DNA of 63,858 bases, the filler included, from Reticulomyxa filosa (lineage: Eukaryota; Protista; Foraminifera), in assembly GCA_000512085.1 (NCBI GenBank). It is 12 parts of 12 records of this genome, joined end to end, with 100 filler letters (N's around TTAATTAATTAA, not from the genome) between each part and the next. Parts side by side here need not be neighbours in the genome. Positions count along the whole stretch, not along the records: positions 1 to 25,816 come from ASPP01024706.1; 11 more parts are not named here. The stretch is one strand, 5' to 3'. Of this stretch, positions 1 to 63,858 are shown one piece after another (positions within the stretch are counted from its first letter, which is position 1; the number at the start of each line of letters is the position of its first letter). The notes beneath the pieces are model-generated. The model was not told where the DNA came from and searched no databases. It saw nothing but the letters and a program-made list of their open reading frames with translations. Both the position numbers and the translations under genes were made by a program.

Positions 1-757
1 TGCACATAGTATTCGAACTTGCAAAGATTAAAAGGATGTTTTGAATTCAAAAACTTCCTACTTTAACTGTTTTTTTGTTTTTTCCTGTTCTGTTCCCAAA
101 AATATTGCTAAAAAGGGTCAATTTCATTTTTTTAATTTTTTATATCTTTTATGTGAAGCTTGTTCTAGCAAATTACAAAAAGTTCTTTGTTGAGCATTCG
201 TTAGTGAGCTAATCTAAACAAGTTGTAATGATATGCTTTTTTTCTCACTCAAAATTGATTTGAACCTTTTCATTTTTTATTTCAGGTACGTCATTTCAAA
301 TGCAAATACACACTAGCTCATTCTTTGCCCAAGTTTACAATAATGACATTGTTTCAATTAGAAAATGCTCTCTTGTTTGAGGAAAGGATATATTTTCATC
401 ACTTGGGGAGTATTTGGAGTTATGGTTAGAACAATTACACAAACATTGCTCTTTTTCTGGATTTGCTAAACCCACCGTTTCTGTCTGCTGATTTAGACAA
501 AACTGGAAACGTTAGGTTGAACATTCACACGTGAACTATTGAAGCTAAAAAAGATGAAGCAGCTGACTATTTGTGTGAAAATTAGATATAGTTTCAAATA
601 ACGTGTTATTTTTATTTAATTTATTTTGCGTTTTTCATGTATTAAAAACTTTTAATTTGTTAATTTGATTTCCAACTTGAACGAGAAAGAAATTTTTAAG
701 TAATGAACTCATTTTTATATTACATAGTCTTTTTATTGTGTTTAAACACTACGAATA

Positions 758-1732
758 TTAAAAATGGTCAGTTTGTTTTGGAGCAAATGTAAAGTCATAC
801 AAAGCCGAATCTTGACTTTCCACATAAAATTGTGGCACACTTTTTTGTGTATCTCTTCGAATTTGTCGCAATATTTGTTTCAAAGGACAAGAATTTTTTA
901 GCATTGGCAGCATTGTGTTTTTTAAGTAATTGCTCAATAGAGATGAGTGATTCAAAAGATGCAGCTTTGTGAATGACGAAATTGTAAAAACTCCATTGTC
1001 ATTACAGCAGTCCACTGGTTCCGGTTTTGTGAAAGTGTTAGGAAGATTGTTATCACTTTGACACATATCAATAATGAAAAATTTAAGGCAATTTTTGAAC
1101 GAAGGTATTTTGTCCTCTGCAAATGTGGCACGAAATTCGTCAATAGAAATTTGCTCCCCTTCGCTCGTAACTAAGAATTTTCCATTGGTTCCATGTCCAC
1201 AAAATATAATAATCAATGCATCATAAAGGTTGTGGTTCTTGCGTAATTTGTGCTCTCTGATGAACGTGGTAAAGAAATCTTGCACATCTTCTTGTGTCAT
1301 TTGCGCATTTTCATTGCACACAAAATCATATTTTAATTCGTTTTGAAATATTTCCTTATAATTTGCCAGAACTTTTTCTTTGACATTAGGGAGATTGGGA
1401 AATGTGCACTGACTCGAATATTTGCTAATGGCAATCATTGCTACACAAGCATTTCGAATCACTTTCAATATGGGTGATGGCTCATTTGTTTGTGACCTCC
1501 AACTAGTCTTCAATAATGGTTCATTCGATTTAAACGTGCTCTCCACATCTTTGTCACATGCAATCACTCGATCTTTGTCGTCCGTGATTCGCAATTCGCT
1601 TTTCATCTTTTGCATCTGTGCGAATTCCTTCCAATCCAAATGTCCATGAATTTGACGATACAATTCCAAATATGTTAGTGTATCCATTTTTATGTCTTTT
1701 TTCGTCTCGTTTATCATTACCTTTGCCACTTT
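758..1732 (-). CDS. Caspase/paracaspase-like protease (peptidase C14 fold) with an N-terminal PB1/ubiquitin-like segment; probably the 3' exon of a Kelch-caspase gene
   Basis: His motif LIIIFCGHG and Cys motif KFFIIDMCQS; first strand NACVAMIAISKY. Upstream ITDDKDRVIACDKDVESTF resembles the PB1 acidic (OPCA) motif. AG acceptor at 1734-1733 is in phase 0; first internal ATG at 1717. Confidence 0.8.
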   Translation of the reverse strand, partial: KVAKVMINETKKDIKMDTLTYLELYRQIHGHLDWKEFAQMQKMKSELRITDDKDRVIACDKDVESTFKSNEPLLKTSWRSQTNEPSPILKVIRNACVAMIAISKYSSQCTFPNLPNVKEKVLANYKEIFQNELKYDFVCNENAQMTQEDVQDFFTTFIREHKLRKNHNLYDALIIIFCGHGTNGKFLVTSEGEQISIDEFRATFAEDKIPSFKNCLKFFIIDMCQSDNNLPNTFTKPEPVDCCNDNGVFTISSFTKLHLLNHSSLLSNYLKNTMLPMLKNSCPLKQILRQIRRDTQKSVPQFYVESQDSALYDFTFAPKQTDHF

Positions 1733-2060
1733 CTTATTTTTTAAAAAAAGAGTTGTAAGTATCAAGAAAGGGAAAATATTATTGTTGATTAATTATGTAA
1801 ATATTTCTTCACTCAACTGGAACAAAATCACGTTTCTGTTTTACTACTGCATCCTACCGACAAACAAGCAAATATTAAAATCATAAAGATATTATATTAT
1901 CTTGATTTCCAATACACAATTTTGCATAAACACAGATATTTTTTTTAATTTGAAATAAAACAGGACTGACATTTACTTGCAGAATTTCCAACCAATCATC
2001 CATCTTCTCATCAATGTAATATTCATTGTCTGATCCACTTTATGAAAGATGTCGATCTCG

Positions 2061-3245
2061 TTACTGGCACTTGGTGATCTGTTTCCATCGCTTGAAGCGA
2101 AGGCTGGTTAAAAACAGGCTCGGAATTGGCTCCATTTTGATACGGGAAATGGTTGTGGTGGTAGTAATGGAATTGCTGTTGTTTACATTGACAGGAGTAG
2201 TTAATTGTGTGGAGTGTTGGTTAATATTTGTATCGACCGGTAAAAAAAAATCAATTTGCGATTGAAAGTGATTGGGCAAAGCCCTCACGCCGGAAAACCC
2301 TCCCAAAACGTGTAGTGTTTTATTGTCTTTGGCCATTACGCACGCGTTCCAACCCAAAGCTTGAGGCAAGGTATGAGTGCACTTGGCCCATGCTTTGTCT
2401 CTGATAGAGTACGTATAAACAGAAGACGTATAAGCTTTACGAGCGTTGGAATAGCCTCCAAAAAAAACAATGAAATGGTCCACACGTATGTAAGCATAGC
2501 AATTAAAAGAGGCAATCTCTTTCGACACTGGAAGCTGTTGCACAACAAATGAAGAGGTATCTTCATCATAGATAATATGTAATCCGACATTGAAAGATAT
2601 CAATAGCATTTCAGTTTTTGACGATGTTTCTCTGCCATTAATATAACTTTGGGCTGGGGACACAAAACAATGAAATTGGAGTCCGTGATCACTTCTTGGG
2701 ATTGGCAACTCGTTTTTGCTGGCAGTGGTTATGTATTCGTAGGTATTCAAATCGATAACGTCCATTTTGTTTGACCAATGTGTAAGAAACAATAAATTTC
2801 CCTTCTTCCCTCCGATTATACCTCGCACTCCTTGCAAATGGTCTTTTTTTCTTCCAATTATCACTGTTTTTCCATTGTGAATTAATGGAATCCATTGATT
2901 TAACACCTCTCCATTCAATTCTCTTTTCGGTTTCCAAACACTCATATATTTCATTACTAACGTGTGCTTCTTTTGGTCCACATTTTGTCCCCCAAATGAT
3001 AAGAGAGTAATTGTGTCATCTTCAATATTCCCTCCAATTTTTATTACGCAATGACCCTCCAATTTTATGTCGATTGGATATGAACAGATCAACTTGTATT
3101 CGTTTTGGAGAACATGATATGAGTAGCAGTTGGGCTTATTGTAACCACCACAGATGAGAATTTCGTTGTCGTATGCCACACATTGCGTTAAAGAAAGAGG
3201 TACAGGCAAAGGAGGCAAAGATTGAAATGGAAAATCATTATCCAT
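2061..3245 (-). CDS. Kelch-repeat beta-propeller protein (lineage-expanded family)
   Basis: EILICGGYNKPNCYSYH, ITLLSFGG, FIVFFGG...VYTYSIRDKAW, LHVLGG. Clear paralogue of the ORFs at 36293-37393, 39874-40473 and 40989-42224. Confidence 0.85.
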   Translation of the reverse strand: MDNDFPFQSLPPLPVPLSLTQCVAYDNEILICGGYNKPNCYSYHVLQNEYKLICSYPIDIKLEGHCVIKIGGNIEDDTITLLSFGGQNVDQKKHTLVMKYMSVWKPKRELNGEVLNQWIPLIHNGKTVIIGRKKDHLQGVRGIIGGKKGNLLFLTHWSNKMDVIDLNTYEYITTASKNELPIPRSDHGLQFHCFVSPAQSYINGRETSSKTEMLLISFNVGLHIIYDEDTSSFVVQQLPVSKEIASFNCYAYIRVDHFIVFFGGYSNARKAYTSSVYTYSIRDKAWAKCTHTLPQALGWNACVMAKDNKTLHVLGGFSGVRALPNHFQSQIDFFLPVDTNINQHSTQLTTPVNVNNSNSITTTTTISRIKMEPIPSLFLTSLRFKRWKQITKCQ

Positions 3246-4589
3246 TTTTTTTTTACTGTTGTTTCCTGTGGAAAATCTTTTTTCAACTTGCTGGCAGTTT
3301 TTACTTTTGTCAACGCTTTCAAAAAAATGTTAAAACGTATATATGTAAATAAATTATAATAATCCTCATGAAAGTAAATTTTCATTCCCAAGTTACGAAG
3401 AATAAAAAATATGTGTATTGTAACATATCGTTCTTTTCCTTTTGGCAGTAACCTTAAAGTCAAATACATTTATTTCATTACATCTCAATACTACAATCCA
3501 TTCAAAAAAATGACAAAACAAAAGCACTTACAATAAGTATCAATTTCAATAACAAAGCAAAAATATTTCAACTTTTATTCGTCAAAAAAAATACATTCAA
3601 ATAAGTTACGTATAAATAACGTATAAATTGATAATTACTGTTAATTTATATATTTGACAGAACGAAAAATACAATTAAAAAAGTATAACTAATAATACAC
3701 AAGCGCAAAAGAAAACTATGTTCAAAAAAGATCTCTCACACTGATTGAATGCCCGTCTAAATAATGAAAGTTGTTGCTAATTTTGACAATTTCAATAACT
3801 GGTATTCAACTGTTGTGTGTAAGTATATCATTGGTTTGACAAGTAACAATAATTTCTTATCAAAACGTCTGTGTGAAATATATTTTCATGTTTTGTTTAC
3901 CTAGTTAAGACCAAACTTGACAAAAATAACACAGATGCTTTCACAATTGCTGCCAATTCTAAAAGATATTAACATTGACATCTTCATCTCTGATAATACT
4001 TTGCTTTGCAGCTCCATGAGAGATAAAAAAATTTAAAAAATGGAACTACGTTTCCCCTTGTGTTGTTTGTTCAACCAATTTTTTGACTAATTTTGATTTG
4101 AATTTTTATTTATGAATATTTTCCATACGTGGCTCATTGAACAAATCTCACACTACCGTCCTCAAGCAATTATGTTAGAGCAAATTCTTCGTTACATTTA
4201 TACTTCTTTAAATAAAAAAAGTAATATCACTTGGATGTTGACAGATAATATTATCGTAATATTCATAAAATGGTTTGTACATTATTTGCATTACAATAAT
4301 GGATAAGACATTTCTAAAGAATTAATTTGAGAACATTGATAATTGAATAGTGACGTACTTTGATAAACGTATATGATATCTGTGATGTGATCCAAAAACG
4401 AAGACTCTTTTGCGAAAACAAGTATTTAATAGAGCATTTGCATTTTGCCAATGCCCAAATTTATCTTTTTTGGACATGATATTAACTCAAATTTAAAAAC
4501 CAGAAAGAACTAAAATTAAAAATATTGATTTTTCAATGTCAAGTTATTTTTGTTTTCACTGATATATGCTATTTGTATAGTCAAATCAT

Positions 4590-6134
4590 TTATAAATGAT
4601 TTGCTTGAATACCTTCAAATCTATCTTTCCAATAATTATCACAATATGGCTTTTCAAATGTGCCTGTTTTCATAGGAGGATACATCCAATAAGATAATGC
4701 CAAATGTGAATTTAAACTAGGATTAGAGAGTGATGTAACCTCATGAAACCAGCCAGAAGGAAGATATAACATTTCTCCTTCTTTAATCGTGACAACAATT
4801 TTTTCATGTTTAATTTGATTATATTTTGGAAACTTTTTAATAATTTCAGTTTCACTCTCACGCAAATCGATTTGACTGAATGACATTGGATTATCTTCCG
4901 TTTCAAGATCAAAGGCATTTTTTTCAAGAGAAGAACAGGATCCATTGTTCAATTTTCTTTTTTTGGAAGGTGGTCCATTTTGCATTTCTTTTTCTTTCAC
5001 TTTGTCCAACACTTACATCATACAAAAAGATTGAGATATGTAAAAGTTAATTTAATTCAAAAAAGACAATGTTTGTTATATATGCTGTGTATTGAACTTT
5101 TGTCCATGTAATCATCAATATTAGTTTCTTCATTATCTTCATCAAATGAAGAAAAAGCTTCATCATCATCAAAATCGACATCCTCTTCATCATCGTCAAT
5201 TTCTTCTTCTTCCTTCTTCTTCTTCTTTTTGATCATTGTTGATCCCATCATTTTCTTTCTCTTGTTTCATTTGTTTATGACGATTCCATTTATCAACTAA
5301 CAAAAGATCGGCTCCATCTTCTCGAACTTGGACTCCCCAATCATTTTTATAACAAATGAGTCCATTGTCGTAGACTTGGCTAATTTCACCATTGACATAT
5401 AATTGATGCACGCAATGAGGAGGGAACAATGTGAAAGTTTTCTCACCTCGAATGACCAAATAGATATTGTCATGAAAATCGTGATGCAATTTTGATTGGG
5501 TCCCTGTTTTTTTCGACTCTTCGTGTTTTTTTTCTTCTTTTTTCTTTTCACTTCCTGAATGGCCCATCCACATGTTTATTTGATGTGTTATTAAACTGGG
5601 ACAAATATCACTCAAAATCAGTGGAAAGTCTTCTTTCAATGAAGCTAGTGGATGACTGTACAATTCTAATGGTCCCTTTTCGTCTGTCTATTTTTCCAAG
5701 TGTTTAATGAAATGTTACATCTTTTGTGTGTATGTTTTTTTTTTGTTCTCACTTACTTCAATGTCCTGAACCGTCATGTAATATAAATCTTCACCAGTTT
5801 CCAAGAGGTTTAAAAAGTCGCAAAATGGTAACAACACTTTATTACTTGTTCCAAATTTTTCTTTATCTGAATTTCTTGTTTCCACCTATGTTTTTTATTT
5901 TGCTCTTTTGTCCTATCATTGCCTGTTTTTCAATGCTTGAGTATTAACTTTGACAATTTCATTTTCGCATTTTTGTTTTAGGTATTTGTTTGATTTCCAG
6001 TTTTCAAAAGCTTTTTCTAGAGAGTTGCTGATAAATTTTATATGAGCAGGTTTTCGTGCTGATATAAAGTTCTTGAAGAACTCTTGTGGTGGCAAGGGAG
6101 AAGTCAATTCGGTAACAAAGTTTGGCAGTTCCAT
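4590..6134 (-). CDS. JmjC/cupin-like 2-oxoglutarate Fe(II) oxygenase, multi-exon
   Basis: INMWMG, SKLHHDFHDNIYLVIRGEKTFTLFPP (HxD) and EGEMLYLPSGWFHEV (distal His). Acidic low-complexity insert with an apparent frameshift near 5200-5250. Confidence 0.85.
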
Positions 6135-6578
6135 TCTTCTTTAAGTTTTTTTAAAGTTAAAAAAAAGTTTAGTCAACAAGTAAGTGGCAAATTAGAATTG
6201 ATTGACGATTCTAATCAAAATTTCAATTGAATTTACAAAAATTTGACTTAACAGAAAAAGAAGAACGCTCGTAAATATTTAACGTGTGTAGGATTGTCCT
6301 ACAAAGCAACAAAAAAAAATGAATTTTCACTCTTTGCCAGCCATATTTTTAATTTGTTACAAAAGTTCATTGCCAAAGTTTTTTAAGATAAGTCTTGAAA
6401 TGTAGTTGTGAAGATTTCATTATATTTTGTACTGAAAAAAGAGATCATTTTGACAATATGATTGTATGTAATTTAATTCGTTTTCGATTTGGTGTGGGCA
6501 TTTTTTTGAAAACTTTAAAATAAAGCATTTAGGAAAATCATTGTTTCCTCAAAAAAAAGTAATAAAAAACCAAACAAT

Positions 6579-8107
6579 TTATTTTTTGGATGTGGGTTTG
6601 TTAAATTTGAAATACATTATATCACCGTCCTGAACTTCATAGCTTTTTCCATTTTGAATGTATTTGCCGTTTGCTTTGGCAGCTGATTCACTGCCACATT
6701 TTTTAAAATCTTTGTAGGACATTGTCTCAGCACAAATAAAGCCTTTTTCAAAATCGGTGTGAATGGTACCAGCTGCTTGAGGAGCTTTAGTAGTAGCACG
6801 AACAGTCCAACAGCGAACCTCATCTTCACCGGCAGTAAAAAAATGAATCAAATGCAAAGCTTTGTATCCACTGGTAATGATTTTATCTAACATTGATCTG
6901 GTTTTGTGTTCTTTCAAATAAGCTTCTCGTTTGCTTTCATCCATTTCTAGTAACTTTTTAAAGTCAAAAAAACAATACCAAATAGAAATATAATTTGTGA
7001 AAGACAAAGAGAGAAAGAGCAAATAAAGACAAACCTTTGCTTCAAAAACAGCACTAAAAGGAATAACCGCAGATCCAGGGAAATGTTTGTCAACCCATTC
7101 CTGAATAACTCCAATAAATTTATTGGATCCTTTTTCCCAATCAGACATTGATACATTGACCAAAAATACAACAGGCTTCGCTGTAAATAAATTATATCCA
7201 CGAATGTATTCAATCTCATCACTTGTCCAATCGGCGTAATTGACATCCTTTCCAGCCTCTAACACTTCTTTGATTTTACCTACCACTTCCTTTCCAATTG
7301 TTATTGTTTTCAGTAAACAATCAATTTAACATAAACATCAACACAATAACCTTTTTTAAAATAAAAAATTATTACCAACTCTTTTTTAATTTTGCGATCA
7401 TTACTTCGTTTCGCCATTTTTTCCATGTTTTCAAATTTGCCCGCAATTGTTTGTCGATCTTTTGCTCTTAATTCAAAGGAAATTGTTTCTAAATCACGAA
7501 TTGGGTCCACTGATCCATCAACATGCTCTACCATCTTATCTTTGAATGCTCTTACCACGTGATATATCGCATCCACGCTTTGGATATTTGACAAAAACTC
7601 ATTTCCCAAGCCTTTGCCTTCATGTGCGCCACGCACCAAACCGGCGATATCCCATATCTAAACATGTTTCACAAGAAATATACGTTTTGCATATAAAAAA
7701 TTTCATTTTCTCTCCCCTTTTTTTCCCCTCCCGATTTAATTTTTTTATTATTTTCTTTGGAAAAGTTGAGCGGAAAATCGGATGTAAGAAAATGTCTGGG
7801 ATTTTAGAATAACTTCGAGCACTGCTTGAATACGCGATCGTGGGGCATACACTTCACATAAATGAGTCCAGCGCTTGTCTGGTACAGCGACTATGGCTTG
7901 TGCGGGCTGAATTGTACAGAAAGGGTAATTTTCCGCTGGAACTTGTTTCGTTGAAAAAGTATTGAATAAAGAGGATTTCCCGACGTTTGGCAACCCCACT
8001 ATACCTATTCGACATTTGTTTTTTTCCAGTTTTCCCAAAAACGGTCGTGAGGCTACTTTTGGCTTTTTTTCGTTTTCAGTTTCAGTTGGTTCAGGTTCCT
8101 GCGCCAT
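6579..8107 (-). CDS. OLA1: Obg-like ATPase 1 (YchF family), 4 exons
   Basis: GIVGLPNVGKS P-loop, ENYPFCTI, DIAGLVRGAHEGKGLGNEFL, FFTAGEDEVRCW, KAPQAAGTIHTDFEKGFI, YEVQDGDIMYFKFN; GT-AG introns join the ORF pieces. Confidence 0.97.
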
Positions 8108-8648
8108 CTTTCTCAAATAAAAAAGAAATGCAAGTTAAATGTCTCCCAAATAAAAAGAGTTTTTGACTCTTTTTTATCTTGCACGCGCCCCGGACGAGGA
8201 CTTTCAAACTTGTGAATTTGATTTAATTGTTTTTAGCTAAAAAAAAATAAAGCAGTGACAACAAAAATGTAGTCAACTCTAAAAATTGTTTGTTTTTTCT
8301 TTTTTTCCATTGACTGTGTTATTCAAAAAAAATGTTTTGATTAATATGTATTTAGATGAACAAAAATATACACAAGTATTGGCAGATCATTCACATACGT
8401 TTTAAAACATTATAATTGTATCTATAAATGATAAATATTTTTTTATCTTATGAAATAAAGCTAGGCTAATACATAGTTCAAGCACAAGTAAAAATGATTT
8501 AAAATTGAATTTTTCTCTTTATCTATGCCATCCTTGGATTAAAAACATCTCACAGTAAGTGAATAATAAGCGTAAAACACAATAAAAAGCCACTATCAAA
8601 AATGTGAAATGACCCCTACGGAAAAAACTATATATATTGATATATTTT

Positions 8649-11568
8649 ATGAAGACAATCAAATCGTGGTTTGGAAGGATCAGTACTACTAGTAGACATA
8701 ATACAACGAAACCTCATGTGTTAATAAAGATCCCAAGTGTAAAACAGGTGGAAACCGAGGAAAAGACAGAGACCCCACGCAAAAAGAAAAAACACAGAAG
8801 CAGTAAGAAGGACGAGGGCTCGAAAAAAGAGTATGACGATGAAAAAGGAGAGCAATCACAAATTAACAGCAAGGAAAGCAGAACAAAATCCAAAATGGAG
8901 GAAGGGAAGCAACAAAGTCGTGGAAAAGCGGATTCCAAATTAAAAAAAAAGAATAAAAAAGCGAGAGATGAAAATGATCAAAATCAAACCCAAGAATTTT
9001 ATTTCCAAAAAAAGCAACAACTACAAGTTTAACTTCACACCACTGGTGACAATTGCAAACATAAAATAGTATTTAGTTTCATTTGTAACATATAAAAATA
9101 TGTATACATATATATAACACATACATTATGAATCTCAAGACGGAATAAATTTGTGTGTACACTTTGTGGGAGTATGGATCATAGTTTACAGTTCAAGTGC
9201 AGTATCGACAGCAATCTTGGACGTTATACCGATCATTCAATGAGTTTGTAGAATTATGGGATCAATTGAATAGCAAGTATGGCATCTCAATCGAATCCAC
9301 AAAACTTAAGATTTTGCCACTATTCCAACATCCCCCCATCCAAACCACAAACAAAAATGTTCATCAGCGCTCTCAAAAGAGTTTAACCACACCCACGTAC
9401 ATAGTCCACCTTTTTTTTTTTTTGTTCATTCAAATTGGTGTTTACTGCATGTGCACGCTGATCACTCAGCAAAAAAAAAAAAAAGGGGGCGCAAACAGAA
9501 AAAACAATTATAAAAAAAAAAGAATCAAAAAAATACGACTTCGAAAATCTGCCCCCGACAAGGGAATCCTCACGGTCGACCTCGCACATGGACAACATGG
9601 CATATCAGTCAGATTTTGTATCTGCATTTGATACGAACAAAGTAGCAGAACAGTATCAACCTCTTCCATTAGGTAGATAAGGAGAGAGCGTTTATACTTT
9701 GTTGTTCCTCACAAGTTGATCGACTAACATAAAAACAAAAAAAAAAAAAAAAGATGTACGCTTTGCTCGAACAAACCCAGATGAATCTCCCTTTGTAAAA
9801 ATCTTACGTAAATCATTGGAAGAGTGGCTGCAAAAAGTAATTCAAGATGAGGTGTACATTCGAAATGACGAAGTTTGCAACTTTATTCAATTTTATCTCG
9901 TTGTGACTGAATCGAGCAAAAAACAAAAGAAAGTGGAAAAGTGGATGCATATTGCAGATCACGCACATATGCATAGTGGCGACGCCAATGGCATGGATAG
10001 ATCCACGAAATCAACGAAATCAAAGGAAGGGGTCGGAATGAGCGATCAGCAGCAATTATCGGAGCAGGGAAAAAAGACCAAAAGCGTAGGCTTGCATGAC
10101 TTTACATTACTTAAAGTAATTGGAAAAGGGGCCTTTGGCAAAGTGTTGCAAGTTCGAAAAAAGGATACCAATAAAATGTATGCCATGAAAATATTGAAAA
10201 AGGAAAATGTTATGAAGAGAGAGCAAATCGAACATACGAAAACCGAGAGAAGGGTATTGGGCTATATCCAACACCCTTTTATTGTTGCTTTGGATTACGC
10301 CTTTCAATCCGAGACTAAGTTATACTTAGTCTTAGATTACTGTCCAGGAGGAGAGCTCTTTTTCCACTTGGGCAAAGTCAAGCGCTTTAAAGAGGATCGC
10401 GCTAGATATTATGCTGCTGAAATTACTTTGGCGTTGGAGTATTTGCATTCCAAAGACATTGTTTACAGGTTTTGTAAAATTTTTTTTAAAAAAAACGTTG
10501 TTCAATACATTTTTTTGTAAGCAACATAAAATCAAATAACGTACAAAACAAAACTCTCCTCTTTTTATCCTTTCATATATGCACAGGGATTTGAAGCCAG
10601 AAAATGTACTGCTCGATGGTGAAGGTCACATACGACTGACAGATTTTGGATTGTCCAAAGAACGTATCAATGATGAAAACTTGACGTATTCGTTTTGCGG
10701 AACTCCAGAATACTTGGCACCAGAGATATTAAGAAAAGTTGGACATGGGAAACCCAGCGATTGGTGGTCCTTAGGCGCACTGTTGTACGAAATGATGACT
10801 GGAATGCCACCTTTTTATAGTCGCGATCGCGATCGATTATTTGAAAAAATACTCCACAGCAAAATCAAATTTCCTACACACTTCAGTGAAGCTTGTTGTC
10901 ATTTGCTTATGTCTTTAATGCAGCGGGATCCCAATCATCGATTAGGTTATTCGTATGCACTTGATTTTTTTTTTTAAATATGTCCGTGTTTTCAACATAA
11001 ACAAGAAAAATACTTTCACGAACACGTGGCAATTATTAAAACAACAGGAACATTTGATGATGCCAAGCCAGTCAAGGCGCATGTATTCTTTAGGGGCATT
11101 GACTGGGACTTATTACTGAATAAAAAAGTGTCACCACCTTTTGTTCCAAAAATTGAGCAAGATACTACGGGATGCGTGGGTGTGAACAACTTTGATAAGG
11201 AGTTTGTGGACATGCCTATTGATTCTCCTGAGGATAATAAAAATCCAAAACGCATTTCTGACAAAAAAGCCTCCTTGCTGTTCTTTGAGGACTTTACATT
11301 TGTCCGAGAGCAAGAGGTTTGTATGAATGACGCCAAAAATGAGACGAACAGTGATAATACTAGCGAAAGTGATAGTGATAGTAGCACTGATAGCGGACAG
11401 GCAGAGGACAATAATATTGGTGTGTATCCATTAGCAGACGATACAACAATGTCTGGACAAAATAACCAGTTTGGAGGCTCCATTGGTGAATACAACAATC
11501 AATTCAGAGCAGAAGATTATGCACAACACGCTGTTGCAAAAACTACTAGTTCATCACCGCACATATAA
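8649..11568 (+). CDS. AGC Ser/Thr kinase (SGK/Akt/S6K-like) with an upstream PX-like domain, multi-exon
   Basis: IGKGAFGKV, YAMKIL, YRDLKPEN (split by intron), DFG, SFCGTPEYLAPE, tail NFDKEF...DSP, hydrophobic motif FEDFTF. PX-like WTLYRSFNEFVELWDQL and LEEWLQKVI...EVCNFI. Confidence 0.92.
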
Positions 11569-13002
11569 AAAAAAAAATTATGTGCATATGCCTCTTTAAA
11601 AGGTATTTTCAAAAATTAAGAAAAAAAGAAAATCATGGTGCTCGTTTCTTGTGAAACAAGCAACGAAGAGTGCCCATTATGAGATGTGTGGCTTCTTCTC
11701 TAATACAGACAAAAACGAGGAAGAAAAAAAGTGTGTCAGTCATTGTCTTCTCTTAATTGTTTTTTCTTTGGCAAAATATTACCAGAATTGATAAAAAAAA
11801 GTTAACGAACACTGTTTTGTATACGGCATATAATTTATTTAACGAGAAATAGCGCCAAAGGGAAACAACTCAATACTCATTTTTGAGATCTGGGTTGCAG
11901 TGTCTTTTGAAATTCTTCTACCTCTCTTCGCTTTCTGAGTGTCAGTGCGTAGGTTTGAAGTGGTTTGATGAATTGTTTTGAAGCTTTCAAAGTAATGCCA
12001 TACTTCTCCATAAAAAAAAGAATTAGTACAGTAATTTTCAATTGAAATTTCTCACCGATAGAGTTTTTCAAAAAATTGTAAAAAAAAGCCACTCCTTGAG
12101 TACGCCTCTGAGGACGAGCAAGATGACGTGGACGAAGAGAAACTCTAGAATATTCGACCTTTCTTTTAGTGTTGAGAGAATTTCAAGTGCTCGTAGTCTT
12201 TTTTGTTGAAACAGAAACACGATGAATTTACAACACAACAATAACTATTAATGGTCACAGAAACATCAACAGTGGGTGTATTGTTGAAAGAAAAAAATTA
12301 GCCCGCTTAGAAGACTTGGGTAACAAAATTCACAGTCGGAAAAACTATCCCTAGAACACGAAGAAAGAACATAGCGTGCAAATACTTTATCAAATATTTT
12401 CTCACTCTTTTTTAAGTTCAATCTTTAAATCCAATATTATGTCTATTATTACGAACATCTTACTTTTAAAGTATTTGAAGAGCTGGAGCTTTTTAAATCC
12501 ATTTTATGTTTTAAGAAGAACACGCATTTTTGTTAGAATTACTGACCTCTTTTCAGTTGATGCGGGTAAAAAGAACGAGTGCAAGAAAGAGCCAGAAAAA
12601 TGTGATGTTCTATACACTCTTTGAATATTTTTATTTCTTAGATTTCAATTGTGATGAGTTTCTCTCTTATTATCGAAAAGAGAAATATAAAAATTTGTGT
12701 TAGAAATGTTGATAGTATCGTCAAGTCAAAAATTGAGATACGTAACTTTCTAAGAAATTAACACTTGGCACAAAATTTGAAAAAAAATTTATTGAATTTT
12801 GTAAGCATCGAAGAAATCAATGACTTGTTCACATTGCCAACCATACTCTACAAAATATGACATAGTTATTGTAGTTTTGTTCTTTTGGAAATGAATTACA
12901 ATTATTCGAGTTATTGACAAGGTATTTAACATAAACACATGACTAAATAATAATCATAGCATTGAAAGAAGTGTTTAGGTGAGGTTTTGTAAGAATGCTG
13001 TT

Positions 13003-14912
13003 TTAAATAGATCCCATAATTTTGTTTTGAGATTTTGTAGAAGCGTGGTGAGGATTTGGAACGACAATATTTTTAGTCACGCTTTCTTTTTGTTCATAAT
13101 ACGAATCGTCTTCTGGAGAAATGACCAAATTTTCAAACAAAGTATTCGGCCTTTCACGATTTGGAGGCTCTTCCGAACTTTCTTTATCTTCGACAATGGC
13201 CTGACGAGGTTGATATGAAATGGTTTGAATAGTGTGAAAGCGTGCTCCGGACCAATGAGTAGAGGTTTGGCCGAAATGATTTGGTTTGGTTGGGTCAATC
13301 TCCTTTAATTCAACACCATCATTGTCTACAGGACGATTTGCATTGGAAATTTGATCCATTTTTTCTCTCTCTTTTGTTTCGTGATAATATTTGAACATTG
13401 CCATTTGTTCGACAAATCGTAATAGAAACGCAATCACTTTATGTTATGTGTGTATTTTATCAGTGCAATATTGCTTGCCAAAAAAGAAGAATACATAAAA
13501 GTAAGCAAATAAATGAATGAGTCCACTCCAAGGAAGAAGGAAGGGAAAAGAATAGAACAAGTGCGTACATGCGATAATAGTGCTAATTAATTTGGGCATA
13601 TTGATTTTGCTTAGTCCGGGTAAAATAATCCATTGTTGAAGCCAACATTGATAGCGTACAACATTACACGTCGAAACATAGGCGTTACTGGAGGAACAAG
13701 GCAAAAATCCAATGACTTCTGTATTTTTTAAAAGAGCCAATGAAATAGACAATATCGCATTGAGAACGATAACAATAGAAAAGTACGCGTGTTTGAGTAC
13801 CCACCAAAGTAATGCGAGTACATACTTGCAAACAGAAGAAAATCCCACAAAGCAGCGAATGATCGACGAAGGATAAACGGGCTTTTGTTTGTGATTTCCG
13901 TGGCCAGGCCAATGTTTTGATTGATTGTTTGTTTGTTTTTTCAATGTGCTTGTTCGGTCGTCCATCAGATGATAGTGGTATTGTTTTTCGTCTTCCTTTT
14001 CTGTTGTCACAAAACGAACATGCATGAAATAGCAGGGAATAGCAAACAACAAAAAAGAACAGACAGAGCGCACCACACCAATAGCAGTGCTAATGGACAG
14101 CGTTCGCATATCAAAATCTTTGGTGGCAAGATATTTTCTTACCCACTCTGGCTCTCCGAACATTGGTTGATCGGATTCGGATTGAAAGATCTCGTCCTGA
14201 GGCGACGTAAGCTCGTGTCTCCAGTACTTGCACCCAATCCCCAGACACAACAGCAATATTTTTGCTCCTGCTGCAGAGACAATGGCAATCACCACTGTTT
14301 TCAACAAACTGGCTGTTTCGGAACCGTCGTCGCATATTATATCAATTTTTTCATTGATGATGGAAGCATATGTTTCATTCACCTTTTCGACACACATTCA
14401 ACAACATCCATTTGTGCTGTTATTCGAATGTCTGTGAACAAAAAGTGCAGACGCAAATATACCTTTTGTACACAACTGTATACGGTGTCATCGAGACAAT
14501 TGTAGGGACTGTTGTCAACAATGCATCCACCGTCCTCGCCTCTGGATACTTCGAGGGTTCTTAATAAGAATAATCGCTCAACAAGGTTTGTGACATCGGC
14601 CACATTACCTCCAATCACGCCTCCCAGAACAAAAGAACCAATATCCATTTGTGCACATTGATCATAACCATCCATATATTGCACAACGCTGCTTTGGTTT
14701 ACGTCTGGTGATAAAATGTTATGATGAACACCACAACACGTGGTGACATTGTCGCGAATGAACAACACAACCGAGATAAACCAAATCATCACTAAAATGT
14801 CAAAACACGTGAAACATACTATGAGACGTCTTAATCTTCTTAATTGAGGGACACAATATTTACACCCACACCAGCAACATCGGCACCAATAGTAGCATAT
14901 GTGCCAACACAT
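13003..14912 (-). CDS. Hypothetical multi-pass membrane protein with Cys-rich N-terminus
   Basis: Three ORFs apparently joinable by GT-AG introns (e.g. CVQK|VNETYAS); several hydrophobic helices; N-terminus MCWHICYYWCRCCWCGCKYC. No family recognised. Confidence 0.6.
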
Positions 14913-15172
14913 TTTTGTTTAGTTTGAACTTTGTTTCATTTGAAAAATCAAATGAAAAAAAATCATTTAAAATAAAAATGATATGCACATTGATATTTGA
15001 ATTTTTTTAAAGTATAAAAAGTGGTAAGAAACAACTGTAACCAGAATGCAATGCGGAAGTGACGGCTTTGAAAAGGGAGCACATTAAATGAAAAGAAAAT
15101 AGGAAAACACAATAACAAATAGTGTGCTGTTGAGAATTTAAAAGTGCGATTTTTTTTTTTGTTGAAACAAGG

Positions 15173-17284
15173 TTATTCTTGGAAACAAGAATGTGGACTG
15201 TCTGGAGCCTCTCTCGAGTTCACATGCTTAAGAGGACCACCACCAACTCCTCTTCCAATAAGTAGACATCGAAAGTATTCCAAACGATCAAAAGCAGTAT
15301 CAATATTTCTGGAGGTGCTCCACAAATTTTCAGCAGCCGCAGCGGCCTTTGGCCAAACAGTCGCGTCCAACACACTCAAATCAATGTGCTCACTCCACAT
15401 GCAAGCCTCCCCTCCTAAAACATGTTTTTTGTAATGCTCACTTTCATGTTCAATACCTTCGAACATGTTGTTATTATAATAGTCTTGCCATGCAGTTTTC
15501 AGATGATCCAGATACCATCCATGGCTAACCAAGATATCGTAGCCATTTAGAGCAGCAGAGCGTAGCAAGTTCTTTCCCATCCACAAATGTATGACAGTGT
15601 CTTTTGGGACTTTGGTTTCAAAATTTTTGTAAACTTCTTGCCAAACAATTGGCCGTTTTTTATATTTTGACGCAATTGCAGTGGCTTTGTCCGCCCACCA
15701 CCGATAGATATCGTGTCCCTCGGACAAATGTTCTTTTTTCAGCCATGCCTTTACTTGTTCGTCGTTGTCGTAACACTCAAAGCGGACCTCGTCCATCCCT
15801 ATATGTGTCATATGCAAACAAATGGATTTGTCTTAACAAAACAACGAACAAAAATAAACACAAAGCATTAACCCAAGTGCAAGAACTGATCCGGGAATCG
15901 CTGACTTGCCTCTTTGAGTACACCTTCAACGATTTCAAAGGTCAATGGATTGCTAGGGTCCAGCAAAGTCGGTGATGGTCTCCTACAAGAGGCGCGAATG
16001 CATATTTCGGGATAGCCTTTGCACCAAGAGCCGGCATGTCCGGGAGTGTCGAATTCCGGAATGACACGAATCCCTCGGAATCGGGCATAGTCAATGATTT
16101 CGAAGATATCCTTTTCGCTGTAGCGCTCGTGAATGCTGTAGCTGCCATTCCACAAGTTTGGAAATGCGTTGCTTTGATACGGAAATGACTCCTCGTCTAC
16201 GACGTGCCAATGAAACACATTAAACTTTGCGTAGCTCATTGCGTCCAACAGATGTTTGATCACTGTCGGCGGATGGAAGTGTCGCGACGTATCCAGTAAT
16301 ATGCCGCGATGGGCAAATCTCGGCTTATCATTAATCGATGCTAACATGATTTTATACGTATCCGTGGCAAAGTCATAGCGAATTAGTTGGGATAATGTCT
16401 CCAAACCTCGCAATGCTCCAAACACAGTTCCAGCGCGAAGCAATATTTTATTGCAGTTCACACCTTTTTTTAAACAATCCCAAATACATATTAATATAAA
16501 AACATTTGTGTATACATCATTTCAAATACATGTTTTTTCTTTACAAAAAGAAACTGTTTGAAGGAAGCGCCGGAACAATCAATTCGTAAGATTCGTCCAT
16601 ACTCAATTCCAATTCAACGTCATCGTCTTTGTCAATGTGCAACACCACTCCATCAAAGTATTCATGATATACTCGCGGCTCACTTGAGACGGTGTGAGAA
16701 AACATAATGTCCTGATATCTCTTCACGGCCTCGTGCAATATCTCATGCTTAAAGTTGGTCTGAAATGTCATTGGCAATTGAATTGGGACATCGTAGTCGT
16801 ACAGGTCAATCGAGTGGGGCATTGGCCACACTTTTATGCGATTCAATTGTCTGATTAACTGATATCTCGAATAGTCTTTTGAAAATTGACATTCACTTCC
16901 GTTCTGTTGTTTCAAAGATGGATCTTGCCCATTGTCATTTTGCGTTTTGTCGTCTACGCTCGGCATCGATGGGATTTTCGGCTGCGTAAACACGCCATCC
17001 GTTTTGTTCAACTCTCGAAACACAACCGGATTTGGCGATTTTCCCTCATATATACTCAGCACATTGTATTTTTTGGAATCATATTGTATTACTTTTGTCT
17101 CACCAGCCCAAAAATTATATTTGAACAACAGCCCGACAATCAGCCCAACCAAAACCAACGCTATTGTAATGAACAAGCGGAACAATAATTTACCTGGAGC
17201 ACCTTTGCCAAGTAAACCAGGTGAAATGGTCAACCGGGACCGAGCCCTTGTTGAAAGACGGTCATTTCCAAAATTTGTGGCCAT
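15173..17284 (-). CDS. Beta-N-acetylhexosaminidase (GH20), predicted type II membrane anchor, 3 exons
   Basis: VWPMP, DESYEL, GALRGLETLSQL, DKPRFAHRGILLDTSRHF, FNVFHWH, PEFDTPGH, HLG|MDE catalytic motif, GGEACMWSE, VWPKAAAAAENLW. One TM helix near the N-terminus. Confidence 0.95.
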
Positions 17285-17599
17285 GTCCACAAAAAAAAGC
17301 TTTCTGGGTTCCTCCTGACAATTAAACCTGTGATAAAGGCATACCGCTACTATAACTAAAAACGTTAGATTCAAACATTTGGCAAACGAGTGGATACGCG
17401 CAATTGTTAAAATATATTTGAAAAAACAATATAGACATAAATCACTGATCAATTCAAATTATCCAAGTTCCAGTTTGCAACTTGTAAAACTTATTTAACT
17501 TAAAGTTAGTATGCTTTTGTCTTTTGTTTGTTATAAGCGTTATTTAATTTCTTTTTAGTTAATTAATCTGTATTTATTTCTAAATTCAAGCAAAAGGTA

Positions 17600-19039
17600 A
17601 ACAAGATCAGTAAATAAGCGGTCTTTCAAACATGGCACAACACATCGGAACTACTTTTAAGAATGCTAGAAACAATACACGCATCACTAGACAAAAATTC
17701 TGTAACGTATTCTGTCATGCTGGATATATGCGCGGCGTATGACAGTGTATGGAGAGACGGATTGAGATATAAAATAAGAAACAACTTTAACATAAAAGGG
17801 AGAATGTATTGGTGGATTGACAGCTTCCTTCGTGAACGAGCTGGAAAAGTAGTACTAAATGGAGCATCTTCGCAACTTTACAACTTCAGAGTTGGAGTAC
17901 CTCAAGGGTCGGCACTATCTCCTATACTATTTCTATTATATATAAACGATTTGACAGATGTGATCCACCATCCAATACAAAGCGGAATGTTTGCAGATGA
18001 TGTAGCATTATGGACGTCAATTTTCACTGAAGACACAACAGAAATGCAAAGACAAATGGAGCTGCTACAATATAGTTTAAACGGAGTCAGTGAATGGGGA
18101 TGCAAATGGAAAATGGCTCTAGCCCCCCAAAAGTCACAATGTATCACCTTCCGATCCAAAAATAAAAAGAAATATCCAAAACTAAAAATTAAACTGGATA
18201 ACACTGATATCAAAGAAAAAGACCAAGTAAAATATTTAGGACTTATCATAGACTCCAAACTTACATACAAACAACATGTACATTAAATATATGGAAAAGC
18301 CGCTCGGAAACTTGGATATCTAACTTATTTATGCTCATACAAAGGAATAAAGCTAAGCTTATCGGTTTATAAACTTCTATTCAAAACAATCATTCTACCA
18401 ATATTGGAATACGGATGCCCTTTTTGGAATGGTACATCGGAAGTGTACAAGAAAAAACTAGAGAGAATCCAAAGGATTGCATTATGTAGAATACTGGGAG
18501 TAATGAGTTGGACTGCCTACGACACAGTAAACATGATGGCACAAATGCCACCTCTGGAATTACGGAGGCAGCAAGAAGAAGTAAAACTATACCATAGATG
18601 CATACAAATATCGGAACAACTCCCAGAACACAATTTAACACTGGCCTATCGATTATGGGAGCAAAACCACAATGTCCCCGAAAACGAGTTTTACTGTTGG
18701 AGAGGGAAATTATCGCCTTTGTCAAGGGCATGCATTCATGCGGAAGAAATGAAGATCCCGACAATCACCCCCGACAAAAAAGCGATAATTAATAAGCCTC
18801 CTATGCAACGAAAAAAAATCCCATGTCCCAATAAATCTCCTTTCCCTCAAAATGCAGAACCACCAGCAGAAGAAATTCTAACATCAATCAATAATAAAAC
18901 AACTGTTATCTATACAGATGGAAGTGCATTTCCAAATCCTGGCATTGGCGGAGTTGGAGTAATTATACAAGACCAATCAAACCAAGAACATGTTGAAATC
19001 GAACATCCAGTAAATGGAATTAACAAAAAAGGAACCTAG
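17600..19039 (+). mobile_element. Degenerate non-LTR retrotransposon ORF2 fragment (reverse transcriptase + start of RNase H)
   Basis: LDICAAYDSVW, GVPQGSALSPILF, MFADD, VKYLGLIIDSKL, ILPILEYG, RNase H VIYTDGS...GGVG. In-frame TAA at 17615-17617 and 18284-18286; truncated at both ends. Confidence 0.93.
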
Positions 19040-21532
19040 TGTTGTGTTTACGTGGTAGTTTTTAAGGAAATTGATTGGTAGAAAAATGTTTGTTTTTGAA
19101 AGTAAATTGATTTACGTTTTTGGATTTGAGTGTCCACATTACACTTAAAAACCTGGCACTGGATAAAAAAATTTGTAGTTTTTTTTTAATGCGGAATTTT
19201 ATGTCAAAAACAAACAAATGTTTTTTCTTAAATTGTTAGCGTATAACTAAATATAATATTGAAAGTAACAATTCTCAAATAAAAAAAGGACACTTGCAAA
19301 GTATAATAATTTTTTTGATATTGAGTACAAATTATAGTCAAAACATAAGAGAATTCTATCAAAGTTTAGATTTATCAGAAATAAATCTTATTTCGAGAGG
19401 ATTCTTGTATTCTAACTATTTTTATTTTTCATATTATTATCGCATAGACCTCTGCTTTTGTTCTTCTCTCAATGTCGCGTCGGCCGTTTGCTTGACGGGT
19501 TAAACTTTGAATTAAAAAAATTGAACAAATTTCATTCTATAATCTATTGCCTTCGTTTCTGCTTATAAATTAAATTTTCCCTTAATTTGTTGAGCTTTAT
19601 AATGTCAAAGGAATGTAATTTACAATGATAGTAATAATTTAACAGTATTTCTTGAAAAAAAAATTGAAAGTGTTTGTGAGTTTGAACTTTTTGTCCCTTT
19701 TTGAGGAACCAGATGTTGACTTAAATATAAATGGCTAGTTTTAGCGCAACAGATCTATTGTTGTCTTAAGATAGATGTATTTGTAGCATGTTCAGTTTTC
19801 TTCTTTTTATAACTAGCTATGATTTTTAGTCCAAGTCAATAGACATTTATCGTTTGATTTTTTGTTTTTGAAACAGTGTTAAATTGTACATTGACAAGAT
19901 TCCATATTGTAAATGACAAGAAATCAAAATAATTAGTAAGAAAAATAACAAACTTCAACGTCATTATCGTAATGGAATTGATTTGTGATTAGCTTTAAGC
20001 AATTGCAATGAAGACTTCAAAAAAGAAACGAATTTGCAAGACATCTTCAAGACTTAGCTAAACTCATCTGAAGGACTTTGGAAGTAGTCAATCTTTATAA
20101 TTGAAACGATATTGTCACTATAAATACATGGCAAAGACAACATTGACAACTAAAGACTTGAATTTGTTTACAAGCAACATCAGAGCGCGAGAATTTGACA
20201 AAATTTGATTCATTTACAGTTTATATTTTAGTACAAAACATAATTTTTTTAAACTTTTTTTTGTGAATTCATTTAAACAATATCAAATTTTAATACTATT
20301 TTGTAATGTTATACTTCAAATTAAAAAAGTTATATATATTTGTATGAAGTGATGAATATGCTATATACAATAGAAGACGATTTCTAAAATAAAGTGAATA
20401 TTTGTGCAGATAACTGGATAGTGGTTTCAGTGCAAGTGAAAAGCAAGAGAGTAGCAAATGAAGGTGAAGCTGAAATCTGACATAAACTATTGCTTAAGCC
20501 AAAAAAAAATTTTTCTAGTGCAACTTTAAATCAAAATGAAGCTTTGTGATTACAATCTATTGAAAAATATTTAATATACAAAATATTTAAAGAATTAGTT
20601 TTTGCAAAAGAGATTGTTAATTTACCTTAAAAAAAATAAAGAAAGATATATTTGTTAAATACTAAAAAAAGAAACAAAAAATATCTATATTTGACACAGT
20701 GTAATATCAACGATTGGACTAAGATTTGATAGAGTTGTTAACAAATGAAAACTCTTGTGACTTACTGACAAAGTGTAATATGAAAATATTGCTATAATCG
20801 ACTTTTCAACGAAAACAAGCAAAATAAATCAAGTAGAATATCAATGACAACAGCGACAAACAAAAAGATGAAAAAACTATTAAGTTTGTATAAAAGTTTT
20901 TATTGATTTATAGATCCACTTGAATATGGACATCGAACAGTATGGCCCTACAAAAGTATTATTATATTTACTTTGTAGCTAGTGTACTTTGCTATGACCT
21001 AGTGAAAAGTTTTTTTTTCAATTTTTAATTATTTGAATCAGCAATATTTTTCTTTAACACAAACACCACTTCATGAAAAGAGTCGATTTTTTAAATTCTA
21101 AACAAAAATATTTGATTACATTTTTTGTATTGATCAATTTTTTATTTTTAATTGTTTATAGATGCTTTTTGTAAGATATTGTTGGATTAATTTTAGTGTG
21201 TTTGAGCTAACATTTCATTTTGCACATAATTATGTAAAATAGCTTTAAACATGTACTTATTGAATATACAAGCAAAACCAGGCTTGTAGCTCACTATTAT
21301 AACCAGTTGGAAAAAAAAGAAAAAATCTTAATTTGTTCTAAAAATATTTCTACTAAAGAAAAAATAAAACAGTAAGTAAATCAGACAATTGTATTTGGTT
21401 GTTTTATAGCGTTCACGTTGATATGAAAAAATCTAGGTCCCCCTTATTGAGAGTGATATTTCTTTGAGCATAACAATTTTGAAGAACATTGAATATTTTG
21501 AACTTGTGCTGTAATACCGCGCAAAGAAAGAG

Positions 21533-24350
21533 ATGCAGGCATTTCGAAACATGGTCTCTTCGTTGACGCGCGCCGCTGACGGCAAACACCCATCTGATGA
21601 AGTGTTGCAAAAATACCGTGAGGATTTGAATGGTTTGCGTGACGAGGTTGTGCAAATTCGTCAACAATTTACATCTTACAGTGATAGCTTCGTTCACGCG
21701 GCGGAATCTGCAGTGGTCTTGTCGAAATCGATAGTTCAATTCTATCAACAGGGGGAGCCATCTGCCATTAAAGCAGCACAGTTTATCATAGAAGAAGGAG
21801 AAAGGGGCAAACAAAAAAAAACGTATACAAAATTTTTTTCTTTGTTTGTCTGTATATGATGTTTGTAAAAAGAAGTTTGGAACAAATTGACAACTGGGAC
21901 ATAGGATATATAATCATTCGAACGAAGAAATAGCGGACACGGCAGTGAAGCTGTTCCAGCAGCAGCAACACTCACCAGAAGGGCTGATTAGTGAGTTGGA
22001 CAATTGGTTGCAAGTGATTCGTCTGTTGCATCAAGAGATTGAAGACGCGGAACGAGCTCGAGCTGCGGCACAAACGACAAGCGATCGCCTATATTCGCTG
22101 AAAGAACAACACGAACGACTGAAAAAGAAGCAGTCGTCTGCAGGCAGCACAGCCGTAGGGGCCCAAGAACTTCGAGACTTGGAGGAACGAATCAAAGACA
22201 CCACCAATGTGAAAATATCTTTGACAAAGGATTTCCAAGACCAAAAACAAAAAATCGGGGACGCCGTCACAAACATGCTGAAAGAAAAGTATCACATATT
22301 TGATCGCGTGTATGTACAGTTGTTGGAATGTCAATTTGCGTGCGCCGGTGCGTATAACGATTTGATGAAGCCTTTCAAAGGTTTGATCGACTTGTATCGC
22401 AAACAATACTCGCACATTAATGAAAATGGCGACGCACATCCCTTGTATCAATCTACCAATCAATTGTTGCAACGCACAAAAATTGACGCCAATCCTCTGG
22501 ACCAAGCCCGTTCCCCTAGACATATTAACCAGGACACGACAGAGGCAAATACAAATCACGATGATCAGATCAGCGTTAACGTCAATAACGACGCTCATGC
22601 CAATAGCAGTGTCAATGACAACAAACCTGTGGAAAATGGTGATCACCACCAAAGCGATGAAAAGGAACTCAATGGCGTTCTTCACACACGAAGCGACAGT
22701 GATGACAACACTGCAGCCACGAAGAGCAACAAGAGTGCGACCCTTTCCAATGATGACCCTTCTCACTCAGTTGACTGTTCTTTCTATTCAAATGTGTCAT
22801 ATGCACACACAAACTCATCAAACATTATTTAACCAAGTGTGTTGTTGCTTGTATGAAAAACAGGAAACACAAGGCATGTCTTTTTTTATCGTCGGTTTTT
22901 GGGAGAAAAATCCAAAAGGGGAGATGTTTTTTTAAACCTCCTTTTTGTCTTTGTATTGTCTTTAAAATGTAGTGGTGAAGAACTCAGTTGAATCGAAGGT
23001 CAAAGCACCACCACCGCCCACTCAGCCACCCCCGCCTTTGCCTGGAAAAAGTAAGGCTCAGCTCCAGCCTCAGCCTCAACCTCAACCTCCTCAACCTATC
23101 CCACAACAAGATCAAGCCGATTTTTTATCGGAATACTTTGGATCAGTGACGACAGATACATCATCAACGTCAATTCCACAAGAGAAACGCGTTTTGTTTC
23201 TTCGATCAACAACAAAAAAACTAAAGCAGAACTCGAGAAAACAAACGTAGACAAATTTCAAAACAATATTTGTTTGGTTTGTTGTTTATAATTCGCAGGT
23301 ACAAAAAGTAGTAGAGACAGCTAAACATGAATATGGAGACTTTATAACGGGAAGCCAAATCGTCACGGAAGCAAACAATAGTTCTGCGGGTAACGTACAA
23401 TCTTCAATAGGATATTTATTTTCAACGGACAGTGTCTCTGAAAAAAGCAATACTGTGGAAAACACGCAAAAAAAGGATACGACAGCCAAAAATGAAAATG
23501 ACAAACCATCGTCCGATATGCTTCCTCATATGGAACGCCATGACAGTACTGATTTTTGGGGAATGTTTGGCAACACCACCAACCAAGAATCACAAACATC
23601 AAAAGTTGCAACGAAACCGACACCGACAATAACATCAACATCAACTTTAGCTTCCACCACTGCCAAACATGATCATGTGAATGTTTTGTTTGGATCGTCA
23701 GAGCCATCACGGTTTTCCAAATCCGAATCACAGATATCTAGACCCACAAATGCAAATTCTTCTCCTCGACGACGCAATCAACAGTCGGGTCAGCATTTAG
23801 AACCTGTCAATGAACAGGCTAAATCAAAACCAGTGTCTCCCAATGTCTCTGATGTCGAGTTAAAAAAATAAAATGAAAAAAGGAAAAGGGAGGATGGTGT
23901 ACAAGCATAAAAATGCTTAATATTTGTGGTCTTTTTTTGACAATTGTCAGAGATGAAAGCAAAATTGAAGAACGAGTAAAAGAGCGAATACGTTTTGTTA
24001 AAGAGTCATATGAAATCGAAGCAAAAGATCACGCTGAACGAACGAAATATAAAGATGAATTAGAGACAAGATTGGATGAGTGGGAATATAATAGCGGAGT
24101 CAGACGCAACATTCGATCATTACTGACAAAGTTGCCGGAGGTATTGTGGGAAGATTCTGGATGGAAACCAGTGAGTTTGGGCGATTTGGTTCAACCGGCC
24201 AAATGTAAAAAAGCATATCAAATGGCTTTGAGAGTTGTTCATCCAGATAGAGCGGCTAATCGTGGAGATGATGCAAAAAATGCTGTCATTTGTGAGCGAG
24301 TTTTTACTGCGCTTAACGAAGCTTGGAATGAATTTGAGAAGACAATGTGA
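21533..24350 (+). CDS. Auxilin/Swa2-type J-domain co-chaperone with N-terminal BAR-like helical domain
   Basis: C-terminal NIRSLLTKLPEVLWEDSGWKPVSLGDLV...KAYQMALRVVHPDR...FTALNEAWNEF is the auxilin J-domain. Pro-rich disordered linker; helical N-terminal ~250 aa. Confidence 0.85.
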
Positions 24351-25569
24351 TGTTCAACTAGAGGAGAGATCACCGTTTTTGTGGTGTACGATGTGTTTTT
24401 GTGTTCTCGTTTTACCTTTTTTTTTGTGTGTGGTTTTCTTTGGCTAAGTGTGACTTTTCTCTTGTTTTTGCACTCTTTTTTCTTCATGCGAATGACGAAA
24501 GCACCACAAAAGCATCCCATCCTACTTCTGGCTCGAGACTTACAGGCATAAAGACGAAAAAAAAGCACTGTTAACATGACTCGCAGTTATGGAACCTCTT
24601 CACCAATTTGGGGACTATTTTACAAATTCTAGATGTTCATTGTCCAATTTTTGTTTGCACTCCACAAATATAATATTCCAAATTTGGTCTAATTGTATTA
24701 TGGAGTAAATTATTTATTGGTCAAAACGTGCCATAATGTCTACATAAGCTCAACATCATAGCCAAGGATTGCAACCCAAAAGTTAGAAATTTTCATAAAA
24801 GTGTCGTGTGAAGATATCATCGATGTTGAACTTCTTTTTTCAAAGATTACAAATCACCTGTTAATGCCTCAAGTTAGGTAGCGAAACGAACCGTGCAATT
24901 GACAACTAATCAAATTGTAGCTTTGATGCTCAATCAAGTCGATTGAATGGAAGTGCAGTACTCGTAATTAAAACTTAATTATGCCAAATGTAAAAATTAT
25001 AATTCATATAATTTTTTAATACAATATTATTGTCACCATTGTTTCTTCAATCTTTTTTTTGACAAGAGACAATTTTCTGTCTTTAGTTAATTTGGTTACA
25101 TAATTATGTTTTTTGTGTACTGTTGATAAGTATGCGTTTTGTTTACATTTGTTATTCTTTTTTGTGTTTAAGCTAGATTATTTATTAGAAGCCTAAATAA
25201 TACTTGAGAGGCAACTCAACTAAAGTAAAGAAATACAATTACTAGCACATATTCAAAAATACAACTTTTTTGCGAAAGTTATATCGATTATGAGAGACGT
25301 TAAATGAATTTTTTTTATTTGAGAAATCGGGGGTTATGCAAAAAAAATTCGTGTTAATCTACTTCGTAACTAACGATAACTTTTGTTAAAAAAGTTGTAC
25401 TTTAAAGAGATTTAAGTTAGAAGTGACAGATAAGATATGATGCAAAAAATGGCTCTAGCAATAAATGAGAAAGACAAAAAAAAATATAACGTTGGAAGCT
25501 TTTCCATTTGATATTCTTTACGCTGTTTGATTGTTCGGTAGATATCTTGATATATTGATATCAAGTACA

Positions 25570-25722
25570 GTATGTTGCAAAGAAAACTGAACGACTAAAA
25601 CGATATACTATGATGATAATTAATTTTCTCCATGAAAAATCAACATTTAGACATAATTTTTTTTTATCTTAAAAAAATATCTACAAATCTTGTAGTTTTT
25701 AAATATGAAATTTGTTTTTTAA
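25570..25722 (-). repeat. Dispersed ~150-bp repeat, copy 1
   Basis: Reverse complement aligns by eye with 49328-49478 and 59677-59830 (CATATTTAAAAACTACAAGATTTGTAGATATTTTT...TTTTCATGGAGAAAAT...TACTGTA). Confidence 0.75.
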
Positions 25723-25816
25723 TAACTTTTTTTTTTGTTGGATGAAATCACCATTCTTTCAAATGATTTTTGAAACTTATGCGAGAATGCGTATCATTTG
25801 CACTTTTATTAAAATT

Positions 25817-25916
25817 NNNNNNNNNNNNNNNNNNNNNNNNNNNNNNNNNNNNNNNNNNNNTTAATTAATTAANNNNNNNNNNNNNNNNNNNNNNNNNNNN
25901 NNNNNNNNNNNNNNNN
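25817..25916. other. Artificial contig spacer (N44-TTAATTAATTAA-N44)
   Basis: Identical 100-nt spacers with stops in all six frames also at 28612-28711, 32072-32171, 38058-38157, 47364-47463, 48595-48694, 55319-55418, 56681-56780, 58171-58270, 59547-59646 and 61608-61707. Confidence 0.98.
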
Positions 25917-25937
25917 AAAAAAAAAAAAAAAAAAAAA

Positions 25938-28051
25938 GCATGCACCACCGGTGTGGTTTAAAAAAGTATGGAAAAATTTGTTTTATGTGCATTTCCTGAT
26001 AATTGTGGTGTGTAATTTGGTCGCGTTTTTCTCTTCGAAGAACTCAAGCTTTCCAATTTTCGTGTACCGATTGTTTTTGAACTCGCACATTGCATTTGGA
26101 GCGATGCTGGCCATTTTCGTGGTGTATCTGCTGCGTGCACGAGTGCACATTGCATGGGCCAAAGGAGCGTCGACTTTAAAGCGTCGCGAGCACGAAGAGA
26201 CGGTCACAGTTACAGCTACAGCCACGGCTACAGCTACAGCTACAGCTACAGGTACAGCTACAGTTTTAAGCAAAAGCAAAAGTAAGAGCAAGAGTCCAAG
26301 CAACCCTTTTGGCAGCAGTGCAAGCGGTGGACAACAAGAGACAACTCATTCAACACGAGTCGAAATGGGTCGATCCAAAAAAAAAGCGACAACAATCATA
26401 ATTCTGTGATTGGCAATGAATCGTCACAACAACAACAACAACAACAACAACAACATGAAAAGTCATCTATGAATACACATTCCATAATGCTGTTGCAACA
26501 ATTACGTAAAGCACAAAACAAATTAGATATTATTATCCTTGCACTTGTTGTCATTAGTCTCAGCGGAAGTTTTGCTTCTCTTTTTTTTTTTTTTTTTTGA
26601 AAAAAAAAATATACTTCAAATCAAACGAGATTAAAAAAAAAAGTATATTCGCTGATAAACCAGTTTTTGGAAATCAAAGGATCAATACATGACTCGCTGT
26701 ATTCGTCGCCTTATCCGACGAAATCATCGTACATTGCTCATATTGTGTTTGGCAGTTTTAACATTTGCTTGTTTTTGGCGTGGTCGTTCACGAAAAACAG
26801 CTGCTGTTTCAATGCCAAGTTATCTCGATTGTCCGTTTGTTTCATTTGTTGTCCTTATTGTGCGTGCGTTGGATCTCCTACTTACGACGACGACAACAAC
26901 AACAACAATGCATTCAATTATGGCGGACCTGACAATCTTGCCGATCTTCAACAGTCACAGATGCAAGGAGACGACCAGCAGTTGCATGTGCTGCAAATGG
27001 GACCGATCACCAACGAACATGCAATTGCAAATGCAGAGGGGAACATAGCGAGGATTCTACATGAAAGAAATGATTCTAGTGATAGTGGGGGTGTGGCTTA
27101 TACAAAAACAAATGCCAATTTGGAAATTGAAACTACTGTTTGTTTGTTTTGTTTCAAATAAGATACGTACAATTACAAATTACAAATTACAAAATAAAAA
27201 GACGGTGGCAAAAGAAGAATTGAATTGGAAAATGGTTGGAAAAGCAGTGATGGGGAAAAAAGAGTATCCATAACGGCCGCGCCTGCGACAATGAAGAAAG
27301 ACAAAGACGAGGTTAAGGAAGTCAATAATGTAATGACAATCGAACTAAAAAACAAATGTGGACCCATTCGCGTGGTTTTATATTTTTGGGAGAATGTATT
27401 TCAATCGCATGAGTTGCGGCTCGCTCAAAAAAAAAAAAAACGCCGATAGATGTTGATCATCTTTCTCAAAAAGATCTCGTTAATGCCATTGGTGGTGCTG
27501 AACGACTCGAAATGATTCGTCGTCATTTCAAAACTCTCGGAGGTCCGTTTTTTCAATCTGACCAATTATCTGGGGTCGTGCCATTCCTTTTAACTAATGA
27601 AAAGTCCAATGTTTTGGGACAGTGGCTAAAACATTTGAAATTAAATAGCTACTTTGAAAAAAATGCTGAGTTATTGCTTCAATCTTTTTCACAAGCAATC
27701 CCATCTCAACAACAACATGAAAAAACGACTATTGAGGATCCCAATAGCAACACCGATGAAAATAAAACTGAACACACAAAAATGGCGTGGATTAAAGAAA
27801 ATAGAATCATTGGATGGGATCATCCTTTGCGAGGCCAAGCAAAGTCTTCCACATTAACAACGATCTTGTTAAATATTATTAATGCGTGCCGTTGCCAACA
27901 CCAAGATATTTTATTTGTGGATTGTAATCACGCCACTCTTGTTCATCTTGACAAGATCAACCTTTGCAAAACTTTTCAAATTTCCACCAAAGGTTCTATT
28001 TCTCAACAAGAACTTGATTTCATCTCTACCTTATTTTATCACTGCCAATAA
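25938..28051 (+). CDS. 5'-truncated multi-pass (7TM/GPCR-like) protein with a C-terminal HAD-like domain
   Basis: TM helices around a long low-complexity loop (poly-TA, poly-SK, poly-Q), then a Cys-rich juxtamembrane tail (CFICCPYCAC). C-terminal alpha/beta region IRVVLYFWENVF...IGGAERLEMI...DILFVDCN. Confidence 0.5.
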
Positions 28052-28711
28052 TTTTCATCACTCACGCAATGGAGAGAAAATAAACAAATCAACATAATTA
28101 AGAAAATCGCTTTCGATTTACTTTCAATTTGTAACAATAAAAAATTTTATTTTTTTAAATCCTATGCAAACAATTTTTTTTGTAATCTTTTTTCCATCAA
28201 AAAGGGTACTTCAAAGAAGAAGACCATTCTTTTTTGTATTCACAAGTTTACATAAACAATTAGTTGATAAACAAAAGGGCTGCAATTCAATTTATCCGAA
28301 ATAAAAGAAAAGTGTAAAAATTTCACTCACAGTTATGCGTGAAAACCTTGTACATATACGCATATCAAAAATCTGTTCACGACGCTACCCAAAATAAACA
28401 ATGAAAACGATTCTACAGATGATATTTGGAGAGATTAAAAAAATATTTGCAGTGTGATTACACCAGGACACAATACACAAGGTTTCATAAATTGAAAAGT
28501 ACTGCACTAACAAAGACAAACATGAGCAATTTCAATTTCCAAAACCAAACAAATACAAAAGAGTTGTTTTCCCTTCCTATTTCTTTGAATTCAACAACAA
28601 CAAAAAAAAAANNNNNNNNNNNNNNNNNNNNNNNNNNNNNNNNNNNNNNNNNNNNTTAATTAATTAANNNNNNNNNNNNNNNNNNNNNNNNNNNNNNNNN
28701 NNNNNNNNNNN

Positions 28712-28850
28712 CAACAACAACAACAACAACAACAACAACAACGTCATCAATCACGACAAACACAACAACAACAACAACAACAACAACCACAACAAGAACT
28801 GCAAGATCGACAAAAACGACGCCGACAACAACAGCGACAACAAAGAGATC
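28712..28850 (+). repeat. (CAA)n microsatellite / poly-Gln tract
   Basis: Visible CAA iteration at the contig start. Confidence 0.9.
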
Positions 28851-29621
28851 AAAAAATAAAAAACCGCGAAAATGAAAAAGTACGTCCTGTGGAGACTGAC
28901 CAACAAAAGTATCAATTTTCATGGGATAAACTCAACCGGTACAAAACTATTCCCTTCAATCATAAAACCGATTTAACATGATTTATTTGCAGTGTGTTTA
29001 TGGGCATTGCTTGTCACGTATGAGTCGGGCCCAGTTATGTCTTGTTTCATACAAATTATTTTTTTTGTTCCTTTCGCTCTGTATTTCATGTTTTACACTC
29101 GCAAAAAAAAAAAAAAAAAAAATTTGTTTCAACATTGTCTGTGCATACACAAAGAGAAGCACAAGAAGTGTTTGACGAAATTCTCCAAGTCTCGAAATAT
29201 GAATACTTTGAAGTCCACTATTTCTATGCGTTGCAGTTAATCTAAATGCAAATAATCGAATAAATAATAAAATAATCAAATCATAAACACAAGACACAAC
29301 ACATAAATAATAGTTTACACTACGCATGCCAACGATTGGAAGAAGCAATGATGCAATATATATTTGCGATAATCTGTGAAAGTAATTGGTCCATTGCATA
29401 TTACTACTTGGGTTGTGTATTGTATCAATTGAGATTATACACAGCCTCAATCTTTTTTTTAAACAAAGCACGAAGGATGAATTCCACCATTCCAATCATT
29501 CAAAGCGGCTTTCACGCCATCTGTCAACGATTAACTGAATACTTGCAACAAGTCTTACAATATTTATACAATTGATTACGCTTTTTGTTGATCAATCTTT
29601 AAAAAAAAAAAAAAAACCCAC

Positions 29622-29655
<34 letters not shown>

Positions 29656-32071
29656 GCCACCAATGACGGAAGAAGAGTTACATTATTCGGCAGTCAATTC
29701 CTATCGAAACCGCAGTTGGAATTTGGCCTGTTTGGAGTTTATGCAATTGTTGTATATCAACCCTCAAAATGTTAATTACCAACATAACATGGCCATGGTG
29801 TTACAATATGGTTTCAGTAATTACGACGGTGCCGAAAAATATTTTAAACAAAGTGTACGAGCAAGTCAAAACTCTCACGTCGATATTCTGCGTCATTACT
29901 GTCAACTATTGTCCATTATCAAGCGCTATGAAGATTGCAAAAATTACTATGCTCTTTTGTTTCGAGTCATTCATGAAAATAACAAAAGAGTACTTGTTGA
30001 CATGGAGATGGAAAAGAACAATGCTAACAACCCGCAACAACAGCAAACACAGTCGCAACAAGAAAATCAATCACAGTCACAAATGCAAACGCAGACGCAA
30101 ACACAAACACAAACACAAAAACAAGAAAATGAATCACGATCGGAAATTAAACTGCAATGGCTAGAAATAACGTATACCGATCATTTAAATTATGCCGAAG
30201 CTTTATTGGAATGTGGGGTCGATTTTGAGCAAAGTGAACTTCACTTCAAAAAGGCTTTGGAAATGAGACCCGACAATCCCAAGATTTTATTGAAATATGG
30301 ACTTTTGCTCAGTCGCGATCGACGCTTCCAAGAAGCGCACTTGGTCTTTTCAACTGCTTTAAAAGTTTTGATTTTATCTGTTATTTATATCTATGTGCAT
30401 ATGTAATCCTTTGTTGGTCTTTGTTTACAAAATACACAATAACAATAACTCAATGATCACATAAATAAATAGTTGAGTCCAAATGATATGGATTTAAAAT
30501 ATGAACTCGCTACGGTGCTATGGAATAAACAAGAATACGAAGAAGCGATATTGACATTGAAGCAGTGTCTGTTATTGGCGACAACATTATCTACGACGGG
30601 ACAATCCGCAGAGATGGCAAGCAAATGCAAAGAGTTCCAAGAAAAGTGCGTACTGTTGTATGGCATAATGTTGGAAGAGAAGCAGGAGTATGACAAGGCA
30701 GAAAAATACATTGCCCACGCGATAGCATTGAATCAACCCAACTTAAAGTCATTGGCAGATCTATCGTACCATGACAAATATGGTAACAAGGCCGTCGACG
30801 TCCGATATTTGGCCGAGTTTATGTTAATCAAAATTCGGAAAGATGAATTTGATCACGCATTTCGAATGTATCGCTTTGGCAAGTGGATGTGTGCGTATGG
30901 TAGCAATAGCGGCACTGCTACCAATAATACGGGCAATGGTAATGGCGACGGCAATGGTGGTAATACTGGCAATAGTGGTAGTGGCCATCATTACGAGGAG
31001 ATTTTGAATCGAATGGAACGCGTTAGGAACAGTCCCAAAAAAAAGCCCAGTATATTGTATCAATACGACGATGAAGATGATCAGGCCTGTAGCGACTGGT
31101 ATTTGGCCTGCATTTATGCGGTGTATTGCAGCAAAACCAATGCCATTGCCAAAGCCACCAGATTATTTAAAAAGCTAATCAATAGCGATGAAAACAAAGC
31201 AGCTCCATGTTATTTCATTCATTATTATTATGCTTTGCATTTGCATTATGTTTGCAAAGATTATCCCAAAGCTAAAACTCAGTATTTTGCTTCCATTAAA
31301 ATTGAAAACAATTGGGCGATCACGCACTTCCATTTGGCGTTGTGCTTATTCGAATTGGGCGAGTATCAAAATGCTAAAAACTTTGCCTTGCAAGCGCAGA
31401 CTATGAATCGAGCCTTGCCTTTAATTGATCAACGCGTCGATAAATTTGTTGTCGATTGCGATGCCATGATTGCGCAGGTCTATTTATTTATTTTTACTTG
31501 TTTTGTGTTTGCAAAAGACAAACAAATAAAATGAATTAAAATAAATAAATAAAGACACAACTCAAGTCAACTCCAATTACGGGTGATCACGCTTCGCTAT
31601 TGTACCAAAGCACAGCGGCGATGGAAGATTTGTCCTTACAGTCTCCTCTTCAACGTCCTGTCGGTGATTCCAATGTCAAAAAAAGCCACTCAATCCACCG
31701 TGAGGATGGTGATGACAATGAACACGAACATGAACATGACAACGAAGAGGATAAGGCCGCGTCCACTGTTCTTCCTTCTGCGAAGCAAATTGCGGACAAA
31801 TATAACCACAAAGTTAAAAGAGACGACGATGATATACGCAATCAAAGCACTGTTCGAGTTGTGTCACGCAAACAAAGTCAAAGTCAGCCAGCCATACAAA
31901 TGCAAATGCAAATACAAATGCAGACACAAGCACAAAATACAAATACAAATACAAAATACAAATACAAATACAAATACAAATACAAATACAAATACAAATA
32001 CAAATCAATATCCAAATACAAATCCAAATCAACATCCAAATCCAAATCCAAATCCAAATCCAAATTCAAAT
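28712..32071 (+). CDS. TPR-repeat protein, multi-exon, truncated by gaps at both ends
   Basis: TPR units AEKYFKQSV, SELHFKKALEMRPDNPKILLKYG, AEKYIAHAIALN, AITHFHLALCLFELGEYQNA; poly-Q first exon ending at a GTACGT donor (~28880). Confidence 0.85.
31895..32071 (+). repeat. Hexamer microsatellite (AAATAC)n grading into (AAATCC)n
   Basis: Visible hexamer iteration running into the gap. Confidence 0.9.
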
Positions 32072-33069
32072 NNNNNNNNNNNNNNNNNNNNNNNNNNNNN
32101 NNNNNNNNNNNNNNNTTAATTAATTAANNNNNNNNNNNNNNNNNNNNNNNNNNNNNNNNNNNNNNNNNNNNTGATTTTTTCATGTTGGAGAAAATTGAAT
32201 TGTATATGTGATTTTAATAATGGAATTTTAATTAAAACGAAAATATTGATAAGAGAAGTGAGATAAAGAAAAAAAAAATGGAAAATCTATAATACTTTAT
32301 AGATATTTTTGTATTTTCTTTACATGTTTGAATTGGGATCATTTTAACACAGAAATAATGACATTTGAATTAAATTGAATTTTAAAATATTGACTTTAAA
32401 AGAAAGAAATCATTGTAATCTAGTGATATTTATGAATATAAATGGTAATTGAAGTTTTCTTCGATGATTTCGTAATGAAGGTGACTAGGTTCACGAAAAA
32501 ACGAATGAAAAAATTAGATGATTCTTTTGGATATTTGATAGATAAAAAAACTTTCCTTTGAAATACATCCCGAACAGTTATAGTAAAATTAGATGAAAAA
32601 CAAGATTATTACTAGTTAATATACTTTGTGTCCTGAGTTGTCATTGATAGGGCGTGCTAGGAATAAAACAGCTATCATAAGTACATTGAATGAAGTAATC
32701 TTTTGTGTTCTTTTTAAAAGAATATTTTCTAAATAAAAAATAAAATAAGGGCAAGATGTTCACACGAATTTTGAGATTAACAATTATTGGGGATGTAATT
32801 TTTGAAAAAAACAAAAAGGCATTTTACACGCCAACAAATTATTCAAACAAAAACTGATTTTTAAATAAAATTTAAATTATGATTAAGATTTTAGATTTTG
32901 AAGATTAAAAAGTTGAATTGGGATCACTTGCTTGTTTGTTATTCAAATAGAATTTCCTTCTTTGCGAGGTATTCTTTTGTTTGATCAAACAATAATTGCA
33001 CATAATTCAATAAAAAATTAATCAAGTTGCATCATTATTTCTTTTAAATAGTAATTGAATAATGATATA

Positions 33070-33705
33070 ATCATCATCATTTGGATTTTAGCCTTCATCT
33101 CTTCGCAATCCAAAACATTGGAGCCACTGTGGAGAAGCTTTGTGCATAAGTGATCGAGTCAAAAATGTCCTGACGAGTCCGCTGTGAGATATCCAAAAAG
33201 CGCATCTTGTATACGTTTGCATTGTGCTTCTTGTCCAACATTGTCACACACGCGAGCGAACGATGAAAGTAAATTATATTGGGTACTAGTGTGACCCGTA
33301 TTTTTGTTTTCTTGTAAGGAGTGCGATTAGATTATGTCTGGGTGCGCCGCTGTTGAGTAATGTTTGTAAACTGGTTACTAACTTTTGCATTCCTTGTTTC
33401 AATCGACTCTGAGTTCTGCAATGCACTGATCTTTGAATTAATTTGTTGGCAAAAAAAAAAAAAATAGTGCAATGATATAACCGGTACAAATTACCAAGCA
33501 AGCCTATTATGGCGTCTATTTGCATCATTGTTATCATTTTCATCATCCCCTTTGTTCTATACATTGGGTTTATCCCCAGTTTTGAGCCACTCGTTTTTTT
33601 TTAAAAAAATCTTTTACGATTACCCATTTGTCTTGAAAGCATAGCGAGCAATTTCAATTTCAGGACTGCGACTTTTAAGACATCTTGCAACTTCGTTTTC
33701 ATCAT
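33070..33705 (-). pseudogene. Decayed multi-exon coding relic, unknown family
   Basis: Exon-like segments DENEVARCLKSRSPEIEIARYAFKTN, RLKQGMQKLVTSLQTLL, VCDNVGQEAQCKRIQDALFGYL with GT donors and in-frame stops. Confidence 0.35.
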
Positions 33706-33929
33706 GGGAGTTGCATGATTTTACAGGAGAGAACCACTGTACACAAGAAAACAAAAAGAGCTGTTTCATTTGTTATTGCGTGAACAACAGTCACGGAACA
33801 CAAAAGGATAACGTACATACTTGAAAGCACTGCAAGGATAACCAAAAACGCAGAAGAGCCACAAAAACGCAGGTAGCGAGGAACGAAACTGAAGAAGATC
33901 CACCAGTAAAGGAAGCCATAGGAGAAGTA

Positions 33930-34007
33930 CCGCAGGAAGGATCGCAGGAAGGATCGCAGGAAGGACCGCAGGAAGAGCCGCAGGAAGGACCGCAGGAAGA
34001 GCCACAA
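33930..34007 (+). repeat. 12-bp minisatellite (CCGCAGGAAGGA/GAG, ~6 copies) in a stop-interrupted PQEG/PQEE frame
   Basis: Visible tandem repeat; + frame reads EVPQEGSQEGSQEGPQEEPQEGPQEEPQ*. Confidence 0.85.
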
Positions 34008-35235
34008 TGAGATTCACAGGAACAAGAGCCACATGGACAGTCGCAGGAAGGATAGAAGAGCCACAAGCACGCAGGACGAGCCACTGAGACAACGCGTGCA
34101 TAGGAAGAAGAGCCACTGAATAAGAGCATATGCTATCTATTTTCGTTTTCCCCATTTCAATCCATTTTTTTGTTTTAGTTATTTCCATGACTTTTTAAAA
34201 AAAAAAAAAAAAATACCGTCGCTTTTTTCAAATCAAAAACGACATCGTCGGTCGGGCATGGACGAATAACACGATCCAAGAAAAAATTGACATTGCAGGA
34301 TTTCCAACATTCAGGACACCGGAGCTATTCATTTATTTTTATTTGTAAATTTTTTTTTCCAGATTTTTGCAAGAATAGCCTTCTCCTTTTTTGAACACAT
34401 TTTTTTTTTACCTTGTAACGAGTTTCTTTATATTATAAAAAATACCGCTTTCGCTTTGACGACAAAAAAAGAAAATACAATAAGAAGTCAAGAAATAGAT
34501 AAACAAATAGCAGAGTTTGACAAAAAAAATTCACTCCTAAGAGATTTCCTTTTTGTTTAAAACACTGCTTTTTTTCCAGCAAATACTTTTTTTTAGTTGT
34601 TTTAAATGTGTAATTTGAAATCGTGTTTAATTTTTTTTTTGTGCCACTAAAAAATGAAAACACCTTCACAACTGAGAAGTATTTCTTTACTTTCAATTTT
34701 TCAATTAAGATAATGTTTTAATTTTTCAAATGACTTTCGTTTCACCAGGTAAAGAATGTCAAAGGTGCAATGTTTTTTTTTTGGAATGCATTTGAACACA
34801 TAGCAGAAACAATCCACACGAAAAAATGATGACAAAATTGTTATTTGTATGTGTTGTATTTATTTCGTGAGTCATTAATGGTAGTTTTTAGAGAAGATAC
34901 AATAAGTCAGATATGTTATTCTATCTTTTCTTTTTGTAAAAGAAATGAATTTATTTTAATGTATAAAGTTAGTTTTGCATTGAAACATAGCACTTTAATG
35001 ATAATGAGATATCATTGTTTGGATAGATCTTCATTTCTCGAGGAATGCACTATTCACTTCACATATCTTGTTTGTTTACTATATTGTCCTGGAAAATATA
35101 TCGTAGACGTGTTTCCGAGATATGTGTCATTTTGTTTGATATGACGTGTGGGAATACTTTGTTGCAAACAGATTTTTTTGTTGATTGAATTGAAATGTAA
35201 TACTGTTTATCAAATAACAATCAATGTAATATATT

Positions 35236-37393
35236 TTACAAAGGTATCCATAATTGAATTATGCCATCAATAGAATATGACACAATCATATTTCCATCTG
35301 GAGAAATATCAATACCATCAGTTTGTACATTTAATTTTTGTATTTCAACTCCTAATTGAACATCCCATAATCGTATTGTACCATCTTCTAAATAACCTAT
35401 TACAGTATTTTTGTCTGGGAAATATTTTACATATATAATACTTGAATAGCCACCAAATTTTTTAATTATTGTTTCTGATGATACATTCCATATATCAACT
35501 GTTCTATTAGATAAGCTAGATACAATATAAAAACCATTACAATTTATTTTTGTTTTTTCACCTGATTTGATATCAATAACTAAAGTTGGATCACTATATG
35601 AAGATATCACAATTTGTTGACCATTTGGTGAAAATAATATATCATGTAATCCAACAATTTCGTGTAATATTTGAATCATTTGTCCTGATTGTATATTCCA
35701 TATTCTTATTGATTCATCACATGCCCAAGATATAATAGTCATACCATTTGGCGAAAATTTTGAAATCATTACATTTCCTGTATGTCCCTCAAATTTCTGT
35801 ATTTCAGTATTATATTTTATATCCCATAATCTGATAGTTTTATCATTTGAACAAGATACAACCATAGTTTCATCTGATGAAAATTCTGCATCATTTACAG
35901 AAGCCAAATGTCCTTGTAATTCTTTAATCTTATTCCCTGATCCAACATCCCATATTTTAATTGTTTTGTCATTTGAAGTTGAAATAATTTTTTTACTGTC
36001 TGGTGAAAATTTTACACTATTGACACGATCGAGGTGTCCTTGAAATATATGTAATAATTTGAAATATTTAAACTGTATGTATATATGTATAATTTAAGTA
36101 AATAACATATGTGCGTGAGAAAAAAAAAAAAAAAAAATAGTAATTACCAAAGTATATCGTAAAATAATTATATTAAATTCATTAATCCATCCCATTTTAT
36201 AAATTAATGATAAACGCATCCACTGATTAATTATTGATCCAATTTCTTTTTTTTTCTTTTTTTTTTTTGTTTATTTTTATATTAAAATTTCTTTACAACA
36301 AATATATATGTATATAATTAACTTTCAATTTTTTGAAGTCAATATTTTCTTTCATTTCTTCCAATTCTTCATTTATTGCTTCAATATCGAATCTTTGCTC
36401 TTCTTCTTTCATCCATTGTTCATCTTTTTCTTCTTCATCTTTTATCCAAGTATTTAACTCTATTTTTACATGTGCCAAAACTCCTTCAAATATAAGGAGA
36501 ATGTGAATAAATGATTGATCAGCACTTAATATAGCAATATAATCATCCCGTGGAATTGGTATTGTTTGTTTATATTTTGTCCATTTATTTTCAATAATTG
36601 AGTATTTGTAAATTTCATCTGATTGACTTTCACCAAAAAATAAAATAAAATTATTTACATAAATATATTGATATTGCCTAAATGTTCTAATAGTTGTGCA
36701 AACACGTATATTAAAAAATTCAAATATATTATTATCTTCATCGTATTTTATTGATAATCCTATGCTTTGATAAAATAATAACATTTCATTATCAGATTTT
36801 GATATAAAACAAGGTTGATATATTGTATTATTAGTATTGCTATTAATCGGTAATATATCATGTTTAATAAATTGATATTTATTTAAATCAAATATACTAA
36901 CATTATTTGACGGATAAACAATAAATAATAAATTATTGTTTTTTCCACCAATTATTGCGGTCATCCCACAATAATCATCTTCATCTCTTCCAATATTCAT
37001 CAAAGGTATCCATTTATTATAATCATTTGATAATTGTGTTATTTCATTTTCATTATCCCAAACACTCTTATATTTCATTATTAATGTATGTTTATTAGCT
37101 CCACAAAAAGACAATAAAGTTATTTCATTTAAATCTTTATTATTAGTATCATTATTGTCTATCATCTTCAATACACAATGTGTATCTAAATTTATTTCAT
37201 TTGGATATTCACATATAAATTTATAATTATTTTTGATTGTATGATAAGAATAGCAACTGTTTTGATTATAACCTCCACAAATAATAATTTCATTTTTGAG
37301 TGCTATACATTGAGTAAGTCTGAATGGGACATATAAAGAAGCCAAAGTCTCAAAAGGAGTTAAACTTTCTTCTTTCATGTCAATTTGATTCAT
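35236..37393 (-). CDS. Kelch-box-WD40 fusion protein (exons 37393-36323, 36255-36148, 36072-35236)
   Basis: Exon 1 Kelch; exon 2 KKKEIGSIINQWMRLSLIYKMGWINEFNIIILRYTL; exon 3 WD40 (FQGHLDRVNSVKFSPD, DKTIRLWD, FEGHTGNV). Both introns are GT-AG, phase 0, and keep the frame open. Confidence 0.85.
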
Positions 37394-38519
37394 TTTAAGA
37401 CAGTAACTTCAAAAGAAGAACGAACTTGAAGTTTTCAAACACAATATGTTCGTTTTTTTTTTTGTAAGGAAAGGGACAATTACTTTTGAACACTTGGAGT
37501 TTTGATGAGCTTCAACAAACCAAAAAAGATTGTATCTCAGACATAAGCTCCATCCTCCAGAAAATCTATTCATCATTGCAATTGAACCATTAAAATACTC
37601 TTTTTTATATATGTATATGTATAAGAAGAAAATATTGATCAATATATCAACAAAACAAGCATTTCATAAATTTTTTCGGAGAAAATTGAAGAAGCTGCAA
37701 CACACCAAAGATGATTTATGAACTGGTTTTCAGTTTAATATTTATTTTTTAAAAACCGCAAACTACACGCCAGAAGCAACAATTTACATTTTCAAGTTCG
37801 CACAGGGAGATTCTGTTTTTATGTTTATAATTTGCTTGCACGACCGGAATTTGCAGAGGAAATTGGGGAAGGAATAGTAAGAAAGGGGTGAGAAGAGAGG
37901 AGAAGGACAACAAAAATAGATCAAAAAAACGGTCCAAAAAAAAAAAAAAAATTAATTATCCACGCCCCTCCCACATACATACATACACAAACATAACAAT
38001 AACCACACAAATTGCGTGGTCAGTCCTAGTTTTTTTTTTTGGCTGCCCCCCCCCTCCNNNNNNNNNNNNNNNNNNNNNNNNNNNNNNNNNNNNNNNNNNN
38101 NTTAATTAATTAANNNNNNNNNNNNNNNNNNNNNNNNNNNNNNNNNNNNNNNNNNNNGATGATCGGCACTTGGTGAACAAGGAAGGTGGGTCGCCAAATT
38201 TGTGTTTGTTTCCAGATCAATCCCAAACAATGTAGACCTTGGTGCTACCATAACATAAAAAGCGAGATCGTCAAAAAGAAAAAAAAAGAAGATGGGCTTG
38301 ACATTATATGGTGTAGCGACTGAATTGACGAAGGAGTGGAAGGCGATGAAAAAAAAAAGAGAATATAAGTTATCATTAAATGCCCATTTATGGCGATGGA
38401 ATCGTTTTTCATCCCTGGAAACACGCAAAGTCGCCATTCGCGGGCATCAACTAACTTCCCATATCGCGCTCAATGGAAAATGCGGGTCAGTGGCAATCCA
38501 AAGCATTGGATAGAATGTT

Positions 38520-38975
38520 TTCAATAAATAGGTGCATAAAAGTCTCTGCGGACAATTGTGGCGCGGCATAGCACCAAAGAGGTCGTCGAAATGCAATCTA
38601 CCGGTGTAACAAACAATGAACATTATGTCATTATGGAAATGGTGTAATTTTGTTAACGCAGAGATTGAGAACTCGGATTTTGAATCGTGAGCTCGCGAAA
38701 CTCTTGCAGCGATGGAGTCGGAAGATACAACTAACTCTATTTCTTTCTTCACTAATCAACAATGTCAATGTTCAATATTCAATCCTGTGCCTTGCGTTTG
38801 AATGTCAATCGAGAAAGCAAGAGAGAAAAAACAAGAGCGAATACGTCCAAAAAAAAAGGAAGTACAAATGCTGCCTTCTATCTCATCTAATCGTCAATCC
38901 AAAAATTATTGAATGAACACATTTGTGATGGATGCAAGAATTTCCGGCGACGATCATTTATCCAAGGCCAAAACT
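38520..38975 (+). pseudogene. Possible C2-domain fragment (partial or decayed)
   Basis: TGVTNNEHYVIMEM, RLRTRILNRELAKLLQRW and VMDARISGDDHLSKA follow the C2 motif order (DPYV / KTKV..LNP.W / V.D.D...DD.LG). Weak. Confidence 0.3.
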
Positions 38976-38999
38976 TGTCTCTCATTACAATGGCGACAA

Positions 39000-39250
39000 G
39001 ATCGGATGAATTTGGTATTTTAGAAAATATCAATTATATAATACATTGAAACAATTGTGATATGTTCTGGACCATTTGATAGTACAATTCGTTTTTGGGA
39101 TATTCGATCAAATAAGAAAGAATTGTACTTGATCAAGTGAGGAAAGAGGATTGTGGAATTCATTGTCTTAAAAAAGTTACAAAAAAAAATAAAGATAAAA
39201 TAAAAAAATCAAAGCCATATCCATATTTAAAGACAACTGATTTATATGTT
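39000..39250 (+). pseudogene. WD40 gene 3' remnant
   Basis: VICSGPFDSTIRFWDIRSNKKELYLIK* followed by frameshifted DCGIHCLK. Confidence 0.7.
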
Positions 39251-39264
39251 CTGATTGTGTTTCT

Positions 39265-40473
39265 TCAAAATTTATTTATTCTACTGTATTTTATAATAAT
39301 TTGTTCGAAATCATCAATCCATCCTAATTTTATTTTTAAAGTTCGAATCCAATATCGGATAATACATGTTATTTCATTTTTTGACTGTTTATTATTTGTT
39401 AATCATTTCACACAATAAAATGTATTTATGTTAAGCAAAAAAAATAATTACCAACTGTGAAGGATCCCATACACGCACTTTTGTCTTCATGTGAGTTGAT
39501 GAATTGATATATTTATTATTAAGTCCTCCAATGATGTGAATATGAGTATCGTCTTCATTCAGTGTTGCAACACAGCAATATAGTGGACTGTGTAAAGTGT
39601 TTTCAAACGTCATCCATTTGTTTTCTCAATTGAATACTTATGTACTGATTCTAAAATTTCCGATTTATGATCTTTTGAACCAAATCCACCAAAGAACAAG
39701 ATGATATCATTGATACATATATATGCACATTCAGTTAACAGTACAATATCCTTACAAACAGGTAGTTGATGAAATTGAAAAATATTATTATCTTCATTAT
39801 ATTCAATTGATAATATTGTATCCTCATTAAGCAACAGCATTTGATAATTTTGTTTATTTGTTTTCATCATTTCTTATCCTTGTTCATTTTCTGAATTTGA
39901 TACAAAGCAATGAAATCGAATATGATTATTAGTTGGTAACGTATCATGTTTAATAAATTGAAATGTATTTAAATCAAATACACTAATATTATTTTCATAA
40001 TAAGTGATAAATAACAAATTATTGTTACTTCCACCAATCACTGCACGCGCTCCACAATAATTATCCTGATCTCTCCCAATGATAATTGGATGATTGTGAC
40101 TGTCCGTGAAAGGAACCCATTTATTGCAATTATTTAATTGATTTGATATATTACTCCAAACGCTTACATATTTCATCACCAATGTATGTTTATTACCGCT
40201 ACTCCAATCAGATCCAAAAGATAACAAAGTGATTTGATTTCTGTCTTTGTTATCTACTAGCTTTACTACACAGTGTCCATCTAATTGAATATCACTTGGA
40301 TACTCACAGATAAGGTTGTATTTGTTTTTGATTGTATCATAAGAATAACAAGCTTTTTTGCAGGAACCTCCACAAATGAGGATTTCGTGTTTATGTAGCA
40401 CACATTGAGAGTGAAAAAGTGAAGCGGGCAAAGATTTCAATTTTTGAAAAGAAGGTGTGATCTGATTGCCCAT
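39265..40473 (-). pseudogene. Kelch-box gene with a premature stop and a frameshift
   Basis: In-frame TAA at 39874-39876; frameshift near 39615-39630 (HKYSI../KWMTFENTL). Last exon 39384-39265: SKNEITCIIRYWIRTLKIKLGWIDDFEQIIIKYSRINKF*. Confidence 0.85.
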
Positions 40474-40862
40474 GTTGTTAATGTTGGTGTTTTTTTTTAA
40501 ACTTTTTTAAGAAAAGGGACGTGTTTTCTGTAATTTGTATTTAAAAATAAAAGTATTTTTCTAATTAATCTTTTGTATTAATATTGTCTAATATACAAAA
40601 AGACTAAAATATTTGTCTATTATTTAATTTTAATTGTATTTGATAGTATTTACCTCATTTTTTATTGCTCTTGGCTGCTAAACTATCTTATTTTAGGTTA
40701 AAATCTTCAAAAAAGTGTCGATATACTTTTTTTGAATATTTAAAATTTGGCAAATTTCATGATCACAAAACAGACACATGACACGTTTATCAAATTTTTT
40801 TCAAAAACTCACAATAAAACGAACATACTTGAAAGGTTTTTCTTCACAAAAAAATTAATTAT

Positions 40863-42224
40863 TTATGTTAACTTACTATATTTGATAATAATTTTGTCAA
40901 AATCGTCGATCCATCCCAATTTTATCTTTAAAATTCGAACCCAATTTTGAACAACAAGTTTTATTTCATCTTTTGACTGTTTATTTTTTTAAATCAGTTT
41001 CATGCAATAAAAGTGTATTTCAAAAAAAGACACGTCAAAAAATATTACCAACTCCGAAGAATCTCTCCATATATTTAATTTTGTCTTTATATGTGTTGAT
41101 ATTATGTCCCTTTTAGTATCACTTCCTCCAATGATATGTATATAATTATTGTTTTCATTTAATATCCCAAAACAATTATACAATGGAATAGGTAAAGTAT
41201 GTTCAAATGTAGTCCATGTATTTTCTTGTATTGAATATTTATGTGCCAACTTTGAAACAACATACTTATTACCTTCCCAACCATATCCTCCAAAAAATAA
41301 GATTATGTCATTAATACATATATATGCAAATCTATTAAATATTGTAACGTCATTACAAGCACGTAATTGATTAAATTGAAAAGAGTTGTTATCTTCGTTA
41401 TATTCAATTGATAATCCTTTCTTATCACAAAACAATAGCATTTTATAATTTTTATTCTTTTCTTGTTCATTTTCTGACTTTGACACAAAGCAGTGATACC
41501 GTGTATAATTAGTTGGTAAGCTATCGTGTTTAATAAATTGAAATGTATTTAAATCAAACACACTAATATTCTTTGGATAATAGGTAATAAATAATAAATG
41601 ATTGTTGCTTCCACCAATCACTGCACGTGCTCCTTCATAGCCATTTTCATCTCCAATTTCATCATCATCTTCGTTTTCTCCAATAATAATTGGATTATTA
41701 CTATTGTCTCTGAAAGTAACCCATTGATTGTAATTGTTCAAATTGTTTGATTTCTTTGATTTCTTTGATTTTTTTGGGTCATTCATTTCATTGCCATTAT
41801 CATTATCATTACTCCAAACACTTACATATTTCATTATCAATGTATGCATTTTTGTATGTTTATTTCCACCAAAAGATAATAAAGTAATTTCATTTCTGTT
41901 ATCTACCAGTTTCACTACACAGTGCCCAGATAATGTAACATCTCGTGGATATGAGCATATAAACTTGTATTCGTTCTTGAGCGTATGATAAGAATAACAA
42001 GCCCTTCTATATGCACTTCCACAAATGAGGATTTCGTGTTTGTGTAACACACATTGAGTGCATTCAGATGGAGTTGGTAAGTCCTTCGAACTTTGAAAGG
42101 GAGCTGAAGTAGTAACAGCTTGACTTTGTTCAGGTATTTTTTCATGCTTAGCAAATAGAGCAGAATTATTCAAAACTCGAAAGGGAGTTGAGATAGTAAA
42201 GTTTTGCTTTTGTTCAGCTTGCAT
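40863..42224 (-). CDS. Kelch-box protein, apparently intact (exons 42224-41049, 40976-40863)
   Basis: Kelch motifs as in paralogues; phase-0 GT-AG intron; exon 2 SKDEIKLVVQNWVRILKIKLGWIDDFDKIIIKYSKLT*. Confidence 0.85.
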
Positions 42225-42329
42225 GTTGTTAAAGTTGATGAACTATTAAGAGTTTAACTTTACCAAAAAAAGGGGAAAGAGCTTGGCCCTTTGAAAAAAG
42301 ACTAAAATTTTTACCTATTTTTAATGCTA

Positions 42330-42650
42330 AGGCGCTGCTCGATGTGTTAATATTTCACTGTTGCAAAGAGATAAAAATAGGAAGAATGTAATAATGATCT
42401 GTAGTAATGAATATATAGTTTGTCTTGGGTCACGGGATAAAACTATTCGTATATGGGATTAACGTGTAAAATATATTATAATTCAATTCGTTTTTGGGAT
42501 ATTCGATCAAATAAGAATGAATTATATATTATCAAAGAAGGTAATGAAATAGTATATTTTAAATTTCTACAATTAAAAAAGAATAATTGTGTTGTGATAT
42601 CATCTATGTTATAGTTCAAAAAAGTCGTGATTTGTATTTGAGAATAAAAT
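42330..42650 (+). pseudogene. WD40 gene remnant
   Basis: GIYIVCLGSRDKTIRIWD-like segment and SIRFWDIRSNKNELYIIK; similar to 39000-39250. Confidence 0.7.
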
Positions 42651-42729
42651 TTGTTTATTTCAAATCAAATGAGCAAACAAAAAATCCTATCATAAAAAAA
42701 TAATGAATAATTCAAAAATAATATTCAAG

Positions 42730-42980
42730 GATTCAAAATATTAAATTTGTTTTATTATTATATATTCCACAATATTCCTATGAAAGTTTGATACAAAACA
42801 ATGAAAATATCCGTGAAAGGATCCATTTATTGTATACATTCGATTTATTCACTCCATTGTCATTATTATTATTACTCATATTTCATAATCAGCGTATGTC
42901 TTTTCGTACAGTTATATCTACCAAAAGATAATATGGTGATCTCATTGTTGTTATCTATTAATTTCACATTGGACTCAGAG
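42730..42980 (-). pseudogene. Internally deleted Kelch remnant
   Basis: VKLIDNNNEITILSFGRYNCTKRHTLIMKY, YNKWI and FHCFVS blocks compressed together. Confidence 0.7.
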
Positions 42981-43206
42981 AACTTTTAACTAGGGAAAAT
43001 TTTTTTGTTTCTTGAGAAAAAAAATCTGCTCTGTAAAAAAAGTATGGACAATATTCCATTAAGCATTTATTCCAAAGAACACATCTTTGTACGTGAAGTT
43101 AATGTAAAGTAACAATAATAATTCAAATGCAACTTTGCAATGAATTTATTTTGCAAAAAGTAATAATCTCCTAACACAACAATAACTGAAAAATGTATTT
43201 TTACTT

Positions 43207-46200
43207 TTAAAAAGGCATTTTTGCCCAAAATTTCATGATCCATGTTGGGTGCACCAATTTTTGATCATGTTTTTTCCATTCTTGATGTATACATTGATAT
43301 GCATATTGATATGCAAAAGCACAATAATTCCATGTCAATAAATGGCTTGGAAAATATTCTAATTGATTTTTAGAAACATATTGTTCTAAAAAAAAACCAA
43401 GTTTAGTATTTGAATCTCGTTTAATCTGTCCTTGTTTATAAGCTATTTCACGCCATGCTCTTAATATATCTGTCCTAGTCCCCAATAATGTTTTATTAAC
43501 AAATTCCTTAAGCTGTATTTTAATTTCATTGGTCAAAGGTTGTCGATAATTATTAAGAACAAATGGTAGAATTGAACTTTCATCTAATTGTTCCAATTGA
43601 ACTAAATTTCTTAATTGTCGCCATAATATTCCAATATGTTTAATACAAAGTTTATTGGTTTTATTGTCATTAAAATCATTTATTCTATCAAATAAAATCC
43701 AATCTTTTTTTTCAAATTGCAAATTTTTAAATAAGTTTGTTAATTCAATATCTATATTAATTGTATTACTTTTTTGAAATAAATGAACAATTGCATCATT
43801 TATCATTTCCAATGCTTTTTGTTTTTGTAAAGGAGATGCAACAGATAAACGTAAATTATCCCAAAATGATTGAAATTGAGCATATTTAAAATCTTTATAT
43901 TTGGTTTCAATAATTGTAATGCAATTTCGAATATCAAGTTCATTGCGATATTCAAATAAAGGAATAATAAATGTAACTTGTTGTCGACCGTGGACAAAAG
44001 TATGATAAATATCATTTTCAATAGCTGCCAGATCAAAGTATTTGGATTTGTCAGATTGGCCATATTCCAATATTGGAGTACTTCGTCGTTGAATAATTGC
44101 ATTTAATGCTTCTTTATCAAAACATAAAATATCATATCTTGTGATATCAAAAAAATATTTCCAATGATGTTGTGACAAACGATCTTCTTTTTTCTCAAAA
44201 ATCTGAATGTGTGGATGTTCAGATTGCTCAAAAGTTTTCAAAAATTCATTATGTTGATATTCCAAATGTCGAATTATTTGATAAATGTTGAATTGTAAAT
44301 TATTCACATTGGAATCGATAATGCATACTTGATCCATAGGTAAATTTTTAAAATCTTGTTGCAATTGTTGGTGATTCAATGCAAAATAGTTCCAACAGCT
44401 CACAAAACTGTTCTTTGATTTTTTATATAAATGAGTTTGTTCAAAAATTTCATCTTCTTGAATTCGATATAATTCATCCGGCATCAATTGTCGAGAGTAT
44501 TTTTTGTGAATATATTTAATCAAATGTGCAATATCTGGCAAATACTGCAAATACCAAATACCCCAATCCCAATTTAACAATTGAGCAATGAGTGGATAAT
44601 CATTAGCCAGAGATGGATTTGCAGTAAACACATGAAATAAATCTCTCCATGACAATGTCTGAACTTCCAAAAATAATCGTTCAATATAGATTGTTTCATG
44701 ACGTTCATCTACTTCTTTGGTTTCTTCAATTTCACATATTAATTCTTTAAACTCCTTATTGCTATTGCTTGGCATAATTTCACTTTTGTTTCGACTTTCA
44801 ATAAACTCAGCCTTGCGATTAAAAAAAATATCGAATACTCTTTGTCCAATGCTTCTTCAAATTCATTGATCTTTTGCAAGCTGTAATTAGACGATTCGTG
44901 GCAATTCCACTTTTTAAATTTTTCAGAGAAATCTGTCATCCACAAATGAATAGCAATACACAATAGTTCTTCATCCAAGTTTGTTAATACTTGCAATCGC
45001 TTAAAATCACGTTTTGTCTTATCCCATAAAAATTTGGTAACATCACTTGCGTTGGGCTGTTTTACCAATTGTCGAATTTTTTCTCTGTCTTTCGAATGTT
45101 CCTCATTTCGTGCGAGCAATAGCAAATGATACAACAATCGTAACAACACGAATATTATTGGTCTCATTGTATCTGGCTCCATTTTTTTGGGAAACGTATA
45201 ATATCTTGTCAAAACAAACGAAACATTATTTGTGGTACTGGCAATTGTGGGTCGGGAAAACGTTTTCAAATCTATGTCGGAGACAGAGGCTTTACATCCA
45301 TTTACTTGACATTTCACTTGTTTCAAGAGGTCCTCTGATCCGTTAATTAACAATGGATGATGATTCATGCAGTAATATACCTTCGAAGGTTCATTAGCAG
45401 TGATACCACACCAAGTCGAATCGGGAAAGAATAGCTCGGACTTGTTTTGTAGTAATTTGAATGGATTGTCTTCCATATCTGCAAGGATTTGTAGAAAGTG
45501 GCAGCGCAAGCTTGCCACAGTGGAGCCAGTTATATCACTGATGGATTTGAAAGATAATTTCTTATCTTTGCTCAAACTCGTCAAACTCTCAATCCATGCA
45601 ATGCTGTTATAAAGACTGAAACCGGTGGACAAAGTTTGATTTTGTTGGGGATTATGAACAAAATGCGCCCAAGGATCAAAAGAATGATCATTCAATGTTC
45701 GTTCATGTAGCAATGCAAACACTCGGATTGGACTGGATGTGCTAAATACGGGATACTTTCTTCGGACCATTGGATGTGCAAATAGTAACTCCATTCGAAG
45801 GATTCCTTTCCATACGTGGAATTGTTTTAAAAACCACACATGCAAAGCATGTGCATACTGTATGTGGCAGCTGTTGAAATCGGACAATAGTTTATTTATT
45901 TTTTCCAAAGTCTTGAACAGTGTCTGATTTCCTTCAATATGTGATAAATCAATATCTGCGTCAACTAGAATTGCAATAAGACGGGCAAGTTTCGCTTTCA
46001 CGGTTGCAATTTGCACAACACAGTTAAGATCAGAGGGATCCTTCTCATCGCACAACTGCCTCCATCTCTCGTCATTCTCCTCTATTTCTTCATTTAAAAT
46101 CATCAACTCCAAACAACGACCCAACAGCACTGCTTCCTCGGAATACAAACTAATATTGTTGTCCAAATGTCCATGCAACACCATTTCTTTGAGTATTTGC

Positions 46201-47363
46201 ATTTTGAAAATGGGTCTATTGTTGATCTGCGAATATAATTTCGGCAAAATGGAAATATATACATTACGTCGATCTGCATTCTCTTCTATTCCCTCCACAC
46301 GTTTGATAGTGGCAAGTAAGTCTTGAATGAAATCAGAATATTTTTGTGGAGCTGTATTTCGGTTACTGGAATAACTTTTGAGGACACGATAGACTGATGT
46401 TTTATTCTCCAAAAGACCATATTCAATTAAATGTTCTTCTTCATCTACAAATTCATCTGTTTCCAAATATATGATACCAAGACGTTGAATTTCAATTTCC
46501 CGAGCTGTTTGTGATAGCTCATTCATAAGATTTGCACTCTCTTTTTGTAGATGTTTGGACAAGAAATTCAAGACAATTGAAATCGACTTGGGAAAAAACA
46601 TTATGCTGTCATTTGTGGTAAAGCTTGCTCCTATTGGAATAGACTTCCAAAGAGCCTGAGTCATTTGCACAAACCATGACCCAGGCTGATTTTTGAGAAT
46701 ATCTTCCTCTACATCTGGAATTTCACTCGAAAGTCTGGAAGCGATAGAAATTAGATATGCGTAATGGAAAATTATTTGACGAAAATGACGTATGGTCACT
46801 TCAATGGTAGCAATTGACAACTTGCCACATAATAGTAATGCTATAGACACAATGACATTTCGCAGAATGATTTGTTCATCTTGCGTGTGCAAACACCATG
46901 AAAAGTCATATCGAACCAAGTCCATCACATATTCATGGATTATCTGTAAAGAATAATCCATATCCCATTGAGTTAAATCATCATTTCCTATTGGTATTTG
47001 CTCCAACTTTGTCGCATCTGAACCAGGATGATTGTCTGGCGACTTGGAATGTTTTGAGAGTTGTTGTTGACACCAATTATGAATAGAACGACTAAATGGA
47101 AAAGAATGTTGCAAATCAGTTTGAATGGAATACAATTGAGGATCAGTTACGGCTAAAAGTAAGTTATTGATGTCAATATTCACTGGCTTCATTTTAACCA
47201 ATGTTTCATTTCCCAATGCCTTTTCAAAAAATTCGACATACCACGAAAATTCGTTATCGCTATTTCTCTTGCTTTCGAAATATTTCTTTGAGTCATTATT
47301 TGTGATGTATGATTTATAAGTATAAACGGGCAACAGTAAATCAACAAATAAAAAAAAAAAAAA
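43207..47363 (-). CDS. RNF213/mysterin-like protein, C-terminal ~1400 aa (E3 scaffold, RZ-type finger, CTD); 5'-truncated by gap; one frameshift at ~44820
   Basis: Collinear blocks matching RNF213 as I recall it: FPFSRSI, IATVKAKL, HVWFLKQF...G, YYCMNHHP...C...C, MRPIIFVLLRLLYHLLLL, FLWDKTKRDFKRL, LQYLPDI, LEYQHNEFL, LEYGQ...FDLAAIENDIYHTFVHGR, LCIKHIGILW. Confidence 0.8.
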
Positions 47364-48694
47364 NNNNNNNNNNNNNNNNNNNNNNNNNNNNNNNNNNNNN
47401 NNNNNNNTTAATTAATTAANNNNNNNNNNNNNNNNNNNNNNNNNNNNNNNNNNNNNNNNNNNNAGGCGATCTGTTACTTTCAAAAAAATCTTCTGACAAT
47501 TGTTGTTCAATAATAACAAAAATTTATCGTTTTCTTTTCTGTATCTGACAATAATCAATAACCCAAATGTCCCTTTCAAAAAAAAAAAAAGCTGTTTCAA
47601 ATGTTCAACGATCACAAAATCTTATTCAACATTTTCACACAAAAAATCCAATAAGCGTTCATTTTTCAAAAAAAAAAGCACTATTTCTTTGAATTTGTAT
47701 CTTTTGATTGTAAAAAATATTGTACACGTTATTTTGATTTCATATTGAAGATATTTCCAACTTTTTTTGGATGGAAGAAAAAGTCTATGAAAAATATCGC
47801 TAAGTTTAAAAAACATTATTATACAAGATGCAAGAAGAAAAGCCGTGGGAAAAGAGATTTGAATTTGATGATGCCATCACCTAATCGTCCATCTTACTAC
47901 CAAAAGGAAGTCACAAAGAAGATGACGAATTGGAGCCAGTCACGTTGATGTAGCTGTTTGGACAAAGTAGAGTGGATGGATACAATATGATAAGGAGTAC
48001 TTGTCGTCGCTGTACTTTAAAAAAAAACAAAGAAGGATGAAGCACAAATAACAAAGACGTCAACAATGGAAGAGATCATGAAGTATAGCACGTGAACAAA
48101 CAAGTGACAATATTGACTACAGTATGTTCCTCATGCAATTGGCTGCGAATCAACAGAGATTGTTTTATTGCAGTTCATATATTATATAGATTGCAGATTG
48201 GTGATAAAAACTTCGTCACTCCATATCAATTGGAATCCGACTGATGATGAAGGAAAAAAAGGGGATAGTGATGGCAACAGATATTACCAAGACAAAATAC
48301 AAGTATTTGAATGTCAGTGTATATTGATATTACATAAGACATCTTCAACATGTTGCAGTTGTTAGGGCCGTTGGAATGGAAACACACATTATTGAATATG
48401 TACAATCCTATTCTATGCTGTGACCACAATATTGTTCAATCACATTCTGAAATAGATGTGTGACCACTATGGCGACAAGCACTACTATAAACTCGTACGC
48501 AAGTTGTGCTTATCTTTGTATCCAAGCATCAGACTTGAAAAGATTTTGCTGTGTATTGTCACGTTCTCGTCTTTGCTGATCAAAGCTACCACTCNNNNNN
48601 NNNNNNNNNNNNNNNNNNNNNNNNNNNNNNNNNNNNNNTTAATTAATTAANNNNNNNNNNNNNNNNNNNNNNNNNNNNNNNNNNNNNNNNNNNN

Positions 48695-48850
48695 ACACGA
48701 CAATTTGGAATTTTAAGAAAGATATCGATTTAAATTTACACAAAAAAGAGGCTATCTTGATTCATGATTATACAATTCGTATATGTGATATTGAAACAAC
48801 TAAACAATTGAATGTATGCAGATGACATAAAGATCTTGTAAATAGTGAAA
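48695..48850 (+). pseudogene. WD40 remnant
   Basis: DYTIRICDIETTKQLNVCR*HKDLVNS. Confidence 0.6.
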
Positions 48851-49327
48851 ATTATTTTTTTTTGCATAATTTATCTTTGCTCAAGCTACTATCAACAATA
48901 AACGAAATAAGTTGTAGTGAGACTACTTACGTCATAATGGAGTCAGTATGACTCCAAATATACAAAATTGTTTCTTTTTTAATTTAAGTTCAAAAACGCG
49001 TTTTTACTTTTCTTAAAACGTGCTTTTCCGCTCCAGGTTCTCTACAAAGTGTTGCTTAAAATAAATCAAGCAAAAATTTTCAAAAGTTTTTTTCCAAAAC
49101 AAACACCATCTTGGTTTATAATCATTTTAGAGAATAAAAAAGAACATAAAAAATAATTTTAATAAAAGCTGCAACGCAAAAAGAAAAAGCTAATAATATA
49201 AAATAAAATGCATAAAAGCAATCAAACAACAAAAACTGCAAAAATTTCAAAAAATCTTTAAAAAAATTTAAAATCTAAGCAATTCTTTATAAAAACGAAA
49301 ATTCCAGAAAAAAGTTTAACAATTTAA

Positions 49328-49478
49328 TAAAACCAAAATCATATTTAAAAACTACAAGATTCGTAGATATTTTTTAAAAATTAAGTTGGTTTTTTTTCAT
49401 GAAGAAAATCGATCATCTCTATAAGGTACCGTTTTGGGTGTTAACTTTCTTTTGATTCTACTGTATCTTTTTTAAATT
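49328..49478 (+). repeat. Dispersed ~150-bp repeat, copy 2
   Basis: Aligns by eye with 59677-59830 and the reverse complement of 25570-25722. Confidence 0.8.
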
Positions 49479-49692
49479 ATTTTTGTGTGAATTAAATAAT
49501 ATACAGCTAATTACAATGATATCTATCAGTCACTTTTATTGTACTCTTTATTGAGATTACATTTGGCTTTATGTTTACAATGTATTGACTACGCAGAAAA
49601 TCTTCAAAGCAGCAACGTTCGCGTCGGGAACCGACTTCTGATATGTTTGTAATGTTTTGACAAGCAAGTCCCCTTTCATCAGCAGCTGCATA

Positions 49693-51933
49693 ATGAGGCA
49701 CTTTATTTTCTTTTTGGTTTTCTCATTATTTGAAGTGTCAACATTAGGGCTGATAATCAAGCATGATGTCAAAGATGGAGTTAAAAGCGTGTGAATATCC
49801 AGTTCAAATACGGCAAAGCCCAAAACAAAAAACACATGACTTAAAAAAAAAAATGAATGACAGATCGAGCCATACAGCTACCAAACGTTTAGCGAAGTGG
49901 CGATGTACAACGAGCAAGAGTCCCCTTCGTCAGCGTCTCCAGGGAACGGCAATGCGTATGTGTTATTCAAATGTTAAGTGTGTGTGTGAAGACAAGGGAT
50001 TGAAAAAAGGGTGTTTCAAAAAAAAAGAAAAAAGGCAAACTACACGTTTAAAAAAAAAAAAAGTGAATGTGCATCGCGAAGAGTACGCAATAGCCTCGTC
50101 AATCGAGCTAATAGTGATACCAGACTCAAATATGGGAGACATAGGAGTGGAGTTCAAGAATGAGTTGCACATCTGTTGCAACTTGCAAATGGTGACGGCC
50201 AAGAAATGCGACCAAGAAGACTTGGACCGATTGATCTTGAAGAAAGACGTGCCCGGTCTATACCGCTACGAAATTGCCTTTGAAAAAGGGGAAAAAGATA
50301 CAAGTATCTTAGTGGTGAGTCCATTGTCCCGACATAACATAACATAGCACATTACTGTGATTTTATTTTATTTGACACATTGGAAAAATGAGACAATTAT
50401 ATATATATATATACATATATATGTATATATAATGTAGACAGATGAAATTCAAGTAACTGGAATTCATGTGTTTGCAATGGCAAGTTGTCGAAATGGATTG
50501 GGCGTGGTCAGATTCGAAGGCGAGTCGGTGTGGATGAATCCTTATGGACACTTGCCTGGTGATGTGTATGGGTATTTGCCCTTCTTCGGCTGGATGACTG
50601 TCACTTATTTGTTGGTTGCCCTCTTCTGGTTTTGTCTTAACGCCATTTTTTGGAAAGAACTGCTCCACGTTCAGGTTGCATTTTTTTTCCCCCTCCCCTT
50701 TTTTTTTTTTTTGAAAAAAAAAAAGGTAGATAGTTTTTTTAATTTATTTATTAATAATGATAGAAAGGGGGGGTGAAAAATTTACGAAAAGAATTTTATA
50801 ACAGGAGTTATGGTAATGTGTCTGATCGAAATGGCGACGTGGTATTTCGACTATTTGCAATTGAATAACGTCGGGTCCCGTCAACAAGGCCCATTCGTGT
50901 TGGGCTTGGTGTTCACAGTGACTCGGAGAATGGTCTCATCCATGCTGGTCGTCGCTGTGTCTTTGGGATTTGGTGTTGTCAAGTTTCGCAATTGCAAATA
51001 TATACATATATATACATATAAATATATATATATATATTTATATGTATATATAAAATAGACCCGCCCTTGGACCAGAGAAAAATAAACTAATCGCTCTTGG
51101 CTGTTTGTATTGGGTATTTGCATTTATGTTTGAAGCGCTGATTCATTACAACCAAACGGAAAAAGTAGAGACGTGGATGAGGGCCATCCTCATCCCGCCG
51201 GTGGCCATATTGAATGGCATATTCTGGTGGTGGACCTTTATCTCTTTGAAAGCGACCATTGATATGCTGAAAACACGCAAGCAGTCGGCCAAGCTACAAC
51301 TATACAAGTCGTTCACGTTAGTGCTGTTGGCCGCGCTGCTTGCTGCCATTGGCTTCGCCATCTATGAAATGTATTACATGCTTCGCGAACTGTATTTCCA
51401 ACAATGGGACCGTCTGTGGTTTGTCGAAGTCGGCTTCTGGCAAATCCTTTTCACTCTCATTTCATCGCCATCATGTTCTTGTGGAGACCTTCACAACACA
51501 GCAAAGCATACGCTTTTGCCTCACAAATCGGCCAAGATGAGGATGCCGATGAGGACGCTGATGATGACGACGACGTACAATTGGGCAAACCCGACACTTT
51601 AAATGAGGAAGATGATGATCATGACCATGGCCACGGTCATGACGCCGGAAATCGCCATAGAAAGCACCCCGAGTTTGGTGGAGCGGCGCCAACGTTAGTA
51701 CTTTTGTGCATCTCTGCCTCTTTTTTTATATACATATAATGTATACACATGCATATATTATTTATTTACTTTTTATGCACTTGGTGTTTGTAAATAGCCC
51801 CAAATTTACAATTGATGACGACGATGATGATGGCTTGGATGCACCGGACCAGTCTGCAAAGAAACCTACTGGGGACGGGGCTTCTAAAGACACATCCATC
51901 AAAACACACACGTCAGAACAAAAATTTGATTGA
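49693..51933 (+). CDS. TMEM87/PTM1-like GOST (lung seven-transmembrane receptor family) protein
   Basis: Signal peptide MRHFIFFLVFSL; WMNPYGHLPGDVYGYLPFFG; RRMVSSMLVVAVSLGFGVV; WTFISLKATI...RKQSAKLQLY; LWRPSQHSKAYAF; acidic tail. Confidence 0.92.
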
Positions 51934-52389
51934 TTTAAAAAAAAATACATTTGTTTTTTTTTTTAATAATCAAATGTTTCTTTTGCGTTTTTGCAATAAC
52001 ACTTTTTTTTTTTCTTTAAAAAAAAACATAAAAATATTTTGATTAAGTTTATATGCTCATCACCATCTCACAAGTAATCTTTCATTATCACCTACGTTTT
52101 TTTGAAATCATGACAATTTAAATTTATATGAATGTGCTCTCTTTTGTTTAAAAATGACAATCTCGCTATTAGAGCATCTCAAATCAATTTGCTCTTAATT
52201 TATTTTTTATTGAAAGCAATTCTTTTATAGTAACAAAAAGGTTACAATTTTTCGAATAACGTGTATAATGCACACGTACAAAGGTGGTCCCAGTTCCTAC
52301 TTTTTGCAAAAACCAAAGTTCTACTAAGTTTTTTTTGGTACGTAATTCCAGGGAATAGCAAACTATACCAAACACAAGTTTTTAAAGAC

Positions 52390-54114
52390 ATGGGCTGCAT
52401 ATCATCTTCAGAGACCAAAACTATTGAAGATAAACGAGTGGCAAATGAAATGGAAGAGGCAAAAGTGCTGGACCGATCCGTCCGAAAGCTGTTGTTGTTA
52501 GGAGCAGGTCAACGAAAATAGTGTTGCATTGTTAAAGTGGACAAAAACGGAAAAAAAAGGGGGAAAATCAAATTATCTAATATATTTATGATTTTAACTC
52601 TCGGAGATTTAAAACAAAAAAAACAATATGCAGGTGGAAGTGGAAAATCAACATTCTTCAAACAGCTGACAAATTTACATGGCGGTGGTTTTCAAAATCG
52701 TGACCGCAAGTCGTTTAAAGATCAAATGTATGAGCAATTGATTGATACAATGAAGTTGATGATAACAAAATGTGAAGAATTTTTTGATGATGACCCAAAA
52801 GAAAACGCAGATTTCGAATTAGCACAAACTAGCCAGACCAGTGCTGACGTAATTTTGGCCACAAGAAACAACTCGCCAATGACAACGGAATTGGTAAGAC
52901 ATTTGGAAACACTGTGGAAAGATTCTGCTATACAACATGCCTTTAAAATTCGCAACAAGATATGTGTGCCCGATTCGACGGGAATTTTCTTGGAAAAATT
53001 ATCAATCATTTCTGCTGATGACTACATCCCAACAGACGAAGTTTTGTAACCCTTTTTTTTTTTTTAATTAAAAAAAACTAAACGTATAATAAAGTTGTTT
53101 TTTTTTTTAGGACTTTTTTTTATGTACGCTATGAAAAAGCCACCTCCCCTCTTTTGACCCCTGTTGCAAAATTTTTTTTTTTGTTTCTTTAAGATATGCT
53201 ACCTCAAAAGAAAGATGGACGAAAGTGTGCATGTGTAAATTTTTTAAAATGCTCTATCCAATAAAAAAATAATGATAAAATAATAAATATGTAAATAGGA
53301 TTTATTATTGGTACGCTACCGCACCACCGGAATGGCAGAAAAAGACTTTACGATCAATAATGAGTCATTCAAAGTGGTAGATGTCGGTGGACAACGCAAC
53401 GAGCGCAGAAAATGGATTCACTTTTTTGATGGCGTGACGGCAGTGTTGTTTGTGGTCTCGCTGAGTGCATATAACGAGCTTACATTTGAAGACGAAGACT
53501 TGAATGTGATGATTGATTCATTGAATATTTTCGAGGAACAGCTCAACAGTCCAAGCTTTGAAAATACCGCCTTCATTTTGTTCTTAAATAAAAATGATGT
53601 TTTTAAGGAGCGAGTCAAGGAGACACCAATCACCGTTTGTTTCCCTGACTACACCGGCCCACAAGGCTATGACGAGTGTATGTTTGTTTTTTGCTTGCGC
53701 TCTCTTCCTTGTGGTGGATACGTGGAGATATTTTTTTGATACATACTGCAATATGGGGTTTAAAAATTGTGTACGGTACACGCATATTCATCTTGGGCTT
53801 AGCTTTTTCCAAAAAAAAAAATGCTTATGTGTGTGTATTGTTTGGATATAATCATATGTACAGCATTACAGTATATTCGTTCTCAATTCGAACAAAAAAA
53901 TAATTCCCCTGAAAAACGCGAGATATACATCCACATCACACAAGCCACCGACAAAGATAATGTGAAAAAAGTTTTTGGTGATGTGCAACACATTGTCATT
54001 AACTGGAGCTTAGAAAAATGTTAGTCTTTTTAAATTTATTTGTTTGCTTATGAAACGTGGGGGGTCTGTGTTTGTCTTTGAAAAATGTGGATACATATAG
54101 CTGGCTTGATTTAA
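52390..54114 (+). CDS. Heterotrimeric G-protein alpha subunit, 5 exons
   Basis: MGC acylation motif, LLLLGA|GGSGKST, RYRTTG, DVGGQRNERRKWIH, FLNKND, TQATD, C-terminal SGLI*. Confidence 0.97.
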
Positions 54115-54707
54115 TTCTACATTCGTTTTACGCTTTGCATCCACGACAGCAGGGAGAAGCAAGAAAGTGGAAGACATTTGTTTTTCTTGTTCTTTGAGAT
54201 ATGTTTAAAAAAAAAGTCTGTTTTGAGATGATCTTGTTTTACATCTCTTGGAATTCCTTGTTGTCACCAGGTTTGTTTTCCCCCTTTTTCTTTTGTTTTG
54301 TTTTTTTTTTGCTGTTATCTGTTTCTTTGTGTTTTTTTCTGTTGATTGGGCGTTTTTTTAGCCGCAGATAATTTTTTTTTGTAAGTGAACACTTTAATTT
54401 GTTGCGTGGAACAAATTTAAGATATATTGAGTGTCCATGTCTCTGCTGCAAAAATATTCGTTCAGTTAAGCAACAACTTTGTTTAAATAGTTAGTTTTTG
54501 CCCATTTAAAACTTTGGATTTAATTCGCTCTTTTTTAAAAAAAGTTGATTTAAAAATTAATCACAACCTTCTTGATCTGCAAGCTTCGCAAAACGTTTGT
54601 TTTAAAAAGTTGCTTTTTTTTGTTAAAACAACTAAAAAGAAAAGCAAAGGGGACCTTGATTTTTTAATTACAACAAAAAACACCTTGTGCCACTCTTATT
54701 AGACAGG

Positions 54708-55186
54708 ATGTTGTCAGGACTAAAAAATGCCTGGTTTCGCCAGAGCTTCAATGGTTGCACTAACTTGAGAAGAGTTGAGTTGTTTGACATAAGTTTGAAT
54801 CAGAAAGACAGACAGGAACTGAAGCGGAGGGATTGAACACAACGTTGTGTGATGTGTGAAAAAATAGTCAATAACCTCATCAAACAAAGTGGAATTTCAA
54901 AAAAGTGCAACAGATCGACCATTTGAAAAAATATTGATAGCAAACCGTGGTGAAATTGCGTGTCGTATAATTCGCACTTGCCGAAAGATGGGCATCCGAA
55001 CAGTGGCTGTTCACAGCGAGGCCGACGCCCATGGTTTGTTTGTTCACCAGGCCGATGAGAGCATTTGTATCGGTCCTGCACCAACGGGACAATCTTATTT
55101 GCAAATTGAGCGCATCGTCAACGCTGCCAAAATGACCGGCGCTCAAGCTGTACATCCTGGCTTTGGCTTTTTATCTGAAAATAACG
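54708..55186 (+). CDS. PCCA: Mitochondrial biotin carboxylase subunit, most like propionyl-CoA carboxylase alpha (5' part only)
   Basis: Presequence-like [14 protein letters not shown]; [32 protein letters not shown]; [16 protein letters not shown]1 not excluded. Confidence 0.75.
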
Positions 55187-55731
55187 TTGAGTTTTTTTTT
55201 ATTATTAAAAAAAACTTGAGATCCCCTTTCATCACTTAAAATAAAAAAAAACAAAATTTCATTCCCTCTATGTCCTCCCCTTCTTTCAAATGTTTGATTC
55301 AAATTTTTTTTTTTTTGTNNNNNNNNNNNNNNNNNNNNNNNNNNNNNNNNNNNNNNNNNNNNTTAATTAATTAANNNNNNNNNNNNNNNNNNNNNNNNNN
55401 NNNNNNNNNNNNNNNNNNTTTTTTTTTATGTTATTATTTCGATACCATTTTATTTTGCTTATGGGGGAAACAGTCTTCAATAAATACCTAAGCATATTAT
55501 TTTATGTATTGTTTACGTTACGTATTTTGGATTTTCTCATTATAATCACTTTTTCTACACATCTTCATAACTCTATTTTTTTTTTACTGTTATCACACGC
55601 GAAAATTCTCTTTTCGTATCATCGCCCAAGTTTAGCTTCAGTTCCTTTAACCGACCAATGATTTTCAGAAAGTAGTTTTTGGAAGTTGAACATTTTAACC
55701 CCTTTTTTTTTTTTTTTGAATATTGACGATA

Positions 55732-56500
55732 ATGGCAACCCAAACCAATAAGTATGATATTTTGAATTTACAAAATAGCAAAGCTGTAAGACAGATGTTT
55801 GCAAAACAAGGAATGCCGGATTCATCAGTCTCGGAAATGGTTGTATTATCAACAAAAGTTGTGAAAATAAATCGAAAAGGAAAAGATCAAGAGCGTGTAT
55901 TAATTGTTTCAAACCAAAACATGTGTGTATTTATCTACTTTTCCTTTCTGTCCCTGCAGTGCTTTCTCATATGCATTGCATTATCAGTAATGAAAATTGA
56001 GAGGGAGGAAAGAAGGAGTATGTAAAAGTGGGCAAAACATGTTTGGGATTGAGACAACAGTTACAATTGCAAGCCAAACAAATACGGTAATCCTCAGCGT
56101 GTGGTATCTCTTGCAAAAGTAGCAGGGATAACAAAGAGTTCACGTTCAGCTGAATTTGTACTACACGTACCAGATGAATACGATTATCGAATGAAATCAG
56201 TTTTGCAAAAAAAAAAAAAAATTTGCTCACTTACATTTTACACTTAAGAGATGGCGTTGTGATCCACCCGTTTTTGGAACATACATACGTATACCTAAAA
56301 CATTAACCCAAAGGTGACATCCACAAGCCAATCTGGATCGTCTCCTAACAATAAGCAGTTTATCGACAGAGATACAATTATCAGGGTAATAACAGATTGT
56401 TATCAGCAGCTGACAAAGTGCAAGAAGTTTTGTGTGGTCACAGTGGATGAAGAGTCTTTGGTAAATGTCACATGGACTCGAACGTATACAAACAAAGTGG
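55732..56500 (+). CDS. Protein starting with a myosin-I TH1/PH-like domain (3'-truncated by gap)
   Basis: STKVVKINRKGKDQERVLIVSNQN, EFVLHVPDEYDYR, RDTIIRVI. Confidence 0.65.
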
Positions 56501-56645
56501 TCAGAAATTTAAAAATACAAAACACACTGAAAGCCAAGGGAGAGAAAGAGAGAGGGAGAGACGAGACAAGTGCAAAAATAGGGCAAGAAAAAATAAATAA
56601 ATTAAAATATAATACCAAAAAAAAAAAAAAAAAAAATTTTTAAAA

Positions 56646-56680
<35 letters not shown>

Positions 56681-56780
56681 NNNNNNNNNNNNNNNNNNNN
56701 NNNNNNNNNNNNNNNNNNNNNNNNTTAATTAATTAANNNNNNNNNNNNNNNNNNNNNNNNNNNNNNNNNNNNNNNNNNNN

Positions 56781-57435
56781 TCTCTTGCTATATTTTCTAC
56801 ATGTCCACAAATAATTACAATCAAGCAATTGTATTTGCGTGTATTTTTATAAAGCTCATAATCTGTAATTAATTTGACCAAAAATGATTGAAGATATCGT
56901 TTTATCATTTTTGTGATTGATCACATACAAATTCATACTTCAGTTTTTGTTCAAGTAATTGCTTGAAATTCGTGAAATCCTTTTCATTTACATTTGTAAG
57001 ATTTTTCCATGTTTCATTATCTATTTATTCAATGATCACAATTATTATCACTAGTGCATTTTTTGCTGTTTTTATTTTTCAAATTATTATTGGGACCCAA
57101 GTTATTTAAAGATATGTTTATCAATATATTCATCCGATTCAACTACGTTATCATACTTATCAACTAATTGCAATTTTAAATTTTCTTTATTGATTTTTTC
57201 GAAATCTGTTTGTTCCAAAAAATAATATCTTTTAAGAAGAAGTTCTTAAAATGTCAATTTTTTTATTGTTATCAATTTTTCTATTTAAGCACCTGTATAT
57301 ATGCTGTAAACTATTTATATTTTGTATATATTTCGAATTAAGAAAAATTTTAAAAAGCACAATTAGTAACTTCTTCTTCTTTGATATCTGAATGCTTATA
57401 TATATCTTTCTTTCAAAATATCCAAATGTCAACTG
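56781..57435 (-). pseudogene. Decayed PB1-like + caspase-like paralogue of 758-1732
   Basis: Reverse strand gives LKLQLVDKYDNVVESDE, KNALVIII, WKNL, LEQKLKYEFVC, YNCLIVIICGH in the same order as the intact gene, with many stops and frameshifts. Confidence 0.8.
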
Positions 57436-57787
57436 ACTAATGATTATCTTTATTTTATTTTTTTTGAAAAAATCTCACTATTCTTTTTTATTTTTTGTTA
57501 AAGTTTATTGACAAACACTTACATCATTCAAAACGATTAATCTTCAGTATATATATCAAATTAAACTCCAATGCAATGTCATCAAAACAAATATATTTCT
57601 ATTGAAACGAATTAATTTGTCCGTATTTGAGCATATTTATAAACATTTTTGGAAAAAATAATCGATTTATATTGTGCGATGCAATTTTTTAAAATTTGTT
57701 TGAATTCTTTCCAACAATTTCTCAAAATATTTTGTTTGCTTTGAATTAGCAGTAGAATCTGGCGGAGGATAGAAGCATTGACATTTA

Positions 57788-58170
57788 CTATGACTTATTG
57801 GTCGATTCTTTCAAAGCAATGGCCTCTTTGACACGCTGGATTTCTGCCCTCACTTTATTGGCGACACTATTGCAACTGGAAAAAATATGAAAGACACGTT
57901 GCAGTTTGTGTTCTTCTGCTTCCATTTCCGAAACTTTGGCTCGAAGTTGTTGGTTTTGGAGAGTTGTGCGTTCGCGAATCAGTTCAATTTTGGCCTCTGT
58001 GGCGCTGGTATCGACCCCCTGAGACTTTGTAACTTCTAATTTCTGCGTTTCCAATTCAATTTCTTGATAAGATCGAGCCATATCCTCTTCCAATCGGCGA
58101 GTCGACAAATACAGAGATTGCAGAGTATTTTGATGAGATATCAATATGTCGGTGGATGGAATGTGATCCT
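57788..58170 (-). CDS. 3' fragment of a coiled-coil protein
   Basis: Open frame from the contig edge with heptad, E/K/Q/L-rich composition. Confidence 0.45.
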
Positions 58171-58270
58171 NNNNNNNNNNNNNNNNNNNNNNNNNNNNNN
58201 NNNNNNNNNNNNNNTTAATTAATTAANNNNNNNNNNNNNNNNNNNNNNNNNNNNNNNNNNNNNNNNNNNN

Positions 58271-59546
58271 TAGTTTAGCACTAATACGGACGACACGTTG
58301 AGAGTAAAGAACTTATTTGAGGAATATGTTTAGTGTACGTTTGGACGTTTTGGGGGAGGTGAGCTAGGCATATGTAAATGAAAGAAATAGTGTGATGATA
58401 TGATGATAGATTGAAGTGCTGAACACAATCGAATTGGAAGAAAAAATAAGTTGAAGTACATTTAAAATGTGTATTGCGAGAAAAAGAAGTTAGATAGTTG
58501 TTATTTCAATAAGAGCAATTGCGTGGTACTTGCAAAGTCGAATAAAATATTGGCGTGTCCGGTGAAGGATATAATTGATAAAATATCACGAAAAGCTGAA
58601 TGGGACAGTCAAGGACGACATAAACATTCAAAGTCGTCGTCGAATCACATCGGAATGGGAACACACAAACACAAAATATGCAAGCTACTACAAAAATATG
58701 AACACAAGCAAACGCGCATGAAAAATAACAGATTAAAACGATTGAAATCAAAGAGATATCATCCTTTTGGTGGATTGCAATCATCGACTCGTTCCAGCAT
58801 TTGCACGTGTTGTTGGTCGGGTGCTATTGGCCACAAATGCATTTGGAAATACGTTGTCTGCAATTGTATTTGAAGTTGAATCGAACAGACTGTCCTTCGT
58901 TTCAATCGATTGTCGATGCGATTGAACAATATTTCTCATCGAAGCCTGTTGACAGTAATGTGCTTGCTACAAACAACACAACGATAATAATAATGACAAT
59001 GTATATTGGGGCTTTCGAATGGAATTGTTTGGTATATTTTCGGATGGAGAAGTAGCAATTGACTTCTCATGTCTATTGGACTGCAATCACAATTGTTTGT
59101 TGCAATCCACCGTTGCTCATCCACAGCATTAGGACATCCCCGACTATTTGTTTTCGCTGTCGCTGTTTTCCAACAGCTATGGACAATGGACCTGCAACCC
59201 GCCCGATGTATTTGCATCGACTAGCACGTCCCAAAGCAGCTCGCTAAAGCAAGAGGACCCCGAGTTGGACGCGTGGACAAAGATAAAGACAAAGGCGTGT
59301 TGTTTGAGTAGGTGAATTATCACACGATACCGGCGGTCCAAGTCGCAATGATGCACTATTATCTGTGCAGTCTTGAGCAGCACTTGTTCGACGCGCTCAA
59401 GTCGACGGACGAACTCGCGATCCGGTCGTTGCGCACAAGATCGAGGCTGTGAAGAAGACGATCAAGTTGGTGGGGCAGTGTTACAGCAAGTGCGCCTTGT
59501 GCTTGTGGTGTACTTTGACAGATTGGACGGACTAAACATGAACGAA
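58271..59546 (+). pseudogene. Decayed coding relic; 5' part resembles the HAD-like domain at 27350-28051
   Basis: KKLDSCYF, AEWDSQGR, ILLVDCNH parallel LKLNSYF, IGWDHPLR, ILFVDCNH; many stops and frameshifts. Confidence 0.4.
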
Positions 59547-59676
59547 NNNNNNNNNNNNNNNNNNNNNNNNNNNNNNNNNNNNNNNNNNNNTTAATTAATT
59601 AANNNNNNNNNNNNNNNNNNNNNNNNNNNNNNNNNNNNNNNNNNNNACATTTTTGAAACAATTAGGAAGATATAAT

Positions 59677-59830
59677 AAAAAACAAAAACTACATTTTAAA
59701 CTACACGATCCGTAGATATCTTTTTAAAAATTAGATTTAAGTGTTGTTTCTTCATAAGGAAATTAATCGTTTCTATAAGATGCCGTTTTAAATGTCAAAT
59801 TTCTTTGCATTTTACTGTATTTTTTTCAAT
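59677..59830 (+). repeat. Dispersed ~150-bp repeat, copy 3
   Basis: Aligns by eye with 49328-49478. Confidence 0.8.
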
Positions 59831-60160
59831 ATCCCTTTAATACATAAACGAAAAACACTTTTACATATTTGATAACAAATTGGTAAAGGTTTTTTTTCAT
59901 ATGCCCTTTTGGCACGTTACTCTGTGAAAGAGAGAAATTTAGAGTCAAATATTTTGATATGAGGTTACGTTTGTCTCTTAACTGTGTAATCAAATGTATT
60001 TACTTTTTTAACTGTTTGACTTTGTTCATAAAACGAGCGTAGTGAAAGCGCTGGAACGAATACATCTTTGGGGATGTGTTCAATAGAAATGCAAACAAAC
60101 TCATGTGAAGAGTTTAGTTAGTAATCTTTTGAAATCTCTTTTCTTTTTAAGTTTTACTGT

Positions 60161-61607
60161 ATGCTACACAGTGATTCCAATACTGTGAACTCTCAAGCTC
60201 TTCTGGTAGGCGAGAAAAATGGAGCCATCACTAACGACATTATTGCAGAATTAGTGGATACAATTTCTGAATCAAAAAACAATTTGGAGGAAGAGAAAAA
60301 CCCAGAACAACTGCCAACCAAAGTGGGCTAATATTTGAATTTTTTTCTTTGTTGAGTGTAGTTTGCGTCACATTATTTACTAAACATGTCCTTCTTTTAT
60401 ACACAAAAAAAAATACGAAAAAATTTACAAGCATGAGATTGAGAGACAGGGATCGATAATGCAAAAAGAAACCGTAAATAACACACAAGTTAAGTGTAAG
60501 TACCATTTTTGACGACTTTTCTCTCCTTTGATTGGAGCCTCGCATCTTCGCACAGACCGACATTGGAGTCGCTGGACCAAGCATAATCCAACCAAAAGAA
60601 AACAGTATTTGGGAAAAAGTTTTGTTTGCTTTATACCAAGTATATTTTACCAGTATTGTATTTTTGTATCAATTTTTAGGTCAGCTTGTTCTCAAAAAAA
60701 TAGTTTCGTTGGCACAAACAACATGGTTGCAAACAAAAAGAGCTCGTGTATATCGAAGAAAAAGACCCGTTGATAAATGGTATACAGATCAACGGTGGAT
60801 TAATAGTGCAAACGATGGAAGAACGATTTATATATATATCTCCGGAAGACAAATCGCTGACACAAATAGTTTATTCGCACTCTATATTGCGCTCCATTTT
60901 TTGAAAGATGTCAGATTTTGTTCCTCGTAACAAATAAAATACATAGATCCATGATCCAACTGACGAAAACATGACTGCTCTTAGTAGTTTTTGCATGCAG
61001 TACATGAAATCGAAAGCAGTTACAAATATTTCACTTTCCTCCTGTGTTTCCCTCCACTGTTCTCCTTTTCAAATGAATACACGAAATATGGGAATGGATG
61101 TGACACCAAAAGTTGGTCAATGGTGAAAGACTGGTTGCTTACTGTGAAATAAAGTACAATCAATGGTGGCCTCACTCGCGCATCATTTCACGCACATCTG
61201 TTTCTGTAACTGAATTGCGCATGGATTATGGAAAAATGTATGCTGTGACAGAAAGTAAAGAGCATGTGTTGCTAATGGAGGATGATCTGAAGGTATATCT
61301 GCCTACACAAGTTTTTTTATTCTTTTTTTCTCCTCAAGTGTAACACCAATCACAAAACAATAAAAGACCCCCGAGACCGGCTGCTGGATTGACTTAGTTT
61401 CGACCAAACCAAAAAAAACAAAAGAAAACAAGTTTTTATTTGTAAAAAAATGTTTCTAATGGTTTTGGTGATTGTGTTGTTAGAGCATACCAAATCAGAT
61501 ATTAATTGAAGAAAAATACCAGTTAGAACTGAATTTACCTTATTATTTTTCACGGCAAATAAAAAACAGAATGTTTTAAGTACGGTGGATCAAAAAATAA
61601 TACAGTA
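60161..61607 (+). CDS. Hypothetical multi-exon protein with one hydrophobic segment (3'-truncated)
   Basis: ATG at 60161 (MLHSDSNTVNSQ...), short GT-AG bounded exons, hydrophobic VLFALYQVYFTSIVFLYQFLG. No family recognised. Confidence 0.45.
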
Positions 61608-61754
61608 NNNNNNNNNNNNNNNNNNNNNNNNNNNNNNNNNNNNNNNNNNNNTTAATTAATTAANNNNNNNNNNNNNNNNNNNNNNNNNNNNNNNNNNNNN
61701 NNNNNNNAGATAGATAGATAGATAGATAGATAGAGAGTAGAATAGAATAATATA

Positions 61755-63818
61755 GAACTCTCGTCCCGCTCTTGCAGTTCGACCGACTCGATTGAAATGG
61801 ATATCAACACTCTTTGCAAAGTCTAATTGGATGACACATTGGACAATATTTTGGAAATCCATGCCTCGACTCATCACGTCAGTGGTGACCAAAATGGGGA
61901 CCGACTTGTCCAAGAACATTTTCAAGAGTGAGTGCACTTGGATCTGTGGGGTGCTGTCATCGATGACGACGTTGGGAATGCTATAAAAGTTTAAAAACGC
62001 ATGGCATTGTTTCGCACCAGCAGCAGTGTTTAAGAATATTACCGTGGGAGGGATCTTTGGCAGTTTCTGTGAGGAGTTCTCGTTGCTTTGATTCAAATAA
62101 CTAAGTATATGTATATATGTATATATGGTATGTATAGGATGTATTTTTGCATAAATAACAAATGATATAATATATATATATATATATATATATACCGTTT
62201 GATTTGGGCAGGATGCCTGCGCAAATATCGCAGCAAAAGCTCTTGCTTTTCCTCGTTGTCGCGAACATAAAGCCAGACTTGATTCAAGTTGGGCGAGTAG
62301 CGATGCTGCATGGGCGTGACGACCCAGATGGCATGTTGGAAGAGCTTCATGAGAGCCTCGGGCAGGCGCGTTTTGCGCTGGAATTTGCTGCGAATGCCGC
62401 GAAGTCCGAGGAACACTTTGACGCGCTTGTTCGCGAGAGTGGAGCCAGCAAAGATGTATTTGCACACGTGTTGAAAAGGTCCGCCAAAGATGCTGTCCTT
62501 CGAATCGGCCACCATTTTGTCTTTGTGAAATCGTCGCATTTGAGAAAATATTGGTTGAATATGTTGGTAGTATCCATTGCGATATGTCTGCAAATTATTA
62601 TAAAAATATGTATATATATATATATATATATAAATATATATATATGTATATTTGTCTTTTAACCAACATGGTATCAGCTTCATCGAAAACAATATGTGTG
62701 CAACGCAACAGGAACTTGGTATTAAAGACAGGCTGAAGCAATTGCGGTGTGACGATCAATACTTCGGGTGCGCTTTGGTGATAGCGAAGAGGATCGAGAC
62801 AGTACATGTCGGGAGGAGGATGTCGATCTGTCCAGCACTCGACGCGGACGCCAAAGGTCTTGGTAACAAGTGAAGCCAGCACGCTGCGCACTTGAGCGCA
62901 CAGCTCGGTGGTGGGTTCGATGATAATGACTTTGGGATAATACAAAAACGGACGTTTGTCCATGTGCACATAGATTTCATCAGCGACACGACATTTATCT
63001 TTCTTATTGCTATTGTTATTGTTATTGTTATTGTTATTGTTATTACCAGCCGTGATTGAACGAGGGACAATGACTCCCAAATGACGATACTGTTCGACCA
63101 GGTCGTCGACGATTGGTATGACAAAGGCAAGCGTCTTGCCCGACCCCGTCTCTGCGCCGAGCACAAACACACGGCCTTGGTGGTGACAGCCATGATATGC
63201 GCGGATGAATTGGTATTGCGCGACCGATGGACACGTCAGCGTCATTTCTGTTAGTCTGCTTTCCACCAAATCGCTCACGCCAATGTCGCCAAACTTGGCC
63301 TCGCCTTGCTTCGCAAAGAAATGTGATCGACGATTGCTATCGCTTGTGACTTTGTTTTTGTTTTCATCTTTTTTAATTTCTTTATATTTTTCTTTTTCTT
63401 TTTCTTTTTCTTTTTCTTTTTCTTTTTCTTTATCTTTATATTGGATCACATTCTTTTTATTGCTTTTCTCATGTAATGGACTTGCTTGTATTGTTGGCAT
63501 CGATGCAGACGCTGCGGACACGTGGTTGATTAAACGTGTCAATGTGTCTTGTCGCTTCTTTTTTCTCCTTGCTTCTTGCATTTCTTTCCTTTTCCATGTC
63601 TCGTCCAATCCTCTTACCACCACGCCTTTCCATTGCTTTTCACTCAACTCACGTCGTGGCTTCGTTGCGTCAAATGCAAATCCTGGATCTTCTCTTCGCT
63701 TCCATGCCACTTGCGTGCTCTCCTTCTTCTTCGTCTTTTTGTATGATGTCATTTTGGGAAATATGTTTTCTGTTTCAACCGTTTTATCCAACCACCCCAC
63801 CCACCCCAAAAAAAAAGT
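61755..63818 (-). CDS. DEAD-box RNA helicase, DDX28/MRH4/RH22-like; ends uncertain
   Basis: Q-motif PSVAQ, GAETGSGKT, PTTELCAQ, TP, FDEADTML, GST (motif III), TDVMSRGMD, NRVGRTARAG. Confidence 0.9.
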
Positions 63819-63858
63819 CTAAGTTTTTTTTTTTTTATTTTTTACTTAATACTGTGCT

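What the first reader, a model, noticed from the sequence alone, without database searches (positions are those of the whole stretch)
758..3245. Probable Kelch-PB1-like-caspase fusion gene (sensor, oligomeriser, protease)
Seen: the two ORFs are co-oriented and ~300 bp apart. Past two TAAs the Kelch frame resumes as SGSDNEYYIDEKMDDWLEILQ and ends at a GTAAAT donor (1976), in phase 0 with the AG acceptor at 1733 opening the caspase exon. The two stops could be bypassed by a 27-nt GT..AG segment (2064-2038), a longer intron, or two compensating indels. The His-Cys dyad (CGHG, DMCQ) is intact; DMC matches paracaspases such as MALT1. Established: caspases activate by induced proximity and PB1 domains oligomerise. 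Inference: a ligand-sensing, self-activating protease in a protist, possibly for defence or programmed death.
Basis: partly seen in the sequence, partly recalled or inferred. Interest (0 to 1): 0.8.

Follow-up and report, generated by a model that had tools for sequence, protein, structure and literature searches.

The report
Modular Kelch-caspase gene of a foraminifer
In the foraminifer Reticulomyxa filosa, a Kelch-repeat reading frame and a caspase-like protease frame that the public annotation lists as two genes are most likely exons of one gene, one member of a large family that joins different sensor domains to a small ubiquitin-like domain and a caspase.

Summary
On the minus strand a 394-codon Kelch ORF (3245-2061) lies 296 nt upstream of a 335-codon ORF (1765-758) with a Peptidase_C14 domain and an intact His-Cys pair.

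The contig is Reticulomyxa filosa ASPP01024706. NCBI annotates two genes here: RFI_28603 and a 319-residue caspase gene.

The fusion idea is well supported for the family:
- At least nine relatives carry Kelch plus caspase in one protein. One is a single uninterrupted 731-codon ORF on a metagenome contig, and two come from other foraminifera.
- Others carry TPR or a TRAF zinc finger instead of Kelch.
- The AG at 1733 sits at the same codon as the acceptor of five paralogous loci.
- All eight loci with readable upstream DNA have a repeat-domain ORF directly upstream on the same strand.

The 80 residues before the protease fold as a beta-grasp, closest to PB1 domains. The protease resembles animal caspases, not MALT1.

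Thirteen homology-fixed introns here are 59-118 nt long and all begin GTT. The proposed donors are GTAAAT and GTAACG, and one proposed intron is only 27 nt. No RNA data could be obtained.

I put a single gene at this locus at about 0.6.

The parts
2064..3245 (-). Kelch beta-propeller exon. The true start is the ATG at 3245, and the frame stays open to the TAA at 2063-2061.
   Evidence: ORF. Pfam Kelch hits. The N-terminus aligns with the starts of paralogues P0003 and P0010. It is 40-46% identical to more than 120 R. filosa Kelch proteins.
3256..3469 (-). Spurious 5' extension of the annotated model RFI_28603, including its 32-nt 'intron' at 3287-3256.
   Evidence: Exon mapping of P0002. The extension has no counterpart in any paralogue.
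2038..2064 (-). 27-nt GT..AG segment holding both in-frame TAA codons (2063-2061 and 2042-2040). NCBI's model treats it as an intron.
   Evidence: Donor GTAACG scores -8.4 bits on the donor matrix, against 5.4-10.4 for the training introns. GC is 0.37, which is exon-like.
1977..2039 (-). Stretch where the Kelch frame is open again (SGSDNEYYIDEKMDDWLEILQ). Its composition is exon-like and no paralogue has a matching sequence.
1733..1976 (-). AT-rich non-coding stretch (GC 0.25): intron(s), or a spacer if there are two genes. It holds the candidate consensus-type donors GTTTTAT (1961) and GTTTATG (1931), both phase 0, and a possible 36-nt micro-exon at 1853-1818.
   Evidence: Composition. Donor scores 3.6 and 4.2 bits, the best in the linker. 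Path enumeration.
1733..1734 (-). Splice acceptor AG, phase 0, four codons before the V-(I/M)-I motif.
   Evidence: An AG stands at the identical codon position, preceded by AT-rich sequence, in L001, L004, L005, L006 and L008. Introns were mapped there.
1715..1717 (-). ATG used as the start of the separately annotated 319-residue caspase gene.
   Evidence: L009 5753-6712 = window 1717-758. The residues encoded upstream of it (VAKV) align with the family's conserved x-A-Y-V.
1493..1732 (-). PB1-like beta-grasp domain: residues 1-80 of the last exon, with order beta-beta-alpha-alpha-beta-alpha-beta.
   Evidence: AlphaFold2 models with pLDDT 85.6 and 88.6. VIA-align Z 8.0-8.4 to six PB1 domains, rmsd 1.8-2.8 A over 68-72 residues. 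Foldseek's top hit is the NBR1 PB1 filament.
761..1471 (-). Caspase-like protease domain (p20 plus p10 in one chain). His codon 1195-1193 (CGHG), Cys codon 1063-1061 (DMCQ), stop TAA at 760-758.
   Evidence: Pfam PF00656. Profile against PDB: caspase-3 at E 2.7e-12. Foldseek: caspase-1/-3/-7/-8/-9 and CED-3 at E 2e-9 to 5e-8.

Best explanation
The locus belongs to a foraminiferal family of modular caspase-like proteases, and its two ORFs are most likely exons of one gene. The gene would run 5' to 3' on the minus strand:
- a Kelch beta-propeller (3245 to about 2064-1977);
- a short unconserved linker whose exact splicing is unresolved;
- a terminal exon that opens at the conserved phase-0 acceptor at 1733 and encodes a PB1-like beta-grasp domain followed by a caspase-fold protease with its His-Cys pair.

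What is shown:
- The domain content of both ORFs.
- The fold of the last exon's product (predicted).
- The fused architecture in relatives.
- The conserved acceptor.
- The modular, phase-0 exon structure of the family.

What is inferred (mechanism):
- The propeller, or TPR or TRAF zinc finger in paralogues, binds a ligand or partner.
- The beta-grasp domain then brings protease domains together by head-to-tail association, as PB1 and CIDE-N domains do. In this it would play the part that CARD, DED and pyrin domains play for animal initiator caspases.
- Proximity-driven dimerisation activates the protease.
- The substrate P1 preference is probably not Asp. Two of the Asp-binding positions of caspase-3 are replaced or missing in the alignment: Gln161 is Asp here, and the SWR loop carrying Arg207 is absent.

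The two-gene annotation in GenBank is probably an artefact. The same split occurs at a paralogous locus, where the annotated start lies inside a conserved exon.
For: 1. Fused relatives.
- Annotated single proteins with Kelch plus C14 in R. filosa: RFI_11541, 17079, 12165, 21820, 03392 and 22965.
- My own domain profiles find nine proteins carrying the R. filosa-type Kelch domain plus the caspase domain among the 151 family proteins scanned.
- P0145 is one uninterrupted 731-codon ORF, Kelch to C14, on a 2268-nt JGI contig.
- Kelch plus C14 proteins also occur in the EukProt sets of Bolivina argentea (P0203) and Nonionella stella (P0224).

2. Collinearity. P0003 and P0010 align with the window in two blocks in the same order: 3188-2253, then 1729-1037.

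3. Conserved acceptor. An AG stands at the identical codon in the window and five paralogous loci. At those loci the exon has no ATG before conserved residues, so it cannot be a first exon.

4. Neighbourhood. In all 8 loci where upstream DNA is available (L001, L002, L004, L005, L006, L008, L010, window), a Kelch (7) or TPR (1) ORF lies directly upstream on the same strand.

5. A parallel mis-split. At L010 the caspase model starts at the M inside the conserved DKWMKWW, with an AG five codons upstream and a Kelch gene 147 nt upstream.

6. Both halves keep long open frames although their terminal branches are long: 1.59 and 0.83 changes per site against medians of 0.44 and 0.45. The only two stops fall within 27 nt of the linker. 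That argues against random decay.

7. Composition. It is exon-like from the Kelch ORF down to about 1977, then intron-like to 1733.

8. Fold evidence.
Against: - No transcript evidence: no RNA run was listed, so read laying could not be used.
- Two in-frame TAA codons separate the Kelch ORF from the rest.
- No candidate donor in the linker scores within the range of the 13 reference introns. The best are 4.2 and 3.6 bits, against 5.4-10.4.
- The 27-nt intron and the GTAAAT donor do not fit this genome's introns.
- A 78-nt alternative intron (2115-2038, GTTTTTA) has an exon-like GC of about 0.47.
- An in-frame ATG at 1717 would allow a stand-alone protein with a nearly complete beta-grasp domain, as GenBank annotates.
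- The window copy has diverged at family-conserved protease motifs: WSTTKG is SSFTKL, CRG is CQS.
- The Kelch domains of fused proteins do not cluster in the Kelch tree: 7 changes, against a shuffled mean of 6.9. Co-inheritance of the pair is therefore not shown.
Confidence: 0.6

Rival explanations
1. Two separate, functional genes, as annotated: a Kelch-only protein ending at the TAA at 2063, and a stand-alone PB1-like-caspase protein. The second would start at ATG 1717, or at ATG 2003 with a short first exon spliced to 1733. The conserved AG and the upstream codons would then be relics of an ancestral fusion.
For: - GenBank's annotation gives two genes.
- There is an in-frame ATG at 1717.
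- Most R. filosa Kelch paralogues are annotated as Kelch-only proteins of 340-440 residues.
- 22 family members are annotated as beta-grasp plus caspase only.
- No strong donor lies near the end of the Kelch ORF.
Against: - The annotation demonstrably mis-splits the same architecture at L010 and L006.
- It also patches frames with 23-32-nt 'introns'.
- The 'short' models checked are cut by contig ends (L007, L011) or have a Kelch gene just upstream (L010).
- The spacer would have to hold a terminator and a promoter in under 350 nt. Its first 90 nt have exon-like composition.
Confidence: 0.22
2. A decaying copy. An ancestral Kelch-(linker)-PB1-like-caspase gene has been broken in its linker by real stop codons or a deletion, and the two halves are recent pseudogene remnants or are on their way to loss.
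For: - Two in-frame stops and no consensus donor in the linker.
- Both halves sit on longer terminal branches than their paralogues.
- Several conserved protease motifs are altered.
- Other family loci do show frame breaks (L002, L010).
- A weak 8-residue match (RRWMIGWK) to the start of the family's helical module appears in another frame at 2008-1985. It could be a relic of a lost exon.
Against: - Frames of 394 and 335 codons without a stop in AT-rich DNA, after 0.8-1.6 changes per site, require selection for most of that history.
- If decay were random, two hits both landing in about 5% of the locus would be unlikely.
- The helical-module protein profile and a DNA profile of its exon find nothing significant in the linker.
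Confidence: 0.13
3. Assembly error. The two TAA codons result from compensating indels in the draft assembly. The true gene would then have one continuous exon from 3245 to about 1977 or 1932, followed by a single intron to 1733.
For: - Both other frames are open across the stops: 2222-2027 and 2107-1974.
- Composition is exon-like through the stops.
- Frame hops inside conserved domains at L002 and L010 suggest indel errors in this assembly.
- The best-scoring donors of the linker (1961 and 1931) are in the Kelch frame, phase 0, and compatible with 1733.
Against: - There is no homopolymer longer than 5 in the critical stretch.
- Two indels are needed.
- Neither alternative frame shows homology to any paralogue.
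- Raw reads could not be examined.

This is a sub-case of the single-gene reading. Its probability is included in the 0.6 given there.
Confidence: 0.15

Closest known systems
Animal caspases (MEROPS C14A: caspase-3/-6/-7, caspase-1/-8/-9, CED-3)
   Same: - Caspase-hemoglobinase fold with p20 and p10 parts in one chain.
- His in a GHG context and Cys in an x-C-(R/Q)-G-like motif (family ID-x-CRG, window DMCQS).
- The ST-x-x-GY motif of p10 in the family.
- These are the best sequence-profile and fold matches.
- Klim et al. 2018 (PMC5982838) already placed R. filosa C14 proteins next to animal caspases.
   Different: - No CARD, DED or pyrin prodomain. A beta-grasp domain and repeat sensors take that place.
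- Gln161 of caspase-3 is Asp here, and the SWR loop with Arg207 is missing in the alignment. Asp specificity is therefore doubtful.
- The window copy has SSFTKL where the family has WSTTKG.
PB1 domains (p62/SQSTM1, NBR1, Par6, aPKC, MEKK3, MEK5, Bem1)
   Same: - Beta-grasp fold of about 80 residues with the same element order.
- Six of the seven best structural matches are PB1 domains, at Z 8.0-8.4.
- From memory, not tested: the family motif I-E-S-D-E-D-V-x-x-x-F resembles the end of the acidic OPCA motif of type-A PB1 domains.
   Different: - No Pfam PB1 hit and no sequence match to any solved PB1.
- The Z margin over ubiquitin-like, Ras-binding and CIDE-N domains is under 1.5.
- An extra helix is present (34-43).
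- No PB1 domain is known next to a caspase.
CIDE-N domains of DFF40/DFF45 and CIDE proteins
   Same: A beta-grasp domain that polymerises head to tail and controls a cell-death effector. Structural matches are at Z 7.0-7.2.
   Different: The score is lower than for PB1. There is no sequence similarity, and the partner is a nuclease rather than a protease.
Paracaspase MALT1
   Same: A C14 protease with a His-Cys pair that is activated by oligomerisation.
   Different: - No MALT1 chain appears among the best 60 sequence matches or the listed fold matches.
- There are no death or Ig domains.
- The p10 motifs are of the caspase type.
Apoptosome and inflammasome logic; repeat-domain plus caspase-like effector proteins of fungi and bacteria (from memory)
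   Same: Repeat sensor (WD40, LRR, TPR; here Kelch, TPR, TRAF zinc finger), plus an oligomerising adaptor, plus a caspase-fold effector. The family is large, diversified and domain-shuffled.
   Different: - No NACHT, NB-ARC or other NTPase module was found in any of the ten family members scanned with Pfam.
- Sensor and protease are in one chain.
- The adaptor is a beta-grasp, not a death fold.

Membership tests
Peptidase C14 / caspase fold | Significant match to the family profile (Pfam PF00656) | tested here: met
   E 5e-10, 39.9 bits against a cut-off of 21.4.
Peptidase C14 / caspase fold | Catalytic His and Cys at the canonical positions | tested here: met
   His180 of the last exon product (CGHG) and Cys224 (DMCQ) align with the family's ICGHG and ID-x-CRG and with caspase-3's SHG and QACRG.
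Peptidase C14 / caspase fold | Caspase-hemoglobinase fold | tested here: met
   AlphaFold2 model with pLDDT 85.6. Foldseek E 2e-9 to 5e-8 and TM up to 0.80 (by target) to caspases-1/-3/-7/-8/-9 and CED-3. This is a prediction, not an experiment.
Caspases in the strict sense (C14A, Asp-specific) | P1-Asp pocket (Arg64, Gln161, Arg207 of caspase-3) | tested here: not met
   In the profile alignment Gln161 is Asp, and the four-residue SWR segment with Arg207 is absent. Arg64 lies outside the aligned region. This rests on alignment only.
Caspases in the strict sense (C14A, Asp-specific) | Closest relatives are animal caspases rather than metacaspases or paracaspases | tested here: met
   The best 60 PDB sequence matches are all caspases (-3, -6, an ancestral effector caspase). 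Klim et al. 2018 (PMC5982838) report the same for R. filosa C14 proteins.
Paracaspase (MALT1-like) | Best match to paracaspase, with accompanying death and Ig domains | tested here: not met
   No MALT1 chain among the listed matches. No such domains found by Pfam.
PB1 domain | Beta-grasp fold with PB1 element order | tested here: met
   Model pLDDT 88.6. Z 8.0-8.4 with rmsd 1.8-2.8 A over 68-72 residues to MEKK3, Bem1, Par6, MEK5, NBR1 and p62/aPKC PB1 domains.
PB1 domain | Sequence membership (Pfam PF00564 or a match to solved PB1 domains) | tested here: not met
   No PB1 hit for any of 18 family members at E up to 1. The profile against PDB sequences finds no PB1 at E up to 10.
PB1 domain | Acidic OPCA motif and/or basic beta-1 lysine used for head-to-tail pairing | tested here: inconclusive
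   The family has a conserved acidic S-D-E-D-V before helix 2, where the window has C-D-K-D-V. The window has Lys in beta-1 (VAKVMI) where the family has Tyr. The comparison with the OPCA motif is from memory.
PB1 domain | Homotypic or heterotypic oligomerisation | not testable with these tools
   Needs purified protein (SEC-MALS, EM).
Kelch beta-propeller | Kelch repeat profile matches | tested here: met
   Kelch_6 38.4 bits (cut-off 25.3), Kelch_1 24.3 (20.1), Kelch_4 24.4 (21.6), Kelch_3 24.1 (22). More than 120 R. filosa paralogues at E down to 1e-79.
R. filosa sensor-(helical)-beta-grasp-caspase family | Terminal exon that opens at a phase-0 acceptor four codons before the V-I-I motif | tested here: met
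   The AG is at the identical position in the window and in L001, L004, L005, L006 and L008.
R. filosa sensor-(helical)-beta-grasp-caspase family | Repeat-sensor ORF directly upstream on the same strand | tested here: met
   8 of 8 loci with upstream DNA.
R. filosa sensor-(helical)-beta-grasp-caspase family | One mRNA spanning sensor and protease at this locus | not testable with these tools
   No sequencing run was listed.

The most novel reading that the evidence does not exclude
Foraminifera run an NTPase-free counterpart of the apoptosome or inflammasome. It would be a large, exon-shuffled repertoire of receptors (Kelch, TPR, TRAF zinc finger). In each, a PB1-like beta-grasp domain does the polymerising job that death-fold domains do in animals, and so switches on a caspase of non-Asp specificity. 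Its use would be self/non-self defence or regulated death in a giant multinucleate cell.
Probability: 0.3. Interest if true: 0.8.

Novelty: new variant of a known kind. Interest (0 to 1): 0.6.

Why it matters
Caspases of the animal type are usually treated as a metazoan invention, switched on through death-fold adaptors.

Here a protist lineage has dozens of caspase-fold proteases that are closest to animal caspases. They are wired differently: a ubiquitin-like, PB1-type domain sits where the CARD or DED would be, and interchangeable repeat sensors are attached through phase-0 exons.

If the architecture works as inferred, it would be:
- an independent solution to proximity-driven protease activation;
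- a candidate innate-immunity or cell-death receptor repertoire in Rhizaria;
- a clear example of exon shuffling outside animals.

In practical terms, the public R. filosa annotation splits or truncates several of these genes. Counts of domain architectures taken from it will therefore be too low.

Tried and rejected
- Own-genome search and earlier scan notes: not available.
- RNA or DNA reads: the look-up of sequencing runs listed nothing.
- Word-index homologue search with the caspase ORF: it found only itself. The exhaustive search was needed.
- A lost helical-module exon hidden in the linker: the family's 74-residue module profile (hmmsearch --max on all three frames, stops as X) and a DNA profile of its exon (nhmmer) gave nothing significant. 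One 8-residue match (RRWMIGWK, E 0.03 in a tiny search space) is left as a lead only.
- Homology of the Kelch tail and of the SGSDNEYY... stretch to any of 269 family proteins: none.
- Single-intron models from within the Kelch ORF to 1733 (donors at 2309, 2288, 2237, 2192, 2186, 2143): they would give introns of 415-577 nt with poor donors and an exon-like first half. Judged unlikely.
- An all-GTT three-intron path exists: 2115-2038, 1961-1854 and 1817-1733, of 78, 108 and 85 nt. So do 429 other in-frame paths, so this proves nothing.
- Tree of 123 Kelch domains, to test whether caspase-linked propellers form a clade: they do not. The test is weakened because the 'Kelch-only' labels are unreliable.
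- Stop-codon reassignment: rejected. TAA ends the caspase ORF at the position where the paralogues also end.
- PB1 by sequence: rejected.
- MALT1-like: rejected.
The Kelch ORF and the last exon were searched and folded apart, by reference.
- The Current Biology genome paper on R. filosa is not held. No held paper mentions both Reticulomyxa and Kelch.
Full report
WHAT IS THERE

On the minus strand the window carries a 394-codon ORF (3245-2061) and, 296 nt downstream, a 335-codon ORF (1765-758).
- Pfam finds Kelch repeats in the first ORF: Kelch_6, _1, _4 and _3, all above their cut-offs.
- Pfam finds Peptidase_C14 in the second ORF (E 5e-10).
- In the Kelch frame two TAA codons (2063-2061, 2042-2040) are followed by an open stretch reading SGSDNEYYIDEKMDDWLEILQ, which runs up to a GTAAAT at 1976.
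- An AG at 1734-1733 opens the second ORF's conserved part in phase 0.
- The His (CGHG, codon 1195-1193) and the Cys (DMCQ, codon 1063-1061) are present.

ORGANISM AND ANNOTATION

The Kelch ORF is part of 'hypothetical protein RFI_28603 [Reticulomyxa filosa]', a freshwater foraminifer, on the 25,816-nt contig ASPP01024706. GenBank has two genes here.
- RFI_28603 (509 aa, window 3469-1881). It carries an unsupported 5' extension joined through a 32-nt 'intron'.
- A separate 319-residue Peptidase_C14 gene that starts at ATG 1717.

The real start of the Kelch part is ATG 3245, where the paralogues also start.

THE FAMILY

An exhaustive search with the caspase ORF gave 206 relatives, 65 of them at E <= 1e-10. 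All ten of the top relatives that I looked up are R. filosa proteins except one, which comes from a metagenome.

With profiles I built from the family, the 151 family proteins scanned (representatives of 50%-identity clusters, plus P0003, P0010 and P0270) sort into a modular series (Pfam).
- N-terminal module: Kelch propeller, TPR (RFI_04677), TRAF-type zinc finger (RFI_37412), or nothing annotated.
- Then an optional 74-residue helical module, which is present twice in RFI_21820.
- Then an optional beta-grasp domain of about 80 residues.
- Then the caspase domain.

Nine of these proteins carry the R. filosa-type Kelch domain together with the caspase. RFI_11541 (P0003) has exactly the architecture inferred for the window: Kelch, beta-grasp, caspase, with no helical module.

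The fusion is not just a gene-predictor artefact.
- P0145 is one uninterrupted 731-codon ORF running from Kelch to C14 on a 2268-nt JGI metagenome contig.
- Kelch plus C14 proteins are present in the EukProt sets of two other foraminifera, Bolivina argentea (P0203) and Nonionella stella (P0224). These two species are known in the open literature from transcriptomes (PMC8153729). I did not verify the provenance of the EukProt records.

GENE STRUCTURE BY COMPARISON

Mapping annotated proteins onto their loci shows that the modules are bounded by phase-0 introns.
- At L001, L004, L005, L006 and L008 the beta-grasp/caspase exon opens at an AG four codons before the V-I-I motif.
- The window has its AG (1733) at exactly that codon, preceded by the same kind of AT-rich tract.
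- At the paralogous loci this exon has no ATG ahead of conserved residues, so it must be spliced to something upstream.
- In all eight loci where upstream DNA exists, that something is a Kelch (7) or TPR (1) ORF on the same strand.
- L010 repeats the window's situation. A Kelch gene and a caspase gene are annotated apart, 147 nt from each other. The caspase model starts at the M inside the conserved DKWMKWW, and an AG lies five codons upstream.
- P0003 and P0010 are collinear with the window in two blocks.

WHY THE SPLICE PATH STAYS OPEN

I took 13 introns as references: ten whose ends are set by module boundaries conserved between paralogues, and three fixed by conserved protein sequence in the window's own kinase, hexosaminidase and YchF genes. 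They are 59-118 nt long, have GC of 0.23-0.29 where measured (the three in the window), and all begin GTT(A/T).

The 13 reference introns that the matrix was built from score 5.4-10.4.
- A 27-nt intron has no credible precedent here. The 23-32-nt 'introns' in the annotation all patch stops or delete conserved residues.
- The best linker donors are GTTTATG (1931, 4.2 bits) and GTTTTAT (1961, 3.6 bits). Both are phase 0 in the Kelch frame and compatible with 1733.
- A 78-nt GTTTTTA...AG intron (2115-2038) would remove both stops, but its GC of about 0.47 is exon-like.
- Composition is exon-like (0.33-0.45) from the Kelch ORF down to about 1977, and intron-like (0.25) from 1976 to 1733.
- 430 stop-free in-frame paths can be drawn using GTT donors alone, so no path is proven.
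- Compensating indels in a draft assembly are also possible. Both other frames are open across the stops, and frame hops occur inside conserved domains at L002 and L010.
- No sequencing run was listed for this stretch.

WHY NOT A DEAD GENE

Both halves sit on longer-than-median terminal branches: 1.59 against 0.44 for Kelch, and 0.83 against 0.45 for the caspase part. Both nevertheless keep frames of 394 and 335 codons in AT-rich DNA. The only stops lie 21 nt apart in the unconserved linker. That pattern fits non-coding or tolerant sequence between two constrained exons better than it fits random decay.

THE PROTEIN

The last exon product was modelled with a 22-sequence family alignment and gives a confident model (pLDDT 85.6).
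- Residues 88-324 match caspase-1/-3/-7/-8/-9 and CED-3 (Foldseek E 2e-9 to 5e-8).
- The family profile's best solved relatives by sequence are caspase-3 (E 2.7e-12) and caspase-6. No MALT1 is listed.
- The family motif around the Cys is ID-x-CRG, and its p10 carries ST-x-x-GY, as in caspases.
- In the alignment the Gln161 position is Asp and the SWR loop is missing. Asp specificity is therefore doubtful.
- Residues 1-80, modelled alone (pLDDT 88.6), form a beta-grasp. The top structural matches are PB1 domains: MEKK3, Bem1, Par6, MEK5, NBR1 and aPKC/p62, at Z 8.0-8.4. Ubiquitin-like domains follow at Z 7.3-8.1 and CIDE-N domains at Z 7.0-7.2. Foldseek's first hit is the NBR1 PB1 filament, at E 0.018.
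- No sequence method links the domain to PB1.

'PB1-like beta-grasp' is therefore fair as a description of the fold. Membership of the PB1 family is not shown.

HOW IT LIKELY WORKS (INFERENCE)

A repeat sensor binds a ligand or partner. The beta-grasp domains associate and bring the protease domains together. Proximity then activates the protease. This is the logic of CARD-, DED- and pyrin-driven caspase activation, built here with a different adaptor fold and with sensor and effector in one chain. None of this was tested.

WHAT IS KNOWN ALREADY

R. filosa C14 proteins have been reported as the closest non-animal relatives of caspases (PMC5982838). One of them serves as an outgroup in caspase trees (PMC10959488). 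No paper in the searchable library mentions Reticulomyxa together with Kelch, or describes foraminiferal caspase domain architectures. The R. filosa genome paper is not held.

VERDICT

- The fusion architecture is real for the family (about 0.95) and probable for this locus (about 0.6).
- The PB1-like fold is supported.
- Novelty: a new variant of a known kind, namely a caspase with a beta-grasp adaptor and exon-shuffled sensors.
- Interest: 0.6.

The exons were handled apart, by reference.

Noticed in passing
window 10469-10586(+), about 15797-15871(-), about 6952-7032(-); L001, L004, L005, L006, L008: All 13 introns whose ends are fixed by conserved protein sequence or by module boundaries conserved between paralogues begin GTT(A/T), not GTR. 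They are 59-118 nt long. This looks like an unusual 5' splice-site consensus for Reticulomyxa and deserves a genome-wide check.
   Followed up: partly
window 3256-3287 and 2038-2064; L008 2593-2619 and 2787-2809: The GenBank gene models of this assembly contain 23-32-nt 'introns'. They bridge stops or delete conserved residues, and they add unsupported 5' extensions. Domain-architecture counts taken from this annotation will be unreliable.
   Followed up: partly
L004 2028-2249; L005 1559-1780 and 1841-2068; L006 361-about 560; L010 about 3984-4200: A 74-residue helical module (KKWMKWWKERNEKDK...DFE-WLL..SKWKN) with no Pfam match is a phase 0-0 exon inserted between sensor and beta-grasp in about 20 family members. 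It is duplicated in RFI_21820. Its fold and role are unknown.
   Followed up: partly
L010 2528-5258: A second locus where a Kelch gene and a caspase gene are annotated apart (147 nt) although the caspase model starts inside a conserved exon. The Kelch exon there changes frame twice, which means either assembly indels or decay.
   Followed up: partly
L006 361-1687 and 1829-5108: Two family members lie in tandem on one contig. The first is a helical-beta-grasp-caspase unit cut by the contig start. It is followed 140 nt later by the Kelch-helical-beta-grasp-caspase gene RFI_12165.
   Followed up: no
window 1720-1731 and 1552-1563: The window's beta-grasp has Lys in strand 1 (VAKVMI) where the family has Tyr, and C-D-K-D where the family has the acidic S-D-E-D. 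If the domain pairs like PB1 domains, this copy may be a 'basic-face' partner of the acidic paralogues. This is speculative.
   Followed up: no
window 1985-2008(-), frame +1 relative to Kelch: RRWMIGWK resembles the start of the helical module (KKWMKWWK) at the place where that module would lie (tblastn E 0.03 in a very small search space). Profile searches do not support a relic exon.
   Followed up: yes
window 17663-19039(+): ORFs with reverse-transcriptase-like and RNase H-like sequence motifs suggest a non-LTR retrotransposon fragment. This is judged by eye from the translations and was not scanned.
   Followed up: no
window 4590-8116(-), 9197-11568(+), 15173-17452(-), 21945-24350(+): Neighbouring genes are ordinary eukaryotic ones. 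The Cupin_8/JmjC-like and YchF/OLA1 GTPase genes have Pfam support. The AGC-type kinase, beta-hexosaminidase-like gene and J-domain/auxilin-like gene are named by eye. There is no sign of a gene cluster related to the caspase locus.
   Followed up: no
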